From the sequence record NC_025447.1: a stretch of DNA of 64,000 bases; one strand, written 5' to 3'. The notes beneath the pieces were generated by a model. The model made no database searches, had not been told where the DNA came from, and saw only the letters and a list, made by a program, of their open reading frames with translations. The number at the start of each line of letters is the position of its first letter. Within the stretch, counting starts at the first letter, position 1. This document shows, piece by piece, positions 1 to 64,000 of the stretch. The translations under genes and the position numbers were made by a program. The DNA comes from Escherichia phage 121Q.

Positions 1-1
1 A

Positions 2-1006
2 AGTAAAGTTAGTAATACTAACGTTGACATTCTTATTGTTGATGAGTGTAGTATGATTTCAGATGAACTATTCCAGCACATACAAGACCAATTGTGGCGT
101 GTCCGTCGAGCAGTTTTATTCATTGGTGATCGTTGTCAATTGCCTCCAGTTGAGTCTGAAGGAACAATGGGCGAGACTAAATTGTCTCCTACGTTTGATG
201 TACCTGTTCAATATGAGTTAACTGAGGTTTTACGACAAGCATTAGATAATCCGATTCTGGCAGTTGCAACTGCTATTCGTGAGTGTATTGGAACTAGTAA
301 AAATCCATTTGATATTATGCACCAAACATATGGTTTAAGCACTATTACACCTATTGATGATGAAGATTTGTTTTTGAATGTTTATCGTGAATTCATTATG
401 GAAAACAAGGGGTCATCTAAAAAAATATTTGATTTCGTAAATGAAAATAAAATCTTAGCATATACTAACTATAGAGTTAATTTGGCTAATATCTACATTA
501 GAAGTCAACTATTTGAAGTACCAGATGAATTTACTAAAGGTGAGCCAATTGTTTTTGAAAGCATAACTGAGAATAGTCCATATGTAGTACAACAAATTAT
601 ACAATGTCCTGAAGTAAAACGTGAAAGTTTCATGGGAATAGATTGTTGGCAATTCCGTTTACCTAATGGTAGTTATATTTTAGGTGTAGGGCCAGAAACA
701 AGAATTGCAATGGACGAAAAACTTGATAAACTTGTTAAGGATATTGAGAAAAAAGAAATAAATCCATTGACAAAGAAACCATATATGTGGCAGGATTACT
801 ATGTAATTAAGAACAAATTACATATCATCAATTATCCTTATGCAACCACTGTTCATAAATCACAAGGAAGTACTTTTGATAACATTTGGTTTGATACTGA
901 TTTTATTGAACGTATTGGTACAAATGATACTAAGTGTAGAATTTTATACACTGCCATGACACGCCCACGCTATAGTGTTATGTTGAGGCAAAATGCACGA
1001 TTCTAA
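2..1006 (+). CDS. dda: Dda-like SF1 DNA helicase, 5'-truncated by window edge
   Basis: Frame stays open upstream of the first ATG to the window edge and encodes ILIVDECSM (Walker B-like motif II); C-terminal TVHKSQGSTFD matches SF1 helicase motifs V/VI. Confidence 0.8.
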   Translation, partial: SKVSNTNVDILIVDECSMISDELFQHIQDQLWRVRRAVLFIGDRCQLPPVESEGTMGETKLSPTFDVPVQYELTEVLRQALDNPILAVATAIRECIGTSKNPFDIMHQTYGLSTITPIDDEDLFLNVYREFIMENKGSSKKIFDFVNENKILAYTNYRVNLANIYIRSQLFEVPDEFTKGEPIVFESITENSPYVVQQIIQCPEVKRESFMGIDCWQFRLPNGSYILGVGPETRIAMDEKLDKLVKDIEKKEINPLTKKPYMWQDYYVIKNKLHIINYPYATTVHKSQGSTFDNIWFDTDFIERIGTNDTKCRILYTAMTRPRYSVMLRQNARF

Positions 1007-1089
1007 AAGACTAAATGTTATACGTAAATATTTTTGATTTTTAATAATAAATAATCAAAAGTGTTTTGTATTATGGAGAAGAATATACA

Positions 1090-1656
1090 ATGAACAATTT
1101 ACTACAAGTATTTAAAATTGAAGTTGCAGGGACGAACCTAGATAATATCCCATATTATATGTATGGTGATTATGATTCATCTTCCCCAACAACCGCACCG
1201 ACTGACCAGCAAACTATTGATAAGTCAATTGCACTTTTGCGTTACCTACAACTTTCTCGTTTGCTTTCAACTTATTCAGTACCAGTTTATAGCAATGTTG
1301 AATTTGCTACACCTGGAACTGCAAAAACTATCCCAACTGGTGCAACAATTACAGTTGGTTATATTAGTTATCAACCGTTTATTAACACACTAAGTGTTGC
1401 TGACCAAGCTGCACTAACTACTGAAGATATGAAAACTGCAAAAGCTGCTGAAATAATTCAAAAACTAATCAATGATTCATTGAAAGGTGACGGTACTAAT
1501 GCTATCGTAAATGAAGAAATAACTGTACAAAAAACCATTCAGAGAATCAAGAACGCACTTACTACAAGTACTGTTGATTTTATTGAATATGAGAACGTGT
1601 ATCTTAATGTTCCTTCAGTTACTGATGCATCAGTAGTATCTTACGTTAAATTATAA
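1090..1656 (+). CDS. hypothetical protein
   Basis: ORF with GGAG upstream of ATG at 1090 (track ORF starts 1066); no recognisable motif. Confidence 0.55.
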   Translation: MNNLLQVFKIEVAGTNLDNIPYYMYGDYDSSSPTTAPTDQQTIDKSIALLRYLQLSRLLSTYSVPVYSNVEFATPGTAKTIPTGATITVGYISYQPFINTLSVADQAALTTEDMKTAKAAEIIQKLINDSLKGDGTNAIVNEEITVQKTIQRIKNALTTSTVDFIEYENVYLNVPSVTDASVVSYVKL

Positions 1657-1679
1657 TTTTATAACATGGAGTTCTTGAC

Positions 1680-1874
1680 ATGACTGACAAAACATTTTAT
1701 GATCGTATTATTGAAGACAAGGGAGTTTTTGATAAGGTAGTTTATGACCTAGAACTTATGATCAAAGACGCACCAAACCCACGTGTGCGAACCCAAGCAG
1801 AATTTGCAAAAACTTATCTTGTTCAAGTTCAAGCAATCTGTGAAGCAATTAAAAAACACAATGATAGTGCTTGA
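1680..1874 (+). CDS. hypothetical small protein
   Basis: 64-aa ORF in same-strand array. Confidence 0.45.
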   Translation: MTDKTFYDRIIEDKGVFDKVVYDLELMIKDAPNPRVRTQAEFAKTYLVQVQAICEAIKKHNDSA

Positions 1875-1899
1875 CAGAACTAATGTTCTATCCTATAAT
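1871..1899 (+). promoter_or_regulatory. sigma70-type early promoter upstream of IF3-like gene
   Basis: TTGACA, 17-nt spacer, TATAAT. Confidence 0.6.
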
Positions 1900-1943
1900 T
1901 ACTATCGAACAAAACATTAAAATCATATTGGAGCTTTTATTAC

Positions 1944-3006
<1,063 letters not shown>

Positions 3007-3022
3007 AATATAGACTTAAAAA

Positions 3023-5183
<2,161 letters not shown>

Positions 5184-5184
<1 letters not shown>

Positions 5185-5975
5185 TGCCAAGTAAAAGTAA
5201 AAGTCAAGCCAAATTCTTTGCCGCAGCAGCACATAATCCAGAATTTGCAAAAAAAGCTGGAATTTCCCAAAGTGCAGCGAAAGAGTGGAATGCCGCTGAT
5301 GAAAAGGAAGGTAATCTTAAAAAAAGTTCTAAACTTCCTAATAAAGTAAAAGAAGCAAGTATGCGTAGTTTAGTTGATATTGTTCAAGATGCAGAATTAG
5401 CTGATACTGAAGACCGAACTTGTGATATAATGGATTCTTGTGAAGACGATAAAGATAAATTGAATGAAATGCCACAACGTTTCGATAGTTTTCAAGGTCA
5501 AAATAGAGATGAGTTTGTTGATAAAACTGCTGAAATGACTGGTAAACACAATATGGTTAAGTTCGCTGAACACAAAGATTATGATGTGTATATGAATAAA
5601 AATGGTACTGGTTTTATTGCTTACGATAAGGCTGGTAAACAGCTTGCTATCGTCAGTGGGCATTTATCTAATGATGCAGTACTTGGAGTTCAAAACGTCT
5701 TCGAGATTGCTGCTACTGCCTCTAAAACAGGCACTAAAGGTATAATTTATAATATCTTTATGGATATGGTATCACATGGTATTAAAGTGCTTAGTGATAG
5801 TCTTCATACTGATGATGCAATTAAATTCTGGACCCGTTTAATTGGTTCACACCAAGTTTATATTGTTGGTGGTGGTGAAGTTCTTGCTAAGGCGAGTCCA
5901 GATAAAGTTCATAAGTACTGGAGTGATGATGAATCAAGTCCGAGTGCTGAACTTCAACTTATGTTAGTAAAATAA
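5184..5975 (+). CDS. hypothetical protein
   Basis: 263-aa ORF, ATGA overlap with upstream gene. Confidence 0.6.
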
Positions 5976-6074
5976 TAATATATCGGGACAAATCGTTCCG
6001 ATATTTTTTTTTGAGACAAACAAAACATTGGTGATACAATGTTTTATGACAAAGAGACATGATAAGGAATTCAA

Positions 6075-8039
6075 ATGGCTAAGAAAGAAAGTGCTGTTCT
6101 ACAGGAACATGATGTTCAACGACTTAATGATTATCAACATGCTCGTTTGCGTACAGAGATGTACCTTGGTTCTCGTTCAGTACATGAAAGTCAAGTACTG
6201 ATTTTTGGCGAATCAGGATATGAGGTTAAGAACGTAGAATGGGTTCCTGCAATTCTTACTGCTACACGTGAAATTATTGATAACAGCTTAGATGAATTTA
6301 AAAAAGCTGGAACTAAAGAACCTGTATTGAAAGTTGATTTCAATGAAGAAGAACTATCATTTGAGATTAGTGATAATGGTCGTGGTATTCCAATTGATTA
6401 TGTACCAGAGTATCAAAAAAACCTATGTACTATGGTAATGACCGAAACAAAAACTGGTCGAAACTTTGATGATTCAAAACGTGATGAAACTATTGGTCAG
6501 AATGGATTGGGTGGTTCAGTTGCGATGATTGTTAGTTCTAAGGCAGAATTGGAAATTCATCGCCAAGGTCGTCCATATAAAACACAAAGCAGTAATGATG
6601 GTTATGATGGGTTTTATAAGTTCAATCAGAAGTTTGAGGAAGGAACTATTATGTTCCCTGAACTTCATGTACATGAGCCTACCATTCGAAAGGTACAAAC
6701 AGATAAGACTGGAACAACAATTCGTTTTACATTGAGTAAAGAAGTTTTTCCAAATAGAAAATTACCTACTGAATTACTTTACAGTATTCTTAAAGAAATG
6801 GCAGCCGCCAACCTAACTTATAAAATATTTTTGAATGGTAAACGTATTGTTATTAAAGGTAACACCGAGAAAGCATTGTTCAATGCATCTAAATTGATGC
6901 AGTTGAATGTTAAAGATGATTCTTTCAATTTTAACAGTACTTTTTATATTGTTCCAAATGCAGTATCTGGAATGAATACAAACTTCCATATGCATGGATT
7001 GGTTAATAATGCTCCTGCATTTGATGGTGGTACACATCTTGACACCTTCAAGAAATTCTTTTCATTGGGTGTAGGAACTGCATTGGAGAAAGAATCGAAG
7101 AAACGTAGGATGAAACCTAATCGTTCTGATATTGAAGAAGGTTTGTTGATTTACAATGTCACAACTATGAAAGCACCTTCATTCAACTCACAGATTAAAT
7201 CTAAACTAACTAATGAAAACGTAATTCGACCAATTCAACAAGCAATGAATACAGAATGGTTTGATGAATTAGTTAAGAAAAACAAAGAATGGGTTGATGA
7301 AATATTTGAACGTTGTGCTGCACGTACCAATAAGAAAGATGCAGAAGAAGACCGTCGCCTCGCTAAGAAACTACTGAAAGGTAAAGTTGCAAAGCTACTT
7401 GATAGTACTGGTACAGACCGTTCACAGTGTATTTTATTGATTGCAGAAGGTGACTCTGCAATTTCCAACATGGCTAGTGCTCGTATACCAAGTATTCATG
7501 GTATTCTACCATTGCGTGGGAAAATTATGAACGTCAGTGGTACTGAGAAAACCAAAGAATTAATGGATTCAATGGCGTTGCATGATATAATGGCTAGTAT
7601 CAACTTAGTTCCAGGTGTTAAAGCAGAACGTTCTGAACTAAACTATGGTAAGCTTTACATCTGTGCTGATGAAGATGAAGATGGGAAGAACATTGGTGCT
7701 CTAGTGTGTAACTTCTTATTTAAATTCTGGCCTGAATTGTTTCAAGACCCAGAAAATCCATTTGTGTATGTATTCAAAACACCATTTATCATTCTTGAGA
7801 AAGGTAAAGAATCAAAATACTACTATGGTCATAATGTGCATGAATATAACCCAGATGATTGGAAAGGCTGGAAAGCAACCCGTGCTAAAGGATTGGGTAC
7901 GTTAGAAAAAGCAAACTTCCGTGATGCATTCACTAACAGTGTTGCAGTAGCGATCACCGATGATGGACGTCTTGGTGAAACTCTTGATTTGATTTTCAAC
8001 AAGAAACGTGCAGATGATCGTAAGAACTGGATGGAATAA
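6075..8039 (+). CDS. 39: DNA topoisomerase II large subunit, ATPase + Toprim (fused gp39/gp60-type)
   Basis: GHKL ATPase motif EIIDNSLDE, GLGG loop, Toprim motif LLIAEGDSA; single 654-aa ORF covers both ATPase and Toprim regions. Confidence 0.85.
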   Translation: MAKKESAVLQEHDVQRLNDYQHARLRTEMYLGSRSVHESQVLIFGESGYEVKNVEWVPAILTATREIIDNSLDEFKKAGTKEPVLKVDFNEEELSFEISDNGRGIPIDYVPEYQKNLCTMVMTETKTGRNFDDSKRDETIGQNGLGGSVAMIVSSKAELEIHRQGRPYKTQSSNDGYDGFYKFNQKFEEGTIMFPELHVHEPTIRKVQTDKTGTTIRFTLSKEVFPNRKLPTELLYSILKEMAAANLTYKIFLNGKRIVIKGNTEKALFNASKLMQLNVKDDSFNFNSTFYIVPNAVSGMNTNFHMHGLVNNAPAFDGGTHLDTFKKFFSLGVGTALEKESKKRRMKPNRSDIEEGLLIYNVTTMKAPSFNSQIKSKLTNENVIRPIQQAMNTEWFDELVKKNKEWVDEIFERCAARTNKKDAEEDRRLAKKLLKGKVAKLLDSTGTDRSQCILLIAEGDSAISNMASARIPSIHGILPLRGKIMNVSGTEKTKELMDSMALHDIMASINLVPGVKAERSELNYGKLYICADEDEDGKNIGALVCNFLFKFWPELFQDPENPFVYVFKTPFIILEKGKESKYYYGHNVHEYNPDDWKGWKATRAKGLGTLEKANFRDAFTNSVAVAITDDGRLGETLDLIFNKKRADDRKNWME

Positions 8040-8050
8040 TATAGACTAAT

Positions 8051-8073
8051 GGGGAACATGGTGTTCCCCTTTT
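8051..8073 (+). terminator. intrinsic terminator
   Basis: GGGGAACATGGTGTTCCCC hairpin followed by TTTT. Confidence 0.6.
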
Positions 8074-8089
8074 ACCAAGAGACAATGGA

Positions 8090-9502
8090 ATGGCTAAAAG
8101 TAAAAAAACAGAAAATCATAATATCGATAACCAAACACTAACTCTACTAGATTATAACAGTTCTGATTATGTGAATACAACATCACTAGAATATTCGATG
8201 TATACACTAGACCGTGCTATTCCTGGAATTGATGGTCTAAAGAGTTCACAACGTAAAGCAATCTTCACATTATCTAAAATTAGTGGGGAAATTAAAACAG
8301 TATCATGTGCTGGAAAAATGATTAGTGATGGAATCTATCTTCATGGGGACACGTCAGCATCTGGAACACTTCAGAATCTAGCATCTCCAGTAGCCAACAA
8401 CTATCCTCTTATTGGAAAACGTGGTGGTTTTGGTACACAAGTAAACAGCACCCCAGCATCTGCTCGTTACACTTATGTTAAAAAGAATAAGAGTACTGAA
8501 ATGCTCGTTTTACGTGATGCTGACATTATCCCAATGAAAGAGAACTATGACGGGACCACATTTGAACCTGTTCACTTTTTACCTATTATCCCACTGTCAT
8601 TATTTGGTAATGATAGTATGTCAGTAGGGTATAAGAGTACAATTCTACCACATAAAATTGAAGATATTATTGATAATTGTATTCGTGCTATTGATAAAAA
8701 ACCACTAAAAGAAATGACACCATATTATGTATCATGTGGGGCAAGTGATGTAGTAACAAAACTAGATGAAAATAAGTATGAGTTTTATGGTAAAGCTGAA
8801 GTAATCGATGCAAGTACGGTTAAGGTGACAGGTTTACCACCTAATTATAGTATTGAGAAATTCATCGAAAAACTCATTAAAATGAGTGATGATGGTGAGA
8901 TTCGTGACTATGACAATGACAGTACTGATGTAATTGATATCACCATTAAACTTCCTCGTGGTACATCAGCTAAATGGTCAGAAATGGATGTTATTGAGTA
9001 TTTTGGTATTAACAAAAAAATGACTCAACATTTAACGGTTCTTGGAGAAAATGGTAAAGTAAAAGTTTACGATACAACAATGGATTTGATTAAAGACTTC
9101 GTTGATTTTCGTTTCAAGTATTACATCAAGCGTTATGAAAAGAAACTTGATGATTGTGCGGCTGAGGTTCGATACAAAATTCTAATCAAGGAATGCTTTG
9201 ATAATGATATGATTGCTAAGGTGAAAGGGTTTGCAAACCGTGCAGAAATGGTGGAATTTGTTAAATCATTAAATGCAGAAATTGAAGCAACTGACGAGAA
9301 TATTCAAAGCATTGTAAACTTCCCATCATATCGCTGGACACAAGATAATTATCAATCAGTACTACAAGATATTCAATATAATCTTGATTTGATGGATAAG
9401 TATAATGAACTATTATCTAATCATGACCTAATTTGGGACATTTATAAATCTGAACTTAAAGAACTAAGAAAGATTGATTTTACTCCTAAATCAGACAATT
9501 GA
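8090..9502 (+). CDS. 52: DNA topoisomerase II medium subunit (GyrA-like, gp52-type)
   Basis: DRAIPGIDGLKSSQRK resembles GyrA/ParC N-terminal breakage-reunion motif; sits directly downstream of the large subunit. Confidence 0.8.
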   Translation: MAKSKKTENHNIDNQTLTLLDYNSSDYVNTTSLEYSMYTLDRAIPGIDGLKSSQRKAIFTLSKISGEIKTVSCAGKMISDGIYLHGDTSASGTLQNLASPVANNYPLIGKRGGFGTQVNSTPASARYTYVKKNKSTEMLVLRDADIIPMKENYDGTTFEPVHFLPIIPLSLFGNDSMSVGYKSTILPHKIEDIIDNCIRAIDKKPLKEMTPYYVSCGASDVVTKLDENKYEFYGKAEVIDASTVKVTGLPPNYSIEKFIEKLIKMSDDGEIRDYDNDSTDVIDITIKLPRGTSAKWSEMDVIEYFGINKKMTQHLTVLGENGKVKVYDTTMDLIKDFVDFRFKYYIKRYEKKLDDCAAEVRYKILIKECFDNDMIAKVKGFANRAEMVEFVKSLNAEIEATDENIQSIVNFPSYRWTQDNYQSVLQDIQYNLDLMDKYNELLSNHDLIWDIYKSELKELRKIDFTPKSDN

Positions 9503-9512
9503 TATATTTTAT

Positions 9513-9544
9513 GGAAGACCTTACTGGGTCTTCCTTGTCCTTTA
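9513..9544 (+). terminator. putative terminator
   Basis: GGAAGACC..GGTCTTCC inverted repeat, weak U tract. Confidence 0.45.
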
Positions 9545-9590
9545 TATAAATAATCTATAGATAATGGCAGCTTGGCTATGGAGAATTATA

Positions 9591-11984
9591 ATGACAACTT
9601 TTACCCCACGTTGGGATATAAAAGCCGATGCTCGATATATACAAGAAGGACAAGACATTCTTGTGCGTTTGAGTATCAATAAAGAAAGCACAACGGATGA
9701 TAGCTATGTATTAAACGAAGATGAATACTTAGAGATGATTCTTAATATACAATGCTTGGATAGTTCAGGTGCTGTATTTGATCCAGAACCACATTATACT
9801 TTTTATGTTGGTAATGACGAAAATAGTTTTATTCCTATTTCAGATGGAACAACTGGTAATAAATTAGTAAATGGTAAGCATAAGTGTAAGATTAGCAAAA
9901 CAGAATTTAACTTATCATCAAGTACTAATACTGAAGATGTTTATTTTATAAAAATTCATTGTAAAAATGACGGAACATATAATAATACTGAAAATATAAA
10001 TTTTTATTTACAAGCAGTAAATGTTATGTATTTTGGGAATATTTCACCAAGTGGAGTTTTAGGATTAACAGATACTTCAATAACATATGATAGTCAGGAA
10101 GTTTGGGTTACACCTGGAGTTGAGATTGGTGATGACAAAAAACTTTATTGTATTGGTGATGTTGAGTATGGTTCAAACAGTACATTGTTTGTTCAAGGGT
10201 TTGGGAGAAGAAGACCTTTTATACTCGGTACTGACATGACTACCGATATTACCCCTCGTGTATTCTTTCCTGCATATCGTTTGATTGACATGGATATATC
10301 TGAAGTTCCAGATAAACATATTACTAATGATTATGCCGTATTTAAACCAGCACAACCAACATGGCCTATTTCTGGCATAAACAAAGAAGTAAAAGTTAAT
10401 ATTCAAAATAGAAATGGTAATTTAATTGATTCAGGTATGGTTTTTAACCCTAATGGACAATTACTACAAACATTTTTATATGATTCAGATGCGTGTGATG
10501 CATATTTCAAAGTTGAAATTGTTGATATATTAAGTACATACACAGAAGAAAGCGAAAGGTTTGCTATCAATCAAAGATATAAGGCATATCAAATGTGGGT
10601 TTGTCCTGAAGATATTGACACTATATATTCTATAGCTGACAAACCACTACCGAATCATTTATATCAATTAAAAGATAACGTTGTATATCCCTATGTGATT
10701 AGTGGTGAGTACGACAATGGGTCAATTAAACCAGTTTATGATAGTAGTGATTGGATTGATTTGGGATATTATGACTCTACTCTTGGTGATAATATCATTG
10801 GTATGCAGAAAATGTTCAGGGTTTTGATTAACGCTGAAGAAGGTAATAATATAAACTTTGTTACTGATAGTGATTTGGGAACTATACATGTTGGTGAATA
10901 TTTTGGAGACAGTACCTATCCTAGAATAGAAACTGATAGTTCAAATCAGGTTTCGTATGTTTTGGATGGTGGTGATGATATTAGGAAGTATGGAATAGAT
11001 TTGACACCTGACGGATATCTTGTTGGAACTGCATATGCCAAAAGTATTGACTTTAGTGAAAACGATGACATTAAACTATCGTTTTATGTTAAAGCATTTA
11101 GTACTGAAGGTGGCGAAGCAAGGAAAATATTTAACCTTAAGATTGTAAGAGGGTTCGGTCAGAATTATTTGAGTGCACATGTACTACCGTCTGTTGCATT
11201 TGAGCGAGAGTGGTTTAAATGTATCAGTACTTCATCATTTACTAATCAACTTTTTTTCCGTCAATCTGATAATAGGTATGGTCTTCAGAAAGTTCCTAGG
11301 ATGTTATTGAAAGAAAACTTTCTAAGTCAAACGTACCCATATACTAATCTTTCGGATATCAAAAAAGTATTACGAAATAGTATCATTAATCCAAATGGCT
11401 CTACTATACCAAATGGAAAATTTAAAATGGTAATGGGTAATTATAAATTGATATCAGCACTTGACAATCAAGGCAATTTGCAATATGATTTATTATATAG
11501 AGAAGTTTTACCTGAAGGTTCTTTAGTATCTGTATCCAAAAATCCTCGTATGTATACTCAAATAGATAATGGTCAGCTTGGTGAACTGTTTGGTCTACGT
11601 CAAAATATCTTTCAAGCTATTGGTGAAGACACAACAAACTTGGTAAAAGATCCAACTGATTTACAAAATCGTGGTCTATACGTTGATGCTATACCAAGTA
11701 TCAGCGATGAAATGCTTGATACCGTTCCAAGATTTATGAATCACCCATACATTGAAGATGGTATACAGAAAAAATTCATGCCTATTATCCCAGTCGCATT
11801 TTGTCAGCCAGGTAAAGGTGAAGCATTTTTCAACACTTTACTTCAGAATAATGAACATGGTACAATGGTAGGTCTAGAGTTTGAAATCACATCTGTCGAA
11901 TTTGGGTACTTTTCACATGAATCAGTAAATTATGTACCAGATACATTTGTGATTACATTGCAAAACAATAACATAGGAGGTTAA
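9591..11984 (+). CDS. large hypothetical protein
   Basis: About 800-aa ORF; start placed at second ATG 9591 with GGAG-like RBS (track ORF 9564); no recognised motif. Confidence 0.6.
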   Translation: MTTFTPRWDIKADARYIQEGQDILVRLSINKESTTDDSYVLNEDEYLEMILNIQCLDSSGAVFDPEPHYTFYVGNDENSFIPISDGTTGNKLVNGKHKCKISKTEFNLSSSTNTEDVYFIKIHCKNDGTYNNTENINFYLQAVNVMYFGNISPSGVLGLTDTSITYDSQEVWVTPGVEIGDDKKLYCIGDVEYGSNSTLFVQGFGRRRPFILGTDMTTDITPRVFFPAYRLIDMDISEVPDKHITNDYAVFKPAQPTWPISGINKEVKVNIQNRNGNLIDSGMVFNPNGQLLQTFLYDSDACDAYFKVEIVDILSTYTEESERFAINQRYKAYQMWVCPEDIDTIYSIADKPLPNHLYQLKDNVVYPYVISGEYDNGSIKPVYDSSDWIDLGYYDSTLGDNIIGMQKMFRVLINAEEGNNINFVTDSDLGTIHVGEYFGDSTYPRIETDSSNQVSYVLDGGDDIRKYGIDLTPDGYLVGTAYAKSIDFSENDDIKLSFYVKAFSTEGGEARKIFNLKIVRGFGQNYLSAHVLPSVAFEREWFKCISTSSFTNQLFFRQSDNRYGLQKVPRMLLKENFLSQTYPYTNLSDIKKVLRNSIINPNGSTIPNGKFKMVMGNYKLISALDNQGNLQYDLLYREVLPEGSLVSVSKNPRMYTQIDNGQLGELFGLRQNIFQAIGEDTTNLVKDPTDLQNRGLYVDAIPSISDEMLDTVPRFMNHPYIEDGIQKKFMPIIPVAFCQPGKGEAFFNTLLQNNEHGTMVGLEFEITSVEFGYFSHESVNYVPDTFVITLQNNNIGG

Positions 11985-11985
11985 T

Positions 11986-12297
11986 ATGTTTAATCCGTTT
12001 TTTGACCCGTCTGGGATGACGGAGAAAGAACTACAGTTGAAAATTAATGAACAGTCAATGCGTATAACTTCAGCCCGTGCCGCTGGTATGAGTGATATGA
12101 TTATTGGTAATATGCAAACTGTGTTAAATCAATGTTATGCTGAACTAGAACTTCGTCAAGGACAAAAAGAAAAATCTGTTTATGATGAAGAAGACTCATG
12201 TATCTTCGACATGGATTCTTATCTAACTGACAATGAAGAGGCCCAGAAAAAGAAAAATGAAAGTACAAGGAAACAGATTTATAAGTCCCAATGGTGA
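11986..12297 (+). CDS. hypothetical protein
   Basis: 103-aa ORF starting 2 nt after upstream stop. Confidence 0.5.
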   Translation: MFNPFFDPSGMTEKELQLKINEQSMRITSARAAGMSDMIIGNMQTVLNQCYAELELRQGQKEKSVYDEEDSCIFDMDSYLTDNEEAQKKKNESTRKQIYKSQW

Positions 12298-12775
12298 TGT
12301 AAAATGTAATCTTAACGCAGTAGTTTATGCAATCAATTGCGGTGCGGATATCCAGTACTTACAATTGCAGGAAATTGATGAACCTGAAAGGTTGAAATTC
12401 AATGATAACTGTAAAAAATTTGGCTTAGAACAACGTATGCTGGATTATACTATCGAGCATGATAAAAATCATGAACTTTGGCGTTATGATCCAGTATACG
12501 ACAATATAAATCTACGTGACTTTTTCTTACAAAAATGTACATCAGATGAAGCACGAAAGCGTGTTGAGTATGAACTAGATTTATATGAATATTATAATAT
12601 GACAAAGCTATTAAGATGTATGATATGGCTTGTTGATTATATGGAAGAAAATGAGATCTTTTGGGGTCTAGGGCGTGGAAGCTCGGTTGCATCATACTGT
12701 TTGTTTTTGATTGGTCTACACATGGTAGATTCATTGAAATACGAACTCGATGTTAATGAATTTTTGAAATGGTAG
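12233..12775 (+). CDS. hypothetical protein
   Basis: ORF overlapping upstream gene; start ambiguous between 12233 and 12257. Confidence 0.5.
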   Translation: MKRPRKRKMKVQGNRFISPNGDVKCNLNAVVYAINCGADIQYLQLQEIDEPERLKFNDNCKKFGLEQRMLDYTIEHDKNHELWRYDPVYDNINLRDFFLQKCTSDEARKRVEYELDLYEYYNMTKLLRCMIWLVDYMEENEIFWGLGRGSSVASYCLFLIGLHMVDSLKYELDVNEFLKW

Positions 12776-12838
12776 CAAAACATGTGATATAATGTTTATT
12801 GTAGGCTTATATCACACATACAATAAAAGGATTTTGAT

Positions 12839-13183
12839 ATGTCTAAACATACAACTTATCGTGGTACAACAATTGACATGGATATGCTCAAGTACCAAAA
12901 TCAACATCAGGTAGCATTGGGTAATGCTAATCTAAACGCACGTGGTGATAAAATTGGTTCAGGTGGAACAATTATCAAAACTCGTGAAGAGTTGATACAA
13001 GAAAAAGAAAGAGAAATGCAAATTCCTGATTATATCCCTGAACACCAACTTCATAGTACTGAACATAGTTCTGAGGAAGTATGGGATGATGAAAGTTTTG
13101 AAGTTAAGCCCGAAGCACAAGAAGCTGAGGTTTCTGAAGAGAAGAAAGCCCCACGTCGAGCAAAAACTAAAGATCAGGAGTAA
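12839..13183 (+). CDS. hypothetical protein
   Basis: 114-aa ORF preceded by a TATAAT-containing promoter-like sequence. Confidence 0.5.
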   Translation: MSKHTTYRGTTIDMDMLKYQNQHQVALGNANLNARGDKIGSGGTIIKTREELIQEKEREMQIPDYIPEHQLHSTEHSSEEVWDDESFEVKPEAQEAEVSEEKKAPRRAKTKDQE

Positions 13184-13191
13184 TGTATTAA

Positions 13192-13518
13192 ATGTCTAAT
13201 AAAGTAATGACTGCATGTAAAGGTAAAGTACTAGTCACTGAACTGGAACATGGTGAACGCAAAACAGCAGGTGGAATCGTTTTAACAAACGATGACGGTA
13301 AAATTAGAGGTATTCGTTCTCGCTGGGCTAAAGTATATTCAGTAGGCGAAGACATTACTGATATTAAAGAAGGTCAATGGATTTTAATTGATCATGGTCG
13401 TTGGTCAAGAACGATTGAGGTTGATGGTATTGAACTAAACCTAGTTGATTACCCTGCCGCTGTTAGTTTAGTATCTGATGAAGACCCACGCACTAAAATG
13501 CTAACCTTTGGACGTTGA
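13192..13518 (+). CDS. 31: GroES-family co-chaperonin (gp31-like)
   Basis: 108 aa; ERKTAGGIVLT and downstream GxxVxxVG / GD pattern typical of Cpn10/GroES. Confidence 0.85.
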   Translation: MSNKVMTACKGKVLVTELEHGERKTAGGIVLTNDDGKIRGIRSRWAKVYSVGEDITDIKEGQWILIDHGRWSRTIEVDGIELNLVDYPAAVSLVSDEDPRTKMLTFGR

Positions 13519-13531
13519 TAAAATATAATTA

Positions 13532-13558
13532 AAGCTCGGATTAATATCTGGGCTTTTT
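13532..13558 (+). terminator. putative terminator
   Basis: AGCTCGG..CTGGGCT stem with G-U pairs followed by TTTTTAT. Confidence 0.4.
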
Positions 13559-13574
13559 ATTTGGACACATTTTG

Positions 13575-13844
13575 ATGATAACGGATGATGGAAAATTTAG
13601 TTTCAAAGATGTAACATTAGTATCAAAAAACGGAAGATTCATGTTTGAAGATAGAAAAAATACAAAATATGTATATGAAGTTTCACATGATATGTTTAAA
13701 GTTTTATTAGTTGCATCGGCCCAAGCTGAAAGTACTGGGATTAAAAATAAGGCAAATTCTTTTAATTTTTTATTAAATCAATTGGAAATGACAGAAGAAC
13801 TTTTCACGGCTTTATTATATAATTCAGCCGATTGGATTCTATAA
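13575..13844 (+). CDS. hypothetical protein
   Basis: ORF; track start 13572 is TTG, first ATG at 13575. Confidence 0.45.
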   Translation: MITDDGKFSFKDVTLVSKNGRFMFEDRKNTKYVYEVSHDMFKVLLVASAQAESTGIKNKANSFNFLLNQLEMTEELFTALLYNSADWIL

Positions 13845-13867
13845 CACGTACACATAAGGAAATAAAA

Positions 13868-14821
13868 ATGACCACACTATGGACTGAAAAATATCGCCCA
13901 CAATCAATGGAAGATTATGTATCAAAAAATGATGCACTACGCCAGAAAATGGAAGAATGGATTAAAACTGGTGACATTCCACATATTGGGTTTTTTGGCC
14001 CAGCAGGAACTGGTAAAACATCTGCGATCAAAGTACTCATTAATGGATTGGTACAGAATGGACACCTTGACCCAAGTGATGTGACTACGCTTAACATGTC
14101 GGATGAGGGTATTGATGCAGTTCGTGATAAAATCGATGCCGCAGCAAAGCTATCATGTTTTGGTAGGTATCGTATCTTTGTTCTTGAAGAAATGGAGCAG
14201 ATGAACCATAAAGCACAAGGTAGTTTGAAACGTGTAATGGAAGACTATCATGAAAATGCTCGCTTTATTTTAACAAGTAACGAACCACATAAAATTCAAA
14301 AACCTATCATTTCTCGTGTTCAAGTTATTACAATCGAAAAGCATGATATGGAACAATTCATGACTCGAATTTATAATATTCTTCTAGCAGAAGGTGTTGA
14401 TTTGAGTAGTGATGATAGTGTTGAACAAGTTCAAAAGTATATCAATGCTTCCTATCCTGATTTCCGTAAAACACTAAACGTATTGCAAAGTTCAGTTGTT
14501 GATGGTAAGCTAGTAAAACTTGAAGATAGTATTGAAAATTCAGCAGGGTATCGTACTGCAATTGTTGAAGCATTAAAGGCAGGAAACATTCGCCAAATGC
14601 GTGAACAAATTGTACAAAATATCCCTGATGATGAGATGGATGCATTCTTTTCTTATCTGTATCGTAATGCTGAAATGTTCAGTACTGATGAAATTACTCT
14701 TATGAAAATCAAGGTTAAGATTCGTGATGCTGTTGTAAAACAAGCAACTGTATCTGACCGTGAAATGAATCTCAGTGCACTTCTGTGCGAGATTGACCTA
14801 ATTTGTTCGGGGAACATGTAA
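13868..14821 (+). CDS. RFC/gp44-like AAA+ clamp-loader ATPase
   Basis: WTEKYRP box, Walker A GPAGTGKTS, sensor-1-like ILTSN, ISRVQ (SRC-like); start placed at ATG 13868 after AAGGAAA RBS, giving 318 aa. Confidence 0.75.
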   Translation: MTTLWTEKYRPQSMEDYVSKNDALRQKMEEWIKTGDIPHIGFFGPAGTGKTSAIKVLINGLVQNGHLDPSDVTTLNMSDEGIDAVRDKIDAAAKLSCFGRYRIFVLEEMEQMNHKAQGSLKRVMEDYHENARFILTSNEPHKIQKPIISRVQVITIEKHDMEQFMTRIYNILLAEGVDLSSDDSVEQVQKYINASYPDFRKTLNVLQSSVVDGKLVKLEDSIENSAGYRTAIVEALKAGNIRQMREQIVQNIPDDEMDAFFSYLYRNAEMFSTDEITLMKIKVKIRDAVVKQATVSDREMNLSALLCEIDLICSGNM

Positions 14822-15447
14822 TGAAACCACGTTGTATAGTTTTTGATTGTGATGAAGTTCTATTGGACCATATGGGTATGCTTTCTGAGTTCGTAAAACA
14901 AACTTATAATATCACACCATCAACACCATACCCATTAGAATATGATTTATCCGATTGGTTGGGTGTCCCCCAACAAGAAGTTAAAAAAATTCTTGAACAA
15001 TTCAACCAACAATCATATTTGTTTGGGTTGTTAAAACCAGTCGAACCTAATACAGTTGATATTGTACAAGAGCTACGTGATCGTTTTCATAAAGAAAAAT
15101 TTGTAGTACTAACAAAATGTGGCAAAAAAGGTTATGGAGAAGTTTTACGTAATGTAAACCTAATGCGTGAATTTGGTGAAAACTGTTTTGATGAGATTAT
15201 TATTATTGAAATGAACGAATCAAAGAAACAAGCACTAGAGGATTTACAGTCTAGATATGATGTAAAACTTATGATTGATGATTATATCAATAATATTGAA
15301 ACTGCAATGGGACTTGGTATTCCGTCAGTTATGATGGGATGTTCTCATAATTCAATGTATAAGAACACTGGTAATTTTGAATACATTGAGAATTGGACAG
15401 ATCTTAGATTGAAAATTTATTCAGTACTAGGTAAATATTACAAATAA
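14821..15447 (+). CDS. HAD-superfamily hydrolase (possible nucleotidase)
   Basis: N-terminal IVFDCDEVL = HAD motif I (DxDx[TV]); TAATG overlap with upstream gene. Confidence 0.6.
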   Translation: MKPRCIVFDCDEVLLDHMGMLSEFVKQTYNITPSTPYPLEYDLSDWLGVPQQEVKKILEQFNQQSYLFGLLKPVEPNTVDIVQELRDRFHKEKFVVLTKCGKKGYGEVLRNVNLMREFGENCFDEIIIIEMNESKKQALEDLQSRYDVKLMIDDYINNIETAMGLGIPSVMMGCSHNSMYKNTGNFEYIENWTDLRLKIYSVLGKYYK

Positions 15448-15459
15448 AACTTTTAAATT

Positions 15460-15496
15460 GGGGGGTTTGAATCAAACCCCTTTTGTTGTTTTTTAA
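15460..15496 (+). terminator. intrinsic terminator
   Basis: GGGGGGTTTGAATCAAACCCC hairpin followed by T-rich tract. Confidence 0.6.
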
Positions 15497-15545
15497 AAGT
15501 AGTAAATAGTATTATATGTGCTAGTTTTTAAGGATAATATAAAAT

Positions 15546-16109
15546 ATGGACGATTTAGATTATACAGATAATGCTATTCAGCAGTTGTATGATAACAGTG
15601 GTATGTTAGATATACTTCTTGCTGTAGAAAAATATTTCGATGATAATGATTTGTATGCGTATAAAGGAATTATTGAGGGTGAGTTGGTAGAGGGACCAAT
15701 TGTAAGTAAGTATTGGTGTACTGTAACATTTAAATACTATCGTGAAAATTTCCCTGATCCTACAGCATTCTCTATTTTGGAGAAGCATGGTACTAAAGTG
15801 TATGTTAAAGCTGATTATGAAATAACTCCTATCAAAGAACCTAATCGACAAGCTGATATGAAAAGTGTTGCGACACAATCAGGATCGGTACGTATACCAA
15901 AAAATGAAAGAATCCCAGTACTATTGGTTAGAGTGCAGATTCCACGAAACTTAATTAATCCAGAAAGTTTTGATGAATATAAACTAATGGCAGCAGAATT
16001 CAATAGTAATCCAATGAATTCACCAGAAAATTTTGAAGAACCTGTAACTGGTGATGATGTAGATTTGGATGTGGAAGTAACGGATGAGACACAAGAAGGT
16101 GGAATGTAA
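15546..16109 (+). CDS. hypothetical acidic protein
   Basis: 187-aa ORF. Confidence 0.55.
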   Translation: MDDLDYTDNAIQQLYDNSGMLDILLAVEKYFDDNDLYAYKGIIEGELVEGPIVSKYWCTVTFKYYRENFPDPTAFSILEKHGTKVYVKADYEITPIKEPNRQADMKSVATQSGSVRIPKNERIPVLLVRVQIPRNLINPESFDEYKLMAAEFNSNPMNSPENFEEPVTGDDVDLDVEVTDETQEGGM

Positions 16110-16789
16110 TGAAAAAGAAATTAAATGAACAAGGCTTACGTCCGCAAGTTCTCAAAGATTTGATTCATCCTATAATTAGTGTTGATGAATATACTCCTAA
16201 AATTGAAGATAGTAATATTGTTATTATGTTTCAGGTTCTTAACAATTTTGATGCAGCATATGATTTATCTTCTTTTATTGAAAAATCACCTATTGATGTA
16301 GTTGATACAGAAGCAGCAGAAACACCAAATTTAGATGGTCGATATCAAGTTTATGTGGAAATGGAACGAAATGCTGAATTCCCTGAAAAACTTTTACGTT
16401 TAATTAAAACTATTGAAAATATTTGTCCAGACCCAGGTTGGAAAATACAACTATATGGTGTTAATGACCCAATCGATGTTGATTTTGAAGAAATACAGCA
16501 GAGAATTGATTTGGGCATTCCTAGTTCAATTAGTGAGTTCCTTGATTATGCTGGTGTTTCAGTAATCAAAGAAGGAAACATGTTGACATTAAAAACAGCA
16601 TATGGTAAATTACACTACAGTACTGGAAGCGGTTTTGTTTCAGAAACATATGTGAAAAAGTTATTAAAGAATGATACACAATTAGACACTTCGCGTCTTA
16701 GTTCCATACTAGGGGAAAGCTATACAGTACTACGAAGTGGTGATCAATATGTAATTGGAAGAAACGGGAAATATTTGGTGTTGCGATGA
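16109..16789 (+). CDS. hypothetical protein
   Basis: 226-aa ORF, start overlaps upstream stop. Confidence 0.55.
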   Translation: MKKKLNEQGLRPQVLKDLIHPIISVDEYTPKIEDSNIVIMFQVLNNFDAAYDLSSFIEKSPIDVVDTEAAETPNLDGRYQVYVEMERNAEFPEKLLRLIKTIENICPDPGWKIQLYGVNDPIDVDFEEIQQRIDLGIPSSISEFLDYAGVSVIKEGNMLTLKTAYGKLHYSTGSGFVSETYVKKLLKNDTQLDTSRLSSILGESYTVLRSGDQYVIGRNGKYLVLR

Positions 16790-17604
16790 GAATTTTAAAT
16801 ATGCTTAAATCTCTTCACGAAACAACCAAATTACATCAGGATGAAAAGTATCGTCGCAGCCTTACTAAAGATTTAGCATGTCGTATGTATATGCGTAGAT
16901 TTGAAATTTCAAGAATTGGTAAAGGCTGGGATGATGTAAATCGTGAAGACATTGATCCAGATGCAATTTTTAAAGCATACATGGCTAGAAAAGTTTTCAT
17001 AAATGAAAAAACTTTTTATATTGATAGTGATAGAGAATTAGAAAATAAATTTACAAAAGGTTTATGGAAGATATGGTGTGTTGAAGTATTCGGTGAAGTA
17101 TTACCTGAGCCACCTGTTCCAGAAACTTATAAAGATTTAAAAAGTATTTTTGATAATGAACATATACATTCAAATTTCTCATTATATGATACTGTGTCAG
17201 AAGCTGTATTTTATGGTGAGTTACATGGTCATAACAAATACTTTGATAGTATGGTTAGTTTTGATTTGTTTTGTCACTTGCCTGGTGTATCAAGTTGGAC
17301 ATGTGACCAACACAGAGCAAGTAAGATTGATAAGCGAAAATTCTCGGCCCAAAGATTTATGCAAGTTGCTATGAGTATGTATAAACTTGATTATCTTGGT
17401 TGTCCAGAACCATATAAACATTTTTGGAAAGAAAGAGCACAAAAATGTTTAAACTATTGTATAATCCGTTTAATGGACACATACATTCTTAAGTTTAGAA
17501 ATGCAACTGTATACGACATGCCTGAACCACCAAAGAATGAAAAATATCCACCTGTCAAGACATTTGTATGGTACAAGGATAAAAGTAACAAAAGGATGCA
17601 CTAA
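16786..17604 (+). CDS. hypothetical protein
   Basis: 272-aa ORF, ATGA overlap. Confidence 0.55.
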   Translation: MRILNMLKSLHETTKLHQDEKYRRSLTKDLACRMYMRRFEISRIGKGWDDVNREDIDPDAIFKAYMARKVFINEKTFYIDSDRELENKFTKGLWKIWCVEVFGEVLPEPPVPETYKDLKSIFDNEHIHSNFSLYDTVSEAVFYGELHGHNKYFDSMVSFDLFCHLPGVSSWTCDQHRASKIDKRKFSAQRFMQVAMSMYKLDYLGCPEPYKHFWKERAQKCLNYCIIRLMDTYILKFRNATVYDMPEPPKNEKYPPVKTFVWYKDKSNKRMH

Positions 17605-17620
17605 GGTGCGTCCTTTTTTT
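17593..17620 (+). terminator. intrinsic terminator
   Basis: GGATGCAC..GTGCGTCC hairpin followed by T7 run. Confidence 0.55.
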
Positions 17621-17631
17621 CTTTTCAGGTG

Positions 17632-17660
17632 TTGACATGTGTAGTCGAAGTATGTACAAT
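17632..17660 (+). promoter_or_regulatory. sigma70-type early promoter
   Basis: TTGACA, 17-nt spacer, TACAAT. Confidence 0.55.
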
Positions 17661-17701
17661 ATCACCATCGCGTAAATTTTAATTGATTATGAGGTTTTAT
17701 A

Positions 17702-18829
17702 ATGAAAGGTAAATATTTTTTCATTGAAAATGGCAAAGAAGTTGAGATTCAAGAATTTAACTATAATTATGTACTGAACTCTTTATTGAAACAATATGAC
17801 CGTTCATCAAACAAAAAATACATTTATAATGTAATTGTTCGCCGCACCTATGACTCATTGGGTAATCCGTTATTTGATGTAAAAACTCTGTCATTAGATG
17901 AAATCTATTTTGATAATAAACGTCTGAAAGTTCTTGATTTAATGAAGGATAAAATTCATTTTAGTAATATTAGAATTGATCCTAACATGCCAGTACCGCC
18001 ATTAGAGCGTGAATATCGTGAATGGAAAGAAGGTCGTGCCAAACCACGTTTAGACTTGGTACAAACATCACCAGATGTACCTGCACCTATTGTTCTTAAG
18101 AAAAAACCTATCAACCCAGACGATAGCAGAATTGATGACATTGAAAGATGGGTTGAATTCCCTAGTACTATTGAAAAGAATTCAGTAAAAGTACTAGACT
18201 GGTTTGTAAACTTACCAGTTTGTGCACAAGAAATTGGAACTAAGATTCAACAAATTTCAGAACGTCAATTGGATCTTAACTCAGCATTACAACAGCATAG
18301 TGATTATATTAGAATGCTTATGAATAACCTTACTGTTGCGTTGGAAACGTTGTTCCCATTGAAGCCGACCTTTACACAGAAATTGTTTGGTAAAACTGAT
18401 ATCAAAGTGCAACCATCAGATTTGCCAAAAGTGATGAAAGCACTAAATGAAGCAGTTAAATATGACACTAATAAGTTTAGTGGTCTTAGTACGATGTTTT
18501 CAGAACTTAGAAACGAAGTTAATGAAATCAAAAATGAACTTGAATATGGTAAGTTGGGTTGTGAATACGCACTACGTTGTGTGGATGATGCGTTTGAATA
18601 TGAATTAACATTAGAACGTATTATGAAAATGGGAATCACCACCTCCATGACTGAAACGAGCATTATTGCAACAAGTAAGCAATATCAAGTTGATATGAAT
18701 CGTATGGTAGATATTCAAACTATTACTATTCCTTTGATTATCAATCGTTTACAATCACAGACAGGTAAAGCCGTAGATGAGAGTACTGTAGAGATTATTC
18801 GTAATCTGGCATATGGTAACAAAGAGTAA
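17702..18829 (+). CDS. hypothetical protein
   Basis: 375-aa ORF. Confidence 0.6.
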   Translation: MKGKYFFIENGKEVEIQEFNYNYVLNSLLKQYDRSSNKKYIYNVIVRRTYDSLGNPLFDVKTLSLDEIYFDNKRLKVLDLMKDKIHFSNIRIDPNMPVPPLEREYREWKEGRAKPRLDLVQTSPDVPAPIVLKKKPINPDDSRIDDIERWVEFPSTIEKNSVKVLDWFVNLPVCAQEIGTKIQQISERQLDLNSALQQHSDYIRMLMNNLTVALETLFPLKPTFTQKLFGKTDIKVQPSDLPKVMKALNEAVKYDTNKFSGLSTMFSELRNEVNEIKNELEYGKLGCEYALRCVDDAFEYELTLERIMKMGITTSMTETSIIATSKQYQVDMNRMVDIQTITIPLIINRLQSQTGKAVDESTVEIIRNLAYGNKE

Positions 18830-18837
18830 AAAAATAC

Positions 18838-18866
18838 TTGACTATCATACGTGCTGCCCGTATAAT
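18838..18866 (+). promoter_or_regulatory. sigma70-type early promoter
   Basis: TTGACT, 17-nt spacer, TATAAT. Confidence 0.6.
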
Positions 18867-18914
18867 GTTTATCACAGAGCAGCACATCATATTAAATTAA
18901 ACGAGGAATACTAA

Positions 18915-20051
18915 ATGTCCGAGAAAGAAATCAATCCTAAAAAAGCATCCACCGCAGCTAAATCAGCAAAACGTACTACTAAAACTGCGACTAAAGGTCA
19001 TACAATTGATGCAAGTGATATTTTTAACCAAACTACAAAATCACTACCAGTACTGAAAGATGTTAAGGGAAATACTATGTCTCTAACAGTTCAAAACATC
19101 AATACTGTTGGTACAACTGCTGGTGCTGCTGTTGGGCGTTTGGCTGATGAAATTATGTCTAAAGTTAATGTAACGGATGACAATACCGAGTTTGGTAAAT
19201 CAATCACCACAATTCTTACGTTGACTCGTGCAGTTGATATTGATAGTCTTCAAGAAGATAAATCAATTGTTGGTCGTATTAAGAAATTCTTTGTTAATGC
19301 TCAACAGAAAGTAGGTGATCAGTACAAAAACAGTAAAGAGCAAATTGACGAAATTATGAAAACTCTTCAAACTGGTATTAATCGCCAGCACGGAGAATGT
19401 GAATGGCTTGATAAAGCATATAATGAAAACAAAGAATATTTGTTTGAATTGCGTGATACATTAGTTGGTTTAGAAGAAGTGACTAAAACACAAGATGCAT
19501 TATTAGTAGAAATGCAAGCAGACAAAAATGTAGACTCTTTTGCTATTCAAGAGCAAAAGATGATTTGTGAAGCACTTTCTAAACAAGAAGATAAGATTCG
19601 TCGTCTTATCATGATGTGCGAGCTAAGTGGTCCACGTTTGATGAGTATGAAAAAAGTAAACTTAAACACTGTTTCTAAGTTTGAAGATTTAAAATCTGTT
19701 GTTATTCCAGCATGGAAGTCTCAATTGGCTGAACAGTTAATTTCCGAGCGTCAACGTAAGGATAATGAACTAGGCAATCTGATTGATAATGAGACAAACC
19801 GTCTTTTGGAAACTAACTCTAAAATGGTTGCAGCAAATATGTTGGACGCAGCAAAGGCAAACAACCGTGGTATTGTGGATATTAAAACCTTGCGTAATGT
19901 ACATAAAACGATGATTGACAGTATTGAAGCAGTTATTGAAGAAGAGAAAAAAGGTAAATTGGAACGTGAACGTGCTAAACAGGAAATTGCACAACTTTCC
20001 TATGAACTGGAAGACACTCTTCGTGAAATTGCCGAAAAAGCTAACAAGTAA
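18915..20051 (+). CDS. hypothetical coiled-coil-rich protein
   Basis: 378-aa ORF after strong promoter and RBS. Confidence 0.6.
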   Translation: MSEKEINPKKASTAAKSAKRTTKTATKGHTIDASDIFNQTTKSLPVLKDVKGNTMSLTVQNINTVGTTAGAAVGRLADEIMSKVNVTDDNTEFGKSITTILTLTRAVDIDSLQEDKSIVGRIKKFFVNAQQKVGDQYKNSKEQIDEIMKTLQTGINRQHGECEWLDKAYNENKEYLFELRDTLVGLEEVTKTQDALLVEMQADKNVDSFAIQEQKMICEALSKQEDKIRRLIMMCELSGPRLMSMKKVNLNTVSKFEDLKSVVIPAWKSQLAEQLISERQRKDNELGNLIDNETNRLLETNSKMVAANMLDAAKANNRGIVDIKTLRNVHKTMIDSIEAVIEEEKKGKLERERAKQEIAQLSYELEDTLREIAEKANK

Positions 20052-20054
20052 TAG

Positions 20055-20083
20055 TTGACATATGAGTGCGTTTTTAATATAAT
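20055..20083 (+). promoter_or_regulatory. sigma70-type early promoter, embedded in terminator hairpin
   Basis: TTGACA, 17-nt spacer, TATAAT. Confidence 0.5.
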
Positions 20084-20106
20084 CTTATTGAAAACGCACT
20101 CTTTTT
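20064..20106 (+). terminator. intrinsic terminator
   Basis: GAGTGCGTTTT...AAAACGCACTC long hairpin followed by TTTTT. Confidence 0.5.
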
Positions 20107-20130
20107 AATGTACAGATAAGGAACTAACTT

Positions 20131-20820
20131 ATGAAACGTCGTCATATTAGTGTTGATATTGAAGCTCTTGGAACACCTGAACTTTCCGGTTATGATATTA
20201 TTATCCCAAATTACGCAGCAGTAGTAGTTCCAAGTAAACCTGAAAATGACATTCGTCAGTTCTTATATATTAAATTACCATACCAGGATCAAGTTGCTAC
20301 TGGTTTAAAATCAGACGCAGGTGCAATGGATTTTTGGATGAATACATGTCAGAAAGAATACCCTAATGCATATTCTGAAGTTGCCAGTACTATGAAACTC
20401 AAAGCACCTGAACTGTATGGACCGAATGGTCAATCACGACGATTTTTTGCATACAGTAGTATTGTTGATTTCTGGAAAGAATTACGTTACAATGATTATG
20501 GTGAAGAAGTTCCTCATTCAGTCTGGGGTAATGGATGTAACTTCGATTGTAGTATTTTACAAGCAAACCATTTAAAACTAATGAACGCTGGTGAGTTGTG
20601 GAAGTATGATGCACCTGAAAATGCACGCACATTGAAACGTTTATTGAATGAAGAAGCTCGTATTGAAATGGATGAAATCGTTTCGGTACAGTTGGATAAA
20701 TTTATCACATATGCAAATACGTGTGGGATTAATGGGTTGGAGTTACATCATCCACTATTTGATGCAGCACGTGAAGCAATCCAGATTTCATTCTGTCTAA
20801 ACAAGCTTAAAATGGATTAA
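20131..20820 (+). CDS. dexA: DexA-like 3'-5' exonuclease (DnaQ-like fold)
   Basis: 229 aa; Exo I-like SVDIEALG near N-terminus and HHPLFDA Exo III-like motif near C-terminus. Confidence 0.75.
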   Translation: MKRRHISVDIEALGTPELSGYDIIIPNYAAVVVPSKPENDIRQFLYIKLPYQDQVATGLKSDAGAMDFWMNTCQKEYPNAYSEVASTMKLKAPELYGPNGQSRRFFAYSSIVDFWKELRYNDYGEEVPHSVWGNGCNFDCSILQANHLKLMNAGELWKYDAPENARTLKRLLNEEARIEMDEIVSVQLDKFITYANTCGINGLELHHPLFDAAREAIQISFCLNKLKMD

Positions 20821-20823
20821 TAC

Positions 20824-21918
20824 ATGAATTTCATTATTCTGTTAATACCTGCTCTTATCGTTGTATTCGTTATGAAATACATGTACGATAAGCATATCAG
20901 TACTAAAGAACTATTGATTCATATTGGTTGTTGTCTGGTTGGTGCGGCTCTTGTTCTTGGTATTTCATACGCAATCAACTATAGCCAGCTTTATGATGTT
21001 GAGATTCTGAATGGTCAAGTAACTTCAAAATACAGCCACAAAGAATATTGCACACAATCTAGTTCATGTAAGCACTATACATGGCATGAGAAGTGCCATA
21101 CGCGATATGATAGTAAAGGTAAATCACATCGTGAGTGTGAATCATATAAGGTTTTTGATTACTCATATGAAGTTGATTGGTATGTGAAAAGTACAGTAGG
21201 TGAGTTTGAGATTGAACGTGTGAACCGTCAAGGTACAATGACACCACCACGATGGCAGCAAGTTATGATTGGTGACTATGCCGCAGCAGAGAGTTCATAT
21301 ATCAACTATCTATTTGCTGATAAGAACTCATTGTTTAGTCCTGAAGAACTACACAACATGTATGATGAAAAGTATCTTAGTACTATTCCAGAATACCCAA
21401 GTGTAGTTGATTATTACAAAACACATCACGTAATTAACACTACAAATTACAACGTTGATGGTTACGATGAATACCTTCGTAATGAGCTAAAAACGATGGG
21501 TGCACGTAAGCAGGTAAACATCCAAGTACTAGTATATGATTACAAAGATGTGGATTTTGTTGATGCTACCCTTGCATCGTGGCGTGGTGGTAAGAAGAAT
21601 GATGTTATTATGTTCTTTGGTATTGACAATGATGGTAACGTTGTTAAATTCAACAGTACATCATTTGCACAAGGAATGAAGAATGAAGATTTACATGCAA
21701 AGATGCGTATTGATGCATTAAATGAAAAATTAACTCTTGACTTACTAGTTAAAGAAGTACATAATATTGACGCACAGTTTGAGAGACTCTCTAATAAAGA
21801 GTTTGAGTACTTGTCAGTAAAAATGGAACCTAGAAAAGATGTTCTTATCGGTGCTTCCATTGTTTTGTTGATTCTGTCTATTTTCATTGGCCTTTATATG
21901 AGGGATAACGATTTATGA
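20824..21918 (+). CDS. membrane protein with N- and C-terminal TM segments
   Basis: Hydrophobic N-terminus MNFIILLIPALIVVFV and C-terminal VLIGASIVLLILSIFIGLYM. Confidence 0.6.
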   Translation: MNFIILLIPALIVVFVMKYMYDKHISTKELLIHIGCCLVGAALVLGISYAINYSQLYDVEILNGQVTSKYSHKEYCTQSSSCKHYTWHEKCHTRYDSKGKSHRECESYKVFDYSYEVDWYVKSTVGEFEIERVNRQGTMTPPRWQQVMIGDYAAAESSYINYLFADKNSLFSPEELHNMYDEKYLSTIPEYPSVVDYYKTHHVINTTNYNVDGYDEYLRNELKTMGARKQVNIQVLVYDYKDVDFVDATLASWRGGKKNDVIMFFGIDNDGNVVKFNSTSFAQGMKNEDLHAKMRIDALNEKLTLDLLVKEVHNIDAQFERLSNKEFEYLSVKMEPRKDVLIGASIVLLILSIFIGLYMRDNDL

Positions 21919-22469
21919 ATGGTAAACTCCTTGCGTTAATTGGTATTTTGGTAGTTATCGTACTAATGGTGTTTGGTTCTATTAGTATGTATGTTGGTAC
22001 ACATGATCGTGCAGTTGAGTTTGAAGGAAACATTAAAAAGTACTATGATGCATCTGAAAGTCAACTTAGCAATTATAATCTTACTATTCAAGATAAGGTT
22101 CAAGTAGCAGATAAGTACAAAGATGCGTTGAAAGAAACGATTGAATCATACTTTAAAGGGCGTGAAGGTGTTGACCAGAAGTTTGTAATGTCACAGATTC
22201 AACAACAGGTTCCAAATCTTGATCCTAAAATTTATCAGGAATTGATGGTGACAATTGAAGCAGGACGTACAAAGTTCAACAATCTTCAGAAAATGAAAAT
22301 TGACCAGTGTACTGATTATGCTAAGTTCCGCAAAGGCTTCTGGAATTCCAAAATTCTTGATTCGAATACGTTTCCAAGTGAAAATATTGAACACCTTTGT
22401 ACAGTAGTATCTGATACGCGTACCAAGAAAGCAATGGATACTGGTATTCAAGAATCAATTAAACTATAA
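21915..22469 (+). CDS. LemA-like membrane-anchored protein
   Basis: N-terminal TM helix; C-terminal R..FNN.....N.....YAKFRKGF resembles LemA-family C-terminal pattern. Confidence 0.45.
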   Translation: MNGKLLALIGILVVIVLMVFGSISMYVGTHDRAVEFEGNIKKYYDASESQLSNYNLTIQDKVQVADKYKDALKETIESYFKGREGVDQKFVMSQIQQQVPNLDPKIYQELMVTIEAGRTKFNNLQKMKIDQCTDYAKFRKGFWNSKILDSNTFPSENIEHLCTVVSDTRTKKAMDTGIQESIKL

Positions 22470-22478
22470 TTAAATGTT

Positions 22479-22502
22479 GGGAGTACTTTGTACTCCCCTT
22501 TT
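22479..22502 (+). terminator. intrinsic terminator
   Basis: GGGAGTAC..GTACTCCC hairpin followed by CTTTT. Confidence 0.55.
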
Positions 22503-22504
22503 CT

Positions 22505-23092
22505 ATGGGGTGTACTATGTTTTTAAAAAATACTTATGAATTAATTAAAATGCTTCAAAATATGAATTCAGGTGGATTGTTTCCCTATTACTCTGAGGAT
22601 GAAACTCATCGTTTAGTCCTTAAATTGGATGAAACTGGACGTATTATATCACTAAGAACAACAGTTCCCAGTGTAGAACCAGTAATTACCAAATCGACTC
22701 AAAATTCAGGAACTGCTGTTCAAACACCACAAATGTACACGATTAGCACTCCACCTATTAAACGAGTTGCTTGTATTGTGAATATAAAAGTATCTAAGGA
22801 CTATCGTGACTTAATATCAGTAGAATGGTCAGAACTAACATCATCATTAGCAGGAAATGGATTTGTAGTATCTAATGGATTTGTTACTACAAATCCAAGT
22901 CCAGCACAAAATGTGAAAGAAGGACAACAGATCATGAGTGCATTGTATCTTAGTAATGGTTGTGTTATCATCAATGGTAAGTTGTATAGCGATTCCGACC
23001 CCACAGCATTCACTGAAGATTTGATTGGTGATAAAGAATACAGCATTCTTGAAATTATGAATTTTAAAAAGGTATATGAAAACCATGACTAG
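22505..23092 (+). CDS. hypothetical protein
   Basis: 195-aa ORF. Confidence 0.55.
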   Translation: MGCTMFLKNTYELIKMLQNMNSGGLFPYYSEDETHRLVLKLDETGRIISLRTTVPSVEPVITKSTQNSGTAVQTPQMYTISTPPIKRVACIVNIKVSKDYRDLISVEWSELTSSLAGNGFVVSNGFVTTNPSPAQNVKEGQQIMSALYLSNGCVIINGKLYSDSDPTAFTEDLIGDKEYSILEIMNFKKVYENHD

Positions 23093-23657
23093 ATTTCATC
23101 AAGATGATTTGCCATTTATACAAGAACTAGAAGAACTGGTGATAAGTATTATGGATGAAATTAGTACTTGGGATATAACAGTTTTTCGAAATGTATATGA
23201 TAAAGTGGTGAATTTTAAAAATGTTAATATTGAAGTAAAACATAATAATTTTTACTTAACAAAACAATTCATTCTAACTCGTCCTGGAACAAAGCCAGTT
23301 AAACGTAATTTGTCATTCGGACACCTGGTTGGTGCAGAAAATGTACATGATGAATGGGTTGATTCAATCTATTCGTATACAAAAGCACTTATTCCTGATA
23401 TTGAGAAAAAATATTATCTTAGTATAACATTAGATGAAAACGGAAATCTTAATGCATATTCAATAAATTCTTCTTCAAATGTTCCATTACATTCAGTGAC
23501 GATTGGTGATAAAAAAATGCTAATAAATTCTGAAACATGGTATAATAGAGAAAATTTCGCAGCAGAATCATTTCAGTACTCAGTATCTGAACCAAAGTCA
23601 CCTTTTGATTTAGTGTTTGTTAATAATATTATTTTACGTTTTGGTGTAGGAGTGTAA
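23076..23657 (+). CDS. hypothetical protein
   Basis: 193-aa ORF. Confidence 0.55.
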   Translation: MKTMTRFHQDDLPFIQELEELVISIMDEISTWDITVFRNVYDKVVNFKNVNIEVKHNNFYLTKQFILTRPGTKPVKRNLSFGHLVGAENVHDEWVDSIYSYTKALIPDIEKKYYLSITLDENGNLNAYSINSSSNVPLHSVTIGDKKMLINSETWYNRENFAAESFQYSVSEPKSPFDLVFVNNIILRFGVGV

Positions 23658-23660
23658 TTT

Positions 23661-24014
23661 ATGCTAATTTATTTAAGTGTTATTGTAATTTCGTTACTGG
23701 TATCATTCGCTGTTCTTAAAATTGTTGCTATTTGTAGAAGTAAGATTGATAGTTCTGAAACTAGATCAGTACTTGACTTGATTATGGATCATCCTAAAAT
23801 CTGTGGTATTATTGTATTATTCGTTGTACTGATTAATACATATATTGTCAGGGAACATTTATATAATATGTATGATTGTAGTGTACGTTCTATTTCACAA
23901 GGTGTTGAAACAGACTATAGTTGGTACTATGAGAAATGTCGATTTAAAAACCAGCATGGTATTTGGGTTGATTTTGATAAACTACGTGGAACTCCTTCAG
24001 GAGAAGAAGAATAA
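23661..24014 (+). CDS. hypothetical membrane protein
   Basis: Two predicted hydrophobic helices in N-terminal half. Confidence 0.55.
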   Translation: MLIYLSVIVISLLVSFAVLKIVAICRSKIDSSETRSVLDLIMDHPKICGIIVLFVVLINTYIVREHLYNMYDCSVRSISQGVETDYSWYYEKCRFKNQHGIWVDFDKLRGTPSGEEE

Positions 24015-24016
24015 TT

Positions 24017-24508
24017 ATGTTTGAATTCCCAGAAGAGTCATTTAACTTCATTGACCCTACTGATGATGGATACCGACATATTAACATTTATAGTAAAGCC
24101 AGAACGAAGTTAGGTAGAGATCTATCTAACTTTTCTTCGCACAGCTTCAAACTTGAACCATATGGATGGTTCCCATCAGTTGAAACATTTTACTTTTGGT
24201 TTTTAACTGGTCAAAAACATGATGACCTTAGAAAAGTATCTGGGGCAGCAGCAAAGGCCGCCGCTAACAAATATATGCATGATCGAATTGAAATGACAGA
24301 TGATTGTATCTCAATAATCCAAGATGCTATTTGTGCTAAGATAATTCAAAATCCAGAGTTAGCCGAAAGATTAAGAAAAAGTAAATTGCCTTTTTACCAT
24401 TACTATGTATATGGTGGTAAAGTTGTAGATGTATCCGACGAACATGATTGGTTTGTTAAAACATTCGAATATATAAGAACGGTGTTAAAGGAAAACTATA
24501 ATGGGTAA
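24017..24508 (+). CDS. hypothetical protein
   Basis: 163-aa ORF. Confidence 0.55.
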   Translation: MFEFPEESFNFIDPTDDGYRHINIYSKARTKLGRDLSNFSSHSFKLEPYGWFPSVETFYFWFLTGQKHDDLRKVSGAAAKAAANKYMHDRIEMTDDCISIIQDAICAKIIQNPELAERLRKSKLPFYHYYVYGGKVVDVSDEHDWFVKTFEYIRTVLKENYNG

Positions 24509-24779
24509 ATGTTGGGTATGTGTCAAGGTGTTTGATGAAGAATATGAAATAATATTAGATGTATTACCACAGCAGTACATGGTGTGTAATGAAAAATACA
24601 AATTGGACACCTACCCGACCCCCATGTACATGGGAATATGTCCTTTGTGTGATTCAAATGGTGTGTCCAATAGTGAGATTTCATTCACTAACCAAGCCAC
24701 AACTAACTGTGTATCTGGGTATATAAGAGAGAATCGAGAATATTTTATTAGGAGATTATATGAACGACAAAATCTTTGA
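24501..24779 (+). CDS. hypothetical Cys-rich small protein
   Basis: CWVC ... CPLC pairs suggest a zinc ribbon. Confidence 0.5.
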   Translation: MGKCWVCVKVFDEEYEIILDVLPQQYMVCNEKYKLDTYPTPMYMGICPLCDSNGVSNSEISFTNQATTNCVSGYIRENREYFIRRLYERQNL

Positions 24780-24990
24780 TACATATGACATCGATACTTT
24801 ACTAACACCATCTGATAACAGTACTGTTAAAATGGACATGTACTGGATTGTCGTTGATAAAAAAGTATTTAGACATAAAATTACTAAAGTTTGGCAATGT
24901 AATAAAAACAAATCTATTGTTGAGGGATTGGCACAATGCATTCCTAATGCAGAGGTTTTATTTTTACCATACGCATATACAAAGGAATAA
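24760..24990 (+). CDS. hypothetical protein
   Basis: 76-aa ORF. Confidence 0.45.
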   Translation: MNDKIFDTYDIDTLLTPSDNSTVKMDMYWIVVDKKVFRHKITKVWQCNKNKSIVEGLAQCIPNAEVLFLPYAYTKE

Positions 24991-24991
24991 A

Positions 24992-25153
24992 ATGAAAAAA
25001 ACTTGGAAAATATTCACAATACCTGCTATAATGTTGTTATTGGCACTTTTCACACCGCAGAGTCATGTATTGTCTCTTAATATTGTGGAAATAATTCTTC
25101 TTGTAATTCACTGTGTCGTGTGTTATAATTATGTAAAAGGTGATAAAGAATGA
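24992..25153 (+). CDS. hypothetical small membrane protein
   Basis: MKKTWKIFTIPAIMLLLALF hydrophobic; starts 1 nt after upstream stop (inner part of track ORF 24848..25153). Confidence 0.45.
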   Translation: MKKTWKIFTIPAIMLLLALFTPQSHVLSLNIVEIILLVIHCVVCYNYVKGDKE

Positions 25154-25572
25154 AGTTCTTTAAAATTCGAATTGGTGTAAGTTCTGGTTTATCTCATTGG
25201 GTATTTTATGATTTACCTGATAGTTATACTATTGATGATGTAATTGATTTATATACCGAAGATCAACAATGGGTGTTAGATACCGAAACACATAGAATTG
25301 ATTGTCAAGAGATTAGTGAAGAAGATTACAAGCACGGAAAGCAAGCCATGAAGTATTTTGAAACAAATATCAAAATGCTGTCTGAAAACGTATTTCCTGT
25401 AAAAGAATGGGCAATTTTACTTGCTAATCCTAAAAAACCTGTTAGAATTGGTTATCCAAATTTTCATATGGTGTATCGTATGAATGATAAGCGAGAGCTT
25501 AACTATCAATACGATTACGATTCATCTAAGTTTGGAGTTCTTAAACAATTTTTAAAGGCTTATCCAGTATGA
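25150..25572 (+). CDS. hypothetical protein
   Basis: 140-aa ORF. Confidence 0.55.
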   Translation: MKFFKIRIGVSSGLSHWVFYDLPDSYTIDDVIDLYTEDQQWVLDTETHRIDCQEISEEDYKHGKQAMKYFETNIKMLSENVFPVKEWAILLANPKKPVRIGYPNFHMVYRMNDKRELNYQYDYDSSKFGVLKQFLKAYPV

Positions 25573-25904
25573 GTGAAGATAGTAAAGAGTATATTTTACG
25601 TTGTTCTTGTGGCGATAAAATGGAGCATTGCGTTCACATTGCACAATTTGACTTGACAGAGGAATATGGAGATGATAAACTTGGTCAATGTCTGATAAGT
25701 ATGCGTTTAAATCCTTTTTTAAAATGGTATAACCGTGTATGGGTTGCAGTAAAGTATGTTTTTGGTGTAAACGACTATCAATATGTAGAAGCAACAATTG
25801 ATGTTGACATTCTAAAAGAAGTTGTGTTACAATTAGAAGATACTAGAACTGATGAGGTTAAAAAAGAACAAAGAGAAAAACGTACTGATGTGAAGGTTTT
25901 ATGA
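25569..25904 (+). CDS. hypothetical Cys-containing protein
   Basis: 111-aa ORF with CSCGDKMEHC. Confidence 0.5.
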   Translation: MSEDSKEYILRCSCGDKMEHCVHIAQFDLTEEYGDDKLGQCLISMRLNPFLKWYNRVWVAVKYVFGVNDYQYVEATIDVDILKEVVLQLEDTRTDEVKKEQREKRTDVKVL

Positions 25905-26095
25905 GTACTGAACTTTATGAAAAAAAGTACTGTACAAATTGCTCAACTGAGTATACAATACAAGGTATGTTGATTTGTACAATATGTCAGTCAAAGAAAT
26001 CAGCAACTTTCATCGTTGATGATAGATTTGGTGATTTGAAACAGTTTAAAGCAAACCGCAATCTTCGTATTTTTAGCAATCTAAATAAGGAATAA
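25901..26095 (+). CDS. hypothetical zinc-ribbon-like small protein
   Basis: CTNC...CTIC four-Cys pattern. Confidence 0.5.
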   Translation: MSTELYEKKYCTNCSTEYTIQGMLICTICQSKKSATFIVDDRFGDLKQFKANRNLRIFSNLNKE

Positions 26096-26098
26096 TAT

Positions 26099-26527
26099 AT
26101 GAATATCGAACAAACTATCCGTGAACATTCTTTCTTCGCTCCAGAAACTGGTCGTGTTATTGAGAGCGTCAAAATCGAAGAACTAATGGTCAATGTTAAA
26201 TACAAAGAACCAAATGATGAGATTAGCAGTACTTTTTGTGCTCTACGTGCACCATTCCGTAATGAAAAAGCTAAGAAACCAGCATATGTTCTTGCCATTG
26301 CACTGGGTTGTGTTGTAAAACTTGCAGTTGATGAAAATCTTCTGAATATTAAAGTTGCACCAAGCAATGACGATGAAAACATTGATTTGAACTTTGATGG
26401 TTCTCTTGATGAAGATGTATTTTTCCAACAGTCACTTGTTTACGACTTCCGTACAGTGACACATTCTCACATCAAGTTCATTAATGAAATGGTTGAGATT
26501 GTTGCTGAATACGAAGAATCTCTCTAA
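26099..26527 (+). CDS. EE-x-FFQ-x-S motif family protein (member 1)
   Basis: C-proximal DEDVFFQQSLVYD. Confidence 0.6.
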   Translation: MNIEQTIREHSFFAPETGRVIESVKIEELMVNVKYKEPNDEISSTFCALRAPFRNEKAKKPAYVLAIALGCVVKLAVDENLLNIKVAPSNDDENIDLNFDGSLDEDVFFQQSLVYDFRTVTHSHIKFINEMVEIVAEYEESL

Positions 26528-26539
26528 GTAAATACAAAA

Positions 26540-26560
26540 GCCTCCATTATGGAGGCTTTT
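26540..26560 (+). terminator. intrinsic terminator
   Basis: GCCTCCATTATGGAGGC hairpin followed by TTTT. Confidence 0.6.
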
Positions 26561-26580
26561 ATCACATAAGGAAATGAAAT

Positions 26581-27132
26581 ATGATAGACCAAATTAAAAT
26601 CCTTACAAAGCAAATCACTGATTTTCTTTCTGATAAAGATGGATTTAATACAGAAGTAAAAATGCACGGTGTTAGTGTTGATGTAATTGCACCAAATGGT
26701 AATGTAACAAGTTACGACATGTATGAATTACTTCTTTATACTCTAGCAGTACGTAAACTAGGTAGTGATATTGAACTCAATATCAATACTGATGAAAGTG
26801 GGAATAAAATTTTTGCAATCAACACCAGTGCTAAATTCGATATCAGTACTGAAATTAAAAAAATAAATGAAAGTTTTATTGGCTTTAAGCATGAATCAAT
26901 TCAAAGTGTTTTTATTGGAAAGCAAACTTCTAATAGTGAATGCCCATATTGTGTAATGACTTTATATAAAGATGGAAACTGGATGCGTCAAGATTTAGTA
27001 TTTGCTGAACTTCTGTATGCATTTACACATGAACTTAAAATCGAATTGGACGATAGTGTTTATTGCTTTAAGAAAATTCGAAATATAACTAAAGATATAC
27101 AAACCCAACTTAAAGAATTAAATGATAAATAA
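26581..27132 (+). CDS. hypothetical protein
   Basis: 183-aa ORF. Confidence 0.55.
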   Translation: MIDQIKILTKQITDFLSDKDGFNTEVKMHGVSVDVIAPNGNVTSYDMYELLLYTLAVRKLGSDIELNINTDESGNKIFAINTSAKFDISTEIKKINESFIGFKHESIQSVFIGKQTSNSECPYCVMTLYKDGNWMRQDLVFAELLYAFTHELKIELDDSVYCFKKIRNITKDIQTQLKELNDK

Positions 27133-27248
27133 ATATACCAGAAATGGTTAACATATCATGTTACTTTCCTCCCTTACATAATAATGATGCGTTATTATAT
27201 TTTCATTTTGTTCTTATTCCCCTTTTGGTACAAAATCATTTTAGTACT

Positions 27249-27271
27249 GCCCCGATCTTCGGGGCATTTTT
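27249..27271 (+). terminator. intrinsic terminator
   Basis: GCCCCGATCTTCGGGGC hairpin followed by ATTTTT. Confidence 0.6.
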
Positions 27272-27292
27272 CTTATCTAAAATTGAGGATAT

Positions 27293-27688
27293 ATGAAGAA
27301 CAATATTGGAACTTCAATAATTAAACCACTTTCTTATTACCTTGAAAAATTTAGAAGCACAAATGGTAATAAATTTAATAATATATTTCAGTTCTCTCAT
27401 AAAGAATATATTACAATTGATCATTTTTCAAAGAAACTAATGTATGTAAATGATAATAGTCATATTATTAAATTATCATTCGATATTGAGTTAGATAAAT
27501 TAACATTTACGGAATACATTAATCAAAAAACTTCTTTTTTATGTCAATACAATAGGAAAGTATATAGTAATATTTCTATGTATCTAAATGATGAATATCA
27601 CTTTCAACAATCTACAATAGAAGAAGTATTGTTCAGTACTGAAGAATTAAAAGAACTATATTACTGGTATAATTATTTCACATCTTGA
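27293..27688 (+). CDS. EE-x-FFQ-x-S motif family protein (member 2)
   Basis: DEYHFQQSTIEE. Confidence 0.55.
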   Translation: MKNNIGTSIIKPLSYYLEKFRSTNGNKFNNIFQFSHKEYITIDHFSKKLMYVNDNSHIIKLSFDIELDKLTFTEYINQKTSFLCQYNRKVYSNISMYLNDEYHFQQSTIEEVLFSTEELKELYYWYNYFTS

Positions 27689-27743
27689 CATTATTGTGGG
27701 TTTATCCTACAATATATGATGATGCTGCATTGAGGATAAATTT

Positions 27744-28154
27744 ATGAGTTTAGATTTACACAATGAACTAAAATATTTTTTAGATTTGGACATATCAGAA
27801 TTGAACCACCACGTCAATCATATGACTAGTACTGTATGGTGGTCTAATGATCAAGACGACCCAATTATCCAACTAAGTGATGAATCGTCAATTATGCGAT
27901 TTTATAAGATTAATTATAAAAAGAACATCAAGATCACATATGTACCATACAAAAACATACTACTAGTCGAAACACTTAATCCAAGTTCTTTATTAAAAAT
28001 CACCGATTTAGATACATTACAAACAAGTGAATCTTTATTCCAACGTTCATTAGTTGATGATCTTGGTGGTATTACTTTTGAAGATATATTACAATTGAAG
28101 AATATGTATAGTGAATTGTTGGAGATTAAAAACACTTTAGTAATGGGGAATTGA
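27744..28154 (+). CDS. EE-x-FFQ-x-S motif family protein (member 3)
   Basis: SESLFQRSLVDDLGGITFEDILQL. Confidence 0.6.
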   Translation: MSLDLHNELKYFLDLDISELNHHVNHMTSTVWWSNDQDDPIIQLSDESSIMRFYKINYKKNIKITYVPYKNILLVETLNPSSLLKITDLDTLQTSESLFQRSLVDDLGGITFEDILQLKNMYSELLEIKNTLVMGN

Positions 28155-28155
28155 T

Positions 28156-28560
28156 ATGGTAAGTTTACTAGATATTGATAATACCAGTTTAGTGCTGGTG
28201 AAAAAAGGTTTAATTCCAAATTCTAAAAAAATTGATTATGCTGTTATTGAAACAAATATTGGAAATATCTGGTACGACTCTGAAAGGGATATTGTGTTTA
28301 GCTGTGTAGACAGTGATCGTTCTGAATGTTGTAGAGTCGGTCATGACGGACAATTTGTTTTTGAATTTCGTTATTGGAAGGACGCAAAATTTCACCAAGA
28401 ACTGGTTGCTTTGTCAAATGAACTATATACAGAAGAATCGTTCTTCATGGCTAGTACTATTAATGATTTTGGTTCAGTTACATTTGAGTACTATAAAAAA
28501 ATATACGCACTATCCAGAGAAGTTATGAAAATTATCAGAACTGCTGAAGGTAAAGAATAA
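28156..28560 (+). CDS. EE-x-FFQ-x-S motif family protein (member 4)
   Basis: EESFFMASTINDFGSVTFEYY. Confidence 0.55.
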   Translation: MVSLLDIDNTSLVLVKKGLIPNSKKIDYAVIETNIGNIWYDSERDIVFSCVDSDRSECCRVGHDGQFVFEFRYWKDAKFHQELVALSNELYTEESFFMASTINDFGSVTFEYYKKIYALSREVMKIIRTAEGKE

Positions 28561-28561
28561 C

Positions 28562-28939
28562 ATGACTACTATATATGATATTTTGGGTGTTCTGAGTAGA
28601 AATATAGATGATGATTTTGTTATTGTTCAAGATACTAGAAATACATTTCAACTACCAATAGGTTCACCAGATAGGTTAATTTTTAATAGATACTCAAATG
28701 AACTAACTTACATCCATGATGGGATTGCAATTGTATCAGTTTCTATAAACGACTATACAATACGATATGTATATGACTTCAACGATTATTGTACAAGAAT
28801 CCACAGTATTGATATTTCCGAAGAGGAACTATTCCAATTGTCATTGATTGAGAAAAATGTAATAGGAATTACAGAAATTGGTATTATTAAAAAAGCATTA
28901 AACTATACAAATATAAGAATTAATGGTGGGTGCAGATGA
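28562..28939 (+). CDS. EE-x-FFQ-x-S motif family protein (member 5)
   Basis: EEELFQLSLIEKNVIGITEIGII. Confidence 0.55.
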   Translation: MTTIYDILGVLSRNIDDDFVIVQDTRNTFQLPIGSPDRLIFNRYSNELTYIHDGIAIVSVSINDYTIRYVYDFNDYCTRIHSIDISEEELFQLSLIEKNVIGITEIGIIKKALNYTNIRINGGCR

Positions 28940-29391
28940 ATGTTGACGAAATAAAAAATCATTTTGAAATTGCAATGTCATGTGAATTTGACACACAACG
29001 TGTTCATGACCCGAAAGAACATATACGCATTTGTTGTGAATTGTCAGATGATTGTAATATTTTTATTGGAAAAACCTATGACATGATCGATCTTTCATGT
29101 ATAGATCCATTGGAAAGAAAAACAAAATATTTATATCTGTACAACACAACATCAGATACGATTGCAATACAACTAATATCAACCACAACATCCCACAGTT
29201 ATTATAACATAACTGAGGTTAGTAGTTTAACGTTAACCGAAGAAGGATTCTTTCAACAATCGCTTATTCGTGAAATTGGTGTTAGTTATGATGAGTTAAA
29301 TGTATTAGTAGATTGTTTCGAAAAATTGAGTACTTTTGTATTATCCCTTTTTAATATACAGTCGCAAAATCCAATGGTGGTGAAATGCTAA
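28936..29391 (+). CDS. EE-x-FFQ-x-S motif family protein (member 6)
   Basis: EEGFFQQSLIREIGVSYDELNVL; ATGA overlap start (track start 28930 is GTG). Confidence 0.6.
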   Translation: MNVDEIKNHFEIAMSCEFDTQRVHDPKEHIRICCELSDDCNIFIGKTYDMIDLSCIDPLERKTKYLYLYNTTSDTIAIQLISTTTSHSYYNITEVSSLTLTEEGFFQQSLIREIGVSYDELNVLVDCFEKLSTFVLSLFNIQSQNPMVVKC

Positions 29392-29825
29392 ATCCAAGTA
29401 AATTTCTCCACTTACTTTCGATAACATCAATACCGGATCTTACCAGTGAAACTAATGAATATCGTGAAGCTGGGGTGGTGTCTATGGAACTCGATACATT
29501 TGACCACAAATGCTATGTGACATATGACCCACCGCGTTATGGTAAAGAACATTCTTCTTTTATTTTTGTATTCGTATACACGGTATATGATAATACAACA
29601 CTTGATGATGTTTGTATTGACACATACGAAATTTGTGATAATATCATAACTGATGACAACAATAACTCATTTGATATGTCACTATATAACACAGAAGAAT
29701 CGTTGTTTCAACTTAGTACTGTTATTGATGCACCATCATTAGAAGATATAAAACAATTTCAAGAACATCTTGACGCAGTTCGTGAGATGTTCTATAATCA
29801 TTATCCAGAAGTAGAGTTCAATTAA
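29385..29825 (+). CDS. EE-x-FFQ-x-S motif family protein (member 7)
   Basis: EESLFQLSTVIDAPSLEDIKQF. Confidence 0.6.
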   Translation: MLNPSKFLHLLSITSIPDLTSETNEYREAGVVSMELDTFDHKCYVTYDPPRYGKEHSSFIFVFVYTVYDNTTLDDVCIDTYEICDNIITDDNNNSFDMSLYNTEESLFQLSTVIDAPSLEDIKQFQEHLDAVREMFYNHYPEVEFN

Positions 29826-29839
29826 CTAAAGGTAATAAG

Positions 29840-30100
29840 ATGACTAAAGTAGTTCGTAAACGCCACATGATGAACATGGATGAATTTCGCACATTTGACA
29901 AATATCGTACTATGTTTCGTATGCTTTCACAGGGCCGTCCAATCGTCATTGTAACAGAGAATTACATGTCACCTGAGATTATGTTTGGTAATTATGAAAA
30001 GGTCTTCATGTTGTACGTGAAGCGTGGATTACTTGCAATCAAGACATTAACTGAAGCAACTGATGAAGATATGGATGGTGATAATACCTTTACCATGTGA
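29840..30100 (+). CDS. hypothetical protein
   Basis: 86-aa ORF. Confidence 0.5.
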   Translation: MTKVVRKRHMMNMDEFRTFDKYRTMFRMLSQGRPIVIVTENYMSPEIMFGNYEKVFMLYVKRGLLAIKTLTEATDEDMDGDNTFTM

Positions 30101-30178
30101 GGAAATATATGTCTGAAAAGCCAAAAGAACCATTAGATCGTGATGATGATTTTTATGACGAACGATATGGAGATGATG

Positions 30179-30430
30179 ATGAGTGAACATAGTGCTGTGC
30201 TTAAAAAGATTTTAAAGGAACTTGATGGTGAGTTTAATGTCACAGAAGAAGAATATCAGCATTGGAAGAAAGGTTTTGAACAACTAACCGAGTATGATAA
30301 AGTGTTCAATATGATTGGCGTAATTAGCCAGTACTTACTCGGTGGAGGACGTGCAAGTGCTTCAATTCTGGCATCTGCAATCATCTGTACATCACGATGG
30401 TGTGATGAAAAAAGTTTGGAAGATTTCTAA
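30179..30430 (+). CDS. hypothetical protein
   Basis: ORF; start among several ATGs after GGAG (track 30140); start uncertain. Confidence 0.45.
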   Translation: MSEHSAVLKKILKELDGEFNVTEEEYQHWKKGFEQLTEYDKVFNMIGVISQYLLGGGRASASILASAIICTSRWCDEKSLEDF

Positions 30431-30482
30431 ATAAGATGCTATAATATATTATAGTACCTTAACAATATAAAAAGGATTTTAT

Positions 30483-31343
30483 ATGAAACCTATCCGAGTA
30501 CTTTCTCTTTTTAATGGAATGAGTGTGGGATATATGGCATTGCAAGATGCTGGTATCCCAGTTGAAAAATATTATTCATCCGAAATTGATAAGTACGCAA
30601 TAGCTGAATCTCAATCTAACTTTCCTGATATTATCCAATTGGGTGATGTAACTAAGTGGAGAGAATGGGATATTGAGTGGGACAAAATAGATTTATTAAT
30701 GGGTGGTTTCCCATGCCAAGCCTGGTCAGTTGCAGGTAAACAGGGTGGTTTAAATGATATACGTGGGCAGTTATTTTTAGTAATGGTTGAAATTTTTGAT
30801 CATATCAAAAGTCTCAATCCTAACTTGAAATTTCTGTTTGAAAATGTTAAAATGAAGGAAGATTTCAAAGAATACATTAATAGTATTTTAGGAATCACGC
30901 CAGTACTGATAAACTCCCAGCATTATACGCCTCACTTCAGGCAGAGATATTACTGGTACAGTACTGATAAGCTTTTTATACCACCTGCATTATCCAATGC
31001 ACCTAAACTTCAAGATATTATTGAAGATGGTTGGTACACTGACAGAACCGCTTCGTACTGTATAGATGCTAACTATTTTAAAGGTGGTGATTGTAACCAG
31101 TACTTTAATAAATCCAGACGACAATTGGTGTTTCGTGATCCAGTGATTAATCGTCAATATCTATTAGAGAATGGCAAAAGAAATATTGACTATAGACACT
31201 TAAGTGTAGTAGAATGTTGTAAATTACAGGGTGTTCCTGAAGATTTCTTTAAAGTGTCTAGTAAGACACAAGCATACAAAATGCTTGGGAATGGATGGAC
31301 TATGCCAGTTATATCACATTTACTAAGAGAGATATTCTTTTGA
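30483..31343 (+). CDS. DNA (cytosine-5)-methyltransferase
   Basis: Motif I LFNGMSVG (FxGxG), motif IV GGFPCQAWSVAGK (PCQ), motif VI ENVK, C-terminal LGNGWTMPV (motif X-like). Confidence 0.8.
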   Translation: MKPIRVLSLFNGMSVGYMALQDAGIPVEKYYSSEIDKYAIAESQSNFPDIIQLGDVTKWREWDIEWDKIDLLMGGFPCQAWSVAGKQGGLNDIRGQLFLVMVEIFDHIKSLNPNLKFLFENVKMKEDFKEYINSILGITPVLINSQHYTPHFRQRYYWYSTDKLFIPPALSNAPKLQDIIEDGWYTDRTASYCIDANYFKGGDCNQYFNKSRRQLVFRDPVINRQYLLENGKRNIDYRHLSVVECCKLQGVPEDFFKVSSKTQAYKMLGNGWTMPVISHLLREIFF

Positions 31344-31825
31344 ACATAAACAAATACCAAACTTATATAAAACGTACAGAAAGTTTCAAACGGCTGGCTG
31401 TAAAATCTGAATTAGAATTTAATTTGTATTATCCTAATATTGGTGATGAGGTATTTTATTGCTCTCATTCAAAGAATGGAACTTTACTTAAATCGGGTAA
31501 AGGAACTATTGTTGATATGACCGCAAATTTCAGAGGTAAACTTAATGTAATGTACAAAGTACAAGATTCAAGTACTGAGTGTATTCATGAAGTGATGCAT
31601 AACATACCTGCATATCCAAAAGATTTTGTTCAGCTAATATCTCGAAGGGAGAAACCTATGTTTTATTGTGGTTATGACAAATTAACCAAACAAATTATTC
31701 CTAATACTATGGGAAAATTTAAAAGTGATGTGAAATCTGAACTTGAAAAGAAATTTGGCACGTCATGGGAAACTGAAAACGAGTTTATCGAAATTCGTTT
31801 AATTGAAATTACTATACTTGAATAA
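31295..31825 (+). CDS. hypothetical protein
   Basis: ORF overlapping the 3' end of the methyltransferase gene; no in-frame ATG downstream of the overlap until far into the ORF. Confidence 0.45.
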   Translation: MDYASYITFTKRDILLNINKYQTYIKRTESFKRLAVKSELEFNLYYPNIGDEVFYCSHSKNGTLLKSGKGTIVDMTANFRGKLNVMYKVQDSSTECIHEVMHNIPAYPKDFVQLISRREKPMFYCGYDKLTKQIIPNTMGKFKSDVKSELEKKFGTSWETENEFIEIRLIEITILE

Positions 31826-31830
31826 TTACA

Positions 31831-31855
31831 AATCCACGCATTGCGTGGATTTTTC
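31831..31855 (+). terminator. intrinsic terminator
   Basis: AATCCACGCATTGCGTGGATT hairpin followed by TTTT. Confidence 0.55.
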
Positions 31856-31867
31856 ATAGGTGCATAT

Positions 31868-32383
31868 ATGCCAATTCCTTATGTTAAAATTATTAATAAT
31901 ATTCTCGATTCATGGGAAGATGTTATTACTGGTAAAAAGCAACCATCACCAGTACATGCTTTATCTGGGAAACTTCAATTCAGAATGTCAAACCAAACTG
32001 AAACATTTAATAATCATGATATTTGCATTACATTAAAAACACCTATTAGTATTGTAATTAAAAAAAATAAAGATGATGAATTGACATTATCTATTGGTCG
32101 TGATAAAATCATTTTAAGTAATTTGTCTGAAGAAGAATTCTTTCAAAGAAGTACTATTATCGATATGAAAGATTTCACATATGAATCATTGGTTGAACTC
32201 AATACACGTTTTAACGATATTCAGGAACGATTGCGACCAATTCTTCGTATCGAAGAAGAAGCCTGGATTGAAAGTATTAGGAAGATGCAAGAAATGTTGA
32301 AAGAAAATATTAACAATCTGGGTAAAGCTACAATGGAATTTGGTAAAACTTTTAAACTGAACTTTTCAAAGGATCGTAAATGA
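31868..32383 (+). CDS. EE-x-FFQ-x-S motif family protein (member 8)
   Basis: EEEFFQRSTIIDMKDFTYESLVEL; track start 31841 is TTG inside the terminator hairpin, first ATG at 31868 with AGGTG RBS. Confidence 0.55.
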   Translation: MPIPYVKIINNILDSWEDVITGKKQPSPVHALSGKLQFRMSNQTETFNNHDICITLKTPISIVIKKNKDDELTLSIGRDKIILSNLSEEEFFQRSTIIDMKDFTYESLVELNTRFNDIQERLRPILRIEEEAWIESIRKMQEMLKENINNLGKATMEFGKTFKLNFSKDRK

Positions 32384-32835
32384 AAATTGATAATTTGATT
32401 CATGTTTTAGGATCTTTACATAAAATATTATCACATCTACATGAGATAAAGAAACTGGGATTTAACATCTCAAATTCAATTGAAACTACATTTAAATATC
32501 AATCAATTACTGGTGATGGTTATTACATAATCGAATATACCTATGAAACCGATCCAGACTTCTATCCTCTTACGTTGAGAATTTATCCAACAAATCCGAG
32601 AGGAATTCACGACATATCATCAATTTCACTTGATCCAGATGGTGAAACGAGTATTGAATACAATAATGATTCAAAACCAGAATTTTACATTGATGATATT
32701 AAAATGATGTTCAACGATGAATATGTGTTCCAGCAAAGTACTGTGCATGATGTTGGAAGTACTAATGGACAATTTTGGAATACATGTTATTATCATATGA
32801 TTGAAATTTGTAAATTACTAAAAGGCGATGATTAA
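32380..32835 (+). CDS. EE-x-FFQ-x-S motif family protein (member 9)
   Basis: DEYVFQQSTVHDVG. Confidence 0.55.
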   Translation: MKIDNLIHVLGSLHKILSHLHEIKKLGFNISNSIETTFKYQSITGDGYYIIEYTYETDPDFYPLTLRIYPTNPRGIHDISSISLDPDGETSIEYNNDSKPEFYIDDIKMMFNDEYVFQQSTVHDVGSTNGQFWNTCYYHMIEICKLLKGDD

Positions 32836-33218
32836 TGAAATACAGCATTGAAGTACATTACACTACAGGGGACACTGAAAATTGTTATGACGTTCTTAAT
32901 ACAATTGATATTCAATGGTCTTCTAAAGAGGAAGCAGTTGCTGCTTTACAGTGCCTAAAAGAGCATTGGGTGTTTTATATGAAGCAAGATAATTGCTATA
33001 CTAAAGAACACGAAACTATCGTTGAAAATGCTAAACAAAAAGAGTGGTTTGACCCAATATCACCAGAATATTCATTCTTGGTTAAAGTTGGCGATGTGAC
33101 AGTTCCATTACGAACACCGTGGAACGGCTACTTTGAAACTCTTCATAATGCACGAGTTGTCGCTGTTGATAATCCTGAGCAAATCGATTTCGATTCATTG
33201 GACTGGAAAAAACTATGA
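32835..33218 (+). CDS. hypothetical protein
   Basis: 127-aa ORF. Confidence 0.55.
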   Translation: MKYSIEVHYTTGDTENCYDVLNTIDIQWSSKEEAVAALQCLKEHWVFYMKQDNCYTKEHETIVENAKQKEWFDPISPEYSFLVKVGDVTVPLRTPWNGYFETLHNARVVAVDNPEQIDFDSLDWKKL

Positions 33219-33658
33219 CAGTACTGCACCAATTGAAGAAGGTTAAGCATCCAGTTGTATACGAGGATTGGAAACGACAGAAATTGATGGGTGATTTTTA
33301 TTTCCCAAAATCTAAAGTTCTTGCGAATTCAAGATGTACATATGTCACACATAATTATAAAGATACAGTATTTGTTGAAATGGGTTTCAATCCATCAAAT
33401 ACAATGTTCAGTACTAACCAGACATTTTACAAATTTCATATCAATAAAGATTCATTTTCTATTATGATTATAAAATTTTTAGTTGAAGATCTGGTATACA
33501 GTGAAGAAAGAGTTCCTTTATCATTAGTGGATATTCCTTATGATAATTTAGAGGAAATGTACTTCCAACAGTTGACAGTGCAAGAAAACTTCGGTATGAT
33601 AGGACTTCAAGAGTTAGAGATGATTAAGCAAATTCGTGATATCTACTTTAAGGAGTAA
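33215..33658 (+). CDS. EE-x-FFQ-x-S motif family protein (member 10)
   Basis: EEMYFQQLTVQENFGMIGLQELEMI. Confidence 0.55.
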   Translation: MTVLHQLKKVKHPVVYEDWKRQKLMGDFYFPKSKVLANSRCTYVTHNYKDTVFVEMGFNPSNTMFSTNQTFYKFHINKDSFSIMIIKFLVEDLVYSEERVPLSLVDIPYDNLEEMYFQQLTVQENFGMIGLQELEMIKQIRDIYFKE

Positions 33659-33660
33659 CT

Positions 33661-33804
33661 ATGCCAGTACGTAACAGTACTTCACGCTTTACGCTTCAAC
33701 AGAAAGCAGATCTTTTGAATATGGCTAACAAAGATTCTAATTTTTACTATCTAGTACTCGGTGGGTCAGTAGAAAAGATTGACCTACGTGAGTGTATGAA
33801 ATAA
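33661..33804 (+). CDS. hypothetical small protein
   Basis: 47-aa ORF with AGGAG RBS, not in the track (below 60 aa). Confidence 0.35.
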   Translation: MPVRNSTSRFTLQQKADLLNMANKDSNFYYLVLGGSVEKIDLRECMK

Positions 33805-33820
33805 CAAAAGGGGACTAAAA

Positions 33821-33991
33821 ATGAGTCTACGTGAATCATGGGAACAATTTAAAGAAGAGATTGGTTATCGTGGTGTTAAGATTGAAAAAATCAATCGAAC
33901 CGAAAGCATCAAAGCCAGTACTAATGGCACTACCTATGATCGTTATGATGAAAAGTATGGTTTGCATTCTAAACCGAAGGATACTGAATAA
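33821..33991 (+). CDS. hypothetical small protein
   Basis: 56-aa ORF with RBS. Confidence 0.35.
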   Translation: MSLRESWEQFKEEIGYRGVKIEKINRTESIKASTNGTTYDRYDEKYGLHSKPKDTE

Positions 33992-34134
33992 TGGTATACA
34001 CTAACATTTTTACTGGTATTATGCGTAAATTTATTAATGGTACTGGATACGTATCTAATGACAACGGTAGTACATGGGTAAAAAATAATACGTCTGAATC
34101 TTTAGTAAAAAGTCTTCCGTATTATAAAGCTTGA
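33991..34134 (+). CDS. hypothetical small protein
   Basis: 47-aa ORF, TAATG overlap. Confidence 0.3.
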   Translation: MVYTNIFTGIMRKFINGTGYVSNDNGSTWVKNNTSESLVKSLPYYKA

Positions 34135-34191
34135 CACATGAAAATGGAGTATATATAATACTCCTATATTAATTAAACGAGGATATACGAA

Positions 34192-34764
34192 ATGGCTGGT
34201 GTTGATAAAATTTGTGAATTCAGTTCAGATTATGAAGGTTACGAGATGTACAAGTCCAAGCGTAATCACATTCAAGTACTGTCAAAGTACCGTAAAGAAT
34301 TCCGAGGCCACAAAGCAACATTGTATGTTTTTGAGAATGGATATTCTGAAGTTTTCACAAGTGGTGGGTACAGTACAGCTAACATGGCACATATCAACCC
34401 AAACCCAACTGAAGATGATTGGAATAGTGGTAACGCTTTTCGTATTTCAATTTTGAATAAAATGAATCGTTACGACCGTTATTGTACATTCTTTGAAAAT
34501 ATTTCAGAATACAAACAAGCATTAAAGAAATATAATCAACGCTTACTAATGAATTATGATTACATTCTTCATGTGCCAACTGTTCCAGGTCAGGTTAATG
34601 GTCTGTATACGAATAGTACACATGATTTAACTGCGGTGAAGCGTCGCCTCAAACGTATGTTGGGTTGTCGTAATTTAACAATCAAGGTTATGCGTAATGA
34701 ATCAATGTATAACTTTTTAGATGTACTACACTACACACTGAAGGATAATAATGGAAACGATTAA
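34192..34764 (+). CDS. hypothetical protein
   Basis: 190-aa ORF with AGGA RBS. Confidence 0.55.
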   Translation: MAGVDKICEFSSDYEGYEMYKSKRNHIQVLSKYRKEFRGHKATLYVFENGYSEVFTSGGYSTANMAHINPNPTEDDWNSGNAFRISILNKMNRYDRYCTFFENISEYKQALKKYNQRLLMNYDYILHVPTVPGQVNGLYTNSTHDLTAVKRRLKRMLGCRNLTIKVMRNESMYNFLDVLHYTLKDNNGND

Positions 34765-34948
34765 GTTTATGTTTGAGGTGTTTGTTGCATTCATCTTATG
34801 TGCTGTGTCTCTTACTATTGCTTTAATCCCAGTAATCGTTTACCAAGTTAATGGTGGGACAGATCCAACAATTGATATTTTACTTCGTTGTTTCGGCTTT
34901 TTTATATGGTTGGCGATGTTTATGTACTACATGCATCTTGAGGATTGA
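34751..34948 (+). CDS. hypothetical small membrane protein
   Basis: Two hydrophobic helices (FVAFILCAVSLTIALIPVIV; FGFFIWLAMFMYY). Confidence 0.5.
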   Translation: METIKFMFEVFVAFILCAVSLTIALIPVIVYQVNGGTDPTIDILLRCFGFFIWLAMFMYYMHLED

Positions 34949-35781
34949 TTATGTCATTAGAAAAAATAATCATTTCTGAATTCCGAAAGTATATCATGGA
35001 TTGTGATAGAGATGTGCAGCGTAAGTTCAATGAGTACCTTGACAAATATCCGTATTTGATGTTTAATCCGTTTGAAACTGATGATGATTTATATCTTGGT
35101 TTTTACATAGGATTTACTCAACGAATTCTTCATAAAGATGAAATGAAACAATCTGAGATTTGGGTAGAAACTGACTCATCAGAGTCTAATGTTTTTTATC
35201 TTTATACATATTATGCCGAAATTGTTAGAGATACGACACCTGATGGTTGTCTATTTATACAATCGTCTGATATTGAAAGAATATATATCGAACCTGTATC
35301 TTTAGATATGGTTGCCCAGCTTCCAACTATCCAACAGTTAGGTGCAGACGAATTAACTTATTCTGTATTTGAATATCTAGGTAGAGATGATTTGACTCAA
35401 GAAATTGATAAAATGGTTTCTAAATATACTTCATCACTTATTTCAAATGGTAAACTTAAATTAGAATTAATTTTTGAAGATACTAGTATTAATCCAGTAA
35501 GAGGGGTAACAATTGGAAAAGTTACCATACGTGTTGTTTACGATAATGAAGTATTAGGATATATTTCAAAACGTGGACATGATTTATGTATAATTAGTAC
35601 ATTCGTTGTTTCTCGTAAAAAATGGAATGATTTAATGCAAAAAATCGTGGACGGTAGTAAAATTCGTGATATAATATGTAATGACATGGTAATTATTAAT
35701 CCTGATGTTGACTGTGATGTATATTTTCCAGTTCCTGGATTTACACGAGAAAACTTTAGTAAATTGAAGGATAAGAAATGA
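34945..35781 (+). CDS. hypothetical protein
   Basis: 278-aa ORF. Confidence 0.55.
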   Translation: MIMSLEKIIISEFRKYIMDCDRDVQRKFNEYLDKYPYLMFNPFETDDDLYLGFYIGFTQRILHKDEMKQSEIWVETDSSESNVFYLYTYYAEIVRDTTPDGCLFIQSSDIERIYIEPVSLDMVAQLPTIQQLGADELTYSVFEYLGRDDLTQEIDKMVSKYTSSLISNGKLKLELIFEDTSINPVRGVTIGKVTIRVVYDNEVLGYISKRGHDLCIISTFVVSRKKWNDLMQKIVDGSKIRDIICNDMVIINPDVDCDVYFPVPGFTRENFSKLKDKK

Positions 35782-36068
35782 AAATTTTAGAAGTCTTGCT
35801 AGAAAAAGATGCATCTGGTACTCTTTATGTTGGTAATGAGTTCAGTCCAGATCCAATTGATATGTTACAGAGAATCCAAACACTGACTCAAAACATCTCG
35901 GTTAAAAAACCGTTTCAGAAAGAATTGGAAATCTTTTGTGATAAAGATATTGAACAGCATGATAATGTGATTTCAGATATTAAAAGTCTATTGACAAAAA
36001 ATGGTTATGTAGAGTATAATCCTCCTATCGTAATCGTTATTCCAGACTTCATGAAAGGAACAATTTAA
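35778..36068 (+). CDS. hypothetical protein
   Basis: 96-aa ORF. Confidence 0.5.
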   Translation: MKILEVLLEKDASGTLYVGNEFSPDPIDMLQRIQTLTQNISVKKPFQKELEIFCDKDIEQHDNVISDIKSLLTKNGYVEYNPPIVIVIPDFMKGTI

Positions 36069-36337
36069 TGACTAAAGAAGAAATGAAATCTCGCTTAAGC
36101 GAACTGAAGAAAGAACGTAAACTAGTACGTTTAGACTGGGATATCCTTAACAGGAAAGATGAGCAATCATATGCTAACTGGAGTTCTGATAAAGTACGAA
36201 ATGACCGTTCTAAAGAAGATGCAAAGCAATTCATGGCATTATCGAAGCGACTATCATCTTTGAACAGTGAAATTACTGGCCTTCAGAAAGAGATTATTTC
36301 CATTCTTAAAGCGGAGATTGAATCACTCTATGAATAA
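36068..36337 (+). CDS. hypothetical coiled-coil protein
   Basis: 89-aa ORF. Confidence 0.5.
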   Translation: MTKEEMKSRLSELKKERKLVRLDWDILNRKDEQSYANWSSDKVRNDRSKEDAKQFMALSKRLSSLNSEITGLQKEIISILKAEIESLYE

Positions 36338-36626
36338 ACATGAAGTAATTCATTTTGATGATAAGATCTATATTCCAAATATTGATAGTACTGAAACATA
36401 TTACCTAATCAATAAGATTATGGCTGAAACAAATACGTGTTGTCGTCAACAGCCAGGAAAATATGAGTTCAGTCAGACTATTGGTTATTACCGATATGAT
36501 ATGTTAGAATCATTTACAATTGATAAGTCTAAAGTTATTGACATTCTTGTACAGAATGGATATAATGAACAACGTGTAAATAATACAGATTTACCAGTTT
36601 CAAAAATTGTTCTTTCTAATAATTAA
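36330..36626 (+). CDS. hypothetical protein
   Basis: ORF; start placed at ATG 36330 overlapping upstream stop (track 36267). Confidence 0.45.
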   Translation: MNKHEVIHFDDKIYIPNIDSTETYYLINKIMAETNTCCRQQPGKYEFSQTIGYYRYDMLESFTIDKSKVIDILVQNGYNEQRVNNTDLPVSKIVLSNN

Positions 36627-36629
36627 AAA

Positions 36630-36658
36630 TTGGACAAGAACAGATATTGTGATATAAT
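36630..36658 (+). promoter_or_regulatory. sigma70-type promoter
   Basis: TTGGAC, 17-nt spacer, TATAAT with TG-like extended -10. Confidence 0.45.
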
Positions 36659-36741
36659 GTTTGTTATCGGCAGATATTAAAATGCAAACCATTCCTCAAT
36701 GATGAGGGTTTTTCATAAAAAAGAAATAAAAGGGTATTAAA

Positions 36742-36951
36742 ATGGCTAAAGAAACTAACGCACAAGTACTAGATATCACCGACTTCGACCGCACTGTGAA
36801 CTACATTCAATTCCAGATTCATCAAGCAGAAGAAGCTCTAGCAGTATTCCACGGTACTGGTGCAAGGCCAATCCGTTTTGCTCACTTGATTGCATGGAAG
36901 AAAAGTCTTCAAGAAGAACTATCTGAACTGCGTAAAGCAAATCGTAAGTAA
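36742..36951 (+). CDS. hypothetical small protein
   Basis: 69-aa ORF. Confidence 0.5.
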   Translation: MAKETNAQVLDITDFDRTVNYIQFQIHQAEEALAVFHGTGARPIRFAHLIAWKKSLQEELSELRKANRK

Positions 36952-37016
36952 TTTATCTTACCGCCTCATCATTTTTGATGGGGCATTTTAATCATATAAA
37001 GTAAGAGGATTTATAA

Positions 37017-37523
37017 ATGAGTGTTGAATATTGGTTTTTGTTTGTGTGTATTGGTACACTTGCATTAATCACCATTGGATTGATTTTCAATACCATGATT
37101 AGTGGAAGTAAGTACTTTAAGACATTCCAACTTTTAATGTCTGCTATGCCATATAGTGCTGATGCCGAAAAAACAATTTCTCTAATTTTAGATAAGTTCG
37201 ATGCAAATCTTTTGGTGGCTAAAATTTCAGCATGTGATACAAATATTTCATTTTACACTGTAGAGACAGAACAGAATGGGATTGATACACAATACTCAAA
37301 TCCAGTAGTTGCTGAAATTTTCATTGGTTCAAAATATTATGCCTATGGATATGTAAGAAAATATTATTCAGAAGCAAAAGCTGAGTTGACGAAGAAGCGA
37401 CCATCAATAAAAACTTTAAAACGCATCATTGCGTTGGAAAAATCACTTCGTGGTCAAACAAGCGTTAATGAGCCACCATCAGTGATTAAATCCAAAAAAA
37501 GTAATGTTGTGGAGTTGGAGTAA
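37017..37523 (+). CDS. hypothetical membrane-anchored protein
   Basis: N-terminal TM WFLFVCIGTLALITIGLIF. Confidence 0.55.
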   Translation: MSVEYWFLFVCIGTLALITIGLIFNTMISGSKYFKTFQLLMSAMPYSADAEKTISLILDKFDANLLVAKISACDTNISFYTVETEQNGIDTQYSNPVVAEIFIGSKYYAYGYVRKYYSEAKAELTKKRPSIKTLKRIIALEKSLRGQTSVNEPPSVIKSKKSNVVELE

Positions 37524-37813
37524 TGGAACCAGAAAAATCAAGAAAAATTCTTATTGATGTCCAAACTAAATTATTAGATATTATGGAAATCATCAATGAG
37601 TTACCACAGGGTTATCAGTACAAAGTTCGTGAAATGTTATCTTGTGCCGAAACCGTTGTTTCTATGTACGATGATATTCAACATGGTATTATCCCTGATA
37701 TTCTCAAAGATGACGTAAATATTAACACTGAGGTAAAAGAAACTAAATTAGAATCAGAAACAGTATCTAATAAAAAAGTTCTAGACCTTAGTGGTATAAA
37801 AATTAATATCTAA
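37523..37813 (+). CDS. hypothetical protein
   Basis: 96-aa ORF. Confidence 0.5.
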   Translation: MEPEKSRKILIDVQTKLLDIMEIINELPQGYQYKVREMLSCAETVVSMYDDIQHGIIPDILKDDVNINTEVKETKLESETVSNKKVLDLSGIKINI

Positions 37814-37835
37814 AAAACATCCAATAGGAGAAGTA

Positions 37836-37985
37836 ATGAGTAATCAAAAAATCGACTTAGTAGTAAAACTTCAAGAGATTCAAGCACTAGCTAAAGACCT
37901 TGATAACACACGTGCATCAGTAGTTGATTCACTATGTGCAACAATCCTGACTGTTTTTACAGATTACGAAAAGAAATCTGATTAA
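37836..37985 (+). CDS. hypothetical small protein
   Basis: 49-aa ORF with AGGAG RBS. Confidence 0.35.
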   Translation: MSNQKIDLVVKLQEIQALAKDLDNTRASVVDSLCATILTVFTDYEKKSD

Positions 37986-38039
37986 ACGTTACTTTGTAAA
38001 TACCCAGTCAAGTACTGGGTATTTTTTTAAGGAAATAAA

Positions 38040-38432
38040 ATGACTGAATCAGAACTACACGAAATGATAGATTTCATTTATGAAATGGTGCAAGATAAAA
38101 ATAACATCAATACAATTACTACTGGACCAAGACAAATTGGTAACCAAATGACCTATTCGTTGTCTTTATGGTTACACCCGAACTTCAAGGTTGATTGTTT
38201 GTATTTCCGTCCTGATATTGATGCTTATTATTTTGTAAATCATGATGCATTAATGAAACCAAATAAGCGTACAGTTGATGATACCTTTGTGACACACCCA
38301 TTTTACCTGGCTGATTCCGAAGAAGATGAGTTTCAAAAGAACACAACGTTAAACCTAGGTGAAATTTGCATCCCTCACGAACTTAAAGATAAAATGAATC
38401 ACATCACAGAAGTTATGAAAACATGCTTGTAA
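38040..38432 (+). CDS. EE-x-FFQ-x-S motif family protein (member 11, divergent)
   Basis: EEDEFQKNTTLNLGEI. Confidence 0.5.
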   Translation: MTESELHEMIDFIYEMVQDKNNINTITTGPRQIGNQMTYSLSLWLHPNFKVDCLYFRPDIDAYYFVNHDALMKPNKRTVDDTFVTHPFYLADSEEDEFQKNTTLNLGEICIPHELKDKMNHITEVMKTCL

Positions 38433-38480
38433 GTGCAATGAATCTCTAGTATAATACTATGACTTTTTTAAGGAGAACAT

Positions 38481-39050
38481 ATGAACTTTATTAAATTCAA
38501 CACATCTGAGTTAGAAGCATACTTTAATACAAATAATAAATTCAATATTATTCTTAAAGACGGAACAACTGTTATCGGAGTATCATTGCTTTCATTTGAT
38601 GGCGAAAAACTCAAAACTGTTTATAAATTCACCAATCTTGATGGTGATTACTGGGATACATCAGATGTATCTAAAATTTGTACACATTATGTATTTGAAT
38701 CAATTGAAGTTGGTGATGGATGGGCATTGACCTGTAATGGTAATAAAGTATTTTCTGGTAACATATTTGGGGTAATTTCAAGTAAAGAAATCGTAGACCA
38801 TCATCTTCATGTTCTCAATAATAACGCCAACACTTATACACCTGATAATATCAAAATTCACGATATTGTAACATATACTGATTATAATGGTTTCAGTCAT
38901 AAAGCAATCGTAACTGAAGTTAAAAAACCAAAAAATTATTTCGACCACGGTTTAATTGAAGTATATATGGTAGGTGGCGACACACAATACTTTGAACATT
39001 TCACTTATACTGGTTGGGATAGATTTCTAACCGTTATTGAGGAATACTAA
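38481..39050 (+). CDS. hypothetical protein
   Basis: 189-aa ORF with AAGGAG RBS. Confidence 0.55.
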   Translation: MNFIKFNTSELEAYFNTNNKFNIILKDGTTVIGVSLLSFDGEKLKTVYKFTNLDGDYWDTSDVSKICTHYVFESIEVGDGWALTCNGNKVFSGNIFGVISSKEIVDHHLHVLNNNANTYTPDNIKIHDIVTYTDYNGFSHKAIVTEVKKPKNYFDHGLIEVYMVGGDTQYFEHFTYTGWDRFLTVIEEY

Positions 39051-39051
39051 C

Positions 39052-39540
39052 ATGCCTATTCGTGGTGTACCAGAGCCATTAAATGAAGTATTAAAATATG
39101 TTAATATTGAACTGCGAGATGTAAATCTTCGAAGAAATAATATATATTACTTTAAATCAACTGAAATGTGTTCAGTGCAAGTAATTATAGGTACATCTGT
39201 TAAGATAACTCGTGTACTTGATGGTAGTACAGATTTCGTCGAATACAACGTACTTACTAACAAAGTAACACACACATATAAATGGAGTGGGTATAAAACT
39301 ATTAAGTATGAGTTTGATGTTGCTAGAACTGAAGAAGAACGATTTATGTTAAGTACTATCAATCCAGCAAACTACCCTGAACTTGATACATTTTTGCTAA
39401 TTTTAAAACTGTATAATGAAGCAAATGGGAAAGCTAAGGAGTATGATAGAATTATGTATGAACGCAAAAAAGAACGTGCTCAGAAAAGTTATGATCTTTA
39501 TGATAACCCATATGTAAAATATAATAAGGGGAGAAAATGA
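39052..39540 (+). CDS. EE-x-FFQ-x-S motif family protein (member 12, divergent)
   Basis: EEERFMLSTINPANYPELDTF; start at ATG 39052 (track 39037). Confidence 0.5.
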   Translation: MPIRGVPEPLNEVLKYVNIELRDVNLRRNNIYYFKSTEMCSVQVIIGTSVKITRVLDGSTDFVEYNVLTNKVTHTYKWSGYKTIKYEFDVARTEEERFMLSTINPANYPELDTFLLILKLYNEANGKAKEYDRIMYERKKERAQKSYDLYDNPYVKYNKGRK

Positions 39541-39941
39541 ATAACGAAGTTGAAATTATCATAACTCCACCTATACAAAGTCTTGATGTATCTATTAGTG
39601 ATTTTTTAGAAAAATATTATGAATGGTTTAATAATGATAATATCATTTATAATCATACATTACCAGATGGTTTCGTGGAGCTTATAGAATTAAATTCAAA
39701 ATCACTATACTTCTGTGTTGAATACAATGATTATATGACAGATGAAGCTTATCGTTTTCGTTGTACATTGTATCCGAATTATTTTTCAATAGGTTATAAA
39801 GACTACCAGTACTGCACCACTAACTACAGTGTAGAGGAAGAATTTCAGTACAATTTACTTTATCCAGATTTAGATTATACTATTGCAGTACTGTTATCTA
39901 AAATTATGGATTTTTATAAAGGTAAATACAGTGCAGCCTAA
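39537..39941 (+). CDS. EE-x-FFQ-x-S motif family protein (member 13, divergent)
   Basis: VEEEFQYNLLYPDLDYT. Confidence 0.45.
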   Translation: MNNEVEIIITPPIQSLDVSISDFLEKYYEWFNNDNIIYNHTLPDGFVELIELNSKSLYFCVEYNDYMTDEAYRFRCTLYPNYFSIGYKDYQYCTTNYSVEEEFQYNLLYPDLDYTIAVLLSKIMDFYKGKYSAA

Positions 39942-40116
39942 AACATTTGACGAGTGGTATCAAATGCATTACAATATAAATGCAGGTGATGTATACTTCT
40001 TTAAGTTGGAGTTGTTTTTATTGTTAAATGATCCCGAATCGTACTATAACAATATCATTTATTGTGATGATTTTAGTACATATTTTAGTATTGCAGTTAT
40101 GGATATAAAAAGATGA
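39883..40116 (+). CDS. small protein, possible divergent MTHEEW-family member
   Basis: Contains QPKTFDEWYQMHY; likely starts at in-frame GTG near 39931; start uncertain. Confidence 0.35.
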   Translation: MQYCYLKLWIFIKVNTVQPKTFDEWYQMHYNINAGDVYFFKLELFLLLNDPESYYNNIIYCDDFSTYFSIAVMDIKR

Positions 40117-40175
40117 CACATGAAGAATGGTTGGTACAAACTGAACACTTGGTTATAGCAAGTATGAAATTTTGA
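40113..40175 (+). pseudogene. truncated MTHEEW-family copy
   Basis: ATGACACATGAAGAATGG start identical to full-length paralogs but stop after 20 codons. Confidence 0.35.
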
Positions 40176-40476
40176 AATGAACAGTTGATGCACTTGGTAA
40201 GTAATAAAGCGTATTACGATGCATTCTTTGGGAAAAATGCTACAATTGAGGTTCATGTGTATTATGCTATTACATTTGGTGATTAATTTATGAAATATGA
40301 ACATTTAAAATACTATGCTGATAGAATAAATTATTATCCCTTTTATATAAGATTAGATGCATTAATATCAAAAAAAGTTGTATATAAACGTTCTCAAGCT
40401 GATCTAACCAATATAGCATTCATTCTTGCAGTACTGTCTAAAATGGGATAATATTAAATTAAGATGGATATTAAGA

Positions 40477-40653
40477 GATGACACATGAAGAATGGTTAGA
40501 TGAACTAAAATTCAAACATAATCCTTTTGGTTTTGGTATACGCCAAGGTCATTATGATGTGTTAAAAGATAAACAACTTTTCAAATCATTTGTACTTGAT
40601 GCGGATAGCAACCACTGGTTCATCTATGAGCTTGCAATTAGAGACAAAAAATA
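40477..40653 (+). CDS. MTHEEW-family small protein
   Basis: 58 aa MTHEEWLDEL...HWFIYELAIRDKK; below track cutoff. Confidence 0.5.
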
Positions 40654-40659
40654 GTAAGA

Positions 40660-40995
<336 letters not shown>

Positions 40996-40996
40996 A

Positions 40997-41179
40997 ATGA
41001 CACACGAAGAATGGATGTACAAACAGCATAAAGAACATGACTGCTTTGGGAATGGTATTCGTCAGGTACATTATGATATTCTCAAAGATATAAATTTATT
41101 CATAAAATATGTTTTGGATGAAAATAAACATTGGTTTATATATGAGATTGCATATAGAAACTCAAATAAACAAAAATAA
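40997..41179 (+). CDS. MTHEEW-family small protein
   Basis: MTHEEWMYKQ...HWFIYEIAYRN; paralog of 40477..40653. Confidence 0.5.
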   Translation: MTHEEWMYKQHKEHDCFGNGIRQVHYDILKDINLFIKYVLDENKHWFIYEIAYRNSNKQK

Positions 41180-41193
41180 ATAAGGAATATATT

Positions 41194-41412
41194 ATGGAAA
41201 CAACGTTATTTGAAGTTATTCAAGCATTAAAAACTGGTGATGACATTCAAGTATTGCTACATGGTTATCGTTTAAAAGGCACTGTGGTTTTAGTTAATGA
41301 CACAACGTTAGTTATTGCCGAAACAAATCCATATGATAGTAATCAAGTTGCTAATATCCATATTGATATTAAAAGCATTATTGGTGTAGGCGTAAATAAA
41401 AATCAAGAATAA
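41194..41412 (+). CDS. hypothetical small protein
   Basis: 72-aa ORF. Confidence 0.45.
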   Translation: METTLFEVIQALKTGDDIQVLLHGYRLKGTVVLVNDTTLVIAETNPYDSNQVANIHIDIKSIIGVGVNKNQE

Positions 41413-41490
41413 CAAATGTTTTTGAAAAAAACCAGAAAATGAATGATTTTTTTGGACAACTCAAAAATATATGATATAATAATTAGTACA

Positions 41491-41580
<90 letters not shown>

Positions 41581-41584
41581 ATAT

Positions 41585-41680
<96 letters not shown>

Positions 41681-41689
41681 CTAAAAACC

Positions 41690-41854
41690 ATGACGCATGA
41701 AGAATGGATGAATGATATTAATTTTAGATATTCGGGTATCGGTAGTTGGCGAAAATATCATTGGGAAATTATTTCAGACCCAGCAGAATACGATAAACTT
41801 ATAAACCATGAAGTATATCCGTGGTTCTTTATTGAAATAATGGTACGAATATGA
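41690..41854 (+). CDS. MTHEEW-family small protein
   Basis: MTHEEWMNDINFRYSGIGSW...; 54 aa. Confidence 0.5.
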   Translation: MTHEEWMNDINFRYSGIGSWRKYHWEIISDPAEYDKLINHEVYPWFFIEIMVRI

Positions 41855-42011
41855 CGCATGAAGAATGGATGAATGACATTAATTTTAGATATTCGGGTAT
41901 CGGTAAATGGCTAAAGTATCATTGGGAATTCATTTCAGAGCCACATATGTATGATAAACTTATCAACGATCCAGCATATGAAATGTACTTAATTGAACTA
42001 CTGGTACGAAT

Positions 42012-42015
<4 letters not shown>
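41851..42015 (+). CDS. MTHEEW-family small protein
   Basis: MTHEEWMNDINFRYSGIGKW...; near-duplicate of 41690 copy; ATGA overlap. Confidence 0.5.
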
Positions 42016-42177
<162 letters not shown>

Positions 42178-42185
42178 AAAAAAAG

Positions 42186-42595
<410 letters not shown>

Positions 42596-42599
<4 letters not shown>

Positions 42600-42630
42600 C
42601 TAAATAATTCAGTACTGAGGATATTAATAT
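42596..42630 (+). promoter_or_regulatory. degenerate copy of promoter cassette (copy 2)
   Basis: TTGACTAAATAATTCAGTACTGAGGATATTAATAT; -35 and spacer conserved, -10 degraded. Confidence 0.35.
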
Positions 42631-42656
42631 GTTTAAAGATGAACGTCCAGATTTGT

Positions 42657-42694
<38 letters not shown>

Positions 42695-42699
42695 GAATT

Positions 42700-43050
42700 C
42701 CACAATCAGACGTATATGGTGTAAGCTACGTCGATGCAATCCAGAACAAGATCTCTGGTACTCTAGGAAGTGGTGAATGTTAACCTAGACGGGTTTGATA
42801 ATTGGACGATAGGCAATTATTACTTGACTAGCAGGTTGAAACTAGAGGTGACAGTCCTTCACCAAACTGGAAAACCGGATGGACTTTTATTTAAAAGGGT
42901 AAGGCGTGGAAATATGTTTACAGAAGTTGCTTTTAGTAGCCTGTACGCCCCACGACAAGGTAGCCGAAAGGTAAGTTAAAACGGGTGGTTATAAAGCTGA
43001 ATTAACAGCGGCGTTTAAAAGCGTCACCATCCATTTTTTTAATTAAAGTT
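42700..43050 (+). ncRNA. candidate structured non-coding RNA downstream of early promoter
   Basis: About 350 nt between a consensus promoter and the next RBS with no convincing ORF, locally GC-richer, several hairpins including GGTGACAGTCCTTCACC and a GAAA-loop stem. Confidence 0.3.
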
Positions 43051-43056
43051 GGCGAT

Positions 43057-43809
<753 letters not shown>

Positions 43810-43826
43810 TTCACATGATATAGGGA

Positions 43827-44088
<262 letters not shown>

Positions 44089-44096
44089 GAATCTTC

Positions 44097-44498
44097 ATGA
44101 AAAAGAATGACTTGATCAAAATGCTCCAAGAGATTGACGGCAATCCAGAGATTGTTATTTGGAATGGCTATGTCGATGATTATATGAACATCGAAAAAGG
44201 CTTGACTAAAATCACACTAGTCAAAGAAACTGAACAGTTCCTTCTGAACGCATTAGAGCATGAATGGTGCGAACGTAACAAGACATTCGACATTCCAGAA
44301 GACCAACGAACTAAGATTGCAGAACGTGCTAAAGAACTTCATAAGAAGCGTGAATACGATTTCCAGAACCCATATGTTACTGAAGAAGAATTCAATCGCT
44401 GGTACGGAAAAAGAAAGTTGACAAAGTATGTTCTTTCACCTAAACTACGTGGTAAGACTTCTCTTGGTGTATTCAATGCATCTGACTTAGATTACTAA
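44097..44498 (+). CDS. hypothetical protein (paralog pair with 45138..45353)
   Basis: N-terminus MKKNDLIKMLQEIDGNPEIVIW resembles MKAKDLISILQKNPEADILIH. Confidence 0.55.
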   Translation: MKKNDLIKMLQEIDGNPEIVIWNGYVDDYMNIEKGLTKITLVKETEQFLLNALEHEWCERNKTFDIPEDQRTKIAERAKELHKKREYDFQNPYVTEEEFNRWYGKRKLTKYVLSPKLRGKTSLGVFNASDLDY

Positions 44499-44508
44499 GG
44501 AAAACAAA

Positions 44509-44829
44509 ATGATGTGGTATTCAAATGTACCGTGTGAACCTAAATATATTCAGATTTCACATAATGCACTGAAAGCGTTCTGTGATAATTGCAGTACTAA
44601 AGATTATCACTTCGAAGACTTCAGAACGTTGATTTATGACCATCACTGTCAGCCAGCAACCAAAGATGGTATGTTTGTAATTGAACAATTCTTTCATGGT
44701 AAGGTATTGCAAATTGTTGCTGATTATCTGAAAGCAATGGGATATATTATCAAAGATGATTATCTTGATTTAGAAGGTGAATGCATTGTTGATGGTTATG
44801 ATGGTGTACTGATGAATTGGACATGGTGA
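44509..44829 (+). CDS. hypothetical protein
   Basis: 106-aa ORF. Confidence 0.5.
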   Translation: MMWYSNVPCEPKYIQISHNALKAFCDNCSTKDYHFEDFRTLIYDHHCQPATKDGMFVIEQFFHGKVLQIVADYLKAMGYIIKDDYLDLEGECIVDGYDGVLMNWTW

Positions 44830-44833
44830 TGAA

Positions 44834-45136
44834 ATGATTGCAACAATGATGATTGTACTTATCCCAATAGTACTAGTAATTCTAGTGACTTCATATGGTG
44901 CAACCACAACTATTGAAGATCTAAAAACACATTACGCTATCGTCTTTAGTGAAGCACATGAAGACTTTGGTACAGTACTGACCGATAAGACTTATATTGC
45001 AACTAAATGTAAGTACTACCGATTCTGGGAACGTTCTGACAAATACCACTACAGAGATGAGAAAGGCGTGAATCAGTACTTAGACGTACTGGATGCATTC
45101 TTGAAACCTTACTATACAGTAACCGAGGTAAAATAA
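44834..45136 (+). CDS. hypothetical membrane-anchored protein
   Basis: N-terminal TM MIATMMIVLIPIVLVILV. Confidence 0.5.
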   Translation: MIATMMIVLIPIVLVILVTSYGATTTIEDLKTHYAIVFSEAHEDFGTVLTDKTYIATKCKYYRFWERSDKYHYRDEKGVNQYLDVLDAFLKPYYTVTEVK

Positions 45137-45137
45137 C

Positions 45138-45353
45138 GTGAAAGCTAAAGATTTGATTTCAATTTTACAGAAAAACCCAGAAGCAGATATTCTTATTCAT
45201 GCTTCGCCTTATGATGACTATGCGATTGGTAGTTGCGAAACTGCTCATTCATATCAAGCAGGGGACACCGCTGTTGAAGAGTCTGGTGAAGATTTTTCGG
45301 AATCATTTGATGAAGATGGAAAACTCTTAGTACCAGTCATCATTCTCTCATAA
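45138..45353 (+). CDS. hypothetical protein (paralog pair with 44097..44498)
   Basis: GTG start in track; N-terminal similarity to 44097 ORF. Confidence 0.45.
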   Translation: MKAKDLISILQKNPEADILIHASPYDDYAIGSCETAHSYQAGDTAVEESGEDFSESFDEDGKLLVPVIILS

Positions 45354-45360
45354 AAGAACG

Positions 45361-45543
<183 letters not shown>

Positions 45544-45562
45544 AGAGGTACTTCGAGTATGC

Positions 45563-45629
<67 letters not shown>

Positions 45630-45632
45630 TAA

Positions 45633-45661
45633 TTGACATAACTTTGAATGGAGTGTATTAT
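45633..45661 (+). promoter_or_regulatory. sigma70-type promoter
   Basis: TTGACA, 17-nt spacer, TATTAT. Confidence 0.5.
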
Positions 45662-45704
45662 GTTCCAAGAAGAAAACTGGGGTTTTTAACATAACGGGGA
45701 ATGT

Positions 45705-45837
<133 letters not shown>

Positions 45838-45838
45838 G

Positions 45839-45889
<51 letters not shown>

Positions 45890-45895
45890 TAATTA

Positions 45896-45968
45896 GCCGA
45901 CTTAGCTCAGTAGGTAGAGCGTTCCTCTTGTAAGGGAAATGTCACCAGTTCAATTCCGGTAGTCGGCA
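45896..45968 (+). tRNA. tRNA-Thr (anticodon UGU)
   Basis: Perfect acceptor GCCGACT/AGTCGGC, D-arm GCTCAGTAGGTAGAGC, anticodon loop CTTGTAA, T-loop TTCAATT; CCA not encoded. Confidence 0.65.
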
Positions 45969-45980
45969 CAAAATAAAGGT

Positions 45981-46421
<441 letters not shown>

Positions 46422-46429
<8 letters not shown>

Positions 46430-46787
46430 TCTAATAGTACGTATAATGCAAGATGTTTGTAATAACCTTTATACAGGCAATTTTGACGATCCGAACATAA
46501 AAATATTATGTTATGATGGTTTTACAATGGTACATCCAGCCTATTCAAATAATATCTACGTAGCATATACAGGTGAAAATCTATTGTATCAATTTGATAT
46601 ATATAGTACAATGACAAAGATAATTTTGGATGCATCTAAACCAGCAATCTTTATTGCTTCTCATGATTACCATTACACGGAAGAATCACTATTTCAGTAC
46701 TCAATGATTAATGACATTGGTGGGTTGACATTGGATGAGGTTAATGCTATACTAGCTGTCTCACGTTTGGTTAAAACCCACAATTAG
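46422..46787 (+). CDS. EE-x-FFQ-x-S motif family protein (member 17)
   Basis: EESLFQYSMINDIGGLTLDEVNAI. Confidence 0.6.
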
Positions 46788-46796
46788 GAGATTCAT

Positions 46797-46988
46797 ATGT
46801 TCTGGAATTTATTATGCTTGTTTGGTCGCACATTAGTACTTGCAATTATTCATACACCTGGCATTCGTAATTATGTTTCTTATGAATTTAAGAAAGATTA
46901 TCACAACGGTACTGAAGTACGTGCCACTAAAATGTGCAAAGACTTCAATGTATCCGTTCCTCCATTTAAGAAGTACGAGGATGAATAA
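46797..46988 (+). CDS. hypothetical small protein
   Basis: 63-aa ORF with GGAG RBS, hydrophobic N-terminus. Confidence 0.45.
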   Translation: MFWNLLCLFGRTLVLAIIHTPGIRNYVSYEFKKDYHNGTEVRATKMCKDFNVSVPPFKKYEDE

Positions 46989-47272
46989 TGGAATTCATTG
47001 TTGCACCTGATGAACTTAAAACATTCACGTTCAGAGATAATAATAATTATCCTTATACAAATCATTCATTGAATTCATTACATGTTATTTCAATCATTGC
47101 ATCTGAATATAGAGATAATCCATGTATTGATTTTAAAACCACTGATGGTGAATATACATGGGTGATCCCAAAAGATAAATATAGTTATCAAGGGGCAGTA
47201 GATATTCGTGACTCGATTCTAAAACAAATCGAAGATGGAAATACTCATCCTAAACTAAAAACTCAGTACTGA
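46988..47272 (+). CDS. hypothetical protein
   Basis: 94-aa ORF. Confidence 0.5.
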   Translation: MEFIVAPDELKTFTFRDNNNYPYTNHSLNSLHVISIIASEYRDNPCIDFKTTDGEYTWVIPKDKYSYQGAVDIRDSILKQIEDGNTHPKLKTQY

Positions 47273-47285
47273 AATCGTTTAACCC

Positions 47286-47340
47286 GATAGCTTCTAGTCA
47301 GTACTGATTCCTCCTTATGTATAGAAGCTATCACTTTTTA
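47286..47340 (+). terminator. intrinsic terminator
   Basis: 11-bp stem GATAGCTTCTA...TAGAAGCTATC followed by ACTTTTTTA. Confidence 0.55.
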
Positions 47341-47505
47341 CGTATAATGATATTACCCTCAAATTCATTATATTCGTTACCCTCTAACAGTATCTTTTTA
47401 TTCCTCTTGGATGCTGTAATTTAGAAGTTGACATTTTAACTTCTTATATGTTATACTTAAGGCTGATTCAATGAATCGGCCTTTTTTCTTATATAGGTGA
47501 ATGCA

Positions 47506-47925
47506 ATGAGTTATTTGTTTACTTTAATTGATAAGTATGTTGACATTGTATACCGTCAAGTTTGTAGTGATACGTTTGAAACAAAAAACCCAATTAGAGA
47601 TGGAATTTTTGATGTTGCCGTTGGATCATTTTTGAATGGGTACACCGAGTCATTATACAACAGTAATAATATTTTTATTTCAGTTCAATCAAGGCATACA
47701 TCAGACTATGCTGTTAGCATTGATATTTGGGAAAATAATATAGAAATAGACATAACGGAACATACTAACATTTGTGTTGATGATACATTTAATCAATTAA
47801 CTGAAGAAATGTACTTGCAGTTGAATTTTGTACATGATCTTACAAATATCAGTTATGATACATTAAGGAAAATATGTTTTCTTAGTGGGGTGATTCGTAG
47901 TAATATGAGTAAGTATGGGAAGTGA
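47506..47925 (+). CDS. EE-x-FFQ-x-S motif family protein (member 18, divergent)
   Basis: TEEMYLQLNFVHDLTNISYDTLRKI; first ATG at 47506 (track start 47497 is GTG). Confidence 0.5.
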   Translation: MSYLFTLIDKYVDIVYRQVCSDTFETKNPIRDGIFDVAVGSFLNGYTESLYNSNNIFISVQSRHTSDYAVSIDIWENNIEIDITEHTNICVDDTFNQLTEEMYLQLNFVHDLTNISYDTLRKICFLSGVIRSNMSKYGK

Positions 47926-48343
47926 AATGTTAAAAATTCCACCTAAGTCGTTAACACATCTTATTGAATGTGGTGTAATATTTTCCGAAGGTGATACCTC
48001 ATCATACACATCGGTCGATGAACCTTATAATTTTTCATACCAATCTTATAAAAATAATTCTAAAATTTCTTGTAGAGAGGCTGAAAACATATTAATAGAT
48101 GTTTCGTTACATAATGTTCCGAAATTTTACATTGATATCTTTGGTGATTCTTTGACAATTCGAACATATGATTATTTTATTAACAAAGACCTCTTGAATC
48201 TTCCAATTGAACATGATAGTATAGATTCAGAACTTTTCTTTCAACTATCAACTGTTTATGATTTACAGGGTTTAACTGTTGAACAGTTGAATGGTATTTT
48301 TGAGATTTCACGAAACATACGAAGCAGGAACACAAATGTCTAA
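47915..48343 (+). CDS. EE-x-FFQ-x-S motif family protein (member 19)
   Basis: DSELFFQLSTVYDLQGLTVEQLNGI. Confidence 0.6.
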   Translation: MGSEMLKIPPKSLTHLIECGVIFSEGDTSSYTSVDEPYNFSYQSYKNNSKISCREAENILIDVSLHNVPKFYIDIFGDSLTIRTYDYFINKDLLNLPIEHDSIDSELFFQLSTVYDLQGLTVEQLNGIFEISRNIRSRNTNV

Positions 48344-48746
48344 TATTTTAAATGAAAAAACAGTTGATGTTGCTATTGGCGTTCTTAACACCGCAACTTC
48401 ATTTCAGAAGAAACACAGTGTTGTATACTTTGGTGAAGATTGTTGGCTGAACTATACTAATAATTCGTTTATAATTCGTGTAGAGGCTGATGATATTGGA
48501 TTAACCGTTCAGGTAGGATATACCAAAACTGGTAAACAAATCACTGTCATTGTCGATAAACTTACGTCTTCTTTTTATGATAGTATAAATGATTGTGAAC
48601 ACTATAGTTCAACATTTTATGATACCGAAGAAGAACATTTTATGGATAGTACTGTTAAAGAGTTAGCTATTCCATATAATCTAATGAAAGCCGTGAGTGA
48701 TTTAATTTTAAAATATAAAAAAATAGGAGTTACTAATGCAATTTAA
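48335..48746 (+). CDS. EE-x-FFQ-x-S motif family protein (member 20, divergent)
   Basis: EEEHFMDSTVKEL; start placed at ATG 48335 (MSNILNEK) overlapping upstream stop; track ORF 48291. Confidence 0.5.
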
Positions 48747-49182
48747 TGGTAAAGTTTCCAAAGTAGGTTTGGTTTTTGAAAACTGTGAATTTGTTGATAT
48801 TGATGTAAAGAATGTTTTATGGATGCATATTGCTGATGAGAAGACTCTTTGTAGCCGTTTTTCAAACGGACTGACAATTAGTACTGTTATCGGTGAGTTT
48901 GGTATTGCTTTACGCAGCAATACACCATCTGATTTCATGGATAACTCTACATTGTTGGAACGTTTGAAAATGCGTGACGTGACACACGTTTATCTTTATG
49001 ATACTAACGGTGTTATTCAACGTTATGTAGTCGAATGGGCTGATTACAACCTTAATGGGCAATATTCAGTTAACCAGCGTGTTCAACTAACGCCCGGTGG
49101 AAATATTGTGTTTGTTAGTTCAACTGGCAAATTAATCAGTGTAGATGATAAAAACATTGACCTATTCACAGCATATAACTAA
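48736..49182 (+). CDS. hypothetical protein
   Basis: 148-aa ORF. Confidence 0.55.
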   Translation: MQFNGKVSKVGLVFENCEFVDIDVKNVLWMHIADEKTLCSRFSNGLTISTVIGEFGIALRSNTPSDFMDNSTLLERLKMRDVTHVYLYDTNGVIQRYVVEWADYNLNGQYSVNQRVQLTPGGNIVFVSSTGKLISVDDKNIDLFTAYN

Positions 49183-49193
49183 TACGAGCTTCT

Positions 49194-49613
49194 ATGAAAA
49201 CAATCAAAATTCATTTCAAAGACACTTGGACAGAAGTAAGTACTGGTAATATTCAGGATATTTTATATAGTACTGAAACTATTCATGTTTATGATGAAGA
49301 AACTGGTGCCGAGCAGTTAAAAGTTTTGCATCGTAGTGTTGGTGAGCACACTGAATATGGAATTAAACATACTCGTGAATTACTTAATACTAATCACATT
49401 GAAACCCGTAAAGCAAACTTATCAAAAGAAGAAATGTTTGATTTCATCCTGAACCATAAAGTTCATATTGAACCTGATGGGTCGATATGGGAGAACACTG
49501 CTGGACAAAAAGTGCTGAAAAAATATCATGTTTCTATTGATAATGTAAAAATGTCAGGGTATGATTTGGAAGATGCAATTAATGAATATGTATCTAGGCA
49601 GAGGGCAAATTGA
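49194..49613 (+). CDS. hypothetical protein
   Basis: 139-aa ORF. Confidence 0.55.
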   Translation: MKTIKIHFKDTWTEVSTGNIQDILYSTETIHVYDEETGAEQLKVLHRSVGEHTEYGIKHTRELLNTNHIETRKANLSKEEMFDFILNHKVHIEPDGSIWENTAGQKVLKKYHVSIDNVKMSGYDLEDAINEYVSRQRAN

Positions 49614-49984
49614 TGAGCTTGATCACATTTACAATTATTTGTTGCATTACTATTGTACTTTGTCGCCTGATTCATGTATACTCATATCATAAAGCGTTGC
49701 GAATCGAACAAGAGATTTACAACGAAAACCGAGAACCAGAACCAGTCAAGAAGCCACCTTCCCCTTATGGGTTGAAACGTGAGATGCATTCTCAAAGTAA
49801 AAAGTGGGGTTATGCAATTACTAAAAATGGCTACATCTACACTGCAAGTAATGGTTATTTTCAAATTCACCACGAATTAGAAGTGGCAGTTCAAATTTTG
49901 TGGGAGATGGAGGACATTGGTGGTTATGAGCGTACTAAGTTTGAATTCATATCAAATGATCCAGGAACTTCACGAGAAACATGA
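49610..49984 (+). CDS. hypothetical membrane-anchored protein
   Basis: N-terminal TM LITFTIICCITIVLC. Confidence 0.5.
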   Translation: MMSLITFTIICCITIVLCRLIHVYSYHKALRIEQEIYNENREPEPVKKPPSPYGLKREMHSQSKKWGYAITKNGYIYTASNGYFQIHHELEVAVQILWEMEDIGGYERTKFEFISNDPGTSRET

Positions 49985-50129
49985 TATAATTGTTGATGTG
50001 GAGAAGAAGGAAGTCGTTATGAAAACGCAAGCATATAGAATTTTAGAAGACTTCCATCTAAAAGCATTTATAATGAAGTTCTGTACAGATGAACATCTTA
50101 CCGGACGAGTAATACGTAAGGAGTTGTAA
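49956..50129 (+). CDS. hypothetical small protein
   Basis: In-frame ATG inside track ORF 49917..50129; start uncertain. Confidence 0.35.
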   Translation: MIQELHEKHDIIVDVEKKEVVMKTQAYRILEDFHLKAFIMKFCTDEHLTGRVIRKEL

Positions 50130-50471
50130 ATGAACTTAAGTTCAACAATTCAGTACTTGAGCAGTAACTTCGAGAAAATTATTTCTCGCGGTGGGATGAT
50201 TGTACACCCAGAAACAGAGGAAATGTACATCATTGGATTTGATAAAAATTCTTATGATCAAGTACTTGTAATTTCCAAGTTAGAAAGTTATAATGAAGTT
50301 GTTCAGTTTTGCTGTACCGAATTTGGTATCTATATTAAAGACGCTGAAACTAATACAATTTCGCATTATTTTTACCACACACTGATGGGTACTAAAGATT
50401 TCGGATTGAAGTTCAATGATTTAGTACAATGTCACTATATGTTTAAAACCTTCCCAGCTAGTGGGCACTAA
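50130..50471 (+). CDS. hypothetical protein
   Basis: 113-aa ORF. Confidence 0.5.
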   Translation: MNLSSTIQYLSSNFEKIISRGGMIVHPETEEMYIIGFDKNSYDQVLVISKLESYNEVVQFCCTEFGIYIKDAETNTISHYFYHTLMGTKDFGLKFNDLVQCHYMFKTFPASGH

Positions 50472-50484
50472 GGAGTATATCAAT

Positions 50485-51273
50485 ATGAGCAACATTTTCT
50501 TCAAAACTATTTCTTTCAAAAAAGCATCTTACTCCTACGCCTACGTTGATGGTAAAGTGCTTAATATTGTACTGGATGGTGTTGATGTACCAGTTGAATT
50601 TAAAACACATGAAGAAGCAGTTGAAGGTGCTAAAGAATTGAATTCAATTCTTAATGGTGAAGTAAGTCAAAAACAAAATGTAAAATCTGATTTAGATGTA
50701 CTTTTGGAAAAAATCAAAACTGGTGAAGTATTAGAAATTTTAGACAACTGTAATGAAAAACTTCGTAATGTAGTTAATAATGTTCGTGACCAGATTCAAG
50801 AAAAAGCACTAGAGCAAGCATTCAAACATGTATCCAAGAATGCTGAATCTCGTATTGATGGTATGGTTAAAAATCTTGATGATGTACTATCCCATCTCTT
50901 TACTAAAGAATACGAACAAGAAGTTGAAGAAGAACCAGTAAAAGAAACCAAAAAAGAAAAACGTAGCTTTGGTTCAGGTGATGATGTGTTTGGCTTTACG
51001 AATGTCCGAACAAGTGCAGATGAACCAAAAGAAATTAGTGAGATGCTCATTGGTGACATGACAACTAAGCAGCTTCGTAATGAAATTGACAAGTTTGTAA
51101 CTAGTTGTATCAAATCAGAACGTGCACAAAGTATGTTTAAAAGCATTAGTGAGAACTTTGGTCCAGAAGCAACTGAGCAGGCACTAACTGCATTTAAAGA
51201 ATTGATTTATAATGTAGCCATTAGCAATCCAGATAAAACACTTGAAGAAGTTCTACGTGACAATTTCAAATAA
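50485..51273 (+). CDS. hypothetical protein
   Basis: ORF; start placed at ATG 50485 after AAGGAG RBS (track 50461). Confidence 0.55.
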   Translation: MSNIFFKTISFKKASYSYAYVDGKVLNIVLDGVDVPVEFKTHEEAVEGAKELNSILNGEVSQKQNVKSDLDVLLEKIKTGEVLEILDNCNEKLRNVVNNVRDQIQEKALEQAFKHVSKNAESRIDGMVKNLDDVLSHLFTKEYEQEVEEEPVKETKKEKRSFGSGDDVFGFTNVRTSADEPKEISEMLIGDMTTKQLRNEIDKFVTSCIKSERAQSMFKSISENFGPEATEQALTAFKELIYNVAISNPDKTLEEVLRDNFK

Positions 51274-51278
51274 TTAGA

Positions 51279-51304
51279 TAAAATTAAAGCCACTACAATG
51301 TAGT
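51279..51304. terminator. bidirectional intrinsic terminator between convergent genes
   Basis: GCCACTACAATGTAGTGGC hairpin flanked by A-run upstream and T7 run downstream. Confidence 0.6.
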
Positions 51305-51315
51305 GGCTTTTTTTA

Positions 51316-52470
51316 TTATGCGTTGTAACCAACTATTACGACTGAGCAGTCAAGCGGTTCTACTACTTTTAAAATCACATTATCATCTTCATCCACTTGT
51401 ATTTCGCTATGAACTACATGATTGTCTGAAGAATATAATTGAACTTGTGGTAGTGCTTTACCATGTTCAGTTACTGGAACTGAGATAGAGTACATAGAGT
51501 CTTCACCGAGAACCCACTCACTTAAAGTATATTCTTTATGGAAAGGAGTAGTATGCAGTGTTTTTCCGATTATACTCAAAGAAACAGGTAAATTATCAGT
51601 TTGATACACAGTAATATTACCTTCTGCGTCTACAGAAAGATCTACACCAACTTGATATAAGTCACCACTGTATGCTTGAAGTGCTAAGTACTGTCCACGA
51701 TCATGAACATCAAATGGAACAACCGCAGAAAATACACCTTCCGAAACAGGTTCAAATTGGGATAGAAGAACTGATGTAACAAAATCAATATCCTCACCAC
51801 TTTCAAGAACATCAAATTCCACCACTTTAGTGTTATAATATGGAGAAGTGAGCGTAGCAGTACCTTTCCCTGATTGTGTGATAACATCAACTGGAATTGT
51901 AAATGCATCATTAACAAATTGGGTAGTAAAGTATTCTGTCCCGTCTGGTAATACGATTGTTATTACCATACCGTTAGTATCAATTTCTGAACCAGTGTTG
52001 AATAATTTACCACTAATTGAGTCATTACCAACAAATACTGGTGAAATGAGAATATTATCTATATCACGATCTATAATACCACATTCAGGTGTATACATAT
52101 GATACAAGGTTTGTGAACTACCTAAAATTGTTTTATGTAGCATGAATTTATATACAAATCCAGTATCAGTTTCTTGTGGCTCTTCGGAATATCCACGAAC
52201 AAAGAAACAATTTTTATTAATTTCACTTAATAGTTGGTCATTAGTTTTATTGTAATTTAATAGATAACCTTTATTATCTTTAGTTGTTATTTGTACTTTA
52301 CGATATATTATATTAGTTCTGGGATCAACTAAATCATATAATCTATGGCTTCTTTGGCGATAGATTCTAATATTTTTTAGTCTAGTTCCATCGTTGAGGA
52401 TTGCACCATCAACAACATAACCACATTCACCAAACTTATAGCGTCCAGCCGCAGCAATTGACCTTGACAT
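51316..52470 (-). CDS. hypothetical protein (only long minus-strand gene; beta-rich composition, possibly structural or surface protein)
   Basis: 384-aa ORF on minus strand with GGAGGG RBS 5-6 nt upstream of ATG; convergent with upstream + gene across a bidirectional terminator. Confidence 0.65.
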   Translation of the reverse strand: MSRSIAAAGRYKFGECGYVVDGAILNDGTRLKNIRIYRQRSHRLYDLVDPRTNIIYRKVQITTKDNKGYLLNYNKTNDQLLSEINKNCFFVRGYSEEPQETDTGFVYKFMLHKTILGSSQTLYHMYTPECGIIDRDIDNILISPVFVGNDSISGKLFNTGSEIDTNGMVITIVLPDGTEYFTTQFVNDAFTIPVDVITQSGKGTATLTSPYYNTKVVEFDVLESGEDIDFVTSVLLSQFEPVSEGVFSAVVPFDVHDRGQYLALQAYSGDLYQVGVDLSVDAEGNITVYQTDNLPVSLSIIGKTLHTTPFHKEYTLSEWVLGEDSMYSISVPVTEHGKALPQVQLYSSDNHVVHSEIQVDEDDNVILKVVEPLDCSVVIVGYNA

Positions 52471-52586
52471 TTATCCCTCCATTGGTATAATTATTATAAC
52501 GTATTTATTATGCATATCCAAAAAATGAGCTTGACTGGTGTATGATTTGGTGTTATCATGTAGTGAATGAATAATGAGGTGTTTTT

Positions 52587-53171
52587 ATGAATGTTATTGA
52601 TAATAGATTAGTACTGAAAAATGGAAAAATGACTGTTAAGTTATATAAAGATGAAGCAGATTCTTTCATGGCAAAAGCGATTGAAAAATCAGAACGATAT
52701 AAACTTTTGGCTCCAGCCAGTAAATCGCCATATGGTTTTAATCATGCACATAGTCATTTTGTTGGTATGGTATGTGAGCACGCATCTTTAGTACTTTTTA
52801 ATGAAATTGAAAACAATACTGGTATTAAACTTAATATCGATCCAGCATTCCAAAATGAAGCACGTGACGGTGAATGTGATATTAAGGTAAACAACCTTCG
52901 TATTGAAGTAAAAGGTATCAAGTATAAATCATGGACTGACTTTGGACCATGTGTTAGTACTCGACAGTTAAAAAATATCCAGAAAAAAGCTGACGTAATA
53001 CTATGGGTATTGTATAATGAGAAAAAACAAGAGTTCACGTTTGAGGGATTCAACTATGTAAAAGATATTAGTTCTATCCCAGTTATCCTCACTGGTGTAC
53101 CAGGGCGACCAATGATTGAAAATCACCCAGTACTCGGTATTATGAAACCACTACAGGAGTTACCATTGTGA
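52587..53171 (+). CDS. hypothetical protein, possible PD-(D/E)xK nuclease fold
   Basis: GECDIKV ... RIEVKG resembles D...(D/E)xK catalytic arrangement; tentative. Confidence 0.5.
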   Translation: MNVIDNRLVLKNGKMTVKLYKDEADSFMAKAIEKSERYKLLAPASKSPYGFNHAHSHFVGMVCEHASLVLFNEIENNTGIKLNIDPAFQNEARDGECDIKVNNLRIEVKGIKYKSWTDFGPCVSTRQLKNIQKKADVILWVLYNEKKQEFTFEGFNYVKDISSIPVILTGVPGRPMIENHPVLGIMKPLQELPL

Positions 53172-53395
53172 TTACTGCAACTGTATATCAAGATATCAAT
53201 GAAGAATTTCATTCTAAAATTGCGTTCTTATCATTTCCTGTACTCCCAGCAGTTGGGTCAACGTTGAATCTTACCATTTGTGGTTTTGAGAAATATTATA
53301 AAGTACTAGATATTGAGTACTGTGCTGATGTATATTCATGTAATAGTGAAATTGCAATTCCAGTATCAATCGATATTATTGTAAAAGAGGTTTGA
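53168..53395 (+). CDS. hypothetical small protein
   Basis: GTG start in track, 75 aa. Confidence 0.4.
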   Translation: MITATVYQDINEEFHSKIAFLSFPVLPAVGSTLNLTICGFEKYYKVLDIEYCADVYSCNSEIAIPVSIDIIVKEV

Positions 53396-53397
53396 TT

Positions 53398-53853
53398 ATG
53401 TTTAAGAATTTTATGGTTATCGTAGCAGTACTGTTTGGTACATCATGTTTCATTTCCCCAGTACACGCAGAAGAACAACGTCAAACTATTAAAACTATTG
53501 GGACTGGTAAAACTCCCCCTAAACGTACTGCTGAAGAATACATGCCTGAAATGCGTGAACGTTATCGTCAGACATACAGGGAAAAACATGCTAATGATAA
53601 ACCCATCAAGAAGCATAAATGGGAAGTTGTTAAATCTCCTTCATTTTGTGCTGGATATGCTAAAGTAAAGATTGAGCAGCACAAAAACCAGTACTATAAA
53701 GATATGTATTCCTTCTATGACTCCAGAATTTCTGACACAGATATGATGGCAGGGAAGGTTGATAAAGAAGAATTTCTACAAGGCTATGATATGATGGACG
53801 ATGACAAAATCATGGAATGCGTTGAAGTGTATGAAAAATACAGAGGCTTCTGA
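53398..53853 (+). CDS. secreted/periplasmic protein with signal peptide
   Basis: MFKNFMVIVAVLFGTSCFISPVHA-EEQ signal peptide-like N-terminus; ATG at 53398 after AGAGG RBS (track start 53392 is TTG). Confidence 0.55.
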   Translation: MFKNFMVIVAVLFGTSCFISPVHAEEQRQTIKTIGTGKTPPKRTAEEYMPEMRERYRQTYREKHANDKPIKKHKWEVVKSPSFCAGYAKVKIEQHKNQYYKDMYSFYDSRISDTDMMAGKVDKEEFLQGYDMMDDDKIMECVEVYEKYRGF

Positions 53854-54329
53854 TGTTAACAATAGTGTTGTTGGTTAGTCCATTTGTGTATTTTGTGCTG
53901 TATAATATTTTTAGTAATGCTAATCATTTTAAATATGCACAAACAATTGCAAAGCATGAAGGTTTTTGGAATTTTTTCCCAGCATTACTATGCTCATATC
54001 TATACCATGAACGCTATTTCATTTTTCCTGAATATAAAAATTATGGTTATGATTCTAAAGTAAATGGTATAATTGAGTACTGTATAAGAAATTATATTAA
54101 TAATAATGATAACGTCCAAGTAAGAATAGGAAATGGTAATATATCAAGAATAGTTTTCATACCTGATATACAAGACCCAATATACTTATATCCATATGAT
54201 TATAGTATTAGTGTAGGTTGTTCGATACATGGTAGTAAATCTATGTACGATTATTTTATCTTACCACCAACACAAATTAGATTAATAGAAAAATATTTGA
54301 GGGAAAAGTTTGACAACAAAGATTCTTAG
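53853..54329 (+). CDS. hypothetical membrane protein
   Basis: N-terminal TM MLTIVLLVSPFVYFVLYNIF. Confidence 0.5.
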   Translation: MLTIVLLVSPFVYFVLYNIFSNANHFKYAQTIAKHEGFWNFFPALLCSYLYHERYFIFPEYKNYGYDSKVNGIIEYCIRNYINNNDNVQVRIGNGNISRIVFIPDIQDPIYLYPYDYSISVGCSIHGSKSMYDYFILPPTQIRLIEKYLREKFDNKDS

Positions 54330-54370
54330 TATTATAATTAACACACCAAGTAACCCAAGGGGGATGGAAA

Positions 54371-54829
54371 ATGGATGTATTAGCTACAAATTTCAAACGT
54401 AACACAGAAGAGCGTGAAGGTTATTTGAGTATTAGTGAAGTTGTCGATGACAATTTTAAACAATACATTTTTAATAGTGCAATTAAATTAAAATGCACAA
54501 AAGATTCACCTGATCGTAGCTTTACTAAATGGATTGCGTATTGGGAAGATTCACCAGTTGCAATTGAAATGACTGTGATTACAACAGTACTTGAAACAGG
54601 TTACATCAAAGCCATTATAGTTGATAAGAAAGTCCGTACTCTTGATGAAATTAATCCATATACAGCCCGAAATTCTAAAGTTTTTGGTGTGTTGGTTGAT
54701 GGTAAATTTATGATAGAAAAAGATGCAAAGGAATATGTAATTAATAAACTTCAAACTACATCAGAAAAAAAGGAAGTAGTGGACCAAAACTCTGTTGATG
54801 CAATCAAAAAAGCATGGGGACTAAAGTAA
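54371..54829 (+). CDS. hypothetical protein
   Basis: 152-aa ORF with GGGGGA RBS. Confidence 0.55.
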   Translation: MDVLATNFKRNTEEREGYLSISEVVDDNFKQYIFNSAIKLKCTKDSPDRSFTKWIAYWEDSPVAIEMTVITTVLETGYIKAIIVDKKVRTLDEINPYTARNSKVFGVLVDGKFMIEKDAKEYVINKLQTTSEKKEVVDQNSVDAIKKAWGLK

Positions 54830-54830
54830 T

Positions 54831-55253
54831 ATGTTCACACTAAGTAATGCAAAATATCTTTTTCTTATTAGTATTATTGGTTGGGTTATGGCTCCAGTGC
54901 TAAATGCACTGGGGTTTTCCGATGAACATAAACTTTTAAATGTTTCAGGTTTAATTCAGGGTATTTCATGGTATACATTAATTATATTTTCAGTGTGCAT
55001 CAATACATTTGCCCGTGATTATCGACGTTTGTTATATCTGAAAGTATTTGGAACTACACGATATAGTTTTGTTTACACTTTCATTTTAGTACCGTGTATG
55101 TTATATGCATTTGTATTTGATTACTATACATATCTATGGGTATGTGGAACTATGTTTGTTATGTTGGAATACATCAGAACTGTTCAAAACTCATATGCCG
55201 ATGAGTTTCATGATCTAGAAGTTAAACGAAAATTAACGGAGCTAAACAAATGA
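54831..55253 (+). CDS. multi-pass membrane protein
   Basis: Several hydrophobic segments. Confidence 0.5.
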   Translation: MFTLSNAKYLFLISIIGWVMAPVLNALGFSDEHKLLNVSGLIQGISWYTLIIFSVCINTFARDYRRLLYLKVFGTTRYSFVYTFILVPCMLYAFVFDYYTYLWVCGTMFVMLEYIRTVQNSYADEFHDLEVKRKLTELNK

Positions 55254-55675
55254 GAGGCTATAATAAGATTTGTATTTTTGTATTTTTAGTTTGTGCATTC
55301 AATTCGTTTGGTTACTACTGTACAGAAAATAATATTTCATATGGTTTAAATCCTTTGTGGTTTACAATTTCCAATGTAGCACAAATTGGTATTGCTCTTA
55401 TGTCTGCACTTATGTTCTGTCCAATTGTCACTATGGATACTGATCATGAAAGGCTTGGATTTCTCCGTGATACTGGAGACGAACCTTACAGTAGATTGAT
55501 TGTGTTGTATCCATTTATTGTTATTTTAGGTACTAACATCCAACTTGGGTCATTATCTAATAGTGTTACATCAGCAGCTATTGCTATATTTGCATTCACA
55601 TTTTTTATGGTACACAAATCAGTACTTAATTGGTATATCACAAAAATGGCAGAAGAAGGTACTAAAAATACTTGA
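55250..55675 (+). CDS. multi-pass membrane protein
   Basis: Several hydrophobic segments; ATGA overlap. Confidence 0.5.
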   Translation: MRGYNKICIFVFLVCAFNSFGYYCTENNISYGLNPLWFTISNVAQIGIALMSALMFCPIVTMDTDHERLGFLRDTGDEPYSRLIVLYPFIVILGTNIQLGSLSNSVTSAAIAIFAFTFFMVHKSVLNWYITKMAEEGTKNT

Positions 55676-55700
55676 CATAATTTAGTATGTTATATATAAT
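55672..55700 (+). promoter_or_regulatory. sigma70-type promoter
   Basis: TTGACA, 17-nt spacer, TATAAT. Confidence 0.5.
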
Positions 55701-55734
55701 TATTTTGTTAAAAACAAATTAGAGTAAGGAACTT

Positions 55735-55986
55735 ATGAACATCGATAAGGTCAAAGAACTTAGTGCTGCACTAATTAAGAATGAAGAAGTTTGTGAAGAA
55801 CTTCGCAGTACTATCAAAGTTGAGTACGCACGACTCCAAGGTATGCTTCAAGAATCAGAATGGGTAGTAACTAAATCTATCGAAGCAATCTATAAGGATA
55901 TCGAATCCCTTTTCAACAAGAAAAGTAAGATTGAATCTGATTCATATAACAAACGTAAAGAGTTATCTACTGCACTTGGTATCTAA
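55735..55986 (+). CDS. hypothetical protein
   Basis: 83-aa ORF. Confidence 0.5.
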   Translation: MNIDKVKELSAALIKNEEVCEELRSTIKVEYARLQGMLQESEWVVTKSIEAIYKDIESLFNKKSKIESDSYNKRKELSTALGI

Positions 55987-55992
55987 AAGTAT

Positions 55993-56021
55993 TTGACATA
56001 ACAAATAATATGGAGTACAAT
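55993..56021 (+). promoter_or_regulatory. sigma70-type promoter
   Basis: TTGACA, 17-nt spacer, TACAAT. Confidence 0.5.
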
Positions 56022-56060
56022 GTGCTCCTAATTTAATTATCAGCTAAAAAGGAAAACATT

Positions 56061-56321
56061 ATGAAATCTATTCTCGTTGCAGTTAACCTGGTTGCTTCCC
56101 CATCTTTCAACTTCAAACAAGTTGTTGCTGATAATCTGAAGAAGATCTGTCCAAACGCTGAATTGACTTTCTGTGTATTTGATTCAGAAAAAGTAACTAA
56201 AGTTGATCTAAACTATCTTTTGAACGAAGTACAAAGCGTTTCTGGTGAAAGTAACTTAAAAGTTCTTCATGAGATTGCAGAAGATTATGATGACACTCTA
56301 GTAATTTCGGAGAAATTCTAA
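56061..56321 (+). CDS. hypothetical protein
   Basis: 86-aa ORF. Confidence 0.5.
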   Translation: MKSILVAVNLVASPSFNFKQVVADNLKKICPNAELTFCVFDSEKVTKVDLNYLLNEVQSVSGESNLKVLHEIAEDYDDTLVISEKF

Positions 56322-56326
56322 ATCAA

Positions 56327-56746
56327 ATGATTACATTCATTCAGTACTTAATCATTAAATTTTTTGGCTATTATACGATTGAGGGCAAAGCTACGCTTGC
56401 ACATAAAATCTTTGTAGCATTATGTACGGGTGATTATGACGTATTGAATAAGTACTGTAAATCTAAAGAATGTATTGATATAATGGCACTTCGTATCTAT
56501 GAGTGCCGATCCAATAGATACAATTTTTACCAGTACAGATTTGATAAAGAAGAATTTGATAGCATCAAAATGCTAAAGAATTTATGTAACAATAAAAAGA
56601 ATATGCATATATCAGAATTTGTTGCTTTGTATTTTTATTTAAAAAGTTCATTGTATATGAACACGATGCAAAGATTCGATACTAGAATTAATGTATTCAC
56701 CGATAAAGAATTTTATATATACGATAAATTCTTAGATAAGGTTTAA
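56327..56746 (+). CDS. hypothetical protein
   Basis: 139-aa ORF. Confidence 0.5.
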   Translation: MITFIQYLIIKFFGYYTIEGKATLAHKIFVALCTGDYDVLNKYCKSKECIDIMALRIYECRSNRYNFYQYRFDKEEFDSIKMLKNLCNNKKNMHISEFVALYFYLKSSLYMNTMQRFDTRINVFTDKEFYIYDKFLDKV

Positions 56747-56747
56747 T

Positions 56748-57245
56748 ATGACAACTGTTTATATTGATAAACGATTAAATTTATTGATTACCGATTCTAG
56801 AGTTACGTCAACTATACCACGAAACTTATTTGGTTTTTTCCCACTAAGACCAAAATATCAATATGGAGTTGTTAATCAAAAAACTTTATATGTACATGAC
56901 CGTTTATTCAGTGCTAGTGGGTCAGTAAGTGAAATTGATAAAGTACTGGATTGGTTAATTAATAAAGTACCAGTTATACCTGACAGAAAGTTAAGTTGCC
57001 ATTGTGTGCTTCTTTCTAAAGATTATGTTATTCATATGATTTTAACTAAAGGAAAGTTTATTAAAAAACTTGAATATCTACATGAAGACTACACTTTCTT
57101 TATGGGAAGTGGTGGAGAATACATGGTAGATGCTGCTATTCATGAAGAACATACAACTTTATATGATAAAGTGTTTAGTACTTTCATGGATGTGCATAAC
57201 CATGATTGCTTCACAGATGATAATATTAATGTATATCGATTTTGA
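56748..57245 (+). CDS. HslV/proteasome beta-like Ntn-hydrolase peptidase (putative)
   Basis: Starts MTTVYIDKR (Thr directly after Met, cf. HslV MTTIVSVRR); FFMGSGGEYMVDAA matches HslV IAIGSGGPYAQAA; Gly/Ser-rich FSASGSVSE at the position of HslV GFAGGTADAF; 165 aa. Confidence 0.5.
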   Translation: MTTVYIDKRLNLLITDSRVTSTIPRNLFGFFPLRPKYQYGVVNQKTLYVHDRLFSASGSVSEIDKVLDWLINKVPVIPDRKLSCHCVLLSKDYVIHMILTKGKFIKKLEYLHEDYTFFMGSGGEYMVDAAIHEEHTTLYDKVFSTFMDVHNHDCFTDDNINVYRF

Positions 57246-57266
57246 TTTCGTCATTAGGAGATGTAA

Positions 57267-58232
57267 GTGAAAAAGCTTGATTTAAATACAATTGCCGAAG
57301 AAGTTCTGGATGAATGTTTTTCTAATGAAGAAGTCAACACACTAGAAGCCTTAGATTTCGTTGAAGATAAAGATGAAAATGAAGGTAAAGTACAAAGCAG
57401 TTTCAAATATAATATTACACTTAAGCGACCACCAAATGTTTCCAATGAAGATCTAATTCGTGATATTCAAGCTGGTATCAATGTAAAGAAAAACACTGAA
57501 CTGTTAGTTCGTTACAATTATGGACTTATTATTGATGTAGCAAGTAAATGTACTTGTTATATCCCATTTGAAGATAAGATTTCATATGGTGTTGAGGGGT
57601 TCATGAGAGCACTAAAAACCTTTGATCTTAATAAGAATGTGAAGTTCATTACCTATGCTTCTTCTAGTATTTACATGACAGTTTATAACGAAAGTTCTGA
57701 CGCTAACTATATGGTACACTTCCCACGTTATATGAGTGTTCATAAGATCAAAGTAAAAAGATTCTGTCAGGAATATATGCGTAAACATGGTGTTCGCCCA
57801 ACTCCTGAAATAATCTCAGAGGGTACTGGGATTGAGATTCAGCATGTTAATAACTGTTTGTTATTTCAAAGCGAATACACTTCTCTGGATGCACCATTAG
57901 ACGGTGTTACCGATGGTACACTAGGTGACATTATTCATTCACCTGCTTCTGATTTTAACCTCAATGTTGATAGTATTCGTGCACCTTTACGTTATGCTAT
58001 CAATGAACTGACTAACGAATTGAGTACTAAAGAACGTGAGATTATCCAGCGTGTTCATGGTCTAGGTGAATATGAACCTGAAACGCTTCGTGAGATTGCT
58101 GATAATGGTTTTGTTGATGATAATGGAAAATATGTTAAATCCCGTTCATCAATACATCGAAAGTACAGTGAAGCTATGCAAAAGCTTAAGAAGCTAGTAC
58201 TTGCAAAAGGGTACGAATACGAAGATTTCTAA
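57267..58232 (+). CDS. sigma-70 family RNA polymerase sigma factor (regions 2 and 4)
   Basis: Region 2-like LVRYNYGLIIDVASK...GVEGFMRALKTFD...KFITYASSSIYMTV; region 4 HTH-like EREIIQRVHGL...ETLREIADNGF...SRSSIHRKYSEAMQKLKK; GTG start after AGGAG. Confidence 0.7.
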   Translation: MKKLDLNTIAEEVLDECFSNEEVNTLEALDFVEDKDENEGKVQSSFKYNITLKRPPNVSNEDLIRDIQAGINVKKNTELLVRYNYGLIIDVASKCTCYIPFEDKISYGVEGFMRALKTFDLNKNVKFITYASSSIYMTVYNESSDANYMVHFPRYMSVHKIKVKRFCQEYMRKHGVRPTPEIISEGTGIEIQHVNNCLLFQSEYTSLDAPLDGVTDGTLGDIIHSPASDFNLNVDSIRAPLRYAINELTNELSTKEREIIQRVHGLGEYEPETLREIADNGFVDDNGKYVKSRSSIHRKYSEAMQKLKKLVLAKGYEYEDF

Positions 58233-58240
58233 AGAAAAAA

Positions 58241-58265
58241 GGTTGGCTTATGCCAACCTTTTTTT
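58241..58265 (+). terminator. intrinsic terminator
   Basis: GGTTGGCTTATGCCAACC hairpin followed by T7 run. Confidence 0.65.
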
Positions 58266-58269
58266 ATGG

Positions 58270-58790
58270 GATGAAGTAAAAGTTTGTGATATAATTATCT
58301 TGTACAATTCTGTTGGCATGATATTCATGTACCTGATCCACTCGAAAACGTAGAGGGCAGTTGAGCAGTCCGACAGTGCGAACAGCAAAAGAAACCCGTT
58401 AGATGTGGGCATAGTTTGAACCCCTCACGGCAATGCGGCTGTATAAAGAACCACGTTAGGATAGCTGGTGGTTCCTTGATAGACATATAAGGATAACACC
58501 TTACGAATTATCTAAGGGAGAGTTATCAAATTTTGTACAGGAAAGTTGCGTCCAGAATTTGAGTACTCACATTAAGTATTTGATTGCATAGATACTTAAT
58601 GAAGATACACTATGTTTAAAAGTGTAGACCGTCATATGAAACTGAAGTAGAGAGAAACAGGATGACCCGCTTTCGCACTCGTTATGAGTAATCTTCAATG
58701 CAATAGCTCTGATACCATCAGCGTCAAATTTCCCTCCTTGTGGGGGGAAGAAAAATCCCTTCCTCAAATCCCGTCAATATTAAAAGTCCT
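58270..58790 (+). other. GC-richer non-coding region (candidate structured RNA or gene remnant)
   Basis: About 520 nt without a convincing ORF between terminator and next promoter; visibly higher GC than flanks. Confidence 0.3.
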
Positions 58791-58818
58791 TGACAGTTAT
58801 TAATCATTCGCGTAGAAT
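58790..58818 (+). promoter_or_regulatory. sigma70-type promoter
   Basis: TTGACA, 17-nt spacer, TAGAAT. Confidence 0.5.
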
Positions 58819-58882
58819 ACGTAGTATTAGAAGCGAACAGACATCTCGAAGAGATGGATGATTAACCATTAAGGAATATCCA

Positions 58883-59092
58883 ATGAATTCAGTAATCTTT
58901 TTAGTAGTCGCTTTCTCTGTTAATTCCGGTATACAAATAACCCCAATGAATTCCATGAATCAATGCATAGCAGTACGTGATAGTACATACGAACAAGTAA
59001 ACAAAGATATTTGGATTACAGTTAATAAAGAACAAATGTGGTGTTACAATAGTAATACTAACACAAAGCTTATTGTAGGACAAACTCAATGA
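58883..59092 (+). CDS. hypothetical small protein with N-terminal hydrophobic segment
   Basis: 69-aa ORF with AAGGAA RBS. Confidence 0.5.
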   Translation: MNSVIFLVVAFSVNSGIQITPMNSMNQCIAVRDSTYEQVNKDIWITVNKEQMWCYNSNTNTKLIVGQTQ

Positions 59093-59319
59093 GTTATGGT
59101 GTTCGTTTTGAGATTCGTTCTATTGTCATCGATGCAGAGAAACAAGTATCGTTAGATGGTGATATACGTGAAATTTATCTATCATGTATCCGTGCGAAAT
59201 CTGAAGCAGATGCCTTAGTACAAATGTATAGTTTTAACTTTTCAAATGGATTCTATTTGGTACGAGTTGTTGAAGTTAAAAAAGTAATTCTTGGTTGTTG
59301 CATAGAAGGAATAATGTAA
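59089..59319 (+). CDS. hypothetical protein
   Basis: 76-aa ORF, ATGA overlap. Confidence 0.5.
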   Translation: MSYGVRFEIRSIVIDAEKQVSLDGDIREIYLSCIRAKSEADALVQMYSFNFSNGFYLVRVVEVKKVILGCCIEGIM

Positions 59320-60108
59320 ATGAGCACTATCGATGAACTGATTCAACGGAATTCAAAATATTACCAACCATCAGAAATTGTGGATAACATTACTAAATCT
59401 GAGTTTGGACCGAACACACGCAAACTCATTCATGTAATGTCACGTGATGGCTTTAAATGTGATTGTTGTGGTGAATCAAATGTAGTATTCACTTTACACA
59501 AGCACAGTACTAAAGAACGTTATAAATTCAGACCTTATGTACTTAAAGGGAAACGCCTTGTACGCATGACGTTAGACCATAATGTACTGGACTGTCTTCA
59601 GGGCGGTAATGATAAAGAGAACATGACTGCATTGTGTGAAGATTGTAACGCATTACGCCAGCATAAGTTTGCTGAGTACAGTGAGTTTAAACACTGGTAT
59701 CATAACGCGGATCGTTCAATCGAGCCTGACGTTAACTACTGCTTCATTGAGTACATTAAGAATGCCAAAGATACATACATTCTTAAATCAATGTCACCTA
59801 TTACCGTGTTTCCTGAGAACCTATTCACTACATTAAAGAATAGTTTTATTGTCGGTGATATTGATGCATTCAAGTATTTTGACAAAGGTGCAAAACATTT
59901 TGAAATTCAATGTCTTAGTACTGCACTATGTAAACTCATTAAAATTTACATAAAAGAGTATTTGGGTATTGACAATGTACGTGTACCAGAGTATACTTTT
60001 TCTATTGAATTCGATTGTGAATCAATTAAAGAGTTTGGAATTCTTTTCAATAAACAAATAGAACTTGCAATTCAAAACGAAATCAAGTACTATACTACTA
60101 ACATTTAA
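59320..60108 (+). CDS. HNH endonuclease (free-standing, homing-endonuclease-like)
   Basis: CDCCGESN ... MTLDHNVLDCLQGGNDKENMTALCEDCNALRQH: Cys pairs plus H-N-H catalytic pattern. Confidence 0.75.
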   Translation: MSTIDELIQRNSKYYQPSEIVDNITKSEFGPNTRKLIHVMSRDGFKCDCCGESNVVFTLHKHSTKERYKFRPYVLKGKRLVRMTLDHNVLDCLQGGNDKENMTALCEDCNALRQHKFAEYSEFKHWYHNADRSIEPDVNYCFIEYIKNAKDTYILKSMSPITVFPENLFTTLKNSFIVGDIDAFKYFDKGAKHFEIQCLSTALCKLIKIYIKEYLGIDNVRVPEYTFSIEFDCESIKEFGILFNKQIELAIQNEIKYYTTNI

Positions 60109-60123
60109 TCAGAGGAAATTATC

Positions 60124-60306
60124 ATGCAAATTATCATTCTTATCGTTGGCATCATGCTGGGTGTTTACGGTCACTCCTGGATGAACGAGAAGTTTCCTAA
60201 TACGCGTCCTGAGTATTGCAGTACTAATGTATTCCAGAATGGTGAGAAACCAAAGGAAAGTATTGGTAAAAAGCTGGACAAAGTACTTGATGTGATCAAT
60301 GAATAA
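60124..60306 (+). CDS. hypothetical small membrane protein
   Basis: MQIIILIVGIMLGVYG hydrophobic N-terminus. Confidence 0.45.
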   Translation: MQIIILIVGIMLGVYGHSWMNEKFPNTRPEYCSTNVFQNGEKPKESIGKKLDKVLDVINE

Positions 60307-60517
60307 GGGCCATAAAATGTTTAAACCGAATTCCAATGTTGGAAAGAAAGTTCAATTACTTGAGGATGTATCCACTCTGAGTGGAATTTTCCCAAGAGGT
60401 CACATCATGACTATTATTGCCGAAACATCCCGTGGTTGGGACTTGGAAGATGCTGATGGTAATCGCATCCTTGAAGCTGGCTTCTATGGTCATCGTGAAT
60501 ATAAAATTATCGATTAA
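60299..60517 (+). CDS. hypothetical protein
   Basis: 72-aa ORF; start may be at 60317. Confidence 0.45.
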   Translation: MNKGHKMFKPNSNVGKKVQLLEDVSTLSGIFPRGHIMTIIAETSRGWDLEDADGNRILEAGFYGHREYKIID

Positions 60518-60614
60518 GGATATAAAATGATGTTAGAGGCTATCGTTGGTATTGTTAGTTTTAGTCATCTGTGTTGCTTGCTTTGGGTATATGATGATTT
60601 TTGGTGATTAATAC

Positions 60615-60642
60615 TTGACAGAAGATATCAGTACTGTATAAT
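60615..60642 (+). promoter_or_regulatory. sigma70-type early promoter
   Basis: TTGACA, 16-nt spacer containing CAGTACTG, TATAAT. Confidence 0.6.
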
Positions 60643-60687
60643 GTTTATATCAAACGAAATCCACTTTAACAAATGATAGGAAATATT

Positions 60688-60966
60688 ATGTCTTTTTCTA
60701 AAGAAGAACGTGACCTTATTAAAAAAGCAATTTGGTTTTATGCTAATGAAGGGAAGTGCGATGAAGAAAAAGCACGTGAACTGTGTAATATCCTTGAGAA
60801 GAAACAAGAACTGAAAGTGTATCGTATCCGTGATTTGGATGAAGGGGATCGTATTGTCCTAGCTGAAACAAAAGAAGAAGCAGAACAAATCTTCACTGAT
60901 AAAAACGAAAATCCACATTGGATGGAAGAAGTCTGTGATGTTAAAAAAGGTACTTATATCGATTGA
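60688..60966 (+). CDS. hypothetical protein
   Basis: ORF; ATG at 60688 after AGGAAA (track 60673). Confidence 0.5.
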   Translation: MSFSKEERDLIKKAIWFYANEGKCDEEKARELCNILEKKQELKVYRIRDLDEGDRIVLAETKEEAEQIFTDKNENPHWMEEVCDVKKGTYID

Positions 60967-60991
60967 CAGTACTGAATAATAGCAGTATAAT
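60963..60991 (+). promoter_or_regulatory. sigma70-type early promoter
   Basis: TTGACA GTACTGAATAATAGCAG TATAAT. Confidence 0.6.
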
Positions 60992-61084
60992 GTTTATATC
61001 AAAGGGAATGCAGTGAAAGGAAAGACAGCATAATCGTACTCGTCACTGCGTTCCCGCCCTTTTAAATTAAATGAGGAATTAACT

Positions 61085-61393
61085 ATGTTTCAAACTAACA
61101 CTCAAGGTTTTGTAATCATCGATTTGAATCAAAACAGCGGTTATTGGATGAAACCTACTGACGCATGTATGCAGTTTGATTTCTTAGGTTACAGAATTAG
61201 TGTAAGTACTGGTGCTTCTGTACTGAGAGGTGGTTGTATCGTTGAACATCTGGTAACTGATCCAGAAGGTCGTGAGTATGAAATCGCAGGTTCAGTACAA
61301 GATGCCATTATGTTTGTATGTCAGCGTGAAATGAATGGTTCGAACTCAAATGCACTGACTCATGCTCTTTCTCAAGAAGTGGAGGTTCGTTAA
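61085..61393 (+). CDS. hypothetical protein
   Basis: 102-aa ORF with GAGGAA RBS. Confidence 0.55.
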   Translation: MFQTNTQGFVIIDLNQNSGYWMKPTDACMQFDFLGYRISVSTGASVLRGGCIVEHLVTDPEGREYEIAGSVQDAIMFVCQREMNGSNSNALTHALSQEVEVR

Positions 61394-61644
61394 TGAAATA
61401 CATTGTAGCAGTACTCGTCGCATTTTTACTCACTGCATGTGATGCTTCAACCAAAGAACGCACAAGTGATTTTGAACTCCCTACTGAATTAAAAGAAGCA
61501 GGATGTAAGATTTATCGTATGCAACAGGAAGGTGCTGGTGCAACGTTGTATACAGTTTATTGTCCTAATGCAAACACCAGTACTGGATACACTAGCGGAA
61601 AAACACGAATCAACACTTCAGTGATTAATGGAGTACAACAATGA
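61393..61644 (+). CDS. putative lipoprotein
   Basis: MKYIVAVLVAFLLTAC: signal peptide with lipobox L-T-A-C. Confidence 0.6.
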   Translation: MKYIVAVLVAFLLTACDASTKERTSDFELPTELKEAGCKIYRMQQEGAGATLYTVYCPNANTSTGYTSGKTRINTSVINGVQQ

Positions 61645-62009
61645 GCCTTGATACAACCCGTGCAACAGATTTATTCACTCGTCTGAATGATGAAGAATAT
61701 CTTGCTGAAATAAAGTACAAGCTTGAAAAACTGGCTCGAAGTGCTGAAGTAATTGAAGTTAAAGGTCATTTACCAATGGATCAATTCCATACGTTCAAAG
61801 AAGATATGGTTTATTATCCAAATGAAATTTGGATTGAGTGGGAACATTGGACTAACAAAACTCTACGCATTGAAGGTTATTGTGTGAATTATGAATCTGA
61901 ACCTGGTGATGTTACAAAAACTCTCTCCATTTGGTGTACAAAAACACATGAACTAGTTGAGGTGAATTTGAATTATATGAAAGGTTTCCGTTGGGGTGAT
62001 ATTCAATGA
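61641..62009 (+). CDS. hypothetical protein
   Basis: 122-aa ORF. Confidence 0.5.
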   Translation: MSLDTTRATDLFTRLNDEEYLAEIKYKLEKLARSAEVIEVKGHLPMDQFHTFKEDMVYYPNEIWIEWEHWTNKTLRIEGYCVNYESEPGDVTKTLSIWCTKTHELVEVNLNYMKGFRWGDIQ

Positions 62010-62281
62010 TTAAAAAACTATTGACAGTTGTCTTTGTATTCTGTACAATGTTTCTTACAGCATGTAATGATGACGGCAGGTTTAGTGCAAAAGACTTAGT
62101 TCGTCAGGATTGTACATTCACAGGCAAGTCTTTTATTAACGAGTATGAAATATGTACACAATCAGGTCGTATCTGTGGTGGTTGGGAAAAACGTCAGGAG
62201 CGATTGTATGTATATGAATGCCCTGGACATCACAACAAAGTACTAAGCACACACAAACTTGTTTATGATAAGGTTGAATAA
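62006..62281 (+). CDS. putative lipoprotein
   Basis: MIKKLLTVVFVFCTMFLTAC: signal peptide with lipobox L-T-A-C; Cys-rich mature part. Confidence 0.6.
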   Translation: MIKKLLTVVFVFCTMFLTACNDDGRFSAKDLVRQDCTFTGKSFINEYEICTQSGRICGGWEKRQERLYVYECPGHHNKVLSTHKLVYDKVE

Positions 62282-62496
62282 TGACTACCAATGAAATGAT
62301 GCAGGTTATTTGGGATAAAGGTTGTGATATTAAAATCACCAGTACTGAAGTTCGTGTATTCAAAACAGAATATATGGAGTACTTGGACCTTGATACTTAT
62401 AATAATATTGTATCAATTGAACACAAAGGTGCAGTACTGGAAACGATTGATGTAGTTCTCAAGAAAGCTACCGACCTATTAGGAGTGGTAGTGTGA
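62281..62496 (+). CDS. hypothetical protein
   Basis: 71-aa ORF. Confidence 0.5.
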   Translation: MTTNEMMQVIWDKGCDIKITSTEVRVFKTEYMEYLDLDTYNNIVSIEHKGAVLETIDVVLKKATDLLGVVV

Positions 62497-62647
62497 ATAA
62501 CAAAGAGTGGGAAGATTACCGCAAGAAGTGCCGAGAGTTTGATAAAGAACTCACAGGTGCAGTGAACGCGGTAATGTGGGTATCTGCAATTATTGCAGTA
62601 CTTGGTTTGGGTGCTATTATTATTAATAAATTATTCTAAGGACTAAT

Positions 62648-62848
62648 ATGTTTACTTTATATCTTGCAGTAGTACTAACTAATGGTGAAATCACTCGCAC
62701 CGTTGGTGAAGGTGTATATAAAACACCTGATCAGTGTTACTCTGCAACTCATTGGCCTCGTGATGCTGGTGATGAAACTCGCACTGAATACAAATGTATG
62801 AAGGTTAAAGGTGACTTTGTAAATCTAAAGGTTATTGAGACTAAGTAA
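62648..62848 (+). CDS. hypothetical small protein with N-terminal hydrophobic segment
   Basis: 66-aa ORF. Confidence 0.45.
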   Translation: MFTLYLAVVLTNGEITRTVGEGVYKTPDQCYSATHWPRDAGDETRTEYKCMKVKGDFVNLKVIETK

Positions 62849-63366
62849 TGGATATTAATGAGTTGTTGAAATTAGTGTTTAATCGTGAACGCCGCGATAC
62901 AAGACCAATTGAATATCAAGATGTGATACGCATTGAAACTGATTTCTGTTATGGTAAAACAACTCATGATCTTTTGAATCTCTCTGGAAAACGCTATGCT
63001 GATGTTTGTTTTTCAGAGAGAAGTGATGGTTCAGAAATAACAAGTACTGATATTGTTTGTTACGCACGCAGTGCTGATAAATCTTATGAAATAGAACTTA
63101 TATATTCCCCTAGTTCTAAAACAAATCATCACCGCCATATTTTATATGATGTTTACACACCACCTGGTATTGCTGAATATTTTGTTATTGATTATAGTAC
63201 TGAAGAAAATGTGTTTCAACAAAGTTTGATTCATAACTTTGAGGTGAATGATCCATTAGTACCAAAGTTGTTCAAACTACTTGACACCATCGATGTTGAC
63301 TTTGAATTTGTTATGTGCATTAGAACTTCTTTATTCAATGAATTCATGGAACTTTTTAATATATGA
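62848..63366 (+). CDS. EE-x-FFQ-x-S motif family protein (member 21, distal copy)
   Basis: EENVFQQSLIHNFEV. Confidence 0.55.
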   Translation: MDINELLKLVFNRERRDTRPIEYQDVIRIETDFCYGKTTHDLLNLSGKRYADVCFSERSDGSEITSTDIVCYARSADKSYEIELIYSPSSKTNHHRHILYDVYTPPGIAEYFVIDYSTEENVFQQSLIHNFEVNDPLVPKLFKLLDTIDVDFEFVMCIRTSLFNEFMELFNI

Positions 63367-63584
63367 ATAGATACTATGTTGTGTATGAACACGTCTCTGA
63401 ATTTAATAACATACGCGGGTTTTCCAGAGTAGTCACCAAGATGGATGTATTCATTCGTGCTCTTAGTGAAGTAGATGCACTGTTTAAATTGTTTGATGAA
63501 ATTACAAAGTATAACACACCCAAAACACACCGCTATGTGGAAACTGTACATAGCATTATGCTAACTGAAAGTGATGAGGAATGA
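63363..63584 (+). CDS. hypothetical protein
   Basis: 73-aa ORF. Confidence 0.5.
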   Translation: MNRYYVVYEHVSEFNNIRGFSRVVTKMDVFIRALSEVDALFKLFDEITKYNTPKTHRYVETVHSIMLTESDEE

Positions 63585-63587
63585 TAA

Positions 63588-63806
63588 ATGAATTTATATC
63601 TAGTTGAAGGTTTAGTACAAGTCTATAAACCAGAAGGTGAAGGTCAACGTTTTTCACACGTAGAAGAATTTAAGTACGTTGTACAGGCTGATGGTCAGTA
63701 CGATGCGGAAATTCAAGTAGATGAATCATTCCGTAAGAAAAATGAAATTGGTAAATTTCAATACCAGAACTTACAATACAAAGTATGGCCTAGCATAAAT
63801 GACTAA
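63588..63806 (+). CDS. hypothetical protein
   Basis: 72-aa ORF. Confidence 0.5.
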   Translation: MNLYLVEGLVQVYKPEGEGQRFSHVEEFKYVVQADGQYDAEIQVDESFRKKNEIGKFQYQNLQYKVWPSIND

Positions 63807-63807
63807 G

Positions 63808-64000
63808 ATGTGGTGGTGTCATGGTGTATATAACGTGTATGTAAATGGTAGATATAAAATGTCTAGTACCTATGCAAGACGTGTTAATGCGAACAACCAA
63901 GTTGATGCTGCCTGTGAGATCATTGAGTGGTATGCTGAGTTCAATGCACCTGACTATATGTACGAAATAGTTACAATAAATGTTGTACAAATAGATACAT
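63808..64000 (+). CDS. hypothetical protein, 3'-truncated by window edge
   Basis: ORF from ATG 63808 runs open to the window end. Confidence 0.35.
   Translation, partial: MWWCHGVYNVYVNGRYKMSSTYARRVNANNQVDAACEIIEWYAEFNAPDYMYEIVTINVVQIDT

What the first reader, a model, noticed from the sequence alone, without database searches (positions are those of the whole stretch)
30483..31343. Compact orphan C5 cytosine methyltransferase
The 286-aa ORF has the conserved C5-MTase motifs (FxGxG, PCQ, ENV, GN) but is short, and no restriction endonuclease partner is recognisable nearby. In a phage this suggests self-protective DNA modification against host restriction; the small variable region between motifs VIII and X implies a short target recognition domain.
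Basis: partly seen in the sequence, partly recalled or inferred. Interest (0 to 1): 0.55.

Follow-up and report, generated by a model that had tools for sequence, protein, structure and literature searches.

The report
Orphan phage cytosine-5 DNA methyltransferase
This is a real but ordinary and already-annotated gene: a small stand-alone cytosine-5 DNA methyltransferase of a PBECO4-like jumbo coliphage, which most likely methylates the phage's own DNA to escape host restriction enzymes.

Summary
The 286-codon ORF at 30483-31343 (+) exists as described and is a bona fide C5 cytosine methyltransferase (Pfam PF00145 E=5e-38; TIGR00675 above its cut-off). Motifs IV (PCQ, Cys78), VI (ENV), VIII, IX and X are present in canonical order. 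Motif I reads FNGMSVG, the DNMT3-type variant, not a literal FxGxG.

The window is an Asteriusvirus (PBECO4/phAPEC6/Sharanji-like jumbo coliphage, 99.6% nt identity). The identical protein is already in NCBI/UniRef as "DNA cytosine methyltransferase", and the phAPEC6 paper already proposes protective methylation.

No nuclease partner appears among nine neighbouring ORFs or within ±20 kb of a relative's annotation, so it is an orphan.

By sequence, family profile and a confident AlphaFold model (pLDDT 94; TM 0.80), its closest solved relatives are the DNMT3A/B/C catalytic domains. It belongs to a very large, mostly metagenomic family (phrog_116).

Target specificity is unproven. Orthologs at 76-78% identity in two Erwinia jumbo phages coincide with 5mC at CCWGG in virion DNA, and CCWGG is not depleted here although most G+C-rich palindromes are. 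Host Dcm was not excluded.

Side observations are more unusual than the gene: GCGC is absent and AGTACT is about 7-fold enriched, across this phage lineage.

The parts
30416..30445 (+). Sigma-70-like promoter candidate: TTGGAA, 18-nt spacer, TATAAT, with a TG extended -10. It ends 38 nt upstream of the start codon.
   Evidence: 10 of 12 consensus matches, TG present. The number of such sites in the region is not above shuffled controls, so this is a hint of host-RNAP (early) transcription, not proof.
30483..31343 (+). C5 cytosine DNA methyltransferase gene (286 aa plus stop)
30507..30530 (+). Motif I (AdoMet binding), LFNGMSVG, DNMT3-type variant
   Evidence: aligned to DNMT3C/3A SLFDGIATG; F10 and G12 nearly invariant in the family
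30702..30728 (+). Motif IV, GGFPCQAWS, with catalytic Cys78
   Evidence: G75, P77, C78 and Q79 invariant in 32 homologs. In the UE-S1 allele an intein is inserted immediately before this Cys.
30831..30848 (+). Motif VI, FLFENV
   Evidence: N121 invariant, E120 and V122 nearly invariant
30939..30956 (+). Motif VIII, RQRYYW
   Evidence: R153 and R155 invariant
30957..31190 (+). Target-recognition region (aa 159-236). It has a family-conserved core, YCIDANYFKGG (31056-31088) and KSRRQLVF (31110-31133), followed by a short variable insert.
   Evidence: core conserved, then a variable gap-rich insert before motif IX. (this region stays clearly conserved in the Hallingskeid ortholog, 78% identical overall). 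(pLDDT 73-95 here).
31191..31238 (+). Motif IX, YRHLSVVECCKLQGVP
   Evidence: E244 invariant, R238 and Q249 nearly invariant
31284..31322 (+). Motif X, LGNGWTMPVISHL. The GN is canonical and the following W..PVI.HL resembles DNMT3.
31658..31825 (+). Small downstream ORF, probably co-transcribed. It is annotated as 55 aa in phAPEC6. A 176-aa reading from 31295 overlaps the MTase gene by 49 nt and is probably over-extended. Function unknown, not a nuclease by any profile.
   Evidence: (only the C-terminal part matches the ORF directly downstream of the RaK2 MTase).
31830..31857 (+). Hairpin AAATCCACGC-ATT-GCGTGGATTT running into a T tract: likely intrinsic terminator closing the unit
   Evidence: The corresponding position is annotated as a terminator in phage UE-S1.

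Best explanation
The gene encodes an active, stand-alone (orphan) S-adenosylmethionine-dependent DNA cytosine-5 methyltransferase of an Asteriusvirus jumbo coliphage.

Shown: fold, catalytic motifs, conservation and absence of a nuclease partner.

Inferred:
- It is transcribed from its own host-type promoter inside a long block of small same-strand genes of unknown function.
- It flips its target cytosine out of the helix and methylates C5 through the Cys78 thiolate of the PCQ motif, assisted by Glu120 of ENV, as in M.HhaI and DNMT3A.
- It thereby marks replicating phage DNA so that host restriction enzymes cannot cut it.

The most likely target is the inner cytosine of CCWGG (Dcm-type). I put this sub-claim at about 0.45-0.5. 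A CCWGG specificity would give protection against EcoRII-type enzymes whatever the Dcm status of the previous host. It would also be the one common 5mC pattern that E. coli K-12's McrA/McrBC systems tolerate. Architecturally the enzyme is a minimal, DNMT3-like catalytic domain without accessory domains.
For: Identity: PF00145 E=4.6e-38, TIGR00675 above cut-off, PADLOC MTase_II E=1e-38. All catalytic residues are invariant in 32 homologs. The AlphaFold model has pLDDT 93.8 and pTM 0.91. It superposes end to end on DNMT3A/B/C-DNA complex structures at TM 0.80.

Functional gene:
- Orthologs at 63-100% identity sit at the syntenic position in Asteriusvirus, Mimasvirus, Hallingskeid and RaK2.
- An intein-bearing allele in UE-S1 keeps the catalytic Cys as the +1 residue.

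Orphan: no nuclease by Pfam or PADLOC in nine neighbours and none in the annotation ±20 kb.

Expression unit: promoter-like site with extended -10 and a downstream hairpin annotated as a terminator in UE-S1.

Methylation in relatives:
- Hallingskeid encodes exactly two predicted MTases. One of them, CDS0275, is the 78%-identical ortholog. Its virion DNA carries 6mA at GATC and 5mC at CCWGG.
- Kaldavass has three MTases (the ortholog is CDS0246) and three motifs (PMC11780129).
- RaK2, whose gp194 is the 63%-identical ortholog, was reported to contain 5mC by bisulfite sequencing, data not shown (PMC3622015).

Site statistics: in a window where G+C-rich palindromes are heavily avoided (GCGC 0.00, CCGG 0.16, CCSGG 0.12, GGWCC 0.43 of order-0 expectation), CCWGG is at 0.89.

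Established knowledge: McrBC cuts R-5mC and McrA cuts Y5mCGR, so C-5mC-WGG is tolerated in K-12. A 99.4%-identical phage (Sharanji) is listed with host K-12 MG1655.
Against: - No experiment on this protein or phage exists in what I could find.
- The CCWGG signal in the Erwinia phages could come from host Dcm; the authors say so.
- The enzyme is unrelated in its recognition region to Dcm/M.EcoRII: NF007772 scores 21 bits against a cut-off of 710, and solved Dcm structures match only around motif IV.
- The RaK2 paper speaks of a methylated CpG, which is not CCWGG.
- Non-depletion of CCWGG is shared by GCWGC and GCSGC, so it is not specific evidence.
- GATC is depleted (0.44-0.51) even though the phage lineage encodes adenine MTases, which weakens the 'protected sites are not avoided' logic.
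- Promoter-like sites are no more frequent than in shuffled sequence.
Confidence: 0.72

Rival explanations
1. Same enzyme and same protective role, but a different target: a short CpG-containing or other site (for example ACGT, or CpG in a wider context), in keeping with its DNMT3-like architecture. On this view CCWGG methylation in the relatives is due to host Dcm.
For: - The closest solved relatives are the CpG-specific DNMT3A/B/C.
- The RaK2 paper reports bisulfite evidence for a methylated 'CmpG' in a phage whose gp194 is the 63%-identical ortholog.
- RaK2 shows weaker avoidance of CCGG and CGCG than the window does.
- The recognition region is unrelated to Dcm.
Against: - Nanopore comparison of native against amplified DNA in two phages with 76-78% orthologs reported only GATC, CCWGG and (Kaldavass) TGCAT, with no CpG motif.
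- A-5mC-G or G-5mC-G would make the phage a McrBC substrate in K-12 hosts, on which close relatives are propagated (established McrBC specificity).
- The RaK2 data were not shown, the sentence is truncated in the held text, and RaK2's motif IV and recognition region differ from the window's.
- The DNMT3A residues that read CpG cannot be aligned confidently: HMMER splits or loses confidence in the alignment in this region.
Confidence: 0.17
2. The enzyme is not (only) a shield for phage DNA. It could act on host DNA or as an epigenetic or regulatory mark. Its preferred site might be one that the phage genome lacks (GCGC is completely absent), so that only the host chromosome is methylated.
For: - GCGC occurs 0 times in 64 kb (22-48 expected), 0 times in 60 kb of RaK2 and 0 times in 6.9 kb of Hallingskeid. 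All these phages carry the ortholog.
- If host Dcm explains CCWGG in the Erwinia phages, the phage C5 MTase left no motif in phage DNA.
- The family profile aligns with the GCGC enzyme M.HhaI through its whole length in one stretch.
- Genome methylation can turn McrBC against the cell's own chromosome (title and abstract of PMC2614495).
Against: - The evidence is purely circumstantial.
- The number of MTases equals the number of modified motifs in both Erwinia phages.
- The profile aligns equally well with M.HaeIII.
- Absence of GCGC fits the genome-wide avoidance of G+C-rich palindromes, with 27 of 64 hexamer palindromes absent. That needs no methyltransferase.
- Many hosts of this phage group lack McrBC (my own knowledge, not tested).
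Confidence: 0.06
3. The gene is an inactive remnant, or it methylates RNA (DNMT2-like) rather than DNA.
For: One relative is auto-annotated 'DNMT2', and the phage encodes tRNAs nearby.
Against: - All catalytic motifs are intact and invariant, and the gene is conserved over a wide phage lineage.
- DNMT2 matches are far weaker than DNMT3 or M.HhaI matches (E about 1e-9 against 1e-23; 91 against 151 bits).
- The DNMT2-defining CFT motif is absent (criterion from PMC3227630).
Confidence: 0.03

Closest known systems
Annotated orthologs in Asteriusvirus genomes (phAPEC6 gp123c QDF13752.1, PBECO4, slurp01, G17, Sharanji 'modification methylase HaeIII', SHEFM2K M2K_0397)
   Same: 99-100% identical protein at the same genomic position. 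Already named DNA (cytosine) methyltransferase, and protective methylation is already proposed in print.
   Different: Nothing of substance. None of them has been characterised experimentally. The 'HaeIII', 'HpaII' and 'DNMT2' labels are automatic best-hit names, not specificities.
Erwinia phage Hallingskeid CDS0275 and Kaldavass CDS0246; Klebsiella phage RaK2 gp194
   Same: Syntenic orthologs (78%, 76% and 63% identity) of the same size. They come from phages whose virion DNA was reported to carry 5mC: CCWGG by nanopore, and 'CmpG' by bisulfite in RaK2.
   Different: The hosts differ. RaK2 has PCT instead of PCQ in motif IV, an 8-residue insertion after it, and a more divergent recognition region. 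Attribution of the methylation to these genes is untested.
Catalytic domains of eukaryotic DNMT3A/3B/3C
   Same: Best solved-structure match by sequence (E about 3e-23, end to end), by family profile (151 bits) and by fold (TM 0.80, 26-28% identity). Shared features are similar length, the motif I variant FxGxxxG, the N-terminal PIRVLSLFxG...GI.VEKY..SE stretch and the motif X tail W(S/T)xPVI.HL.
   Different: - No PWWP or ADD domains.
- Motif IV is PCQ (bacterial type), not PCN.
- Motif X keeps the canonical GN (DNMT3 has GR).
- By my reading of the alignment together with remembered DNMT3A numbering, the residue aligned to DNMT3A R885 of the dimer interface is Ala.
- The recognition region is longer and not confidently alignable.
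- A bacterial Type II MTase profile (PDLC03272) scores higher than the DNMT3-length profiles.
It works like DNMT3's catalytic core but is not a member of the eukaryotic family.
M.HhaI (GCGC) and M.HaeIII (GGCC), the classical bacterial Type II C5 MTases
   Same: Same fold, same ten motifs in the same order, same catalytic chemistry. Family-profile scores are 131 and 122 bits.
   Different: They are partners of restriction enzymes and are 38-45 residues longer. No similarity indicates shared specificity. GCGC does not occur at all in the window.
E. coli Dcm / M.EcoRII (CCWGG)
   Same: Possibly the same target sequence and the same protective effect against EcoRII-type cleavage (inference).
   Different: A different subfamily. 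NF007772 scores 21 bits against a cut-off of 710. Only the motif IV-VI region aligns with solved Dcm structures. Dcm is 472 aa.
Dcm-like C5 MTase of phage KarlJaspers (bas06_0055), trigger of retron Ec86
   Same: A small (236 aa), orphan, coliphage-encoded C5 MTase compared with DNMT3A by its authors. It shows that such enzymes can be sensed by host defence (bioRxiv 10.1101/2023.08.16.553469).
   Different: Not detectably homologous beyond the superfamily: BLASTP E=0.04, and a different PHROG (757 against 116). It is a functional analogue only.

Membership tests
DNA cytosine-5 methyltransferase (Pfam PF00145 / TIGR00675) | Profile match above the curated thresholds | tested here: met
   PF00145 131.9 bits against 22. 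TIGR00675 119.1 bits against 100.65.
DNA cytosine-5 methyltransferase (Pfam PF00145 / TIGR00675) | Catalytic Pro-Cys dipeptide (motif IV) and the ENV glutamate (motif VI) | tested here: met
   P77-C78-Q79 and E120-N121-V122. They are invariant or nearly invariant in 32 homologs.
DNA cytosine-5 methyltransferase (Pfam PF00145 / TIGR00675) | AdoMet-binding motif I, FxGxG | tested here: met
   Present as the variant FNGMSVG (FxGxxxG). It aligns to DNMT3 FDGIATG, which binds AdoMet in solved structures. The literal FxGxG is not present.
DNA cytosine-5 methyltransferase (Pfam PF00145 / TIGR00675) | Motifs in linear order I-IV-VI-VIII-TRD-IX-X (not permuted) | tested here: met
   Positions 9-16, 74-82, 117-122, 153-158, 237-252 and 268-280.
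DNA cytosine-5 methyltransferase (Pfam PF00145 / TIGR00675) | Two-lobed MTase fold with a Rossmann-like catalytic domain | tested here: met
   AlphaFold model with pLDDT 93.8. Foldseek TM 0.80 to DNMT3A/B/C.
DNA cytosine-5 methyltransferase (Pfam PF00145 / TIGR00675) | Transfers methyl to C5 of cytosine in DNA | not testable with these tools
   Only indirect evidence: 5mC in virion DNA of phages with orthologs.
Orphan (solitary) phage methyltransferase | No cognate restriction endonuclease adjacent | tested here: met
   No nuclease profile in nine neighbouring ORFs (Pfam, PADLOC). None annotated within ±8 kb (phAPEC6) or ±20 kb (SHEFM2K). A novel nuclease among the hypothetical proteins cannot be formally excluded.
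Orphan (solitary) phage methyltransferase | Encoded in a virulent phage genome | tested here: met
   99.6% nt identity to Asteriusvirus jumbo phages.
Eukaryotic DNMT3 family | Closest sequence, profile and fold relative is DNMT3 | tested here: met
   However, a bacterial Type II MTase profile scores higher than the DNMT3-length profiles in PADLOC.
Eukaryotic DNMT3 family | N-terminal chromatin-reading domains (PWWP, ADD) | tested here: not met
   The protein is 286 aa and consists of the catalytic domain only.
Eukaryotic DNMT3 family | DNMT3-type motif IV (PCN) and motif X (GR), and the dimer-interface arginine | tested here: not met
   PCQ and GN here. Ala aligns with DNMT3A R885 (alignment; DNMT3A residue numbering is from memory).
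Dcm / M.EcoRII subfamily (NF007772) | Profile match above the curated cut-off | tested here: not met
   21.4 bits against a cut-off of 710. Only residues 68-123 align.
Dcm / M.EcoRII subfamily (NF007772) | Methylates the inner C of CCWGG | not testable with these tools
   Suggested only by nanopore data on phages with orthologs.
DNMT2 (tRNA C38 methyltransferase) | [quoted passage not shown] | tested here: not met
   No CFT in the protein. DNMT2 matches are weak.
KarlJaspers-type phage Dcm (phrog_757, retron Ec86 trigger) | Sequence homology | tested here: not met
   BLASTP E=0.04. Different PHROG.

The most novel reading that the evidence does not exclude
The methyltransferase is aimed at the host rather than at the phage. 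Its site would be one that the whole RaK2-like lineage has purged from its own genomes (GCGC: 0 occurrences in 64 kb here). Infection would then methylate only the bacterial chromosome, for example turning the host's own methyl-dependent nuclease McrBC, or a phage nuclease, against host DNA while the phage stays invisible. A milder version of this reading is that this very large DNMT3-like family, mostly from phage and metagenome sequences, is the true sister group of eukaryotic DNMT3 and, like it, works as a dimer.
Probability: 0.05. Interest if true: 0.8.

Novelty: already known. Interest (0 to 1): 0.15.

Why it matters
As a gene call it changes nothing. The identical protein is already in NCBI/UniRef as a DNA cytosine methyltransferase, and protective methylation has been proposed for it in print.

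What remains open is its target sequence. That determines three things:
- which host restriction systems these therapeutic-candidate jumbo coliphages evade;
- whether they are sensitive to methyl-dependent nucleases such as McrBC;
- whether they would trip methylation-sensing defences such as retron Ec86.

The enzyme is also a conveniently small, single-domain, DNMT3-like C5 methyltransferase. It could serve as a minimal model or tool if its specificity proves short.

Tried and rejected
1. Link to the experimentally studied phage Dcm that triggers retron Ec86. I located KarlJaspers bas06_0055 (the first three were accession guesses that hit other BASEL phages). It is not a relative.

2. Membership in the Dcm/EcoRII subfamily as support for CCWGG. 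Rejected.

3. DNMT2-like RNA methylation. Rejected.

4. Search for a nuclease partner with Pfam, PADLOC and two independent annotations. Nothing found.

5. AGTACT, the strikingly enriched palindrome, as the enzyme's target. Considered and set aside for two reasons:
   - No such motif was reported as modified in the nanopore study of two relatives, and short stretches of both genomes (6.9 kb and 1.45 kb) show the same enrichment.
   - A-5mC would be a McrBC substrate.

6. Site-frequency statistics as a read-out of specificity. They are only weakly informative, because CCWGG shares its non-depletion with GCWGC and GCSGC.

7. Literature searches for methylation data on Asteriusvirus and for a Dcm status of Erwinia hosts. 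Nothing decisive was found.

8. Tool failures.
Full report
**Observation.** The ORF is real. The ORF listing gives 30483..31343, + strand, ATG start, 286 aa, and I re-translated it. An AGGA lies 7-10 nt upstream of the ATG.

It matches the C5 cytosine methyltransferase models far beyond chance:
- Pfam PF00145: E=4.6e-38, 131.9 bits against a gathering score of 22.
- NCBIfam TIGR00675 'dcm': 119.1 bits against a cut-off of 100.65.
- PHROG 116 'DNA methyltransferase': E=5e-60.
- PADLOC Type II MTase: E=1.3e-38.

The conserved blocks are in canonical order:
- Motif I: LFNGMSVG (aa 9-16).
- Motif IV: GGFPCQAWS (74-82, Cys78).
- Motif VI: FLFENV (117-122).
- Motif VIII: RQRYYW (153-158).
- Motif IX: YRHLSVVECCKLQGVP (237-252).
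- Motif X: LGNGWTMPVISHL (268-280).

**Where the window comes from, and what is already known.**
- A 3-kb stretch around the gene is 99.6% identical to Escherichia phages IA-38, SHEFM2K and slurp01. It is 98.9-99.6% identical to the next ten listed relatives, which include phAPEC6, G17, Sharanji and PBECO4. These are jumbo myoviruses of the genus Asteriusvirus, about 350 kb.
- The protein is 99-100% identical in about 18 phage records, where it is annotated 'DNA methyltransferase', 'putative DNA-methyltransferase' or 'modification methylase HaeIII'.
- The exact sequence is in NCBI/UniRef as 'DNA cytosine methyltransferase' (P0151).
- The Sharanji paper lists the gene among genome-protection candidates (PMC11895373).
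- A comparative study of jumbo phages notes cytosine-5 methylases in this phage group (PMC7824862).

So both the observation and the interpretation are already in the record. No paper I could find characterises the enzyme.

**Context.** The gene sits in a long run of small same-strand ORFs of unknown function.
- Nine neighbours have no significant Pfam domain and no PADLOC (defence, including restriction endonuclease) match.
- No nuclease is annotated within ±8 kb in phAPEC6. In SHEFM2K (±20 kb) the only nuclease-type entry is a PHROG-labelled 'exonuclease' about 10 kb upstream.
- The gene is therefore an orphan by every test available, although a novel nuclease among the hypothetical proteins cannot be formally excluded.
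- A TTGGAA-18-TATAAT site with a TG extended -10 ends 38 nt upstream of the start codon. Such sites are no more frequent here than in shuffles, so this is only a hint of host-polymerase, early transcription.
- A G+C-rich hairpin followed by Ts at 31830-31857 is annotated as a terminator at the equivalent place in UE-S1.
- Between the gene and the hairpin lies a small ORF. Only its C-terminal part is conserved downstream of the RaK2 ortholog.

**What kind of C5 methyltransferase.**
- Against all solved structures, the best sequence matches are the catalytic domains of DNMT3C/3A/3B. They align end to end (residues 2-282 against 4-275, E about 3e-23), ahead of M.HaeIII and M.HhaI (about 8e-18), DNMT2 (about 1e-9) and Dcm (about 1e-3).
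- A profile of 32 family members gives the same order: DNMT3 151 bits, M.HhaI 131, M.HaeIII 122, DRM2 97, DNMT2 91, M.MpeI 69, Dcm 56.
- An AlphaFold model built on that alignment is confident (mean pLDDT 93.8, pTM 0.91). Its 50 best Foldseek matches in the PDB are all DNMT3A/B/C methyltransferase domains (TM 0.74-0.81, 25-28% identity).
- Features shared with DNMT3 are the motif I variant, the N-terminal PIRVLSLFxG...GI.VEKY..SE stretch, the W(S/T)xPVI.HL tail of motif X, and the small size.
- It is not a DNMT3 family member. It has no PWWP or ADD domains. Motif IV is PCQ, not PCN. Motif X keeps GN. Ala aligns with the dimer-interface Arg885 (residue numbering from memory).
- A bacterial Type II MTase profile scores higher than the DNMT3-length profiles in PADLOC.
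- That viral metagenomic genes are routinely labelled 'DNMT3A' is visible in the literature (PMC11309003). That DNMT3 arose from within prokaryotic C5 MTase diversity has been argued before (PMC3227630).
- The family is very large: 5,988 cluster representatives at E≤1e-10 and 1,628 at E≤1e-30.
- In tblastn against phage genomes the protein matches 788 records (E≤1e-5). Most are below 60% identity. The hosts include Klebsiella, Streptococcus, Escherichia, Vibrio, Mycobacterium, Bacillus and Bacteroides.

**The 'short variable region'.** The recognition region lies between motifs VIII and IX (aa 159-236, about 78 residues). It has two parts:
- a core conserved across the family (…DR.KSYCIDANYxKG.N…YF.K.RRQxVF);
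- a hypervariable insert that ranges from almost nothing (261-aa members) to about 60 residues or more.

The window's protein has a short insert. From my memory of the M.HhaI and DNMT3A structures, this region is shorter than in the classical bacterial enzymes and longer than in DNMT3A. Its length does not predict the length of the recognised sequence.

**Specificity: what evidence exists.**

(a) Erwinia jumbo phages Hallingskeid and Kaldavass carry orthologs at 78% and 76% identity at the corresponding position. Their locus tags, DMFGBAAK_CDS0275 and XGIBIPCR_CDS0246, are two of the 'predicted methyltransferases' in Table 3 of PMC11780129.
- Nanopore comparison of native and amplified DNA found 6mA at GATC and 5mC at CCWGG in both phages, plus an unidentified mark at TGCAT in Kaldavass.
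- Hallingskeid has two MTases and two motifs. Kaldavass has three and three.
- The authors caution that host methylases could be responsible.
- The recognition region stays clearly conserved between the window protein and the Hallingskeid ortholog, which is 78% identical overall.

(b) RaK2 gp194 is the syntenic ortholog at 63% identity, with PCT in motif IV.
- The RaK2 paper reports, as data not shown, bisulfite evidence for a methylated 'CmpG'. The sequence context is lost in the held text.
- Its statement that only methylation-insensitive enzymes cut RaK2 DNA may partly reflect missing sites (see below).

(c) In the window, G+C-rich palindromes are strongly avoided but CCWGG is not. CCWGG has 29 sites against 32 expected. 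For comparison, CCSGG has 2 against 16, CCGG 8 against 48, GGWCC 14 against 32, and GCGC 0 against 48. GCWGC and GCSGC are not avoided either, so this is compatible with protection of CCWGG but not specific to it.

(d) From established knowledge of E. coli's methyl-dependent nucleases (McrBC cuts at R-5mC, McrA at Y5mCGR), the Dcm pattern C-5mC-WGG is the common 5mC pattern tolerated in K-12. A 99.4%-identical phage is listed with host K-12 MG1655.

Against CCWGG, the enzyme is unrelated to Dcm/M.EcoRII outside the shared catalytic motifs. I therefore commit to CCWGG as the most likely target at roughly even odds. I treat 'another short site, possibly CpG-containing' as the main rival.

**Mechanism, and what is shown.**
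- Shown: the fold, the catalytic apparatus, conservation and orphan context.
- Inferred from the family's well-studied chemistry (M.HhaI, DNMT3A): base flipping, covalent attack of Cys78 on C6, and methyl transfer from AdoMet to C5.
- Inferred from context and from relatives: early expression, methylation of replicating phage DNA, and protection from cytosine-sensitive restriction.

A consequence worth testing follows from a published case. A coliphage C5 MTase acting at CCWGG activates retron Ec86 by methylating its msDNA (bioRxiv 10.1101/2023.08.16.553469). That enzyme (KarlJaspers bas06_0055) is not homologous to this one. If the target is shared, Asteriusviruses should nevertheless be sensed by that retron.

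**Novelty and interest.** The gene, its annotation and its presumed role are already known. It is a routine member of a very common family of orphan methyltransferases. Interest is low. The residual open question is the recognition sequence, which one simple expression-plus-sequencing experiment would settle.

**Things seen on the way.**

1. GCGC is completely absent from the 64-kb window (22-48 expected). It is also absent from 60 kb of RaK2 and from 6.9 kb of Hallingskeid. In the window, 27 of the 64 hexamer palindromes are absent.

2. AGTACT occurs 145 times against about 22 expected, and CAGTACTG 30 times against 0.6. It is spread evenly, in all three reading frames and between genes.
   - Synonymous codon choice is bent to create it. 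Ser-Thr is encoded AGT-ACT in 57 of 104 cases against 14.8 expected. Tyr in an xAG-Tyr-Txx context uses TAC in 23 of 30 cases against 8.4 expected.
   - The same 7- to 20-fold enrichment is seen in RaK2, Hallingskeid and Kaldavass. Two unrelated coliphages show the opposite, 1 site against about 15 expected.
   - I found no paper mentioning it, and I have no explanation.

3. The allele in phage UE-S1 (626 aa, 85% identity by phmmer) carries a Hint/LAGLIDADG intein inserted exactly before the catalytic cysteine (GGFP|CFPAGT…VVHN|CQAWS). A distant homolog has one at the same spot.

4. Nine ORFs flanking the gene form a tandem paralogous family. They share a C-terminal EE..FQxSTI.D motif, which is also present in Hallingskeid and RaK2.

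Noticed in passing
whole window (1-64000); also L010/L011 (RaK2), L002 (Hallingskeid), L008 (Kaldavass): The palindrome AGTACT is about 7-fold over-represented (145 sites against about 22 expected; CAGTACTG 30 against 0.6). It is evenly spread, in all three reading frames and in intergenic DNA, with synonymous codons biased to create it: Ser-Thr as AGT-ACT 57/104 against 14.8 expected, and TAC in xAG-Tyr-Txx 23/30 against 8.4. The enrichment is shared by distantly related RaK2-like jumbo phages and reversed (1 against about 15) in a T-even phage and a Drexlerviridae coliphage. This points to a DNA-level signal of unknown function. No literature was found.
   Followed up: partly
whole window; L009, L010, L011, L002: Extreme avoidance of G+C-rich palindromes. 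GCGC has 0 sites in 64 kb (22-48 expected), and 0 in 60 kb of RaK2 and in 6.9 kb of Hallingskeid. In the window, 27 of 64 hexamer palindromes are absent, including the PstI, PvuII, NcoI, KpnI, BamHI, SalI, XhoI, SacI, SphI and NheI sites. CCGG is at 0.16 and CCSGG at 0.12 of expectation. Total loss of a 4-mer suggests selection by a 4-base-specific agent common to the lineage, possibly phage-encoded. It may also explain the 'restriction-resistant DNA' reported for RaK2.
   Followed up: partly
L003:1425-3305 (Escherichia phage UE-S1, UES1_076); proteins P0001, P0033: The orthologous methyltransferase of phage UE-S1 (626 aa) carries an intein of about 340 aa (Hint plus LAGLIDADG homing endonuclease). 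It is inserted exactly before the catalytic Cys of motif IV (GGFP|CFPAGT...VVHN|CQAWS). A distant homolog (668 aa) has an intein at the same site. The window's copy is intein-free.
   Followed up: yes
27293-29825 and 31841-33658 (+ strand): Nine ORFs of 125-180 aa flanking the methyltransferase gene form a tandem paralogous family. Pairwise identity to the first is 17-30%, with a conserved C-terminal motif EE..FQxSTI.D..G. None has a Pfam or PADLOC match. Copies of the motif also occur next to the orthologous gene in Hallingskeid and RaK2.
   Followed up: partly
31295-31825 (+): The ORF downstream of the methyltransferase has an ambiguous start. A 176-aa reading overlaps the MTase gene by 49 nt, UE-S1 annotates 133 aa, and phAPEC6 annotates 55 aa. 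Only the C-terminal part is conserved downstream of RaK2 gp194. Function unknown.
   Followed up: partly
L011:16709-17602 (RaK2 gp194): The RaK2 ortholog has PCT instead of PCQ in motif IV (closer to the DNMT3 PCN) and an 8-residue insertion after it. Within one orthologous lineage the Gln of PCQ is therefore not fixed.
   Followed up: no
30721-30725: One of the window's 29 CCWGG sites (CCTGG) lies inside the methyltransferase gene itself, in the codons for Ala-Trp of motif IV (PCQAWS).
   Followed up: no

What the first reader, a model, noticed from the sequence alone, without database searches (positions are those of the whole stretch)
42700..43050. Candidate non-coding RNA between a consensus early promoter and the tRNA cluster
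About 350 nt downstream of the promoter at 42666-42694 has no convincing ORF (the 69-aa track ORF 42770..42979 has no RBS and atypical composition), is locally GC-richer, and contains several stable-looking hairpins including a GAAA-loop stem CCGAAAGG. T4 carries stable RNAs of unknown function in its tRNA region, so an analogous structured RNA is plausible.
Basis: partly seen in the sequence, partly recalled or inferred. Interest (0 to 1): 0.5.

Follow-up and report, generated by a model that had tools for sequence, protein, structure and literature searches.

The report
Two unannotated phage small RNA genes
The 350 bases after this early promoter encode two separate structured RNAs and no protein; the first belongs to an undescribed RNA family found inside the tRNA gene clusters of several unrelated phage groups, and its function is unknown.

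Summary
The region is two RNA genes, not one. The window comes from an Asteriusvirus jumbo coliphage, 99% identical to SP27/PBECO4.

**Module A (42695-42886, about 190 nt)**
- It is conserved at 86-92% in T4-like Bragavirus and T5-like Novosibvirus phages.
- It is recognisable in one phi92-like Klebsiella phage and about 20 Aeromonas T4-like phages.
- In most lineages it sits on the tRNA strand, in a gap between tRNA genes.
- Twenty-one of 40 modelled base pairs show compensatory changes; controls give 2-5 (slid partners) or about 10 (shuffles).
- The fold is six supported hairpins plus a candidate pseudoknot between the 5' tail and the loop of hairpin 3.

**Module B (about 42897-43040)**
- It has its own promoter in RaK2 and JNE01.
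- It ends in a branched stem followed by a T-run.

**Coding and database checks**
- The 69-aa ORF has in-frame stops or frameshifts in 12 of 16 other module A copies.
- Its module B part is also interrupted in four of five related copies.
- There is no Rfam 15 match and no similarity to T4 rnaC/rnaD.
- No copy turned up in E. coli genomes, plasmids or 100,044 bacterial species genomes.
- Natural variants lack A, B or both, so the cassette is accessory.

No transcript has been observed, and function is only inferred.

The parts
42666..42694 (+). Sigma-70-type early promoter, TTGACT-17-TGaTATAAT. In this phage it drives modules A and B.
   Evidence: 11/12 match, with TG. The same sequence precedes tRNA-Ser at 43425-43453. 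EJP2 has the same arrangement.
42695..42886 (+). Module A, a structured RNA of about 190 nt. It is a member of a new phage RNA family associated with tRNA arrays.
   Evidence: Covariance model R1 scores 215 bits here and 110-218 bits in 16 other phage loci. Covariation is shown. There is no Rfam hit.
42700..42703 (+). 5' strand of the candidate pseudoknot (CCAC). It pairs with GUGG at 42770-42773 in the loop of H3.
   Evidence: The pairing is CCAC:GUGG in enterobacterial phages, CCUC(A):(U)GAGG in KP13-16 and GCAC:GUGC in Aeromonas phages. A 4-bp run is not significant within one sequence.
42705..42735 (+). Hairpin H1: AUC(A)GACGUA / UACGUCGAU, with loop UAUGGUGUAAGC (conserved core GGYGU; GACGU in the Ceceduovirus phages).
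   Evidence: Three unrelated stem sequences all pair across lineages.
42741..42758 (+). Hairpin H2: CCAG / CUGG.
   Evidence: The third pair is A-U, G-C or C-G in different lineages.
42762..42789 (+). Hairpin H3: UCUAGG / CCUAGA, with a 16-nt loop that carries the pseudoknot 3' strand.
   Evidence: 5 of 6 pairs have changes on both sides and 100% of cells are paired.
42797..42821 (+). Hairpin H4: GAUAAUUG / CAAUUAUU, with loop GACGAUAGG.
   Evidence: 4 of 8 pairs have changes on both sides.
42828..42845 (+). Hairpin H5: CUAG / CUAG, with loop CAGGUUGAAA, inside the most conserved segment UGACnnGCAG...GAGGU.
   Evidence: Variants are CUGG/CCAG and CAAG/CUUG.
42847..42863 (+). Hairpin H6: GGUGA / UCACC, with a 7-nt loop.
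   Evidence: pair 164-174 is G-C, A-U or U-A.
42864..42886 (+). Conserved 3' tail AAACUGGAAAACCGGAUGGACUU. The proposed small hairpin H7 (42867-42878) is weakly supported.
   Evidence: helix 7 has no compensatory change and 75% of cells paired. GAUGG is nearly invariant.
42897..42962 (+). Module B, 5' domain (B1): an extended irregular hairpin with closing stem GGCGUGG / CCACGAC.
   Evidence: Three pairs compensate against Kuravirus XT18. RaK2 and JNE01 have their own promoter just upstream.
42963..42972 (+).
42983..43040 (+). Module B 3' element: stem GGGUGGU/ACCAUCC closing two small hairpins, followed by A + T7. It is a likely intrinsic terminator.
   Evidence: with two compensatory pairs against RaK2. 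The simple terminator scan did not call it. Related copies occur in RaK2.
42770..42979 (+). 69-aa ORF, judged spurious.
   Evidence: One search lists it. Searches show stops or frameshifts in homologues. One search gives no Pfam hit and only a weak PHROG hit.

Best explanation
**What is there.** The stretch holds two independent non-coding RNA genes. In this phage they are co-transcribed from the early promoter at 42666-42694. Transcription most likely ends at the branched stem plus T-run at 42983-43040.

**Module A.** This is a compact RNA of about 190 nt with six hairpins. Its 5' tail probably pairs with the loop of hairpin 3. It belongs to a family restricted to phages and not described in Rfam.

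**How module A is probably made.** In other phages the same RNA lies inside tRNA gene arrays, starting 0-3 nt after the CCA end of the upstream tRNA. It ends a few to about 90 nt before the next tRNA. I infer that the host nucleases that mature tRNAs cut it out of the precursor, and that it accumulates as a stable RNA as T4 species 1 and 2 do.

**What module A probably does.** I infer that it acts in trans, through its invariant unpaired segments, on a component conserved among Enterobacterales and Aeromonas hosts. It would be an accessory factor for host takeover or counter-defence that travels with phage tRNA genes.

**Module B.** This RNA of about 140 nt consists of a 5' hairpin, a GAAA mini-hairpin and a terminator. 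That layout is typical of a free-standing bacterial small RNA.

**Shown versus inferred.** Shown here are conservation, covariation, absence of a conserved ORF, the promoter, and modularity. Transcription, processing, stability and function are all inferred.
For: **Distribution of module A**
- It is 92.5% identical to Bragavirus PM2 and 91% to Morganella Mm5. It is 86% identical to the T5-like Proteus phage 1 and to Shigella SdyM_006.
- It is about 70% identical to Klebsiella KP13-16, and 82-85% over a 65-nt core to Aeromonas phages.
- tRNA genes shared between the window and PM2 are only about 77% identical.
- Its context is gaps in tRNA arrays, on the tRNA strand.

**Structure of module A**
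- Model R1 finds all copies at 110-218 bits.
- 87.9% of cells are paired, against 24-41% when partners are slid.
- Twenty-one pairs show changes on both sides, against 2-5 slid and 10.2+/-1.9 shuffled. None of 500 shuffles reached the observed value.
- G-U pairs fit the + strand.
- H1-H3 pair fully in 10 lineages despite unrelated stem sequences. That segmentation was hand-curated to pair.

**Not coding**
- The ORF frame has stops or frameshifts in 12 of 16 other module A copies.
- No frame stays open through module B in all copies. A 2-nt indel and a TAA codon interrupt it.

**Modularity and dispensability**
- EJP2 has A only, followed directly by tRNA-Ser.
- JNE01 has B only, with its own promoter.
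- RaK2 has a promoter between A and B.
- phAPEC6 keeps only the first 36 nt or so of A, fused to the next ORF.

**Promoter and terminator-like element:**
Against: - No transcript data exist for any of these phages, so expression, ends and stability are unproven.
- Single-sequence folding energy is not unusual.
- The pseudoknot rests on 4 bp and three lineages. In this phage a start site 7-8 nt after the -10 hexamer would remove part of its 5' strand.
- The terminator-like element was not called by the simple scan. In RaK2 a related element sits directly upstream of module A, so it may not terminate efficiently.
- Nothing identifies a binding partner. No complementarity or motif enrichment was found.
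- Very high identity between unrelated phages could reflect recent transfer rather than selection alone.
Confidence: 0.72

Rival explanations
1. Module A acts only in cis. It would be a structured spacer that guides processing or stabilises the tRNA precursor. Alternatively it would be a promoter-proximal RNA that modifies the transcribing polymerase, as HK022 put RNA does. In either case it has no role as a free RNA.
For: It is always embedded in or next to tRNA transcription units. In this phage and in EJP2 it begins at the transcription start. A terminator-like element lies between it and the downstream gene and tRNAs.
Against: Loops and junctions are conserved more strongly than the neighbouring tRNAs, which a spacer does not need. 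Its flanking tRNAs differ between lineages. In tRNA arrays, RNase P cleavage would sever it from the polymerase. It is missing from sister phages whose tRNA genes are intact.
Confidence: 0.15
2. The region encodes a small protein, either the 69-aa ORF 42770..42979 or another short ORF.
For: The ORF exists. Several GenBank records annotate 'hypothetical protein' over it. There is a weak PHROG hit at E=0.008. Third codon positions vary slightly more, 28 against 21 and 19 of 39.
Against: There are in-frame stops or frameshifts in PM2, Pm5461, SdyM_006, Mm5, RaK2, K64-1 and all Aeromonas copies. In module B there is a 2-nt indel in RaK2, K64-1 and JNE01 and a TAA codon in XT18. EJP2 and JNE01 each carry only half of the ORF. 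There is no Pfam hit, and substitutions are compensatory within stems.
Confidence: 0.02
3. Module A is a catalytic or mobile RNA. It would be a small self-cleaving or self-splicing element, or the RNA of a homing cassette, which would explain its spread between unrelated phages.
For: Identity across phage families is 86-92% with sharp boundaries. A homing endonuclease gene lies in the SdyM_006 and T4 tRNA arrays. The fold is compact and pseudoknotted with invariant junctions.
Against: No ribozyme or intron family matches at E up to 10. The flanking tRNAs are intact, so there are no exons to join. No endonuclease or other protein is consistently adjacent.
Confidence: 0.06
4. The sequence is a decayed remnant, such as degenerate tRNA genes or recombination scars, with no function.
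For: The cassette is dispensable. It is lost in whole or in part in JNE01, EJP2 and phAPEC6. tRNA-like fragments occur nearby in KP13-16 and XT18.
Against: Compensatory changes maintain six helices across lineages that share only about 70% identity. There is no tRNA score in Rfam or ARAGORN. Conservation exceeds that of functional tRNAs.
Confidence: 0.03

Closest known systems
Phage T4 species 1 and species 2 stable RNAs (rnaC, rnaD)
   Same: They are small ORF-free RNAs encoded on the tRNA strand within or at the end of a phage tRNA cluster. From my own knowledge of the T4 literature, they are co-transcribed and processed with the tRNAs and their function is still unknown. This is the best functional analogy for module A.
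   Different: There is no sequence or structure similarity. Model R1, run without filters on the T4 tRNA region, gives nothing at rnaC or rnaD; the best hit is 8 bits, elsewhere in the tRNA region. Sizes are 139 and 119 nt against about 190 nt. rnaC ends in a tRNA-like T-arm, which module A lacks.
GOLLD and ROOL large structured RNAs
   Same: They are structured RNAs of unknown function. The literature describes them as often lying in phages or prophages next to tRNA genes (paper 10.1101/2024.12.08.627333, listed).
   Different: They are several times larger and come from other bacterial lineages. Neither Rfam model matches here.
Bacterial Y RNA-like YrlA
   Same: It is a non-coding RNA linked to tRNA biology, with copies in phages.
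   Different: The only YrlA hits are weak, 22-26 bits against a cut-off of 69, and they fall on tRNA sequences rather than on module A or B. Module A has no terminal stem joining its 5' and 3' ends.
Free-standing bacterial small RNAs with an intrinsic terminator (for module B)
   Same: Module B has its own promoter in RaK2 and JNE01. It has a 5' hairpin domain, single-stranded A/U-rich linkers, and a 3' stem followed by a T-run.
   Different: The 3' stem closes a three-way junction rather than a simple hairpin. No target or chaperone is known. The 5' domain also occurs in a Kuravirus next to a tRNA-like gene.

Membership tests
Structured non-coding RNA gene (generic criteria) | Base pairs are maintained by compensatory substitutions across homologues. 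| tested here: met
   21 of 40 pairs changed on both sides, against 2-5 slid and 10.2 shuffled. For module B, 2-3 compensatory pairs are seen, from few sequences.
Structured non-coding RNA gene (generic criteria) | No conserved open reading frame. | tested here: met
Structured non-coding RNA gene (generic criteria) | A discrete transcript is detected. | not testable with these tools
   No transcriptome for these phages was found in the paper library.
T4 rnaC / rnaD stable RNAs | Encoded in a phage tRNA gene cluster on the tRNA strand. | tested here: met
T4 rnaC / rnaD stable RNAs | Homology in sequence or structure to rnaC or rnaD. | tested here: not met
   (filters off; no hit at 3909-4172 of L134). 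One search gives the sequences.
T4 rnaC / rnaD stable RNAs | Excised from the tRNA precursor by host tRNA-processing nucleases. | not testable with these tools
   This is inferred only from boundaries: 0-3 nt after the upstream tRNA CCA in nine loci from four lineages, and 4-14 nt before the next tRNA in five loci.
Any Rfam 15 family (tRNA, tmRNA, 6S, RNase P, group I intron, ribozymes, GOLLD, ROOL, YrlA and others) | Covariance-model score at or above the family gathering threshold. | tested here: not met
   E up to 10 on 381 nt; only a 12.5-bit chance hit; four divergent members.
CsrB/RsmZ-type CsrA-sequestering RNA | Excess of GGA motifs. | tested here: not met
   4-6 GGA per copy, equal to the dinucleotide-shuffle expectation.
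Intrinsic (Rho-independent) terminator, for 42983-43040 | A G+C-rich stem immediately followed by a T-run. | tested here: inconclusive
   The 7-bp stem GGGUGGU/ACCAUCC plus A+T7 is present and covaries. It encloses two hairpins, and the consensus scan did not call it.
Protein-coding gene (69-aa ORF) | The reading frame is conserved in homologues. | tested here: not met

The most novel reading that the evidence does not exclude
Module A is the founding member of a new class of trans-acting phage RNA effector. It would be a compact pseudoknotted RNA of about 190 nt that rides in tRNA arrays and is exchanged horizontally between unrelated phage families. It would bind or inactivate a conserved host component, for example a nuclease directed at tRNA or translation, or another defence protein. 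That would make it an RNA counterpart of protein anti-defence factors.
Probability: 0.25. Interest if true: 0.75.

Novelty: new variant of a known kind. Interest (0 to 1): 0.55.

Why it matters
Phage tRNA clusters are now seen as tools against host defences that deplete or cut tRNAs. The non-tRNA RNAs embedded in them, T4 species 1 and 2, have had no assigned function for decades.

This is a second, unrelated RNA family in the same niche. It is more conserved than the tRNAs around it and is shared by jumbo, T4-like, T5-like and phi92-like phages of enteric and Aeromonas hosts. Natural variants lacking A, B or both already exist within one genus, so its function is directly testable.

There is also a practical consequence. 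Many GenBank records annotate spurious 'hypothetical proteins' over it, or leave the gap blank.

Tried and rejected
**Database and homology searches**
- Rfam scans of the region at E up to 10, of its surroundings, and of four divergent homologues found nothing.
- Model R1, with filters off, found no relationship to T4 rnaC/rnaD.
- A loose motif scan of metagenomes returned 120 loci. All were chance matches, with a best score of 18 bits.
- Strict motif scans of 100,044 species genomes returned zero hits.
- Three IMG/VR scans returned only already known isolates.
- BLAST against E. coli genomes and plasmids gave no match.
- Literature searches found no description of this RNA.

**Functional hypotheses**
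- The CsrA-sponge idea fails because GGA is not enriched.
- Coding potential is rejected.

**Structural ideas inspected on alignments A1, A2 and A4**
- The long-range pairing UCCA:UGGA proposed by RNAalifold is rejected because it competes with H2, which covaries.
- Pairing of the junction CGGGnUUG with CAAAC is rejected because RaK2, Mm5 and SdyM_006 do not covary.
- An H4-loop/H6-loop kissing interaction (GGAC:GUCC) is rejected because PM2, the T5-like phage and KP13-16 change one side only.
- An alternative pairing of the H3-loop GGUGA with UCACC of H6 is rejected by the T5-like variant.
- Group I intron resemblance, based on short GACUA and GCAGG strings, is rejected. The flanking tRNAs are intact and there is no Rfam hit.
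- Folding-energy z-scores are not informative.

Full report
**Where the window comes from.** The 501 bases around the finding are 99% identical to Escherichia phage SP27 and 98.6% to PBECO4, both Asteriusvirus jumbo phages of about 350 kb. The region lies in a stretch with six ARAGORN tRNA genes, all on the + strand.

**Checking the observation.**
- The promoter is real as a consensus match. It reads TTGACT, a 17-nt spacer, then TATAAT preceded by TG, at 42666-42694, and matches 11 of 12 positions. The identical promoter sits in front of tRNA-Ser at 43425-43453.
- The only sizeable ORF is GTG 42770..42979, 69 aa.
- GC rises to 0.42 at 42700-42999, against 0.27-0.31 on either side. This is similar to the tRNA segments.
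- The GAAA-loop hairpin is at 42963-42972.
- The impression of 'stable hairpins' is not beyond chance. Minimum free energies give z = -0.68 for 42697-42886 and -1.48 for 42896-43038 against dinucleotide shuffles.

**The region is two modules.** BLAST against 50,697 phage records splits it.
- Module A, about 42696-42883, matches phages unrelated to Asteriusvirus:
  - the T4-like Bragavirus phages Proteus PM2 and Pm5461 at 92%;
  - Morganella Mm5 at 91%;
  - the T5-like Novosibvirus Proteus phages and Shigella SdyM_006 at 86%;
  - Klebsiella KP13-16 (Stephanstirmvirinae) at about 70%;
  - Aeromonas T4-like phages, including 65, avDM6, CC2 and AS-zj, at 82-85% over a core.
- Searching with the divergent copies adds about 20 Aeromonas phages but no new lineage.
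- Module B, about 42897-43040, is shared only with Alcyoneusvirus (RaK2, K64-1). Its first 54 nt or so are also shared with a few Kuravirus podophages.
- Natural variants prove the modules are independent:
  - EJP2 has A alone, followed after 14 nt by tRNA-Ser.
  - JNE01 has B alone, directly behind its own TTGACT...TAAAAT promoter.
  - RaK2 and K64-1 have a TTGAAC...TATAAT promoter between A and B.
  - phAPEC6 keeps only the first 36 nt or so of A, joined to the next ORF. G17, Sharanji and two others show the same BLAST pattern: only the first 42 nt of the query match.
- The cassette is therefore accessory within the genus.

**Context of module A elsewhere.**
- In every non-jumbo lineage it lies unannotated, on the tRNA strand, and in most of them in a gap of a tRNA array.
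- Its modelled start is 0-3 nt after the CCA end of the upstream tRNA in these loci:
  - PM2 and SdyM_006, after tRNA-Gly;
  - the T5-like Proteus phage and KP13-16, after tRNA-Leu;
  - avDM6, ZPAH1, Asswx_1, CC2 and AP1, after tRNA-Pro.
- The next tRNA begins 4-14 nt after its end in Mm5, PM2, SdyM_006, the T5-like phage and EJP2. The gap is 60-90 nt in KP13-16 and the Aeromonas phages.
- The flanking tRNAs differ between lineages, so the element is not tied to one tRNA.
- tRNA genes shared by the window and PM2 are about 77% identical, whereas module A is 92.5% identical.

**Structure of module A.**
- Alignment of nine copies showed obvious compensatory changes.
- I built covariance model R1 from a hand-assigned structure. 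It recovers all 17 loaded copies at 110-218 bits and finds only one copy in the window.
- On the model-based alignment A4 (16 distinct sequences):
  - 87.9% of pair cells are standard pairs, against 24-41% when 3' partners are slid by 1-3 columns;
  - 21 of 40 pairs have changes on both sides, against 2-5 slid and 10.2+/-1.9 in column shuffles;
  - none of 500 shuffles reached the observed value.
- Helices H3, H5 and H6 are 100% paired. H3 has 5 of 6 covarying pairs.
- H1 and H2 score lower in A4 only because the Aeromonas and KP13-16 5' halves are misaligned. Folding each 5' half separately gives the same two hairpins in all 17 copies.
- A curated segmentation pairs fully in 10 lineages with unrelated stem sequences. 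For H1 these are GACGUA/UACGUC, AGAUUGUGUA/UACAUAAUCU and GGGAUA/UAUCCC. That segmentation was chosen to pair, so it leans towards the model.
- G-U pairs at several positions fit the + strand.
- H7 has no compensatory support.
- The 5' tail can pair with the 5' side of the H3 loop: CCAC:GUGG in enterobacterial phages, CCUC(A):(U)GAGG in KP13-16, and GCAC:GUGC in Aeromonas phages. Two of the four positions change on both sides.
- A 4-bp run is common by chance within one sequence, being reached in 9-90% of loop shuffles. I therefore call this pseudoknot a candidate.
- In this phage a start site 7-8 nt after the -10 hexamer would clip its 5' strand.

**Coding is excluded.**
- Translating every module A homologue from the position of the GTG gives in-frame stops or frameshifts in 12 of 16 other copies. 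These are PM2, Pm5461, SdyM_006, Mm5, RaK2, K64-1 and all six Aeromonas copies.
- Indels there are mostly not multiples of three.
- In module B the window's frame is broken by a 2-nt indel in RaK2, K64-1 and JNE01, and by TAA in XT18. No frame stays open in all copies.
- There is no Pfam hit. The one PHROG hit (E=0.008, unknown function) covers the module B part, and I take it to be a family of ORFs miscalled over this RNA.

**Module B.**
- RNAalifold on five copies gives four elements in order:
  - an extended hairpin (closing stem 42903-42909 with 42950-42956);
  - the GAAA mini-hairpin;
  - a 7-bp stem (42983-42989 with 43026-43032) closing two small hairpins;
  - A + T7 directly after that stem.
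- Two pairs in the small hairpins compensate in RaK2.
- Adding the Kuravirus copy gives three compensatory pairs in the 5' hairpin.
- In that Kuravirus the hairpin is followed by a tRNA-like gene shared with N4-like phages.
- The evidence for B rests on few sequences and is weaker than for A.

**What it is not.**
- There is no Rfam 15 family at E up to 10, including for four divergent members.
- It is not T4 rnaC or rnaD.
- No copy was found in E. coli genomes, plasmids or one genome from each of 100,044 species.
- IMG/VR returns only the known isolates.
- A loose metagenome motif scan produced only chance hits.
- GGA motifs are not enriched.
- I found no paper describing it.

**Most likely mechanism.**
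- *Shown here:* there are two conserved, structured, non-coding, separable units, and a consensus early promoter precedes module A. Module A is linked to tRNA arrays and is dispensable.
- *Inferred:* the promoter at 42666 transcribes A and B early, and most transcripts end at 43040.
- *Inferred:* in tRNA arrays, RNase P cutting at the next tRNA, together with maturation of the upstream tRNA's 3' end, releases module A. Its compact fold then makes it stable.
- *Inferred:* the RNA acts in trans. I base this on three points.
  - Its unpaired segments are invariant across lineages whose stems have diverged. These are UGACnnGCAG, GAGGU, CCUU, GACGAUA and GAUGG.
  - Its flanks are variable.
  - All hosts are Enterobacterales or Aeromonas.
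- I put about 0.9 on 'non-coding structured RNA genes', about 0.6 on tRNA-type processing, and about 0.3 on a trans-acting accessory or counter-defence role.
- The main rival is a purely cis role in processing or transcription of the tRNA operon.

**Novelty.** The kind is known: an ORF-free stable RNA in a phage tRNA cluster, as with T4 species 1 and 2. This is an unrelated family with a different architecture and an unusually wide distribution across phage families. I therefore rate it a new variant of a known kind.

Noticed in passing
window 43638-43727: The 90-nt spacer between tRNA-Met and tRNA-Asn folds as a four-way junction. An outer stem UUGCAC/GUGCAA encloses three hairpins, including CUACC-CGAAA-GGUAG and CUUG-AAUUAA-CAAG. 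It is 100% conserved in Asteriusvirus, 87-89% in Alcyoneusvirus and 84% in an Erwinia phage, with two compensatory pairs against RaK2. It shares the GAAA-hairpin and AAUUAA-loop sub-motifs with the 3' half of module B. It may be a third small RNA or a tRNA-like element.
   Followed up: partly
window 42983-43040; L003 (RaK2) 2946-3000, about 3330-3380, 4598-4655: A branched 3' element recurs, with consensus GGRUGRUUAUAAAKCUGAAUURACAG...AUCC followed by a U-rich run. One RaK2 copy lies directly upstream of module A and another directly after a tRNA-Ser. It may therefore be a leaky terminator or an RNA-end stabiliser rather than a strict terminator.
   Followed up: partly
window 42716-42724 (loop of H1): The H1 loop reads as a three-codon mini-ORF: AUG GUG UAA here, AUG GUG UAG in the T5-like Proteus phage, and CUG GCG UGA in KP13-16. 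Aeromonas copies lack it. It is probably coincidence.
   Followed up: no
window 41585-41663: Rfam's tRNA model scores 32.6 bits (cut-off 29) directly after tRNA-Ser 41491-41580. ARAGORN does not call a tRNA there. It may be a divergent or decaying seventh tRNA.
   Followed up: no
window 43464-43555: ARAGORN calls a tRNA-Ser with the unusual anticodon ACT. The same call appears in EJP2 and JNE01.
   Followed up: no
window 41690-42176: Three tandem paralogous 54-aa ORFs begin MTHEEWM. They overlap head to tail and lie just upstream of the RNA cassette.
   Followed up: no
L135 (Kuravirus XT18) 1014-1802: This is a 790-nt ORF-free, GC-rich gap with no Rfam match. It holds the module-B1-like hairpin (1502-1560) followed by a tRNA-like gene that is about 90% identical to unannotated or 'tRNA-Undet' loci in N4-like phages. 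The rest of the gap is unexplained.
   Followed up: partly
L007 (KP13-16) 1618-1680; L008 (avDM6) 1582-1667: In KP13-16 and the Aeromonas phages, 60-90 nt of further conserved, ORF-free sequence lie between module A and the next tRNA. In KP13-16 this stretch ends in a T-arm-like GAGUUCGAAUCUC and ACCA, possibly a tRNA fragment.
   Followed up: no
L004 (Morganella phage vB_Mm5): The GenBank record annotates its tRNA genes on the strand opposite to the one ARAGORN calls. All ARAGORN calls lie on the same strand as module A.
   Followed up: no

What the first reader, a model, noticed from the sequence alone, without database searches (positions are those of the whole stretch)
44097..45353. Small paralog pair sharing an N-terminal MK-x-x-DLI-x-x-LQ block
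ORFs 44097..44498 and 45138..45353 begin MKKNDLIKMLQEIDGNPEIVIW and MKAKDLISILQKNPEADILIH respectively, then diverge; another instance of local duplication and divergence in this accessory region.
Basis: seen in the sequence. Interest (0 to 1): 0.3.

Follow-up and report, generated by a model that had tools for sequence, protein, structure and literature searches.

The report
Two distant small phage protein relatives
Two small genes of unknown function in a jumbo E. coli phage really do share an inherited N-terminal segment, but they are old, distant members of a widespread family of tiny phage proteins, not a recent local duplication, so the finding is real and fairly ordinary.

Summary
Both ORFs exist as described: A, 44097..44498, 133 aa; B, 45138..45353, 71 aa, GTG start. 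The window is an Asteriusvirus-like jumbo coliphage, closest to EJP2.

The shared N-terminal block is real. Pairwise evidence alone is borderline: BLASTP finds nothing, Smith-Waterman scores 47 (1/5000 shuffles), and the pair ranks 8th of 9180 ORF pairs in the window.

Family-level evidence settles it:
- Profile-profile hhalign gives 92.5% probability, P=4.8e-7, over A 1-43 and B 1-40.
- A metagenomic protein, P0084, carries a B-type N-terminus on an A-type body and matches both profiles at database scale.

The "local duplication" reading is only partly supported:
- There is no DNA-level similarity, and only 7 of 15 identical residues share a codon.
- Each gene belongs to its own old family. 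A relatives occur in Vibrio and Pseudaeromonas phages. B is phrog_29979, a family of about 70-aa proteins in many large phages.
- A is present, absent or truncated independently of B among Asteriusviruses.

AlphaFold models give the same order of core elements (helix plus three strands), with a helical insert of about 60 aa in A.

No Pfam, NCBIfam or PDB relative was found, and function is unknown. The likely role is a non-virion accessory binding protein. Interest is low.

The parts
44097..44498 (+). ORF A, 133 aa, ATG start. Member of a conserved family of 118-143-aa phage proteins with no Pfam or PHROG assignment.
   Evidence: ORF list and sequence. 35 homologues down to 38% identity, with invariant M1 K3 L6 I7 L10 G15 N16 P17 N23 G24 D28 L41 R118 Y133. 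AF2 model: pLDDT 77.8, H3-11 E18-21 E31-42 H46-61 H68-84 H96-103 E107-116, disordered conserved tail.
44097..44225 (+). Shared N-terminal module in A (residues 1-43): helix, NPE turn, strand, DDY, second strand.
   Evidence: hhalign A1 vs A5 aligns A 1-43 with B 1-40, 92.5% probability, P=4.8e-7. N-terminal alignment.
44509..45136 (+). Two unrelated ORFs (44509..44829, 106 aa, phrog_20372; 44834..45136, 100 aa) inserted between A and B relative to most Asteriusviruses. Not family members.
   Evidence: Alignment with UE-S1 shows a clean ~640-bp insertion. The same arrangement occurs in EJP2 only. PHROG and Pfam scans.
45138..45353 (+). ORF B, 71 aa, GTG start (ATG in UE-S1), acidic (pI 4.1). 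Member of phrog_29979, function unknown.
   Evidence: ORF list. phrog_29979 E=3.5e-51 over its full length. pI. AF2 model: pLDDT 91.1, pTM 0.79, H3-12 E17-20 E36-39 E67-70. About 25 full-length relatives of 63-76 aa at the 50% cluster level.
45138..45257 (+). Shared N-terminal module in B (residues 1-40): MKAKDLISILQKNPEADILIH...DDY.
   Evidence: hhalign. The module is also seen alone at the N-terminus of otherwise unrelated 45-180-aa proteins, including RaK2 ORF017.
43425..43453 (+). Sigma-70-like promoter consensus (TTGACT-17-TATAAT, with TG) upstream of tRNA-Ser/Met/Asn and the ORF run 43831..45353. Possible start of the transcription unit (inferred).
   Evidence: Pattern scan gives 11/12 matches, but the total number of promoter-like sites equals that in shuffles. 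tRNAs.
45383..45429 (+). Stem-loop (9-bp stem enclosing a 5-bp stem) followed by a U-run, 30 nt after the stop codon of B. Possible terminator (inferred).
   Evidence: RNA fold gives -22.2 kcal/mol, but z is only -1.8. The simple terminator scan did not list it, and there is no Rfam match.

Best explanation
A and B are two anciently diverged members of one superfamily of small, non-virion phage proteins. The superfamily is defined by an N-terminal amphipathic helix, an N-P-E turn and a beta-strand (consensus MKAKDLIkiLqkNPEAEVvi), usually followed by an acidic/aromatic DD[YW] turn and a second strand.

Shown:
- The N-terminal ~40 residues are homologous.
- Each gene belongs to its own old family.
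- The slot they occupy, between a conserved 85-aa gene and tRNA-Thr in the tRNA-interspersed region of Asteriusviruses, gains and loses small genes, including further members of the same superfamily in EJP2 and UB.

Inferred from AlphaFold models only: both fold into the same mini-domain, a helix packed on a three-stranded sheet. In B a short acidic loop joins strand 2 to strand 3. In A a ~60-residue three-helix insert sits there, and A also has a conserved basic, disordered C-terminal tail (KLRGKTS...D-x-Y-COOH).

Inferred function, low confidence: the conserved helix/sheet is a stable scaffold. The variable loop, insert or tail binds a host or phage partner, and the proteins are made in the infected cell as dispensable accessory (host-takeover or counter-defence type) factors. 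A and B would then have different targets. No catalytic motif or nucleic-acid-binding fold was detected.
For: Homology of the N-terminal module:
- Reciprocal best HMM hits within the window.
- hhalign 92.5% probability, P=4.8e-7.
- Bridging protein P0084, which in cultured phages hits both the Asteriusvirus A genes and the RaK2 ORF017 N-terminus.

Old divergence with protein-level constraint:
- Codon comparison and absence of a DNA repeat.

Separate families and distributions:
-.

Gene flux in the slot:
- UE-S1 has A and B adjacent.
- PBECO4 has B only.
- E9.1 keeps a remnant of A.
- The window and EJP2 carry the two-ORF insertion.
- Extra superfamily members are EJP02_380 in EJP2 and AXC36642 in UB.

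Same order of secondary-structure elements:
- AF2 models.
- With the helical insert removed from A, hhalign extends to the last strand, pairing GKRKLTKYVLSPK with DGKLLVPVIILS.

Non-virion status:
- phAPEC6 gp089c and gp090c are not in the published table of virion proteins, which jumps from gp078c to gp149c (PMC7247149).
- The Kae01 homologue ENKO_434 lacks the LC-MS/MS note that its neighbours carry.

Accessory status and context:
- A is absent from many genus members.
- Elsewhere the relatives sit in runs of small same-strand genes near rIIB, dCMP deaminase, NT5C, NADAR and thymidine kinase.
- The B fold resembles many uncharacterised 50-80-aa phage proteins in BFVD, for example Bacillus phage G gp237 at TM 0.72.
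Against: - Sequence significance covers only the first ~40 residues. The C-terminal strand adds no score (38.0 vs 39.6) and scores P=0.12 on its own.
- I could not superpose the two models, so the shared-fold claim rests on the order of secondary-structure elements. The N-terminal third of the A model is only moderately confident (pLDDT 55-74).
- Many database proteins share only the first 22-36 residues with B and have unrelated C-termini. This fits module shuffling as well as it fits divergence.
- Nothing tested here speaks directly to function. There is no Pfam, NCBIfam or PDB sequence hit, and no PDB fold hit.
- Early expression is inferred from a consensus promoter match in a region where such matches are no more frequent than in shuffles.
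- Absence from virion proteomes is weak evidence for proteins this small.
Confidence: 0.6

Rival explanations
1. Module shuffling. Only the N-terminal helix-strand module (~25-40 aa) is homologous, and it has been joined by recombination to unrelated C-terminal parts. A and B would share a portable N-terminal cassette, not a whole domain, and P0084 would be a recombinant chimera.
For: Many proteins of 45-180 aa match the B profile only over residues 1-22 to 1-36 and then differ completely, including RaK2 ORF017/P0045. hhalign significance stops at about residue 43, and the C-terminal part alone scores P=0.12. P0084 has a B-type N-terminus on an A-type body. Two database proteins, P0058 and P0083, carry the module twice in tandem.
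Against: AF2 places the N-terminal helix of B at pLDDT ~96 in a model with pTM 0.79, where strands 36-39 and 67-70 are also predicted; this is read as the helix being part of one compact domain, so the helix alone is unlikely to be an autonomous unit. A shows the same helix-strand-strand...strand order. No nucleotide-level recombination footprint joins A and B.
Confidence: 0.25
2. One reading: a recent local tandem duplication within this accessory region, followed by rapid divergence of everything except the N-terminus.
For: A and B are direct neighbours in 13 or more Asteriusviruses. The region holds other obvious tandem families, such as the MTHEEWM ORFs. The superfamily can duplicate in tandem, as in P0058 and P0083.
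Against: There is no DNA similarity and synonymous sites are scrambled. The A family keeps 31-48% identity to proteins of unrelated Vibrio and Pseudaeromonas phages and T4-like contigs, far more than its similarity to B. B has its own wide family. A and B are ~12 kb apart in Munch-group phages. A is present or absent independently of B.
Confidence: 0.07
3. The shared block is a detachable N-terminal targeting signal. The analogy is the ~10-aa capsid-targeting sequence shared by the otherwise hypervariable internal proteins of T4-type phages (from my own knowledge; I also recall that T4 ipI lies near the tRNA genes). Unrelated cargo proteins would be packaged into the head and injected.
For: The pattern fits: a conserved extreme N-terminus, hypervariable remainder, small proteins, a hyperplastic locus next to tRNA genes, and an acidic B protein.
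Against: The helix is predicted with the highest confidence of the B model, alongside confidently predicted strands in a pTM 0.79 model, which I read as part of the folded core. Conservation extends through strand 1 and the DDY turn, about 30-40 aa, longer than a CTS. The motif ...NPE-A does not match the [L/I]-x-E site of the T4 prohead protease (from memory, not tested). Neither protein is among the virion proteins of phAPEC6 (PMC7247149), nor is the homologue flagged in Kae01.
Confidence: 0.05
4. Chance or compositional resemblance. Both proteins start with the common 'MK' and an amphipathic helix, so the likeness has no evolutionary meaning.
For: BLASTP finds nothing. A score of 47 is matched by one unrelated ORF pair in the window. 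Lys at codon 2 is common in highly expressed genes (general knowledge).
Against: hhalign gives P=4.8e-7. The two ORFs are reciprocal best HMM hits. P0084 is significant against both profiles at a database size of 1.84e9. Conserved N-P-E and DD[YW] positions line up in both families.
Confidence: 0.03

Closest known systems
PHROG phrog_29979 (unknown function)
   Same: B matches the profile end to end (E=3.5e-51), and 25 of 29 aligned relatives also match. The proteins are ~70 aa and come from jumbo and T4-like phages.
   Different: The family has no described function or structure. A does not match it, or any other PHROG, at E<=1.
PHROG phrog_18200 / Klebsiella phage RaK2 ORF017 (186-197 aa depending on start codon; profile length 191; unknown function)
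   Same: It has the same N-terminal module (MKAKELAELLMKNPEQEVYLEETHFDDW). B hits profile positions 1-29 (E=0.028), and 11 of 29 B relatives hit it.
   Different: Its ~150-aa C-terminal part has no counterpart in A or B, so A and B are not members.
The A-type family: phAPEC6 gp090c, Munch, KLEP7 gp71, Vibrio phage NVP1084O_147, metagenomic P0001-P0035 and P0084
   Same: ORF A carries every invariant residue of the family and is 94% identical to phAPEC6 gp090c.
   Different: The family is unnamed. It has no Pfam, PHROG or NCBIfam model and no characterised member.
T4-type internal proteins with a shared capsid-targeting sequence (analogy recalled from memory)
   Same: These are also sets of small, divergent proteins in a hyperplastic locus that keep only a short conserved N-terminus.
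   Different: Here the conserved part is longer and is predicted to be part of the fold. No protease site was recognised, and there is no evidence of virion presence. There is no sequence similarity.

Membership tests
phrog_29979 (B-type ~70-aa phage proteins) | Full-length match to the family profile | tested here: met
   B: E=3.5e-51, residues 1-71 on profile positions 1-71/71. A: no PHROG hit at E<=1.
phrog_29979 (B-type ~70-aa phage proteins) | Length of 63-76 aa with the pattern helix, NPEAEV strand, KG turn and terminal hydrophobic strand | tested here: met
   Alignment A5 of 29 sequences. AF2 model H3-12 E17-20 E36-39 E67-70, pLDDT 91.
A-type 118-143-aa family (unnamed) | Invariant M1 K3 L6 I7 L10 G15 N16 P17 N23 G24 D28 L41 R118 and C-terminal Y | tested here: met
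   ORF A is the reference row of alignment A1, and all invariant columns are present. 35 homologues at E<=0.01.
Superfamily sharing the MKAKDLI-NPEAEV N-terminal module | Significant profile-profile match of the N-terminal ~40 residues between the A and B families | tested here: met
   hhalign gives 92.5% probability, P=4.8e-7, 39 columns. Bridging protein P0084.
Superfamily sharing the MKAKDLI-NPEAEV N-terminal module | A common fold across the whole core (helix plus three strands), with A carrying an insertion | tested here: inconclusive
   The order of AF2 secondary-structure elements is the same. hhalign extends to the last strand once the insert is removed, but without any score gain, and that segment alone gives P=0.12. 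Model coordinates could not be superposed.
Recent tandem paralogs (local duplication) | Residual nucleotide similarity or shared codons between the copies | tested here: not met
   No direct repeat links the two 5' ends. 7 of 15 identical residues share a codon, and third-position identity is 13/27.
Recent tandem paralogs (local duplication) | The copies are each other's closest relatives and are confined to the lineage | tested here: not met
   A has 31-48% identical full-length relatives in Vibrio and Pseudaeromonas phages. B has its own family in Hallingskeid, Munch and metagenomes.
T4-type internal proteins / capsid-targeting sequence | Protein present in virions | tested here: not met
   phAPEC6 gp089c and gp090c are not in the published virion protein table (PMC7247149). 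Kae01 ENKO_434 carries no LC-MS/MS note. This is a weak negative for small proteins.
T4-type internal proteins / capsid-targeting sequence | N-terminal signal removed by the prohead protease at a recognisable site | not testable with these tools
   The cleavage specificity of the Asteriusvirus prohead protease is not known to me. AF2 gives the helix the highest confidence in the model (pLDDT ~96, pTM 0.79), which I read as a core element and which argues against removal.
Any Pfam / NCBIfam family or solved structure | Match above the curated threshold, or a significant fold match | tested here: not met

The most novel reading that the evidence does not exclude
The MKAKDLI-NPEAEV helix/sheet mini-domain is a common display scaffold of a large, fast-diversifying family of small effector proteins in big lytic phages (Asteriusvirus, Alcyoneusvirus, T4-like and others). 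Specificity would come from the hypervariable loop, the helical insert or the tail. A and B in this window would be two differently targeted inhibitors of host functions or defence systems, traded between phages through hyperplastic tRNA-region slots.
Probability: 0.15. Interest if true: 0.55.

Novelty: new member of a known kind. Interest (0 to 1): 0.2.

Why it matters
The practical value is modest.
- It links an unassigned 133-aa family (phAPEC6 gp090c-like) to phrog_29979, phrog_18200 and other small-protein families through one N-terminal module. Annotators could use this to group dozens of ORFan clusters in jumbo and T4-like phages.
- It documents a well-defined hyperplastic slot in Asteriusviruses, between the conserved 85-aa gene and tRNA-Thr, where such genes are inserted, replaced and eroded.
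- If the scaffold-plus-variable-loop idea holds, the family would be a reasonable place to look for new host-takeover or anti-defence binders. Nothing here demonstrates that.

Tried and rejected
- BLASTP of A against B gave no alignment.
- Pfam, PHROG and NCBIfam scans for function returned only unknown-function PHROGs and sub-threshold noise.
- PDB sequence searches with both family profiles found nothing meaningful. The cAMP-kinase regulatory subunit at E=0.07 and a zinc-finger protein at E=1.7 were dismissed.
- BFVD returned only uncharacterised small phage proteins.
- The afdb50 library was unavailable.
- A third family member in the window was considered and rejected. ORF 24760..24990 matches weakly (E=0.076) at its C-terminus only.
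- A Rosetta-stone idea was tested: that RaK2 ORF017 is a fusion of a B-like gene with the ~199-aa gene that follows B-like genes in Hallingskeid and in the P0090 contig. It was rejected, with no similarity at E=12.
- Nucleotide-level conservation (a regulatory or recombination element) as the cause of the shared block was rejected by the codon comparison and the repeat search.
- Rfam was searched for a structured RNA after B, with no match.
- Literature searches found nothing on these genes: phAPEC6, fEgEco12, Asteriusvirus transcriptomics, and the peptide strings themselves.
Repeated with 44 aa, it found 62 hits, all unnamed small proteins with no fusions to known domains.

Full report
**Where the window comes from**

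The window comes from an Asteriusvirus-like jumbo coliphage. The 1.7-kb region around the finding is 96% identical to Escherichia phage EJP2 and 90-94% identical to about 30 other PBECO4/phAPEC6-like phages. The finding lies in a run of small same-strand ORFs interspersed with tRNA genes.

**The observation**

Both ORFs exist exactly as described.
- A is 44097..44498, ATG start, 133 aa.
- B is 45138..45353, GTG start, 71 aa. A GAGG sits about 10 nt upstream, and the UE-S1 orthologue starts with ATG.
- A regex for the motif finds only these two places in all six frames of the window.

**Is the similarity more than chance?**

Pairwise evidence is borderline.
- BLASTP reports nothing at E<=100.
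- Smith-Waterman scores 47 over A 1-29 / B 1-28, and 1 of 5000 shuffles reaches that score.
- Among 9180 comparisons of the first 40 residues of 136 non-nested window ORFs, the pair ranks 8th. Only pairs from the obvious MTHEEWM family rank higher. One unrelated pair also reaches 47. Pairwise statistics alone would not survive multiple testing.

Family-level evidence resolves it.
- A has 35 database homologues down to 38% identity. Their N-terminus is the most conserved part: M1 K3 L6 I7 L10 G15 N16 P17 N23 G24 D28 are invariant.
- B first yielded only close relatives. tblastn then added the Munch/7t3/Kae01 group at 46% identity, and weak N-terminal hits in RaK2-like phages and Erwinia phage Hallingskeid.
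- N-terminal HMMs of each family pick the other ORF as the best non-self hit among 550 window ORFs (E=0.029 and 0.0017).
- hhalign of the A family against the thin B profile gives P=7.3e-5.
- An exhaustive HMM search of 1.84 billion representatives with the B profile found 50 proteins at E<=1e-3. About 25 are full-length relatives of 63-76 aa. The rest share only the N-terminal MKAKDLIKILQKNPEAEV block.
- With a 29-sequence B alignment, hhalign against the A family rises to 92.5% probability, P=4.8e-7, covering A 1-43 and B 1-40.

One of the hits, P0084, bridges the two families.
- It is 118 aa and comes from a T4-like contig, three called genes (about 1.6 kb) downstream of rIIB.
- It has a B-type N-terminus (MKAKDLIKILQKNPEQEV) on an A-type body (...NGYVDDWMNI...FDRLGDIEY).
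- BLASTP gives 6e-11 to A and 3e-9 to B.
- In cultured phages it hits both the Asteriusvirus A genes and the RaK2 ORF017 N-terminus.

The N-terminal similarity is therefore inherited, not accidental.

**Is it a local duplication?**

The evidence says no, at least not a recent one.
- There is no DNA repeat between the two 5' ends.
- Of 15 identical aligned residues only 7 use the same codon. Nucleotide identity is 47/81 and third-position identity 13/27.
- A-type proteins occur at 31-48% identity in Pseudaeromonas phage KLEP7, Vibrio phage 1.084.O and CMSTMSU; no B-like neighbour accompanies them in KLEP7 or the Vibrio phage.
- B-type proteins form phrog_29979 and are found in quite different phages.
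- In the Munch group A and B are ~12 kb apart.

Within Asteriusviruses, the slot between a conserved 85-aa gene (the 43831..44088 orthologue) and B is hyperplastic:
- It is empty in PBECO4.
- It holds A alone in UE-S1, phAPEC6, G17 and others, with A and B 12 nt apart.
- It holds A plus a ~640-bp two-ORF insertion in this window and in EJP2.
- In E9.1 a different 66-aa gene has overwritten the 5' two-thirds of A, leaving ...FEYWYGKKKLTKYVISPKLRGKTSLGVFNAADLNY.
- Further superfamily members sit a few kb upstream in EJP2 (EJP02_380, 69 aa) and UB (AXC36642, 63 aa, identical to P0055). They are absent from the window.

The adjacency of A and B is better explained by both genes living in a gene-flux hot spot than by in-situ duplication. 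An ancient tandem duplication cannot be excluded.

**Structure**

- The B model is confident: pLDDT 91.1, pTM 0.79, with H3-12, E17-20, E36-39, E67-70.
- The A model is moderate: pLDDT 77.8, pTM 0.60, with H3-11, E18-21, E31-42, H46-61, H68-84, H96-103, E107-116 and a disordered tail. That tail is nevertheless conserved, with K116, R118, G119 and the terminal Y133 invariant or nearly so.
- The order of core elements is the same in both. A has three extra helices between strands 2 and 3.
- When those helices are removed from the A alignment, hhalign extends to the last strand. The score does not rise, and that segment alone gives P=0.12.
- The shared-fold reading is therefore suggestive, not shown. 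I could not superpose the coordinates.

**Function**

Nothing known matches.
- Pfam, NCBIfam and PDB sequence searches are empty.
- BFVD returns only uncharacterised 50-80-aa phage proteins. The best are a UB protein and Bacillus phage G gp237 at TM 0.72.
- A profile search of the 5.8-billion-protein set found 62 small unnamed proteins and no fusion to a known domain.

Indirect clues:
- B is acidic (pI 4.1), though the family ranges up to pI 8.9.
- The phAPEC6 orthologues gp089c and gp090c are not among the 62 virion proteins (PMC7247149). The Kae01 orthologue lacks the LC-MS/MS flag of its neighbours.
- A is dispensable in nature.
- Relatives lie among small genes near rIIB, dCMP deaminase, thymidine kinase, NT5C and NADAR.
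- A strong sigma-70-like consensus at 43425..43453 precedes the tRNA-Ser/Met/Asn cluster and the ORF run. A stem-loop with a U-run follows B at 45383..45429. Both are only pattern matches.

My best guess, at low confidence, is a cytoplasmic accessory binding protein. A conserved helix/sheet scaffold would present a variable loop (B), or a variable insert and tail (A), to a host or phage partner.

**Rivals**

- Module shuffling, with only the N-terminal cassette homologous, remains a serious alternative (0.25).
- Recent local duplication (0.07), a detachable targeting signal like the T4 internal-protein CTS (0.05) and chance (0.03) are disfavoured. The reasons are given in their entries.

**Verdict**

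The genes are ordinary small phage ORFans of catalogued but uncharacterised kinds. The new elements are the remote link between the A-type family and phrog_29979/phrog_18200, and the description of the hyperplastic slot. Interest is low (0.2).

Noticed in passing
window 40478..40654, 40979..41179, 41690..41854, 41851..42015, 42012..42176 (+): A family of five small ORFs shares the MTHEEWM block. Three are 54-aa ORFs in direct tandem with overlapping stop and start codons. They give the top N-terminal pair scores in the window (up to 194). Unlike A and B, this looks like a true local tandem expansion.
   Followed up: partly
window 45986..46429, 46422..46787, 47497..47925, 47915..48343, 48291..48746 (+): A run of 121-151-aa ORFs downstream of tRNA-Thr appears to share a C-terminal motif (...F.Q.S...DL.GLT.E....I...S+...). 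This suggests another paralogous family.
   Followed up: no
window 44509..45136 (+): A ~640-bp insertion carries two ORFs between A and B, relative to UE-S1 and most Asteriusviruses. It is shared only with EJP2. The first ORF is phrog_20372. The second begins with a run of hydrophobic residues (MIATMMIVLIPIVLVILV) and gives a sub-threshold Pfam Acb1 (anti-CBASS) hit, E=0.021 and 15 bits against a cutoff of 27.
   Followed up: partly
window 45383..45429 (+): A nested stem-loop (9-bp outer stem TACTGAATC/GATTCAGTA enclosing GGGAG...TTCCC) followed by CUUUUU lies 30 nt after the stop of B. It looks like a terminator, or loosely like an acceptor/T-arm minihelix. The fold z-score is only -1.8, and there is no Rfam match.
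   Followed up: partly
window 40682..40754 (+): ARAGORN calls a tRNA-Gly(TCC) here. The Rfam tRNA model at gathering threshold, run over 40000..47000, reported the other five tRNAs but not this one.
   Followed up: no
window 43464..43555 (+): A tRNA-Ser with the unusual anticodon ACT (ARAGORN), confirmed as a tRNA by Rfam at 49.9 bits. It heads the Ser-Met-Asn cluster behind the 43425..43453 promoter-like site.
   Followed up: no
L017 (Escherichia phage vB_EcoM_E9.1) 1129..1488: A 66-aa basic ORF (MSKFINRKKRKKRSKEEIL...) has replaced the 5' two-thirds of the A gene. It leaves a 41-codon annotated remnant that still encodes the conserved A C-terminus. This is a clear example of gene overwriting in this slot.
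   Followed up: yes
L001 (EJP2) 3062..3271; L011 (UB) 3001..3192: Additional members of the same small-protein superfamily (69 aa and 63 aa, both with the MKA[KR].L...NPEAEV start) lie 1.4-2.3 kb upstream of A/B in these relatives. The window has unrelated ORFs at the corresponding place.
   Followed up: yes
L006 (Hallingskeid) 1501..2720; L015 4001..5192: A B-like 73-aa gene is followed by a ~199-aa gene and then a dCMP deaminase, both in Erwinia phage Hallingskeid and in an unrelated 78-kb metagenomic contig. This is a conserved three-gene arrangement of unknown meaning.
   Followed up: partly
P0058, P0083 (database proteins): Two metagenomic proteins carry the N-terminal module twice in tandem (MKVEELIELLKREDPKAEV...MKVKELIELLKRENPESEV). 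They are either real internal duplications or fused calls of adjacent genes.
   Followed up: no

What the first reader, a model, noticed from the sequence alone, without database searches (positions are those of the whole stretch)
51279..52470. Isolated minus-strand gene flanked by a bidirectional terminator
In more than 60 kb of + strand genes, the only substantial minus-strand gene is a 384-aa, beta-rich protein with a strong GGAGGG RBS, converging on the upstream + gene across a perfect hairpin with T and A runs on both sides. Upstream on the minus strand there are TATAAT- and TAATAAATA-like sequences, so timing is unclear. The strand switch and composition suggest an inserted module or a structural or surface protein gene.
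Basis: seen in the sequence. Interest (0 to 1): 0.4.

Follow-up and report, generated by a model that had tools for sequence, protein, structure and literature searches.

The report
Late virion surface protein, reverse-strand gene
The lone reverse-strand gene encodes an already catalogued particle protein of a giant E. coli phage, made of a conserved N-terminal module plus three antibody-like domains; it probably points backwards because it is a late gene with its own promoter and terminator inside a block of early genes, so it is real but largely ordinary.

Summary
Window 51316-52470 (-) is a 384-aa all-beta ORF with a GGAGGG ribosome-binding site. It converges on the + gene across a perfect 11-bp hairpin (51286-51310) and is the only non-nested minus-strand ORF of 132 aa or more in 64 kb.

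The window is an Asteriusvirus, a PBECO4/121Q/phAPEC6-type 350-kb jumbo coliphage. The protein equals PBECO4 gp368 ('virion structural protein') and is 99.5% identical to phAPEC6 gp077. Published mass spectrometry found gp077 in purified virions (10 peptides, 37.8% coverage), and also found the CBB_496 and GAP32_475 orthologues.

The reverse orientation, a T4-late-like motif (ATAAATAC, 52501-52508) and the two-way terminator are conserved in five lineages. Composition is native, so this is not an insertion. Genome-wide, ATAAATA precedes 14 of 40 mapped virion genes against 17 of 538 others (p=6e-10).

The protein is a conserved ~130-aa N-terminal module plus three Ig-like beta-sandwich domains. 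The same module heads other virion proteins with variable Ig arrays at a second reverse-strand locus (gp347).

The best reading is a late-expressed, surface-exposed accessory decoration or adhesin protein anchored by its N-module. Its position on the particle is unknown. Interest is low to moderate.

The parts
51316..52470 (-). CDS, 384 aa (42.88 kDa). Equals PBECO4 gp368, phAPEC6 gp077 and slurp01 PSLUR01_00063. A virion-associated protein.
   Evidence: ORF. 100% or 99.5% identical proteins in 19 Asteriusvirus records. phrog_10468 at E 7.6e-184. Mass-spectrometry detection in phAPEC6, CBB and GAP32. Calculated mass of 42.88 kDa equals the published value.
52081..52470 (-). N-terminal module (residues 1-130): a conserved extreme N-terminal arm (1-18) plus a compact, mostly beta domain. 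Proposed virion-anchoring module.
   Evidence: It is the most conserved part of the protein (pairwise identity 0.62 and 0.55 against 0.36-0.42 for the rest). It is found at the very N-terminus of about 70 representative proteins of 124-1859 aa, which carry different Ig arrays behind it. It equals phrog_33171. AF2 on a 33-sequence alignment gives pLDDT 85, pTM 0.79, with residues 1-17 disordered. No relative in the PDB by profile search.
51793..52065 (-). Beta-sandwich domain D2 (residues 136-226), prealbumin / bacterial-Ig-like.
51553..51792 (-). Beta-sandwich domain D3 (residues 227-306).
   Evidence: AF2. D3 and D4 recur together in about 290-aa proteins and in a 298-aa ORF in the tail-fibre gene cluster of the same genome.
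51319..51552 (-). Beta-sandwich domain D4 (residues 307-384), the distal and most variable domain.
   Evidence: AF2. Lowest conservation of any part (0.36 overall; 0.27 against distant orthologues). Weak Ig_NUP210 hit.
52475..52480 (-). Shine-Dalgarno GGAGGG, 4 nt upstream of the ATG.
   Evidence: Sequence. GGAG(G/T)G is retained in fEgEco12, CBB, Yen9-04 and XaC1.
52501..52508 (-). T4-late-like promoter motif ATAAATAC. Predicted transcription start near 52496, giving a 5' UTR of about 26 nt.
   Evidence: It is the only ATAAATAC in the 64 kb on either strand, against 7.1 expected. (A/G)TAAATAC is conserved upstream of the orthologues in five lineages. The CBB orthologue is listed as late promoter Porf_496. 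Genome-wide, the motif is associated with virion genes (OR 16.5, p 6e-10). The start site and the timing are inferred.
52493..52498 (-). TATAAT-like hexamer on the minus strand, probably not the functional element.
   Evidence: A 10/12 sigma-70-like match. It is not conserved: TACAAT in Yen9-04 and absent in XaC1. The scan found no more sigma-70-like sites than shuffled sequence does (15 against 14.6).
51286..51310 (.). Two-way intrinsic terminator hairpin between the convergent genes.
   Evidence: A hairpin in the same position with different stem sequences occurs in fEgEco12, CBB, Yen9-04 and XaC1. The CBB authors list Torf495 and Torf496 (complement) on the same hairpin. G17 annotates a terminator there.
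50461..51273 (+). Convergent neighbour (annotated start 50485 in G17 and phAPEC6), equal to phAPEC6 gp078c. Also virion-associated; an acidic, helix-rich protein.
   Evidence: phrog_14991. Mass spectrometry: 4 peptides, 21.4% coverage. Homologous to CBB_494 (E 2e-7), which was detected by mass spectrometry in CBB and Rak2.
52464..52491 (+). Perfect sigma-70 consensus promoter (TTGACA, 16 nt, TGgTATAAT) reading away from the gene towards 52587. Its -35 box overlaps the ATG of the minus-strand gene.
   Evidence: 12/12 match with an extended -10 TG. Conserved in fEgEco12. Function is inferred.
52587..53171 (+). Divergent neighbour, 194 aa, phrog_16175. Called 'putative endonuclease' in fEgEco12. 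Conserved partner of the locus.
   Evidence: Its homologues flank the orthologue in CBB (CBB_497), Yen9-04 (g483) and XaC1.

Best explanation
This is a native, late-expressed component of the phage particle.

Shown: the protein is physically present in purified virions of this phage species and of two other genera. The gene, its reverse orientation, an upstream (A/G)TAAATAC motif and a 3' hairpin terminator are conserved across at least five lineages of Rak2-like jumbo phages.

Inferred mechanism of expression: the gene sits inside a long block of small early or middle genes that host sigma-70 polymerase transcribes on the other strand. It is switched on late from its own T4-type late promoter (ATAAATAC; predicted start near 52496). 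It is translated from a strong GGAGGG site. The two-way hairpin at 51286-51310 ends its transcript and also stops the converging + strand transcript, so the two do not read into each other. The perfect sigma-70 promoter for the divergent neighbour overlaps the late promoter back-to-back, so early and late polymerase occupancy may be mutually exclusive.

Inferred function: the conserved N-terminal module (residues 1-130, with a conserved arm that is flexible in the monomer) docks the protein onto the capsid or tail lattice. The three Ig-like beta-sandwich domains project outwards as a short arm, roughly 10 nm long, that makes weak contacts with cell-surface or environmental glycans. That would make it an accessory decoration or adhesin protein working like T4 Hoc or T5 pb10, though it is not related to either.
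For: Identity: 99.8% DNA identity to slurp01. The protein is 100% identical in PBECO4, G17, Sharanji and other isolates.

Virion presence: phAPEC6 gp077, 10 peptides, 37.8% coverage. CBB_496, 4 peptides, 17.5%. GAP32_475 positive by mass spectrometry.

Conserved reverse-strand synteny.

Late promoter: the motif is conserved while the TATAAT is not. The site is unique in the window and the motif is depleted overall (13 against 44 expected). It lies upstream of the major capsid protein, scaffold, protease, sheath, baseplate wedge and other virion genes at -24 to -65, against -38 here. The association is OR 16.5, p 6e-10, and 28 of 52 sites lie in the 8% of the genome that is non-coding. It is published as Porf_496 in CBB, and the CBB_390-546 region is predicted to be early.

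Terminator.

Anchor-plus-display logic: the N-module heads about 70 proteins with different Ig arrays. Conservation falls from the N- to the C-terminus. The paralogues gp347 (the N-module alone, 75.2% mass-spectrometry coverage) and CBB_112 / Rak2 ORF496 (N-module plus Big_2) are also virion proteins.
Against: Timing has never been measured for any of these phages; no RNA-seq was found.

The paralogue gp347 and the neighbour gp078c are virion proteins without an ATAAATA upstream, so the motif is not the only route to virion-gene expression.

The phAPEC6 virion proteome also lists enzymes (thymidylate synthase, topoisomerase, RecA-like protein), so mass-spectrometry presence alone does not prove a structural role.

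The minus-strand side of the terminator has an interrupted T tract.

The position on the particle, the copy number and the anchoring role of the N-module are all inferred.

D3 and D4 also occur in a protein encoded in the tail-fibre cluster, so a tail or fibre location is as possible as a capsid one.
Confidence: 0.68

Rival explanations
1. It is a component of the host-recognition apparatus, either a short fibre or the tip or adaptor of the 'hairy' fibres seen on phAPEC6 and CBB. In that case it would matter for adsorption or host range rather than being a dispensable decoration.
For: Its two distal domains, D3 and D4, recur in a 298-aa ORF that lies between gp253 and the 1841-aa 'tail fiber protein' gene in the same genome (E 6.6e-16 and 1.1e-14) and in about 290-aa proteins elsewhere. 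The distal domain is the most variable. phAPEC6 and CBB carry unassigned fibres on tail and capsid. The fHe-Yen9-04 annotators called the orthologue a 'possible surface protein responsible for cell interaction'.
Against: No coiled-coil, beta-helix, collagen-like or other fibre-forming segment is predicted. Three Ig domains are far too short for the ~119 nm hairs of CBB. The protein is 100% identical among isolates from different E. coli and Salmonella hosts, which is unlike a host-range determinant. The gene lies far from the tail-fibre cluster.
Confidence: 0.2
2. It is a recently acquired mobile module, a moron or horizontally transferred cassette, which inserted in the opposite orientation with its own promoter and terminator.
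For: It has its own promoter, ribosome-binding site and terminator, lies on the opposite strand, and is modular.
Against: The same gene is in the same place and orientation in at least five lineages, down to 31% identity. GC, GC3 and codon usage lie within the range of neighbouring genes. No flanking direct repeats and no integrase or homing endonuclease signature were seen. The promoter is the phage's own late type.
Confidence: 0.03
3. It is a packaged internal or ejected protein, or a co-purifying non-structural protein, and is not exposed on the surface.
For: The phAPEC6 particle has an inner body, and its proteome contains several non-structural enzymes. Mass spectrometry cannot tell inside from outside.
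Against: Tandem Ig-like adhesin-type domains are typical of exposed phage proteins (Fraser et al. 2006, cited). Detection in three independent proteomes with good coverage. Family members carry Big_2 and invasin arrays.
Confidence: 0.08

Closest known systems
PBECO4 gp368 / phAPEC6 gp077 / CBB_496 / GAP32_475 (PHROG 10468, 'virion structural protein')
   Same: It is the same protein: 99.5-100% identical in Asteriusvirus, and a full-length orthologue at 31-43% identity elsewhere. The locus, orientation, late motif and terminator are the same.
   Different: Nothing differs. The family has no assigned position or function in the particle.
T5 pb10 and T4 Hoc (capsid decoration proteins carrying Ig-like domains)
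   Same: The design logic is the same: one lattice-binding domain plus outward-facing Ig-like domains. The size is similar to Hoc (376 aa). As in pb10, the proposed binding domain is N-terminal. Both are made late and are virion-associated.
CBB_112 / GAP32 'Ig domain-containing protein' / Rak2 ORF496 / phAPEC6 gp347 (second N-module locus)
   Same: They share the ~120-aa N-terminal module (E 3e-19 within the genome). All were detected in virions by mass spectrometry. They are also lone reverse-strand genes.
   Different: What follows the module differs: nothing in gp347, one Big_2 domain in CBB_112, and 5-7 Big_2 or other Ig domains in metagenomic relatives. gp347 has no ATAAATA upstream. The label 'major tail protein' on these comes only from Big_2 similarity.
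T4 late genes (gp55-dependent TATAAATA promoters)
   Same: An A/T-rich -10-type motif with no -35 box lies upstream of structural genes. The late gene is on the strand opposite to the surrounding early genes.
   Different: The motif here is TAATAAATAC, which matches the 7-nt core ATAAATA but not the full T4 octamer. The CBB authors found a gp55-like sigma but no gp33 or gp45 homologues. No transcript mapping exists.

Membership tests
PHROG 10468 / PBECO4 gp368-type virion protein | Full-length sequence homology | tested here: met
   E 7.6e-184 over residues 1-383 against profile 1-384. 59 phage records contain it at over 80% coverage.
PHROG 10468 / PBECO4 gp368-type virion protein | Protein present in purified virions | tested here: met
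The mapping of the window protein to gp077 was checked by locus and by mass.
T4-type late gene | Late-promoter motif ((T)ATAAATA) at a suitable distance upstream, with no -35 box required | tested here: met
   ATAAATAC at -38 to -31 from the ATG. Conserved in five lineages. The same motif and spacing occur at the capsid, sheath and baseplate genes.
T4-type late gene | The genome encodes a gp55-like late sigma factor | not tested
   Reported for CBB (CBB_244). A phage sigma factor is mentioned for phAPEC6. It was not searched for in this window.
T4-type late gene | Transcript appears late and depends on replication and the late sigma factor | not testable with these tools
   No transcriptome for any Rak2-like enterobacterial phage was found.
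Two-way intrinsic terminator | G+C-containing stem-loop followed by a U tract on both strands | tested here: met
   An 11-bp perfect stem with 5 G-C pairs. The + strand has 7 T. The - strand has TTTAATTTTAT, which is weaker. Conserved in the orthologous loci.
Two-way intrinsic terminator | Termination in vivo in both directions | not testable with these tools
   This needs 3'-end mapping.
Hoc / pb10-type Ig-bearing capsid decoration proteins | Ig-like domains | tested here: met
Hoc / pb10-type Ig-bearing capsid decoration proteins | Homology to Hoc or pb10 | tested here: not met
   hhalign probability 0.1% (Hoc) and 0.4% (pb10). It is therefore not filed as a member; the relation is a functional analogy only.
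Hoc / pb10-type Ig-bearing capsid decoration proteins | Binds the centre of capsid hexamers and is dispensable | not testable with these tools
   The phAPEC6 map has an unassigned protein at hexamer centres, but nothing links it to this gene.
Inserted mobile module / moron | Patchy distribution, foreign composition, or mobility genes or repeats at the borders | tested here: not met
   Conserved synteny. Native composition. No inverted repeat was detected in the promoter-side flank (52440-52620). In the 3' flank (51200-51400) the only inverted repeats are the terminator hairpin and a low-complexity A/T palindrome at 51262-51285; neither borders the gene on both sides.
Tail fibre / receptor-binding protein | Fibrous trimerisation segments, a location in the tail-fibre cluster, and host-linked variability | tested here: inconclusive
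   It shares D3 and D4 with an ORF in the fibre cluster. However, it has no fibre-type fold and is 100% identical across isolates from different hosts.

The most novel reading that the evidence does not exclude
The ~120-aa N-terminal module may be a previously undescribed virion-docking domain of Rak2-like jumbo phages. It would define two conserved reverse-strand 'display' loci, the gp077 type and the gp347 / CBB_112 type, at which different Ig-domain arrays are swapped onto the same anchor. On this reading gp347 (the bare module, and the best-covered protein in the phAPEC6 proteome) and gp077 account for some of the unassigned decoration or fibre-anchor densities in the 121Q and phAPEC6 cryo-EM maps.
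Probability: 0.3. Interest if true: 0.45.

Novelty: already known. Interest (0 to 1): 0.25.

Why it matters
For genome annotation, the case shows that a lone strand-switched gene in a jumbo phage need not be foreign DNA. Here it marks a late structural gene placed inside an early transcription block, insulated by its own late promoter and a two-way terminator. That arrangement is conserved across genera.

The practical gain is modest. The analysis gives a domain map for a 'hypothetical' virion protein. It identifies a shared N-terminal module that ties together three virion protein types: gp077, gp347, and the CBB_112 / Rak2 ORF496 group. It also yields concrete candidates for fitting into the still-unassigned surface densities of 121Q and phAPEC6 particles.

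If the N-module proves to be a portable docking domain, it could be used to display foreign domains on these very large capsids, as is done with Hoc and Soc on T4.

Tried and rejected
- Pfam on the protein gave only a sub-threshold Ig_NUP210 hit. Across the family there were only weak CarboxypepD_reg, Shr-like, SpaA_4 and Big_6 signals.
- PDB sequence searches with the single protein and with the N-module profile found nothing meaningful. The best hit, BUD31 at E 0.36, is chance.
The good N-module model could therefore not be searched.
- A paralogue was sought in the window and none was found.
- Mapping the phAPEC6 proteome onto window ORFs by mass alone was ambiguous. It was replaced by mass plus gene order on a whole genome. 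22 of the 62 proteins could not be mapped and were left out.
- The sigma-70-like TATAAT upstream of the gene was rejected as the main promoter. It is not conserved, and such matches are no more frequent than in shuffled sequence.
- The 'major tail protein' and 'head and packaging' labels on relatives were rejected as evidence of location, because they derive from Big_2 similarity and from category propagation.
- Literature searches for cryo-EM assignments or transcriptomes of Asteriusvirus or Rak2-like phages found nothing beyond the phAPEC6 paper.
Full report
**1. The observation**

The window contains an ATG-initiated ORF of 384 aa at 51316..52470 on the minus strand. A GGAGGG lies 4 nt upstream of the start codon.

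Listing all ORFs of 100 aa or more shows 81 on the + strand and eight on the minus strand. Six of the other seven minus ORFs (101-119 aa) are nested in, or overlap, longer + ORFs. The seventh, a 131-aa ORF at 25987-26382, overlaps a + ORF and spans an intergenic gap; it was left unresolved.

Between this gene's stop codon and that of the converging + gene (50461..51273) lies a perfect inverted repeat at 51286-51310, with an 11-bp stem and a 3-nt loop. It folds at -18.2 kcal/mol on the + strand and -16.6 on the - strand, z -5.5 and -6.5, and none of 200 shuffles folds as well. The T tract is clean on the + strand. On the minus strand it is interrupted (TTTAATTTTAT).

The one correction concerns composition, which is not unusual. 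GC z is +0.4, GC3 z is -1.3 and codon-usage distance z is -0.25 relative to the + strand genes. The local dip in GC skew is what a gene on the other strand produces.

**2. What genome this is, and what is already known about the gene**

The region is 99.8% identical to Escherichia phage slurp01 and 98.9-99.5% identical to phAPEC6, G17, Sharanji and PBECO4, all of genus Asteriusvirus. These are roughly 350-kb Rak2-like jumbo myoviruses.

The protein is 100% identical in 16 records and 99.5% identical to phAPEC6 gp077. RefSeq calls the PBECO4 copy (gp368) a 'virion structural protein'. It is a full-length member of PHROG 10468.

The basis of that label is published virion mass spectrometry:
- phAPEC6 gp077: 42.88 kDa, 10 unique peptides, 37.8% coverage (PMC7247149 Table 1).
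- CBB_496: 4 peptides, 17.5% coverage (PMC5259590).
- GAP32_475: scored positive in the CBB authors' comparison table (supplement S5).

The mass I calculate for the ORF, 42.88 kDa, equals the published value. The convergent neighbour (phAPEC6 gp078c, homologous to CBB_494) is also virion-associated.

**3. It is not an insertion**

Orthologues at 31-80% identity occur in 59 records, all of them Rak2-like jumbo phages of Escherichia, Salmonella, Erwinia, Yersinia, Pectobacterium, Cronobacter, Serratia, Klebsiella aerogenes and Xanthomonas.

In fEgEco12, CBB, fHe-Yen9-04 and XaC1 the gene is again a lone gene on the strand opposite to all its neighbours. It diverges from a homologue of the 194-aa gene at 52587-53171.

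The 3' hairpin is conserved in position, but with different stem sequences: GCCACTAC in Asteriusvirus and fEgEco12, GGCACTC in CBB and Yen9-04, and GGAGCC in XaC1. T runs are present on both strands in four of the five lineages. In XaC1 the run on the neighbour's strand is weak. The CBB authors list terminators Torf495 and Torf496 (complement) on the same hairpin.

Together with the native composition, this rules out a recent acquisition.

**4. Timing and transcription (inferred)**

Aligning the upstream regions by eye shows that (A/G)TAAATAC is retained in all five lineages, 25-38 nt before the start codon. The TATAAT hexamer is not retained: it is TACAAT in Yen9-04 and absent in XaC1.

The CBB paper reports ATAAATA as a T4-late-like motif upstream of structural genes. 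It lists Porf_496 (ATAAATACTTTATA) among 35 such sites, and it predicts that CBB_390-546 is the early region driven by RpoD-like promoters.

In the window, ATAAATAC occurs exactly once on either strand, against 7.1 expected, and that one site is here. ATAAATA as a whole is depleted, with 13 sites against 44 expected.

I tested the motif genome-wide on a 99%-identical complete genome (OR844650.1). Forty of the 62 phAPEC6 virion proteins were mapped by mass and gene order. The result:
- ATAAATA lies within 100 nt upstream of 14 of 40 virion genes against 17 of 538 other ORFs (odds ratio 16.5, Fisher p = 6e-10).
- The 14 include the major capsid protein (-52), scaffold, prohead protease, sheath (-57), baseplate wedge, gp245 and gp253. 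The target gene has it at -38.
- 28 of the 52 sites in the genome lie in the 8% that is non-coding.

By analogy with T4, where TATAAATA sits at about -13 to -6, the transcript would start near 52496, giving a 26-nt leader that carries the GGAGGG.

On the other strand a perfect sigma-70 consensus with an extended -10 (TTGACA, 16 nt, TGgTATAAT; 52464-52491) points towards the divergent gene. Its -35 box overlaps the ATG of the minus-strand gene. The two promoters are thus back-to-back and overlapping, which would make early and late polymerase binding mutually exclusive. This is an inference.

No transcriptome exists for these phages.

**5. The protein**

AlphaFold2 on 17 orthologues (pLDDT 81.5) gives an N-terminal region (1-135) of mixed confidence and three beta-sandwich domains with pLDDT above 90: about 138-225, 230-305 and 310-384.

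The exhaustive profile search was the most informative. Only about ten representatives are full-length. However, profile positions 1-122 occur at the extreme N-terminus of about 70 representatives of 124 to 1859 aa. What follows the module in those proteins is a variable array of Ig-like domains: Big_2 x5-7, Invasin_D3 plus Big_1, or HYDIN-type Ig.

A 33-sequence alignment of the module shows a very conserved start (MGKPIAG..PFG..G..V..A, then L.I.KQRS..DL.D). It folds confidently (pLDDT 85, pTM 0.79) as a compact, mostly beta domain whose first 17 residues are disordered in the monomer. It has no relative in the PDB by profile search.

Within the orthologue family, conservation falls from the N-terminus to the C-terminus: 0.62 for the arm, 0.55 for the module, then 0.42, 0.40 and 0.36 for D2, D3 and D4.

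**6. Paralogues**

The same genome has two partial paralogues.

(a) A 125-aa protein consists of the N-module alone. It is phAPEC6 gp347, which has 8 peptides and 75.2% coverage, the highest in that proteome. It too is a lone reverse-strand gene.

Its counterparts in other genera are CBB_112, the GAP32 'Ig domain-containing protein' and Rak2 ORF496. All three were positive by mass spectrometry and carry the N-module plus Big_2. Metagenomic relatives of 641-653 aa sit at the same locus, flanked by PhoH, NUDIX, SIR2, dCMP deaminase, ClpP and ligase genes, again as lone reverse-strand genes.

(b) A 298-aa ORF carries D3 plus D4 behind a different N-terminus. It lies in the tail-fibre cluster next to the 1841-aa fibre gene.

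Every N-module protein with proteomic data is therefore a virion protein. The variable part is always Ig-like, and the distal two domains have been exchanged with a fibre-cluster gene.

**7. Best explanation and rivals**

The best-supported reading is a late, surface-exposed accessory protein. Its N-module docks it onto the particle and its Ig-like domains project outwards, working like Hoc of T4 or pb10 of T5.

It is not a member of either family. hhalign probability is 0.1% to Hoc and 0.4% to pb10.

Where it sits is unknown. The phAPEC6 and 121Q maps have several unassigned surface densities: a hexagonal decoration network, a protein at hexamer centres, tail-ring decorations and fibres.

The rivals are:
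- A role in host recognition or the fibres. D3 and D4 sharing supports this. The absence of a fibre fold, and 100% identity across isolates from different hosts, argue against it.
- An internal or co-purifying protein.
- A mobile insertion, which is effectively refuted.

**8. Novelty and score**

The gene, its virion association, the late-type promoter and the terminators of its CBB orthologue are all already in the literature or in databases, so the finding as stated is already known.

What I did not find described is the following:
- The shared N-terminal module.
- The two conserved reverse-strand display loci.
- The genome-wide statistics for the late motif in an Asteriusvirus.

These are incremental. 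Interest is 0.25.

Noticed in passing
window 52464-52491 (+): A perfect 12/12 sigma-70 consensus with an extended -10 (TTGACA, 16 nt, TGgTATAAT). Its -35 hexamer overlaps the start codon of the minus-strand gene, and it lies back-to-back with the late-type motif at 52501-52508. A second, weaker promoter-like site is at 52531-52559. This may be an early/late promoter-exclusion arrangement.
   Followed up: partly
whole window; also OR844650.1 (L008-L015): The heptamer ATAAATA is strongly under-represented: 13 against 44 expected in the window, and only 52 in 704 kb of both strands of the genome. More than half of the sites lie in the 8% that is non-coding. This is consistent with selection against stray late promoters.
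   Followed up: yes
OR844650.1 235932-236309 (L012), equal to phAPEC6 gp347; L017 8001-9962; L020 8001-10320: A second lone reverse-strand locus encodes N-module proteins of very different length: 125 aa in Asteriusvirus, 218 aa in CBB, and 641-653 aa with 5 Big_2 domains in metagenomic relatives. gp347 has the highest peptide coverage of the phAPEC6 virion proteome but no ATAAATA upstream.
   Followed up: partly
OR844650.1 166582-167478 (L011): A 298-aa ORF in the tail-fibre gene cluster shares the last two beta-sandwich domains (D3 and D4) of the target protein behind an unrelated, fibre-like N-terminus. It was not detected in the phAPEC6 proteome. The neighbouring 654-aa ORF (174070-176034) has a marginal D4-like C-terminus (E 0.0025).
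   Followed up: partly
window 52423-52425 and 52081-52083 (residues C16 and C130): Two cysteines are invariant in all 17 orthologues. Both lie in the two low-confidence segments that flank the N-module. Cys16 is not conserved in the wider N-module family. They may form a disulfide or a metal clamp that staples the N-terminal arm.
   Followed up: no
window 40682-45969 (+): A cluster of six tRNA genes: Gly-TCC, Ser-TGA, Ser-ACT, Met-CAT, Asn-GTT and Thr-TGT. The Ser tRNA with anticodon ACT is unusual and could be a mis-call or a modified-wobble tRNA.
   Followed up: no
window 25987-26382 (-): A 131-aa minus-strand ORF spans the gap between + ORFs 25569-25904 and 26099-26527 and overlaps the latter. 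It was not resolved whether this is a real small reverse-strand gene or an antisense shadow.
   Followed up: no
window 50461-51273 (+): The convergent neighbour (phAPEC6 gp078c, CBB_494, Rak2 ORF233) is an acidic, helix-rich protein also found in virions of three phages. Yet it lies on the 'early' strand with no late-type motif upstream, so how it is expressed late enough to be packaged is unexplained.
   Followed up: partly
OR844650.1 327418-345698 (L014): A run of 16 consecutive same-strand ORFs, 14 of them 358-439 aa plus two shorter ones (245 and 111 aa). This is the region where the ~41-kDa 'DNA condensation protein' genes map (two mapped there by mass); several proteins of that family are in the phAPEC6 virion proteome. 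It is a large tandem paralogue array outside the window.
   Followed up: no
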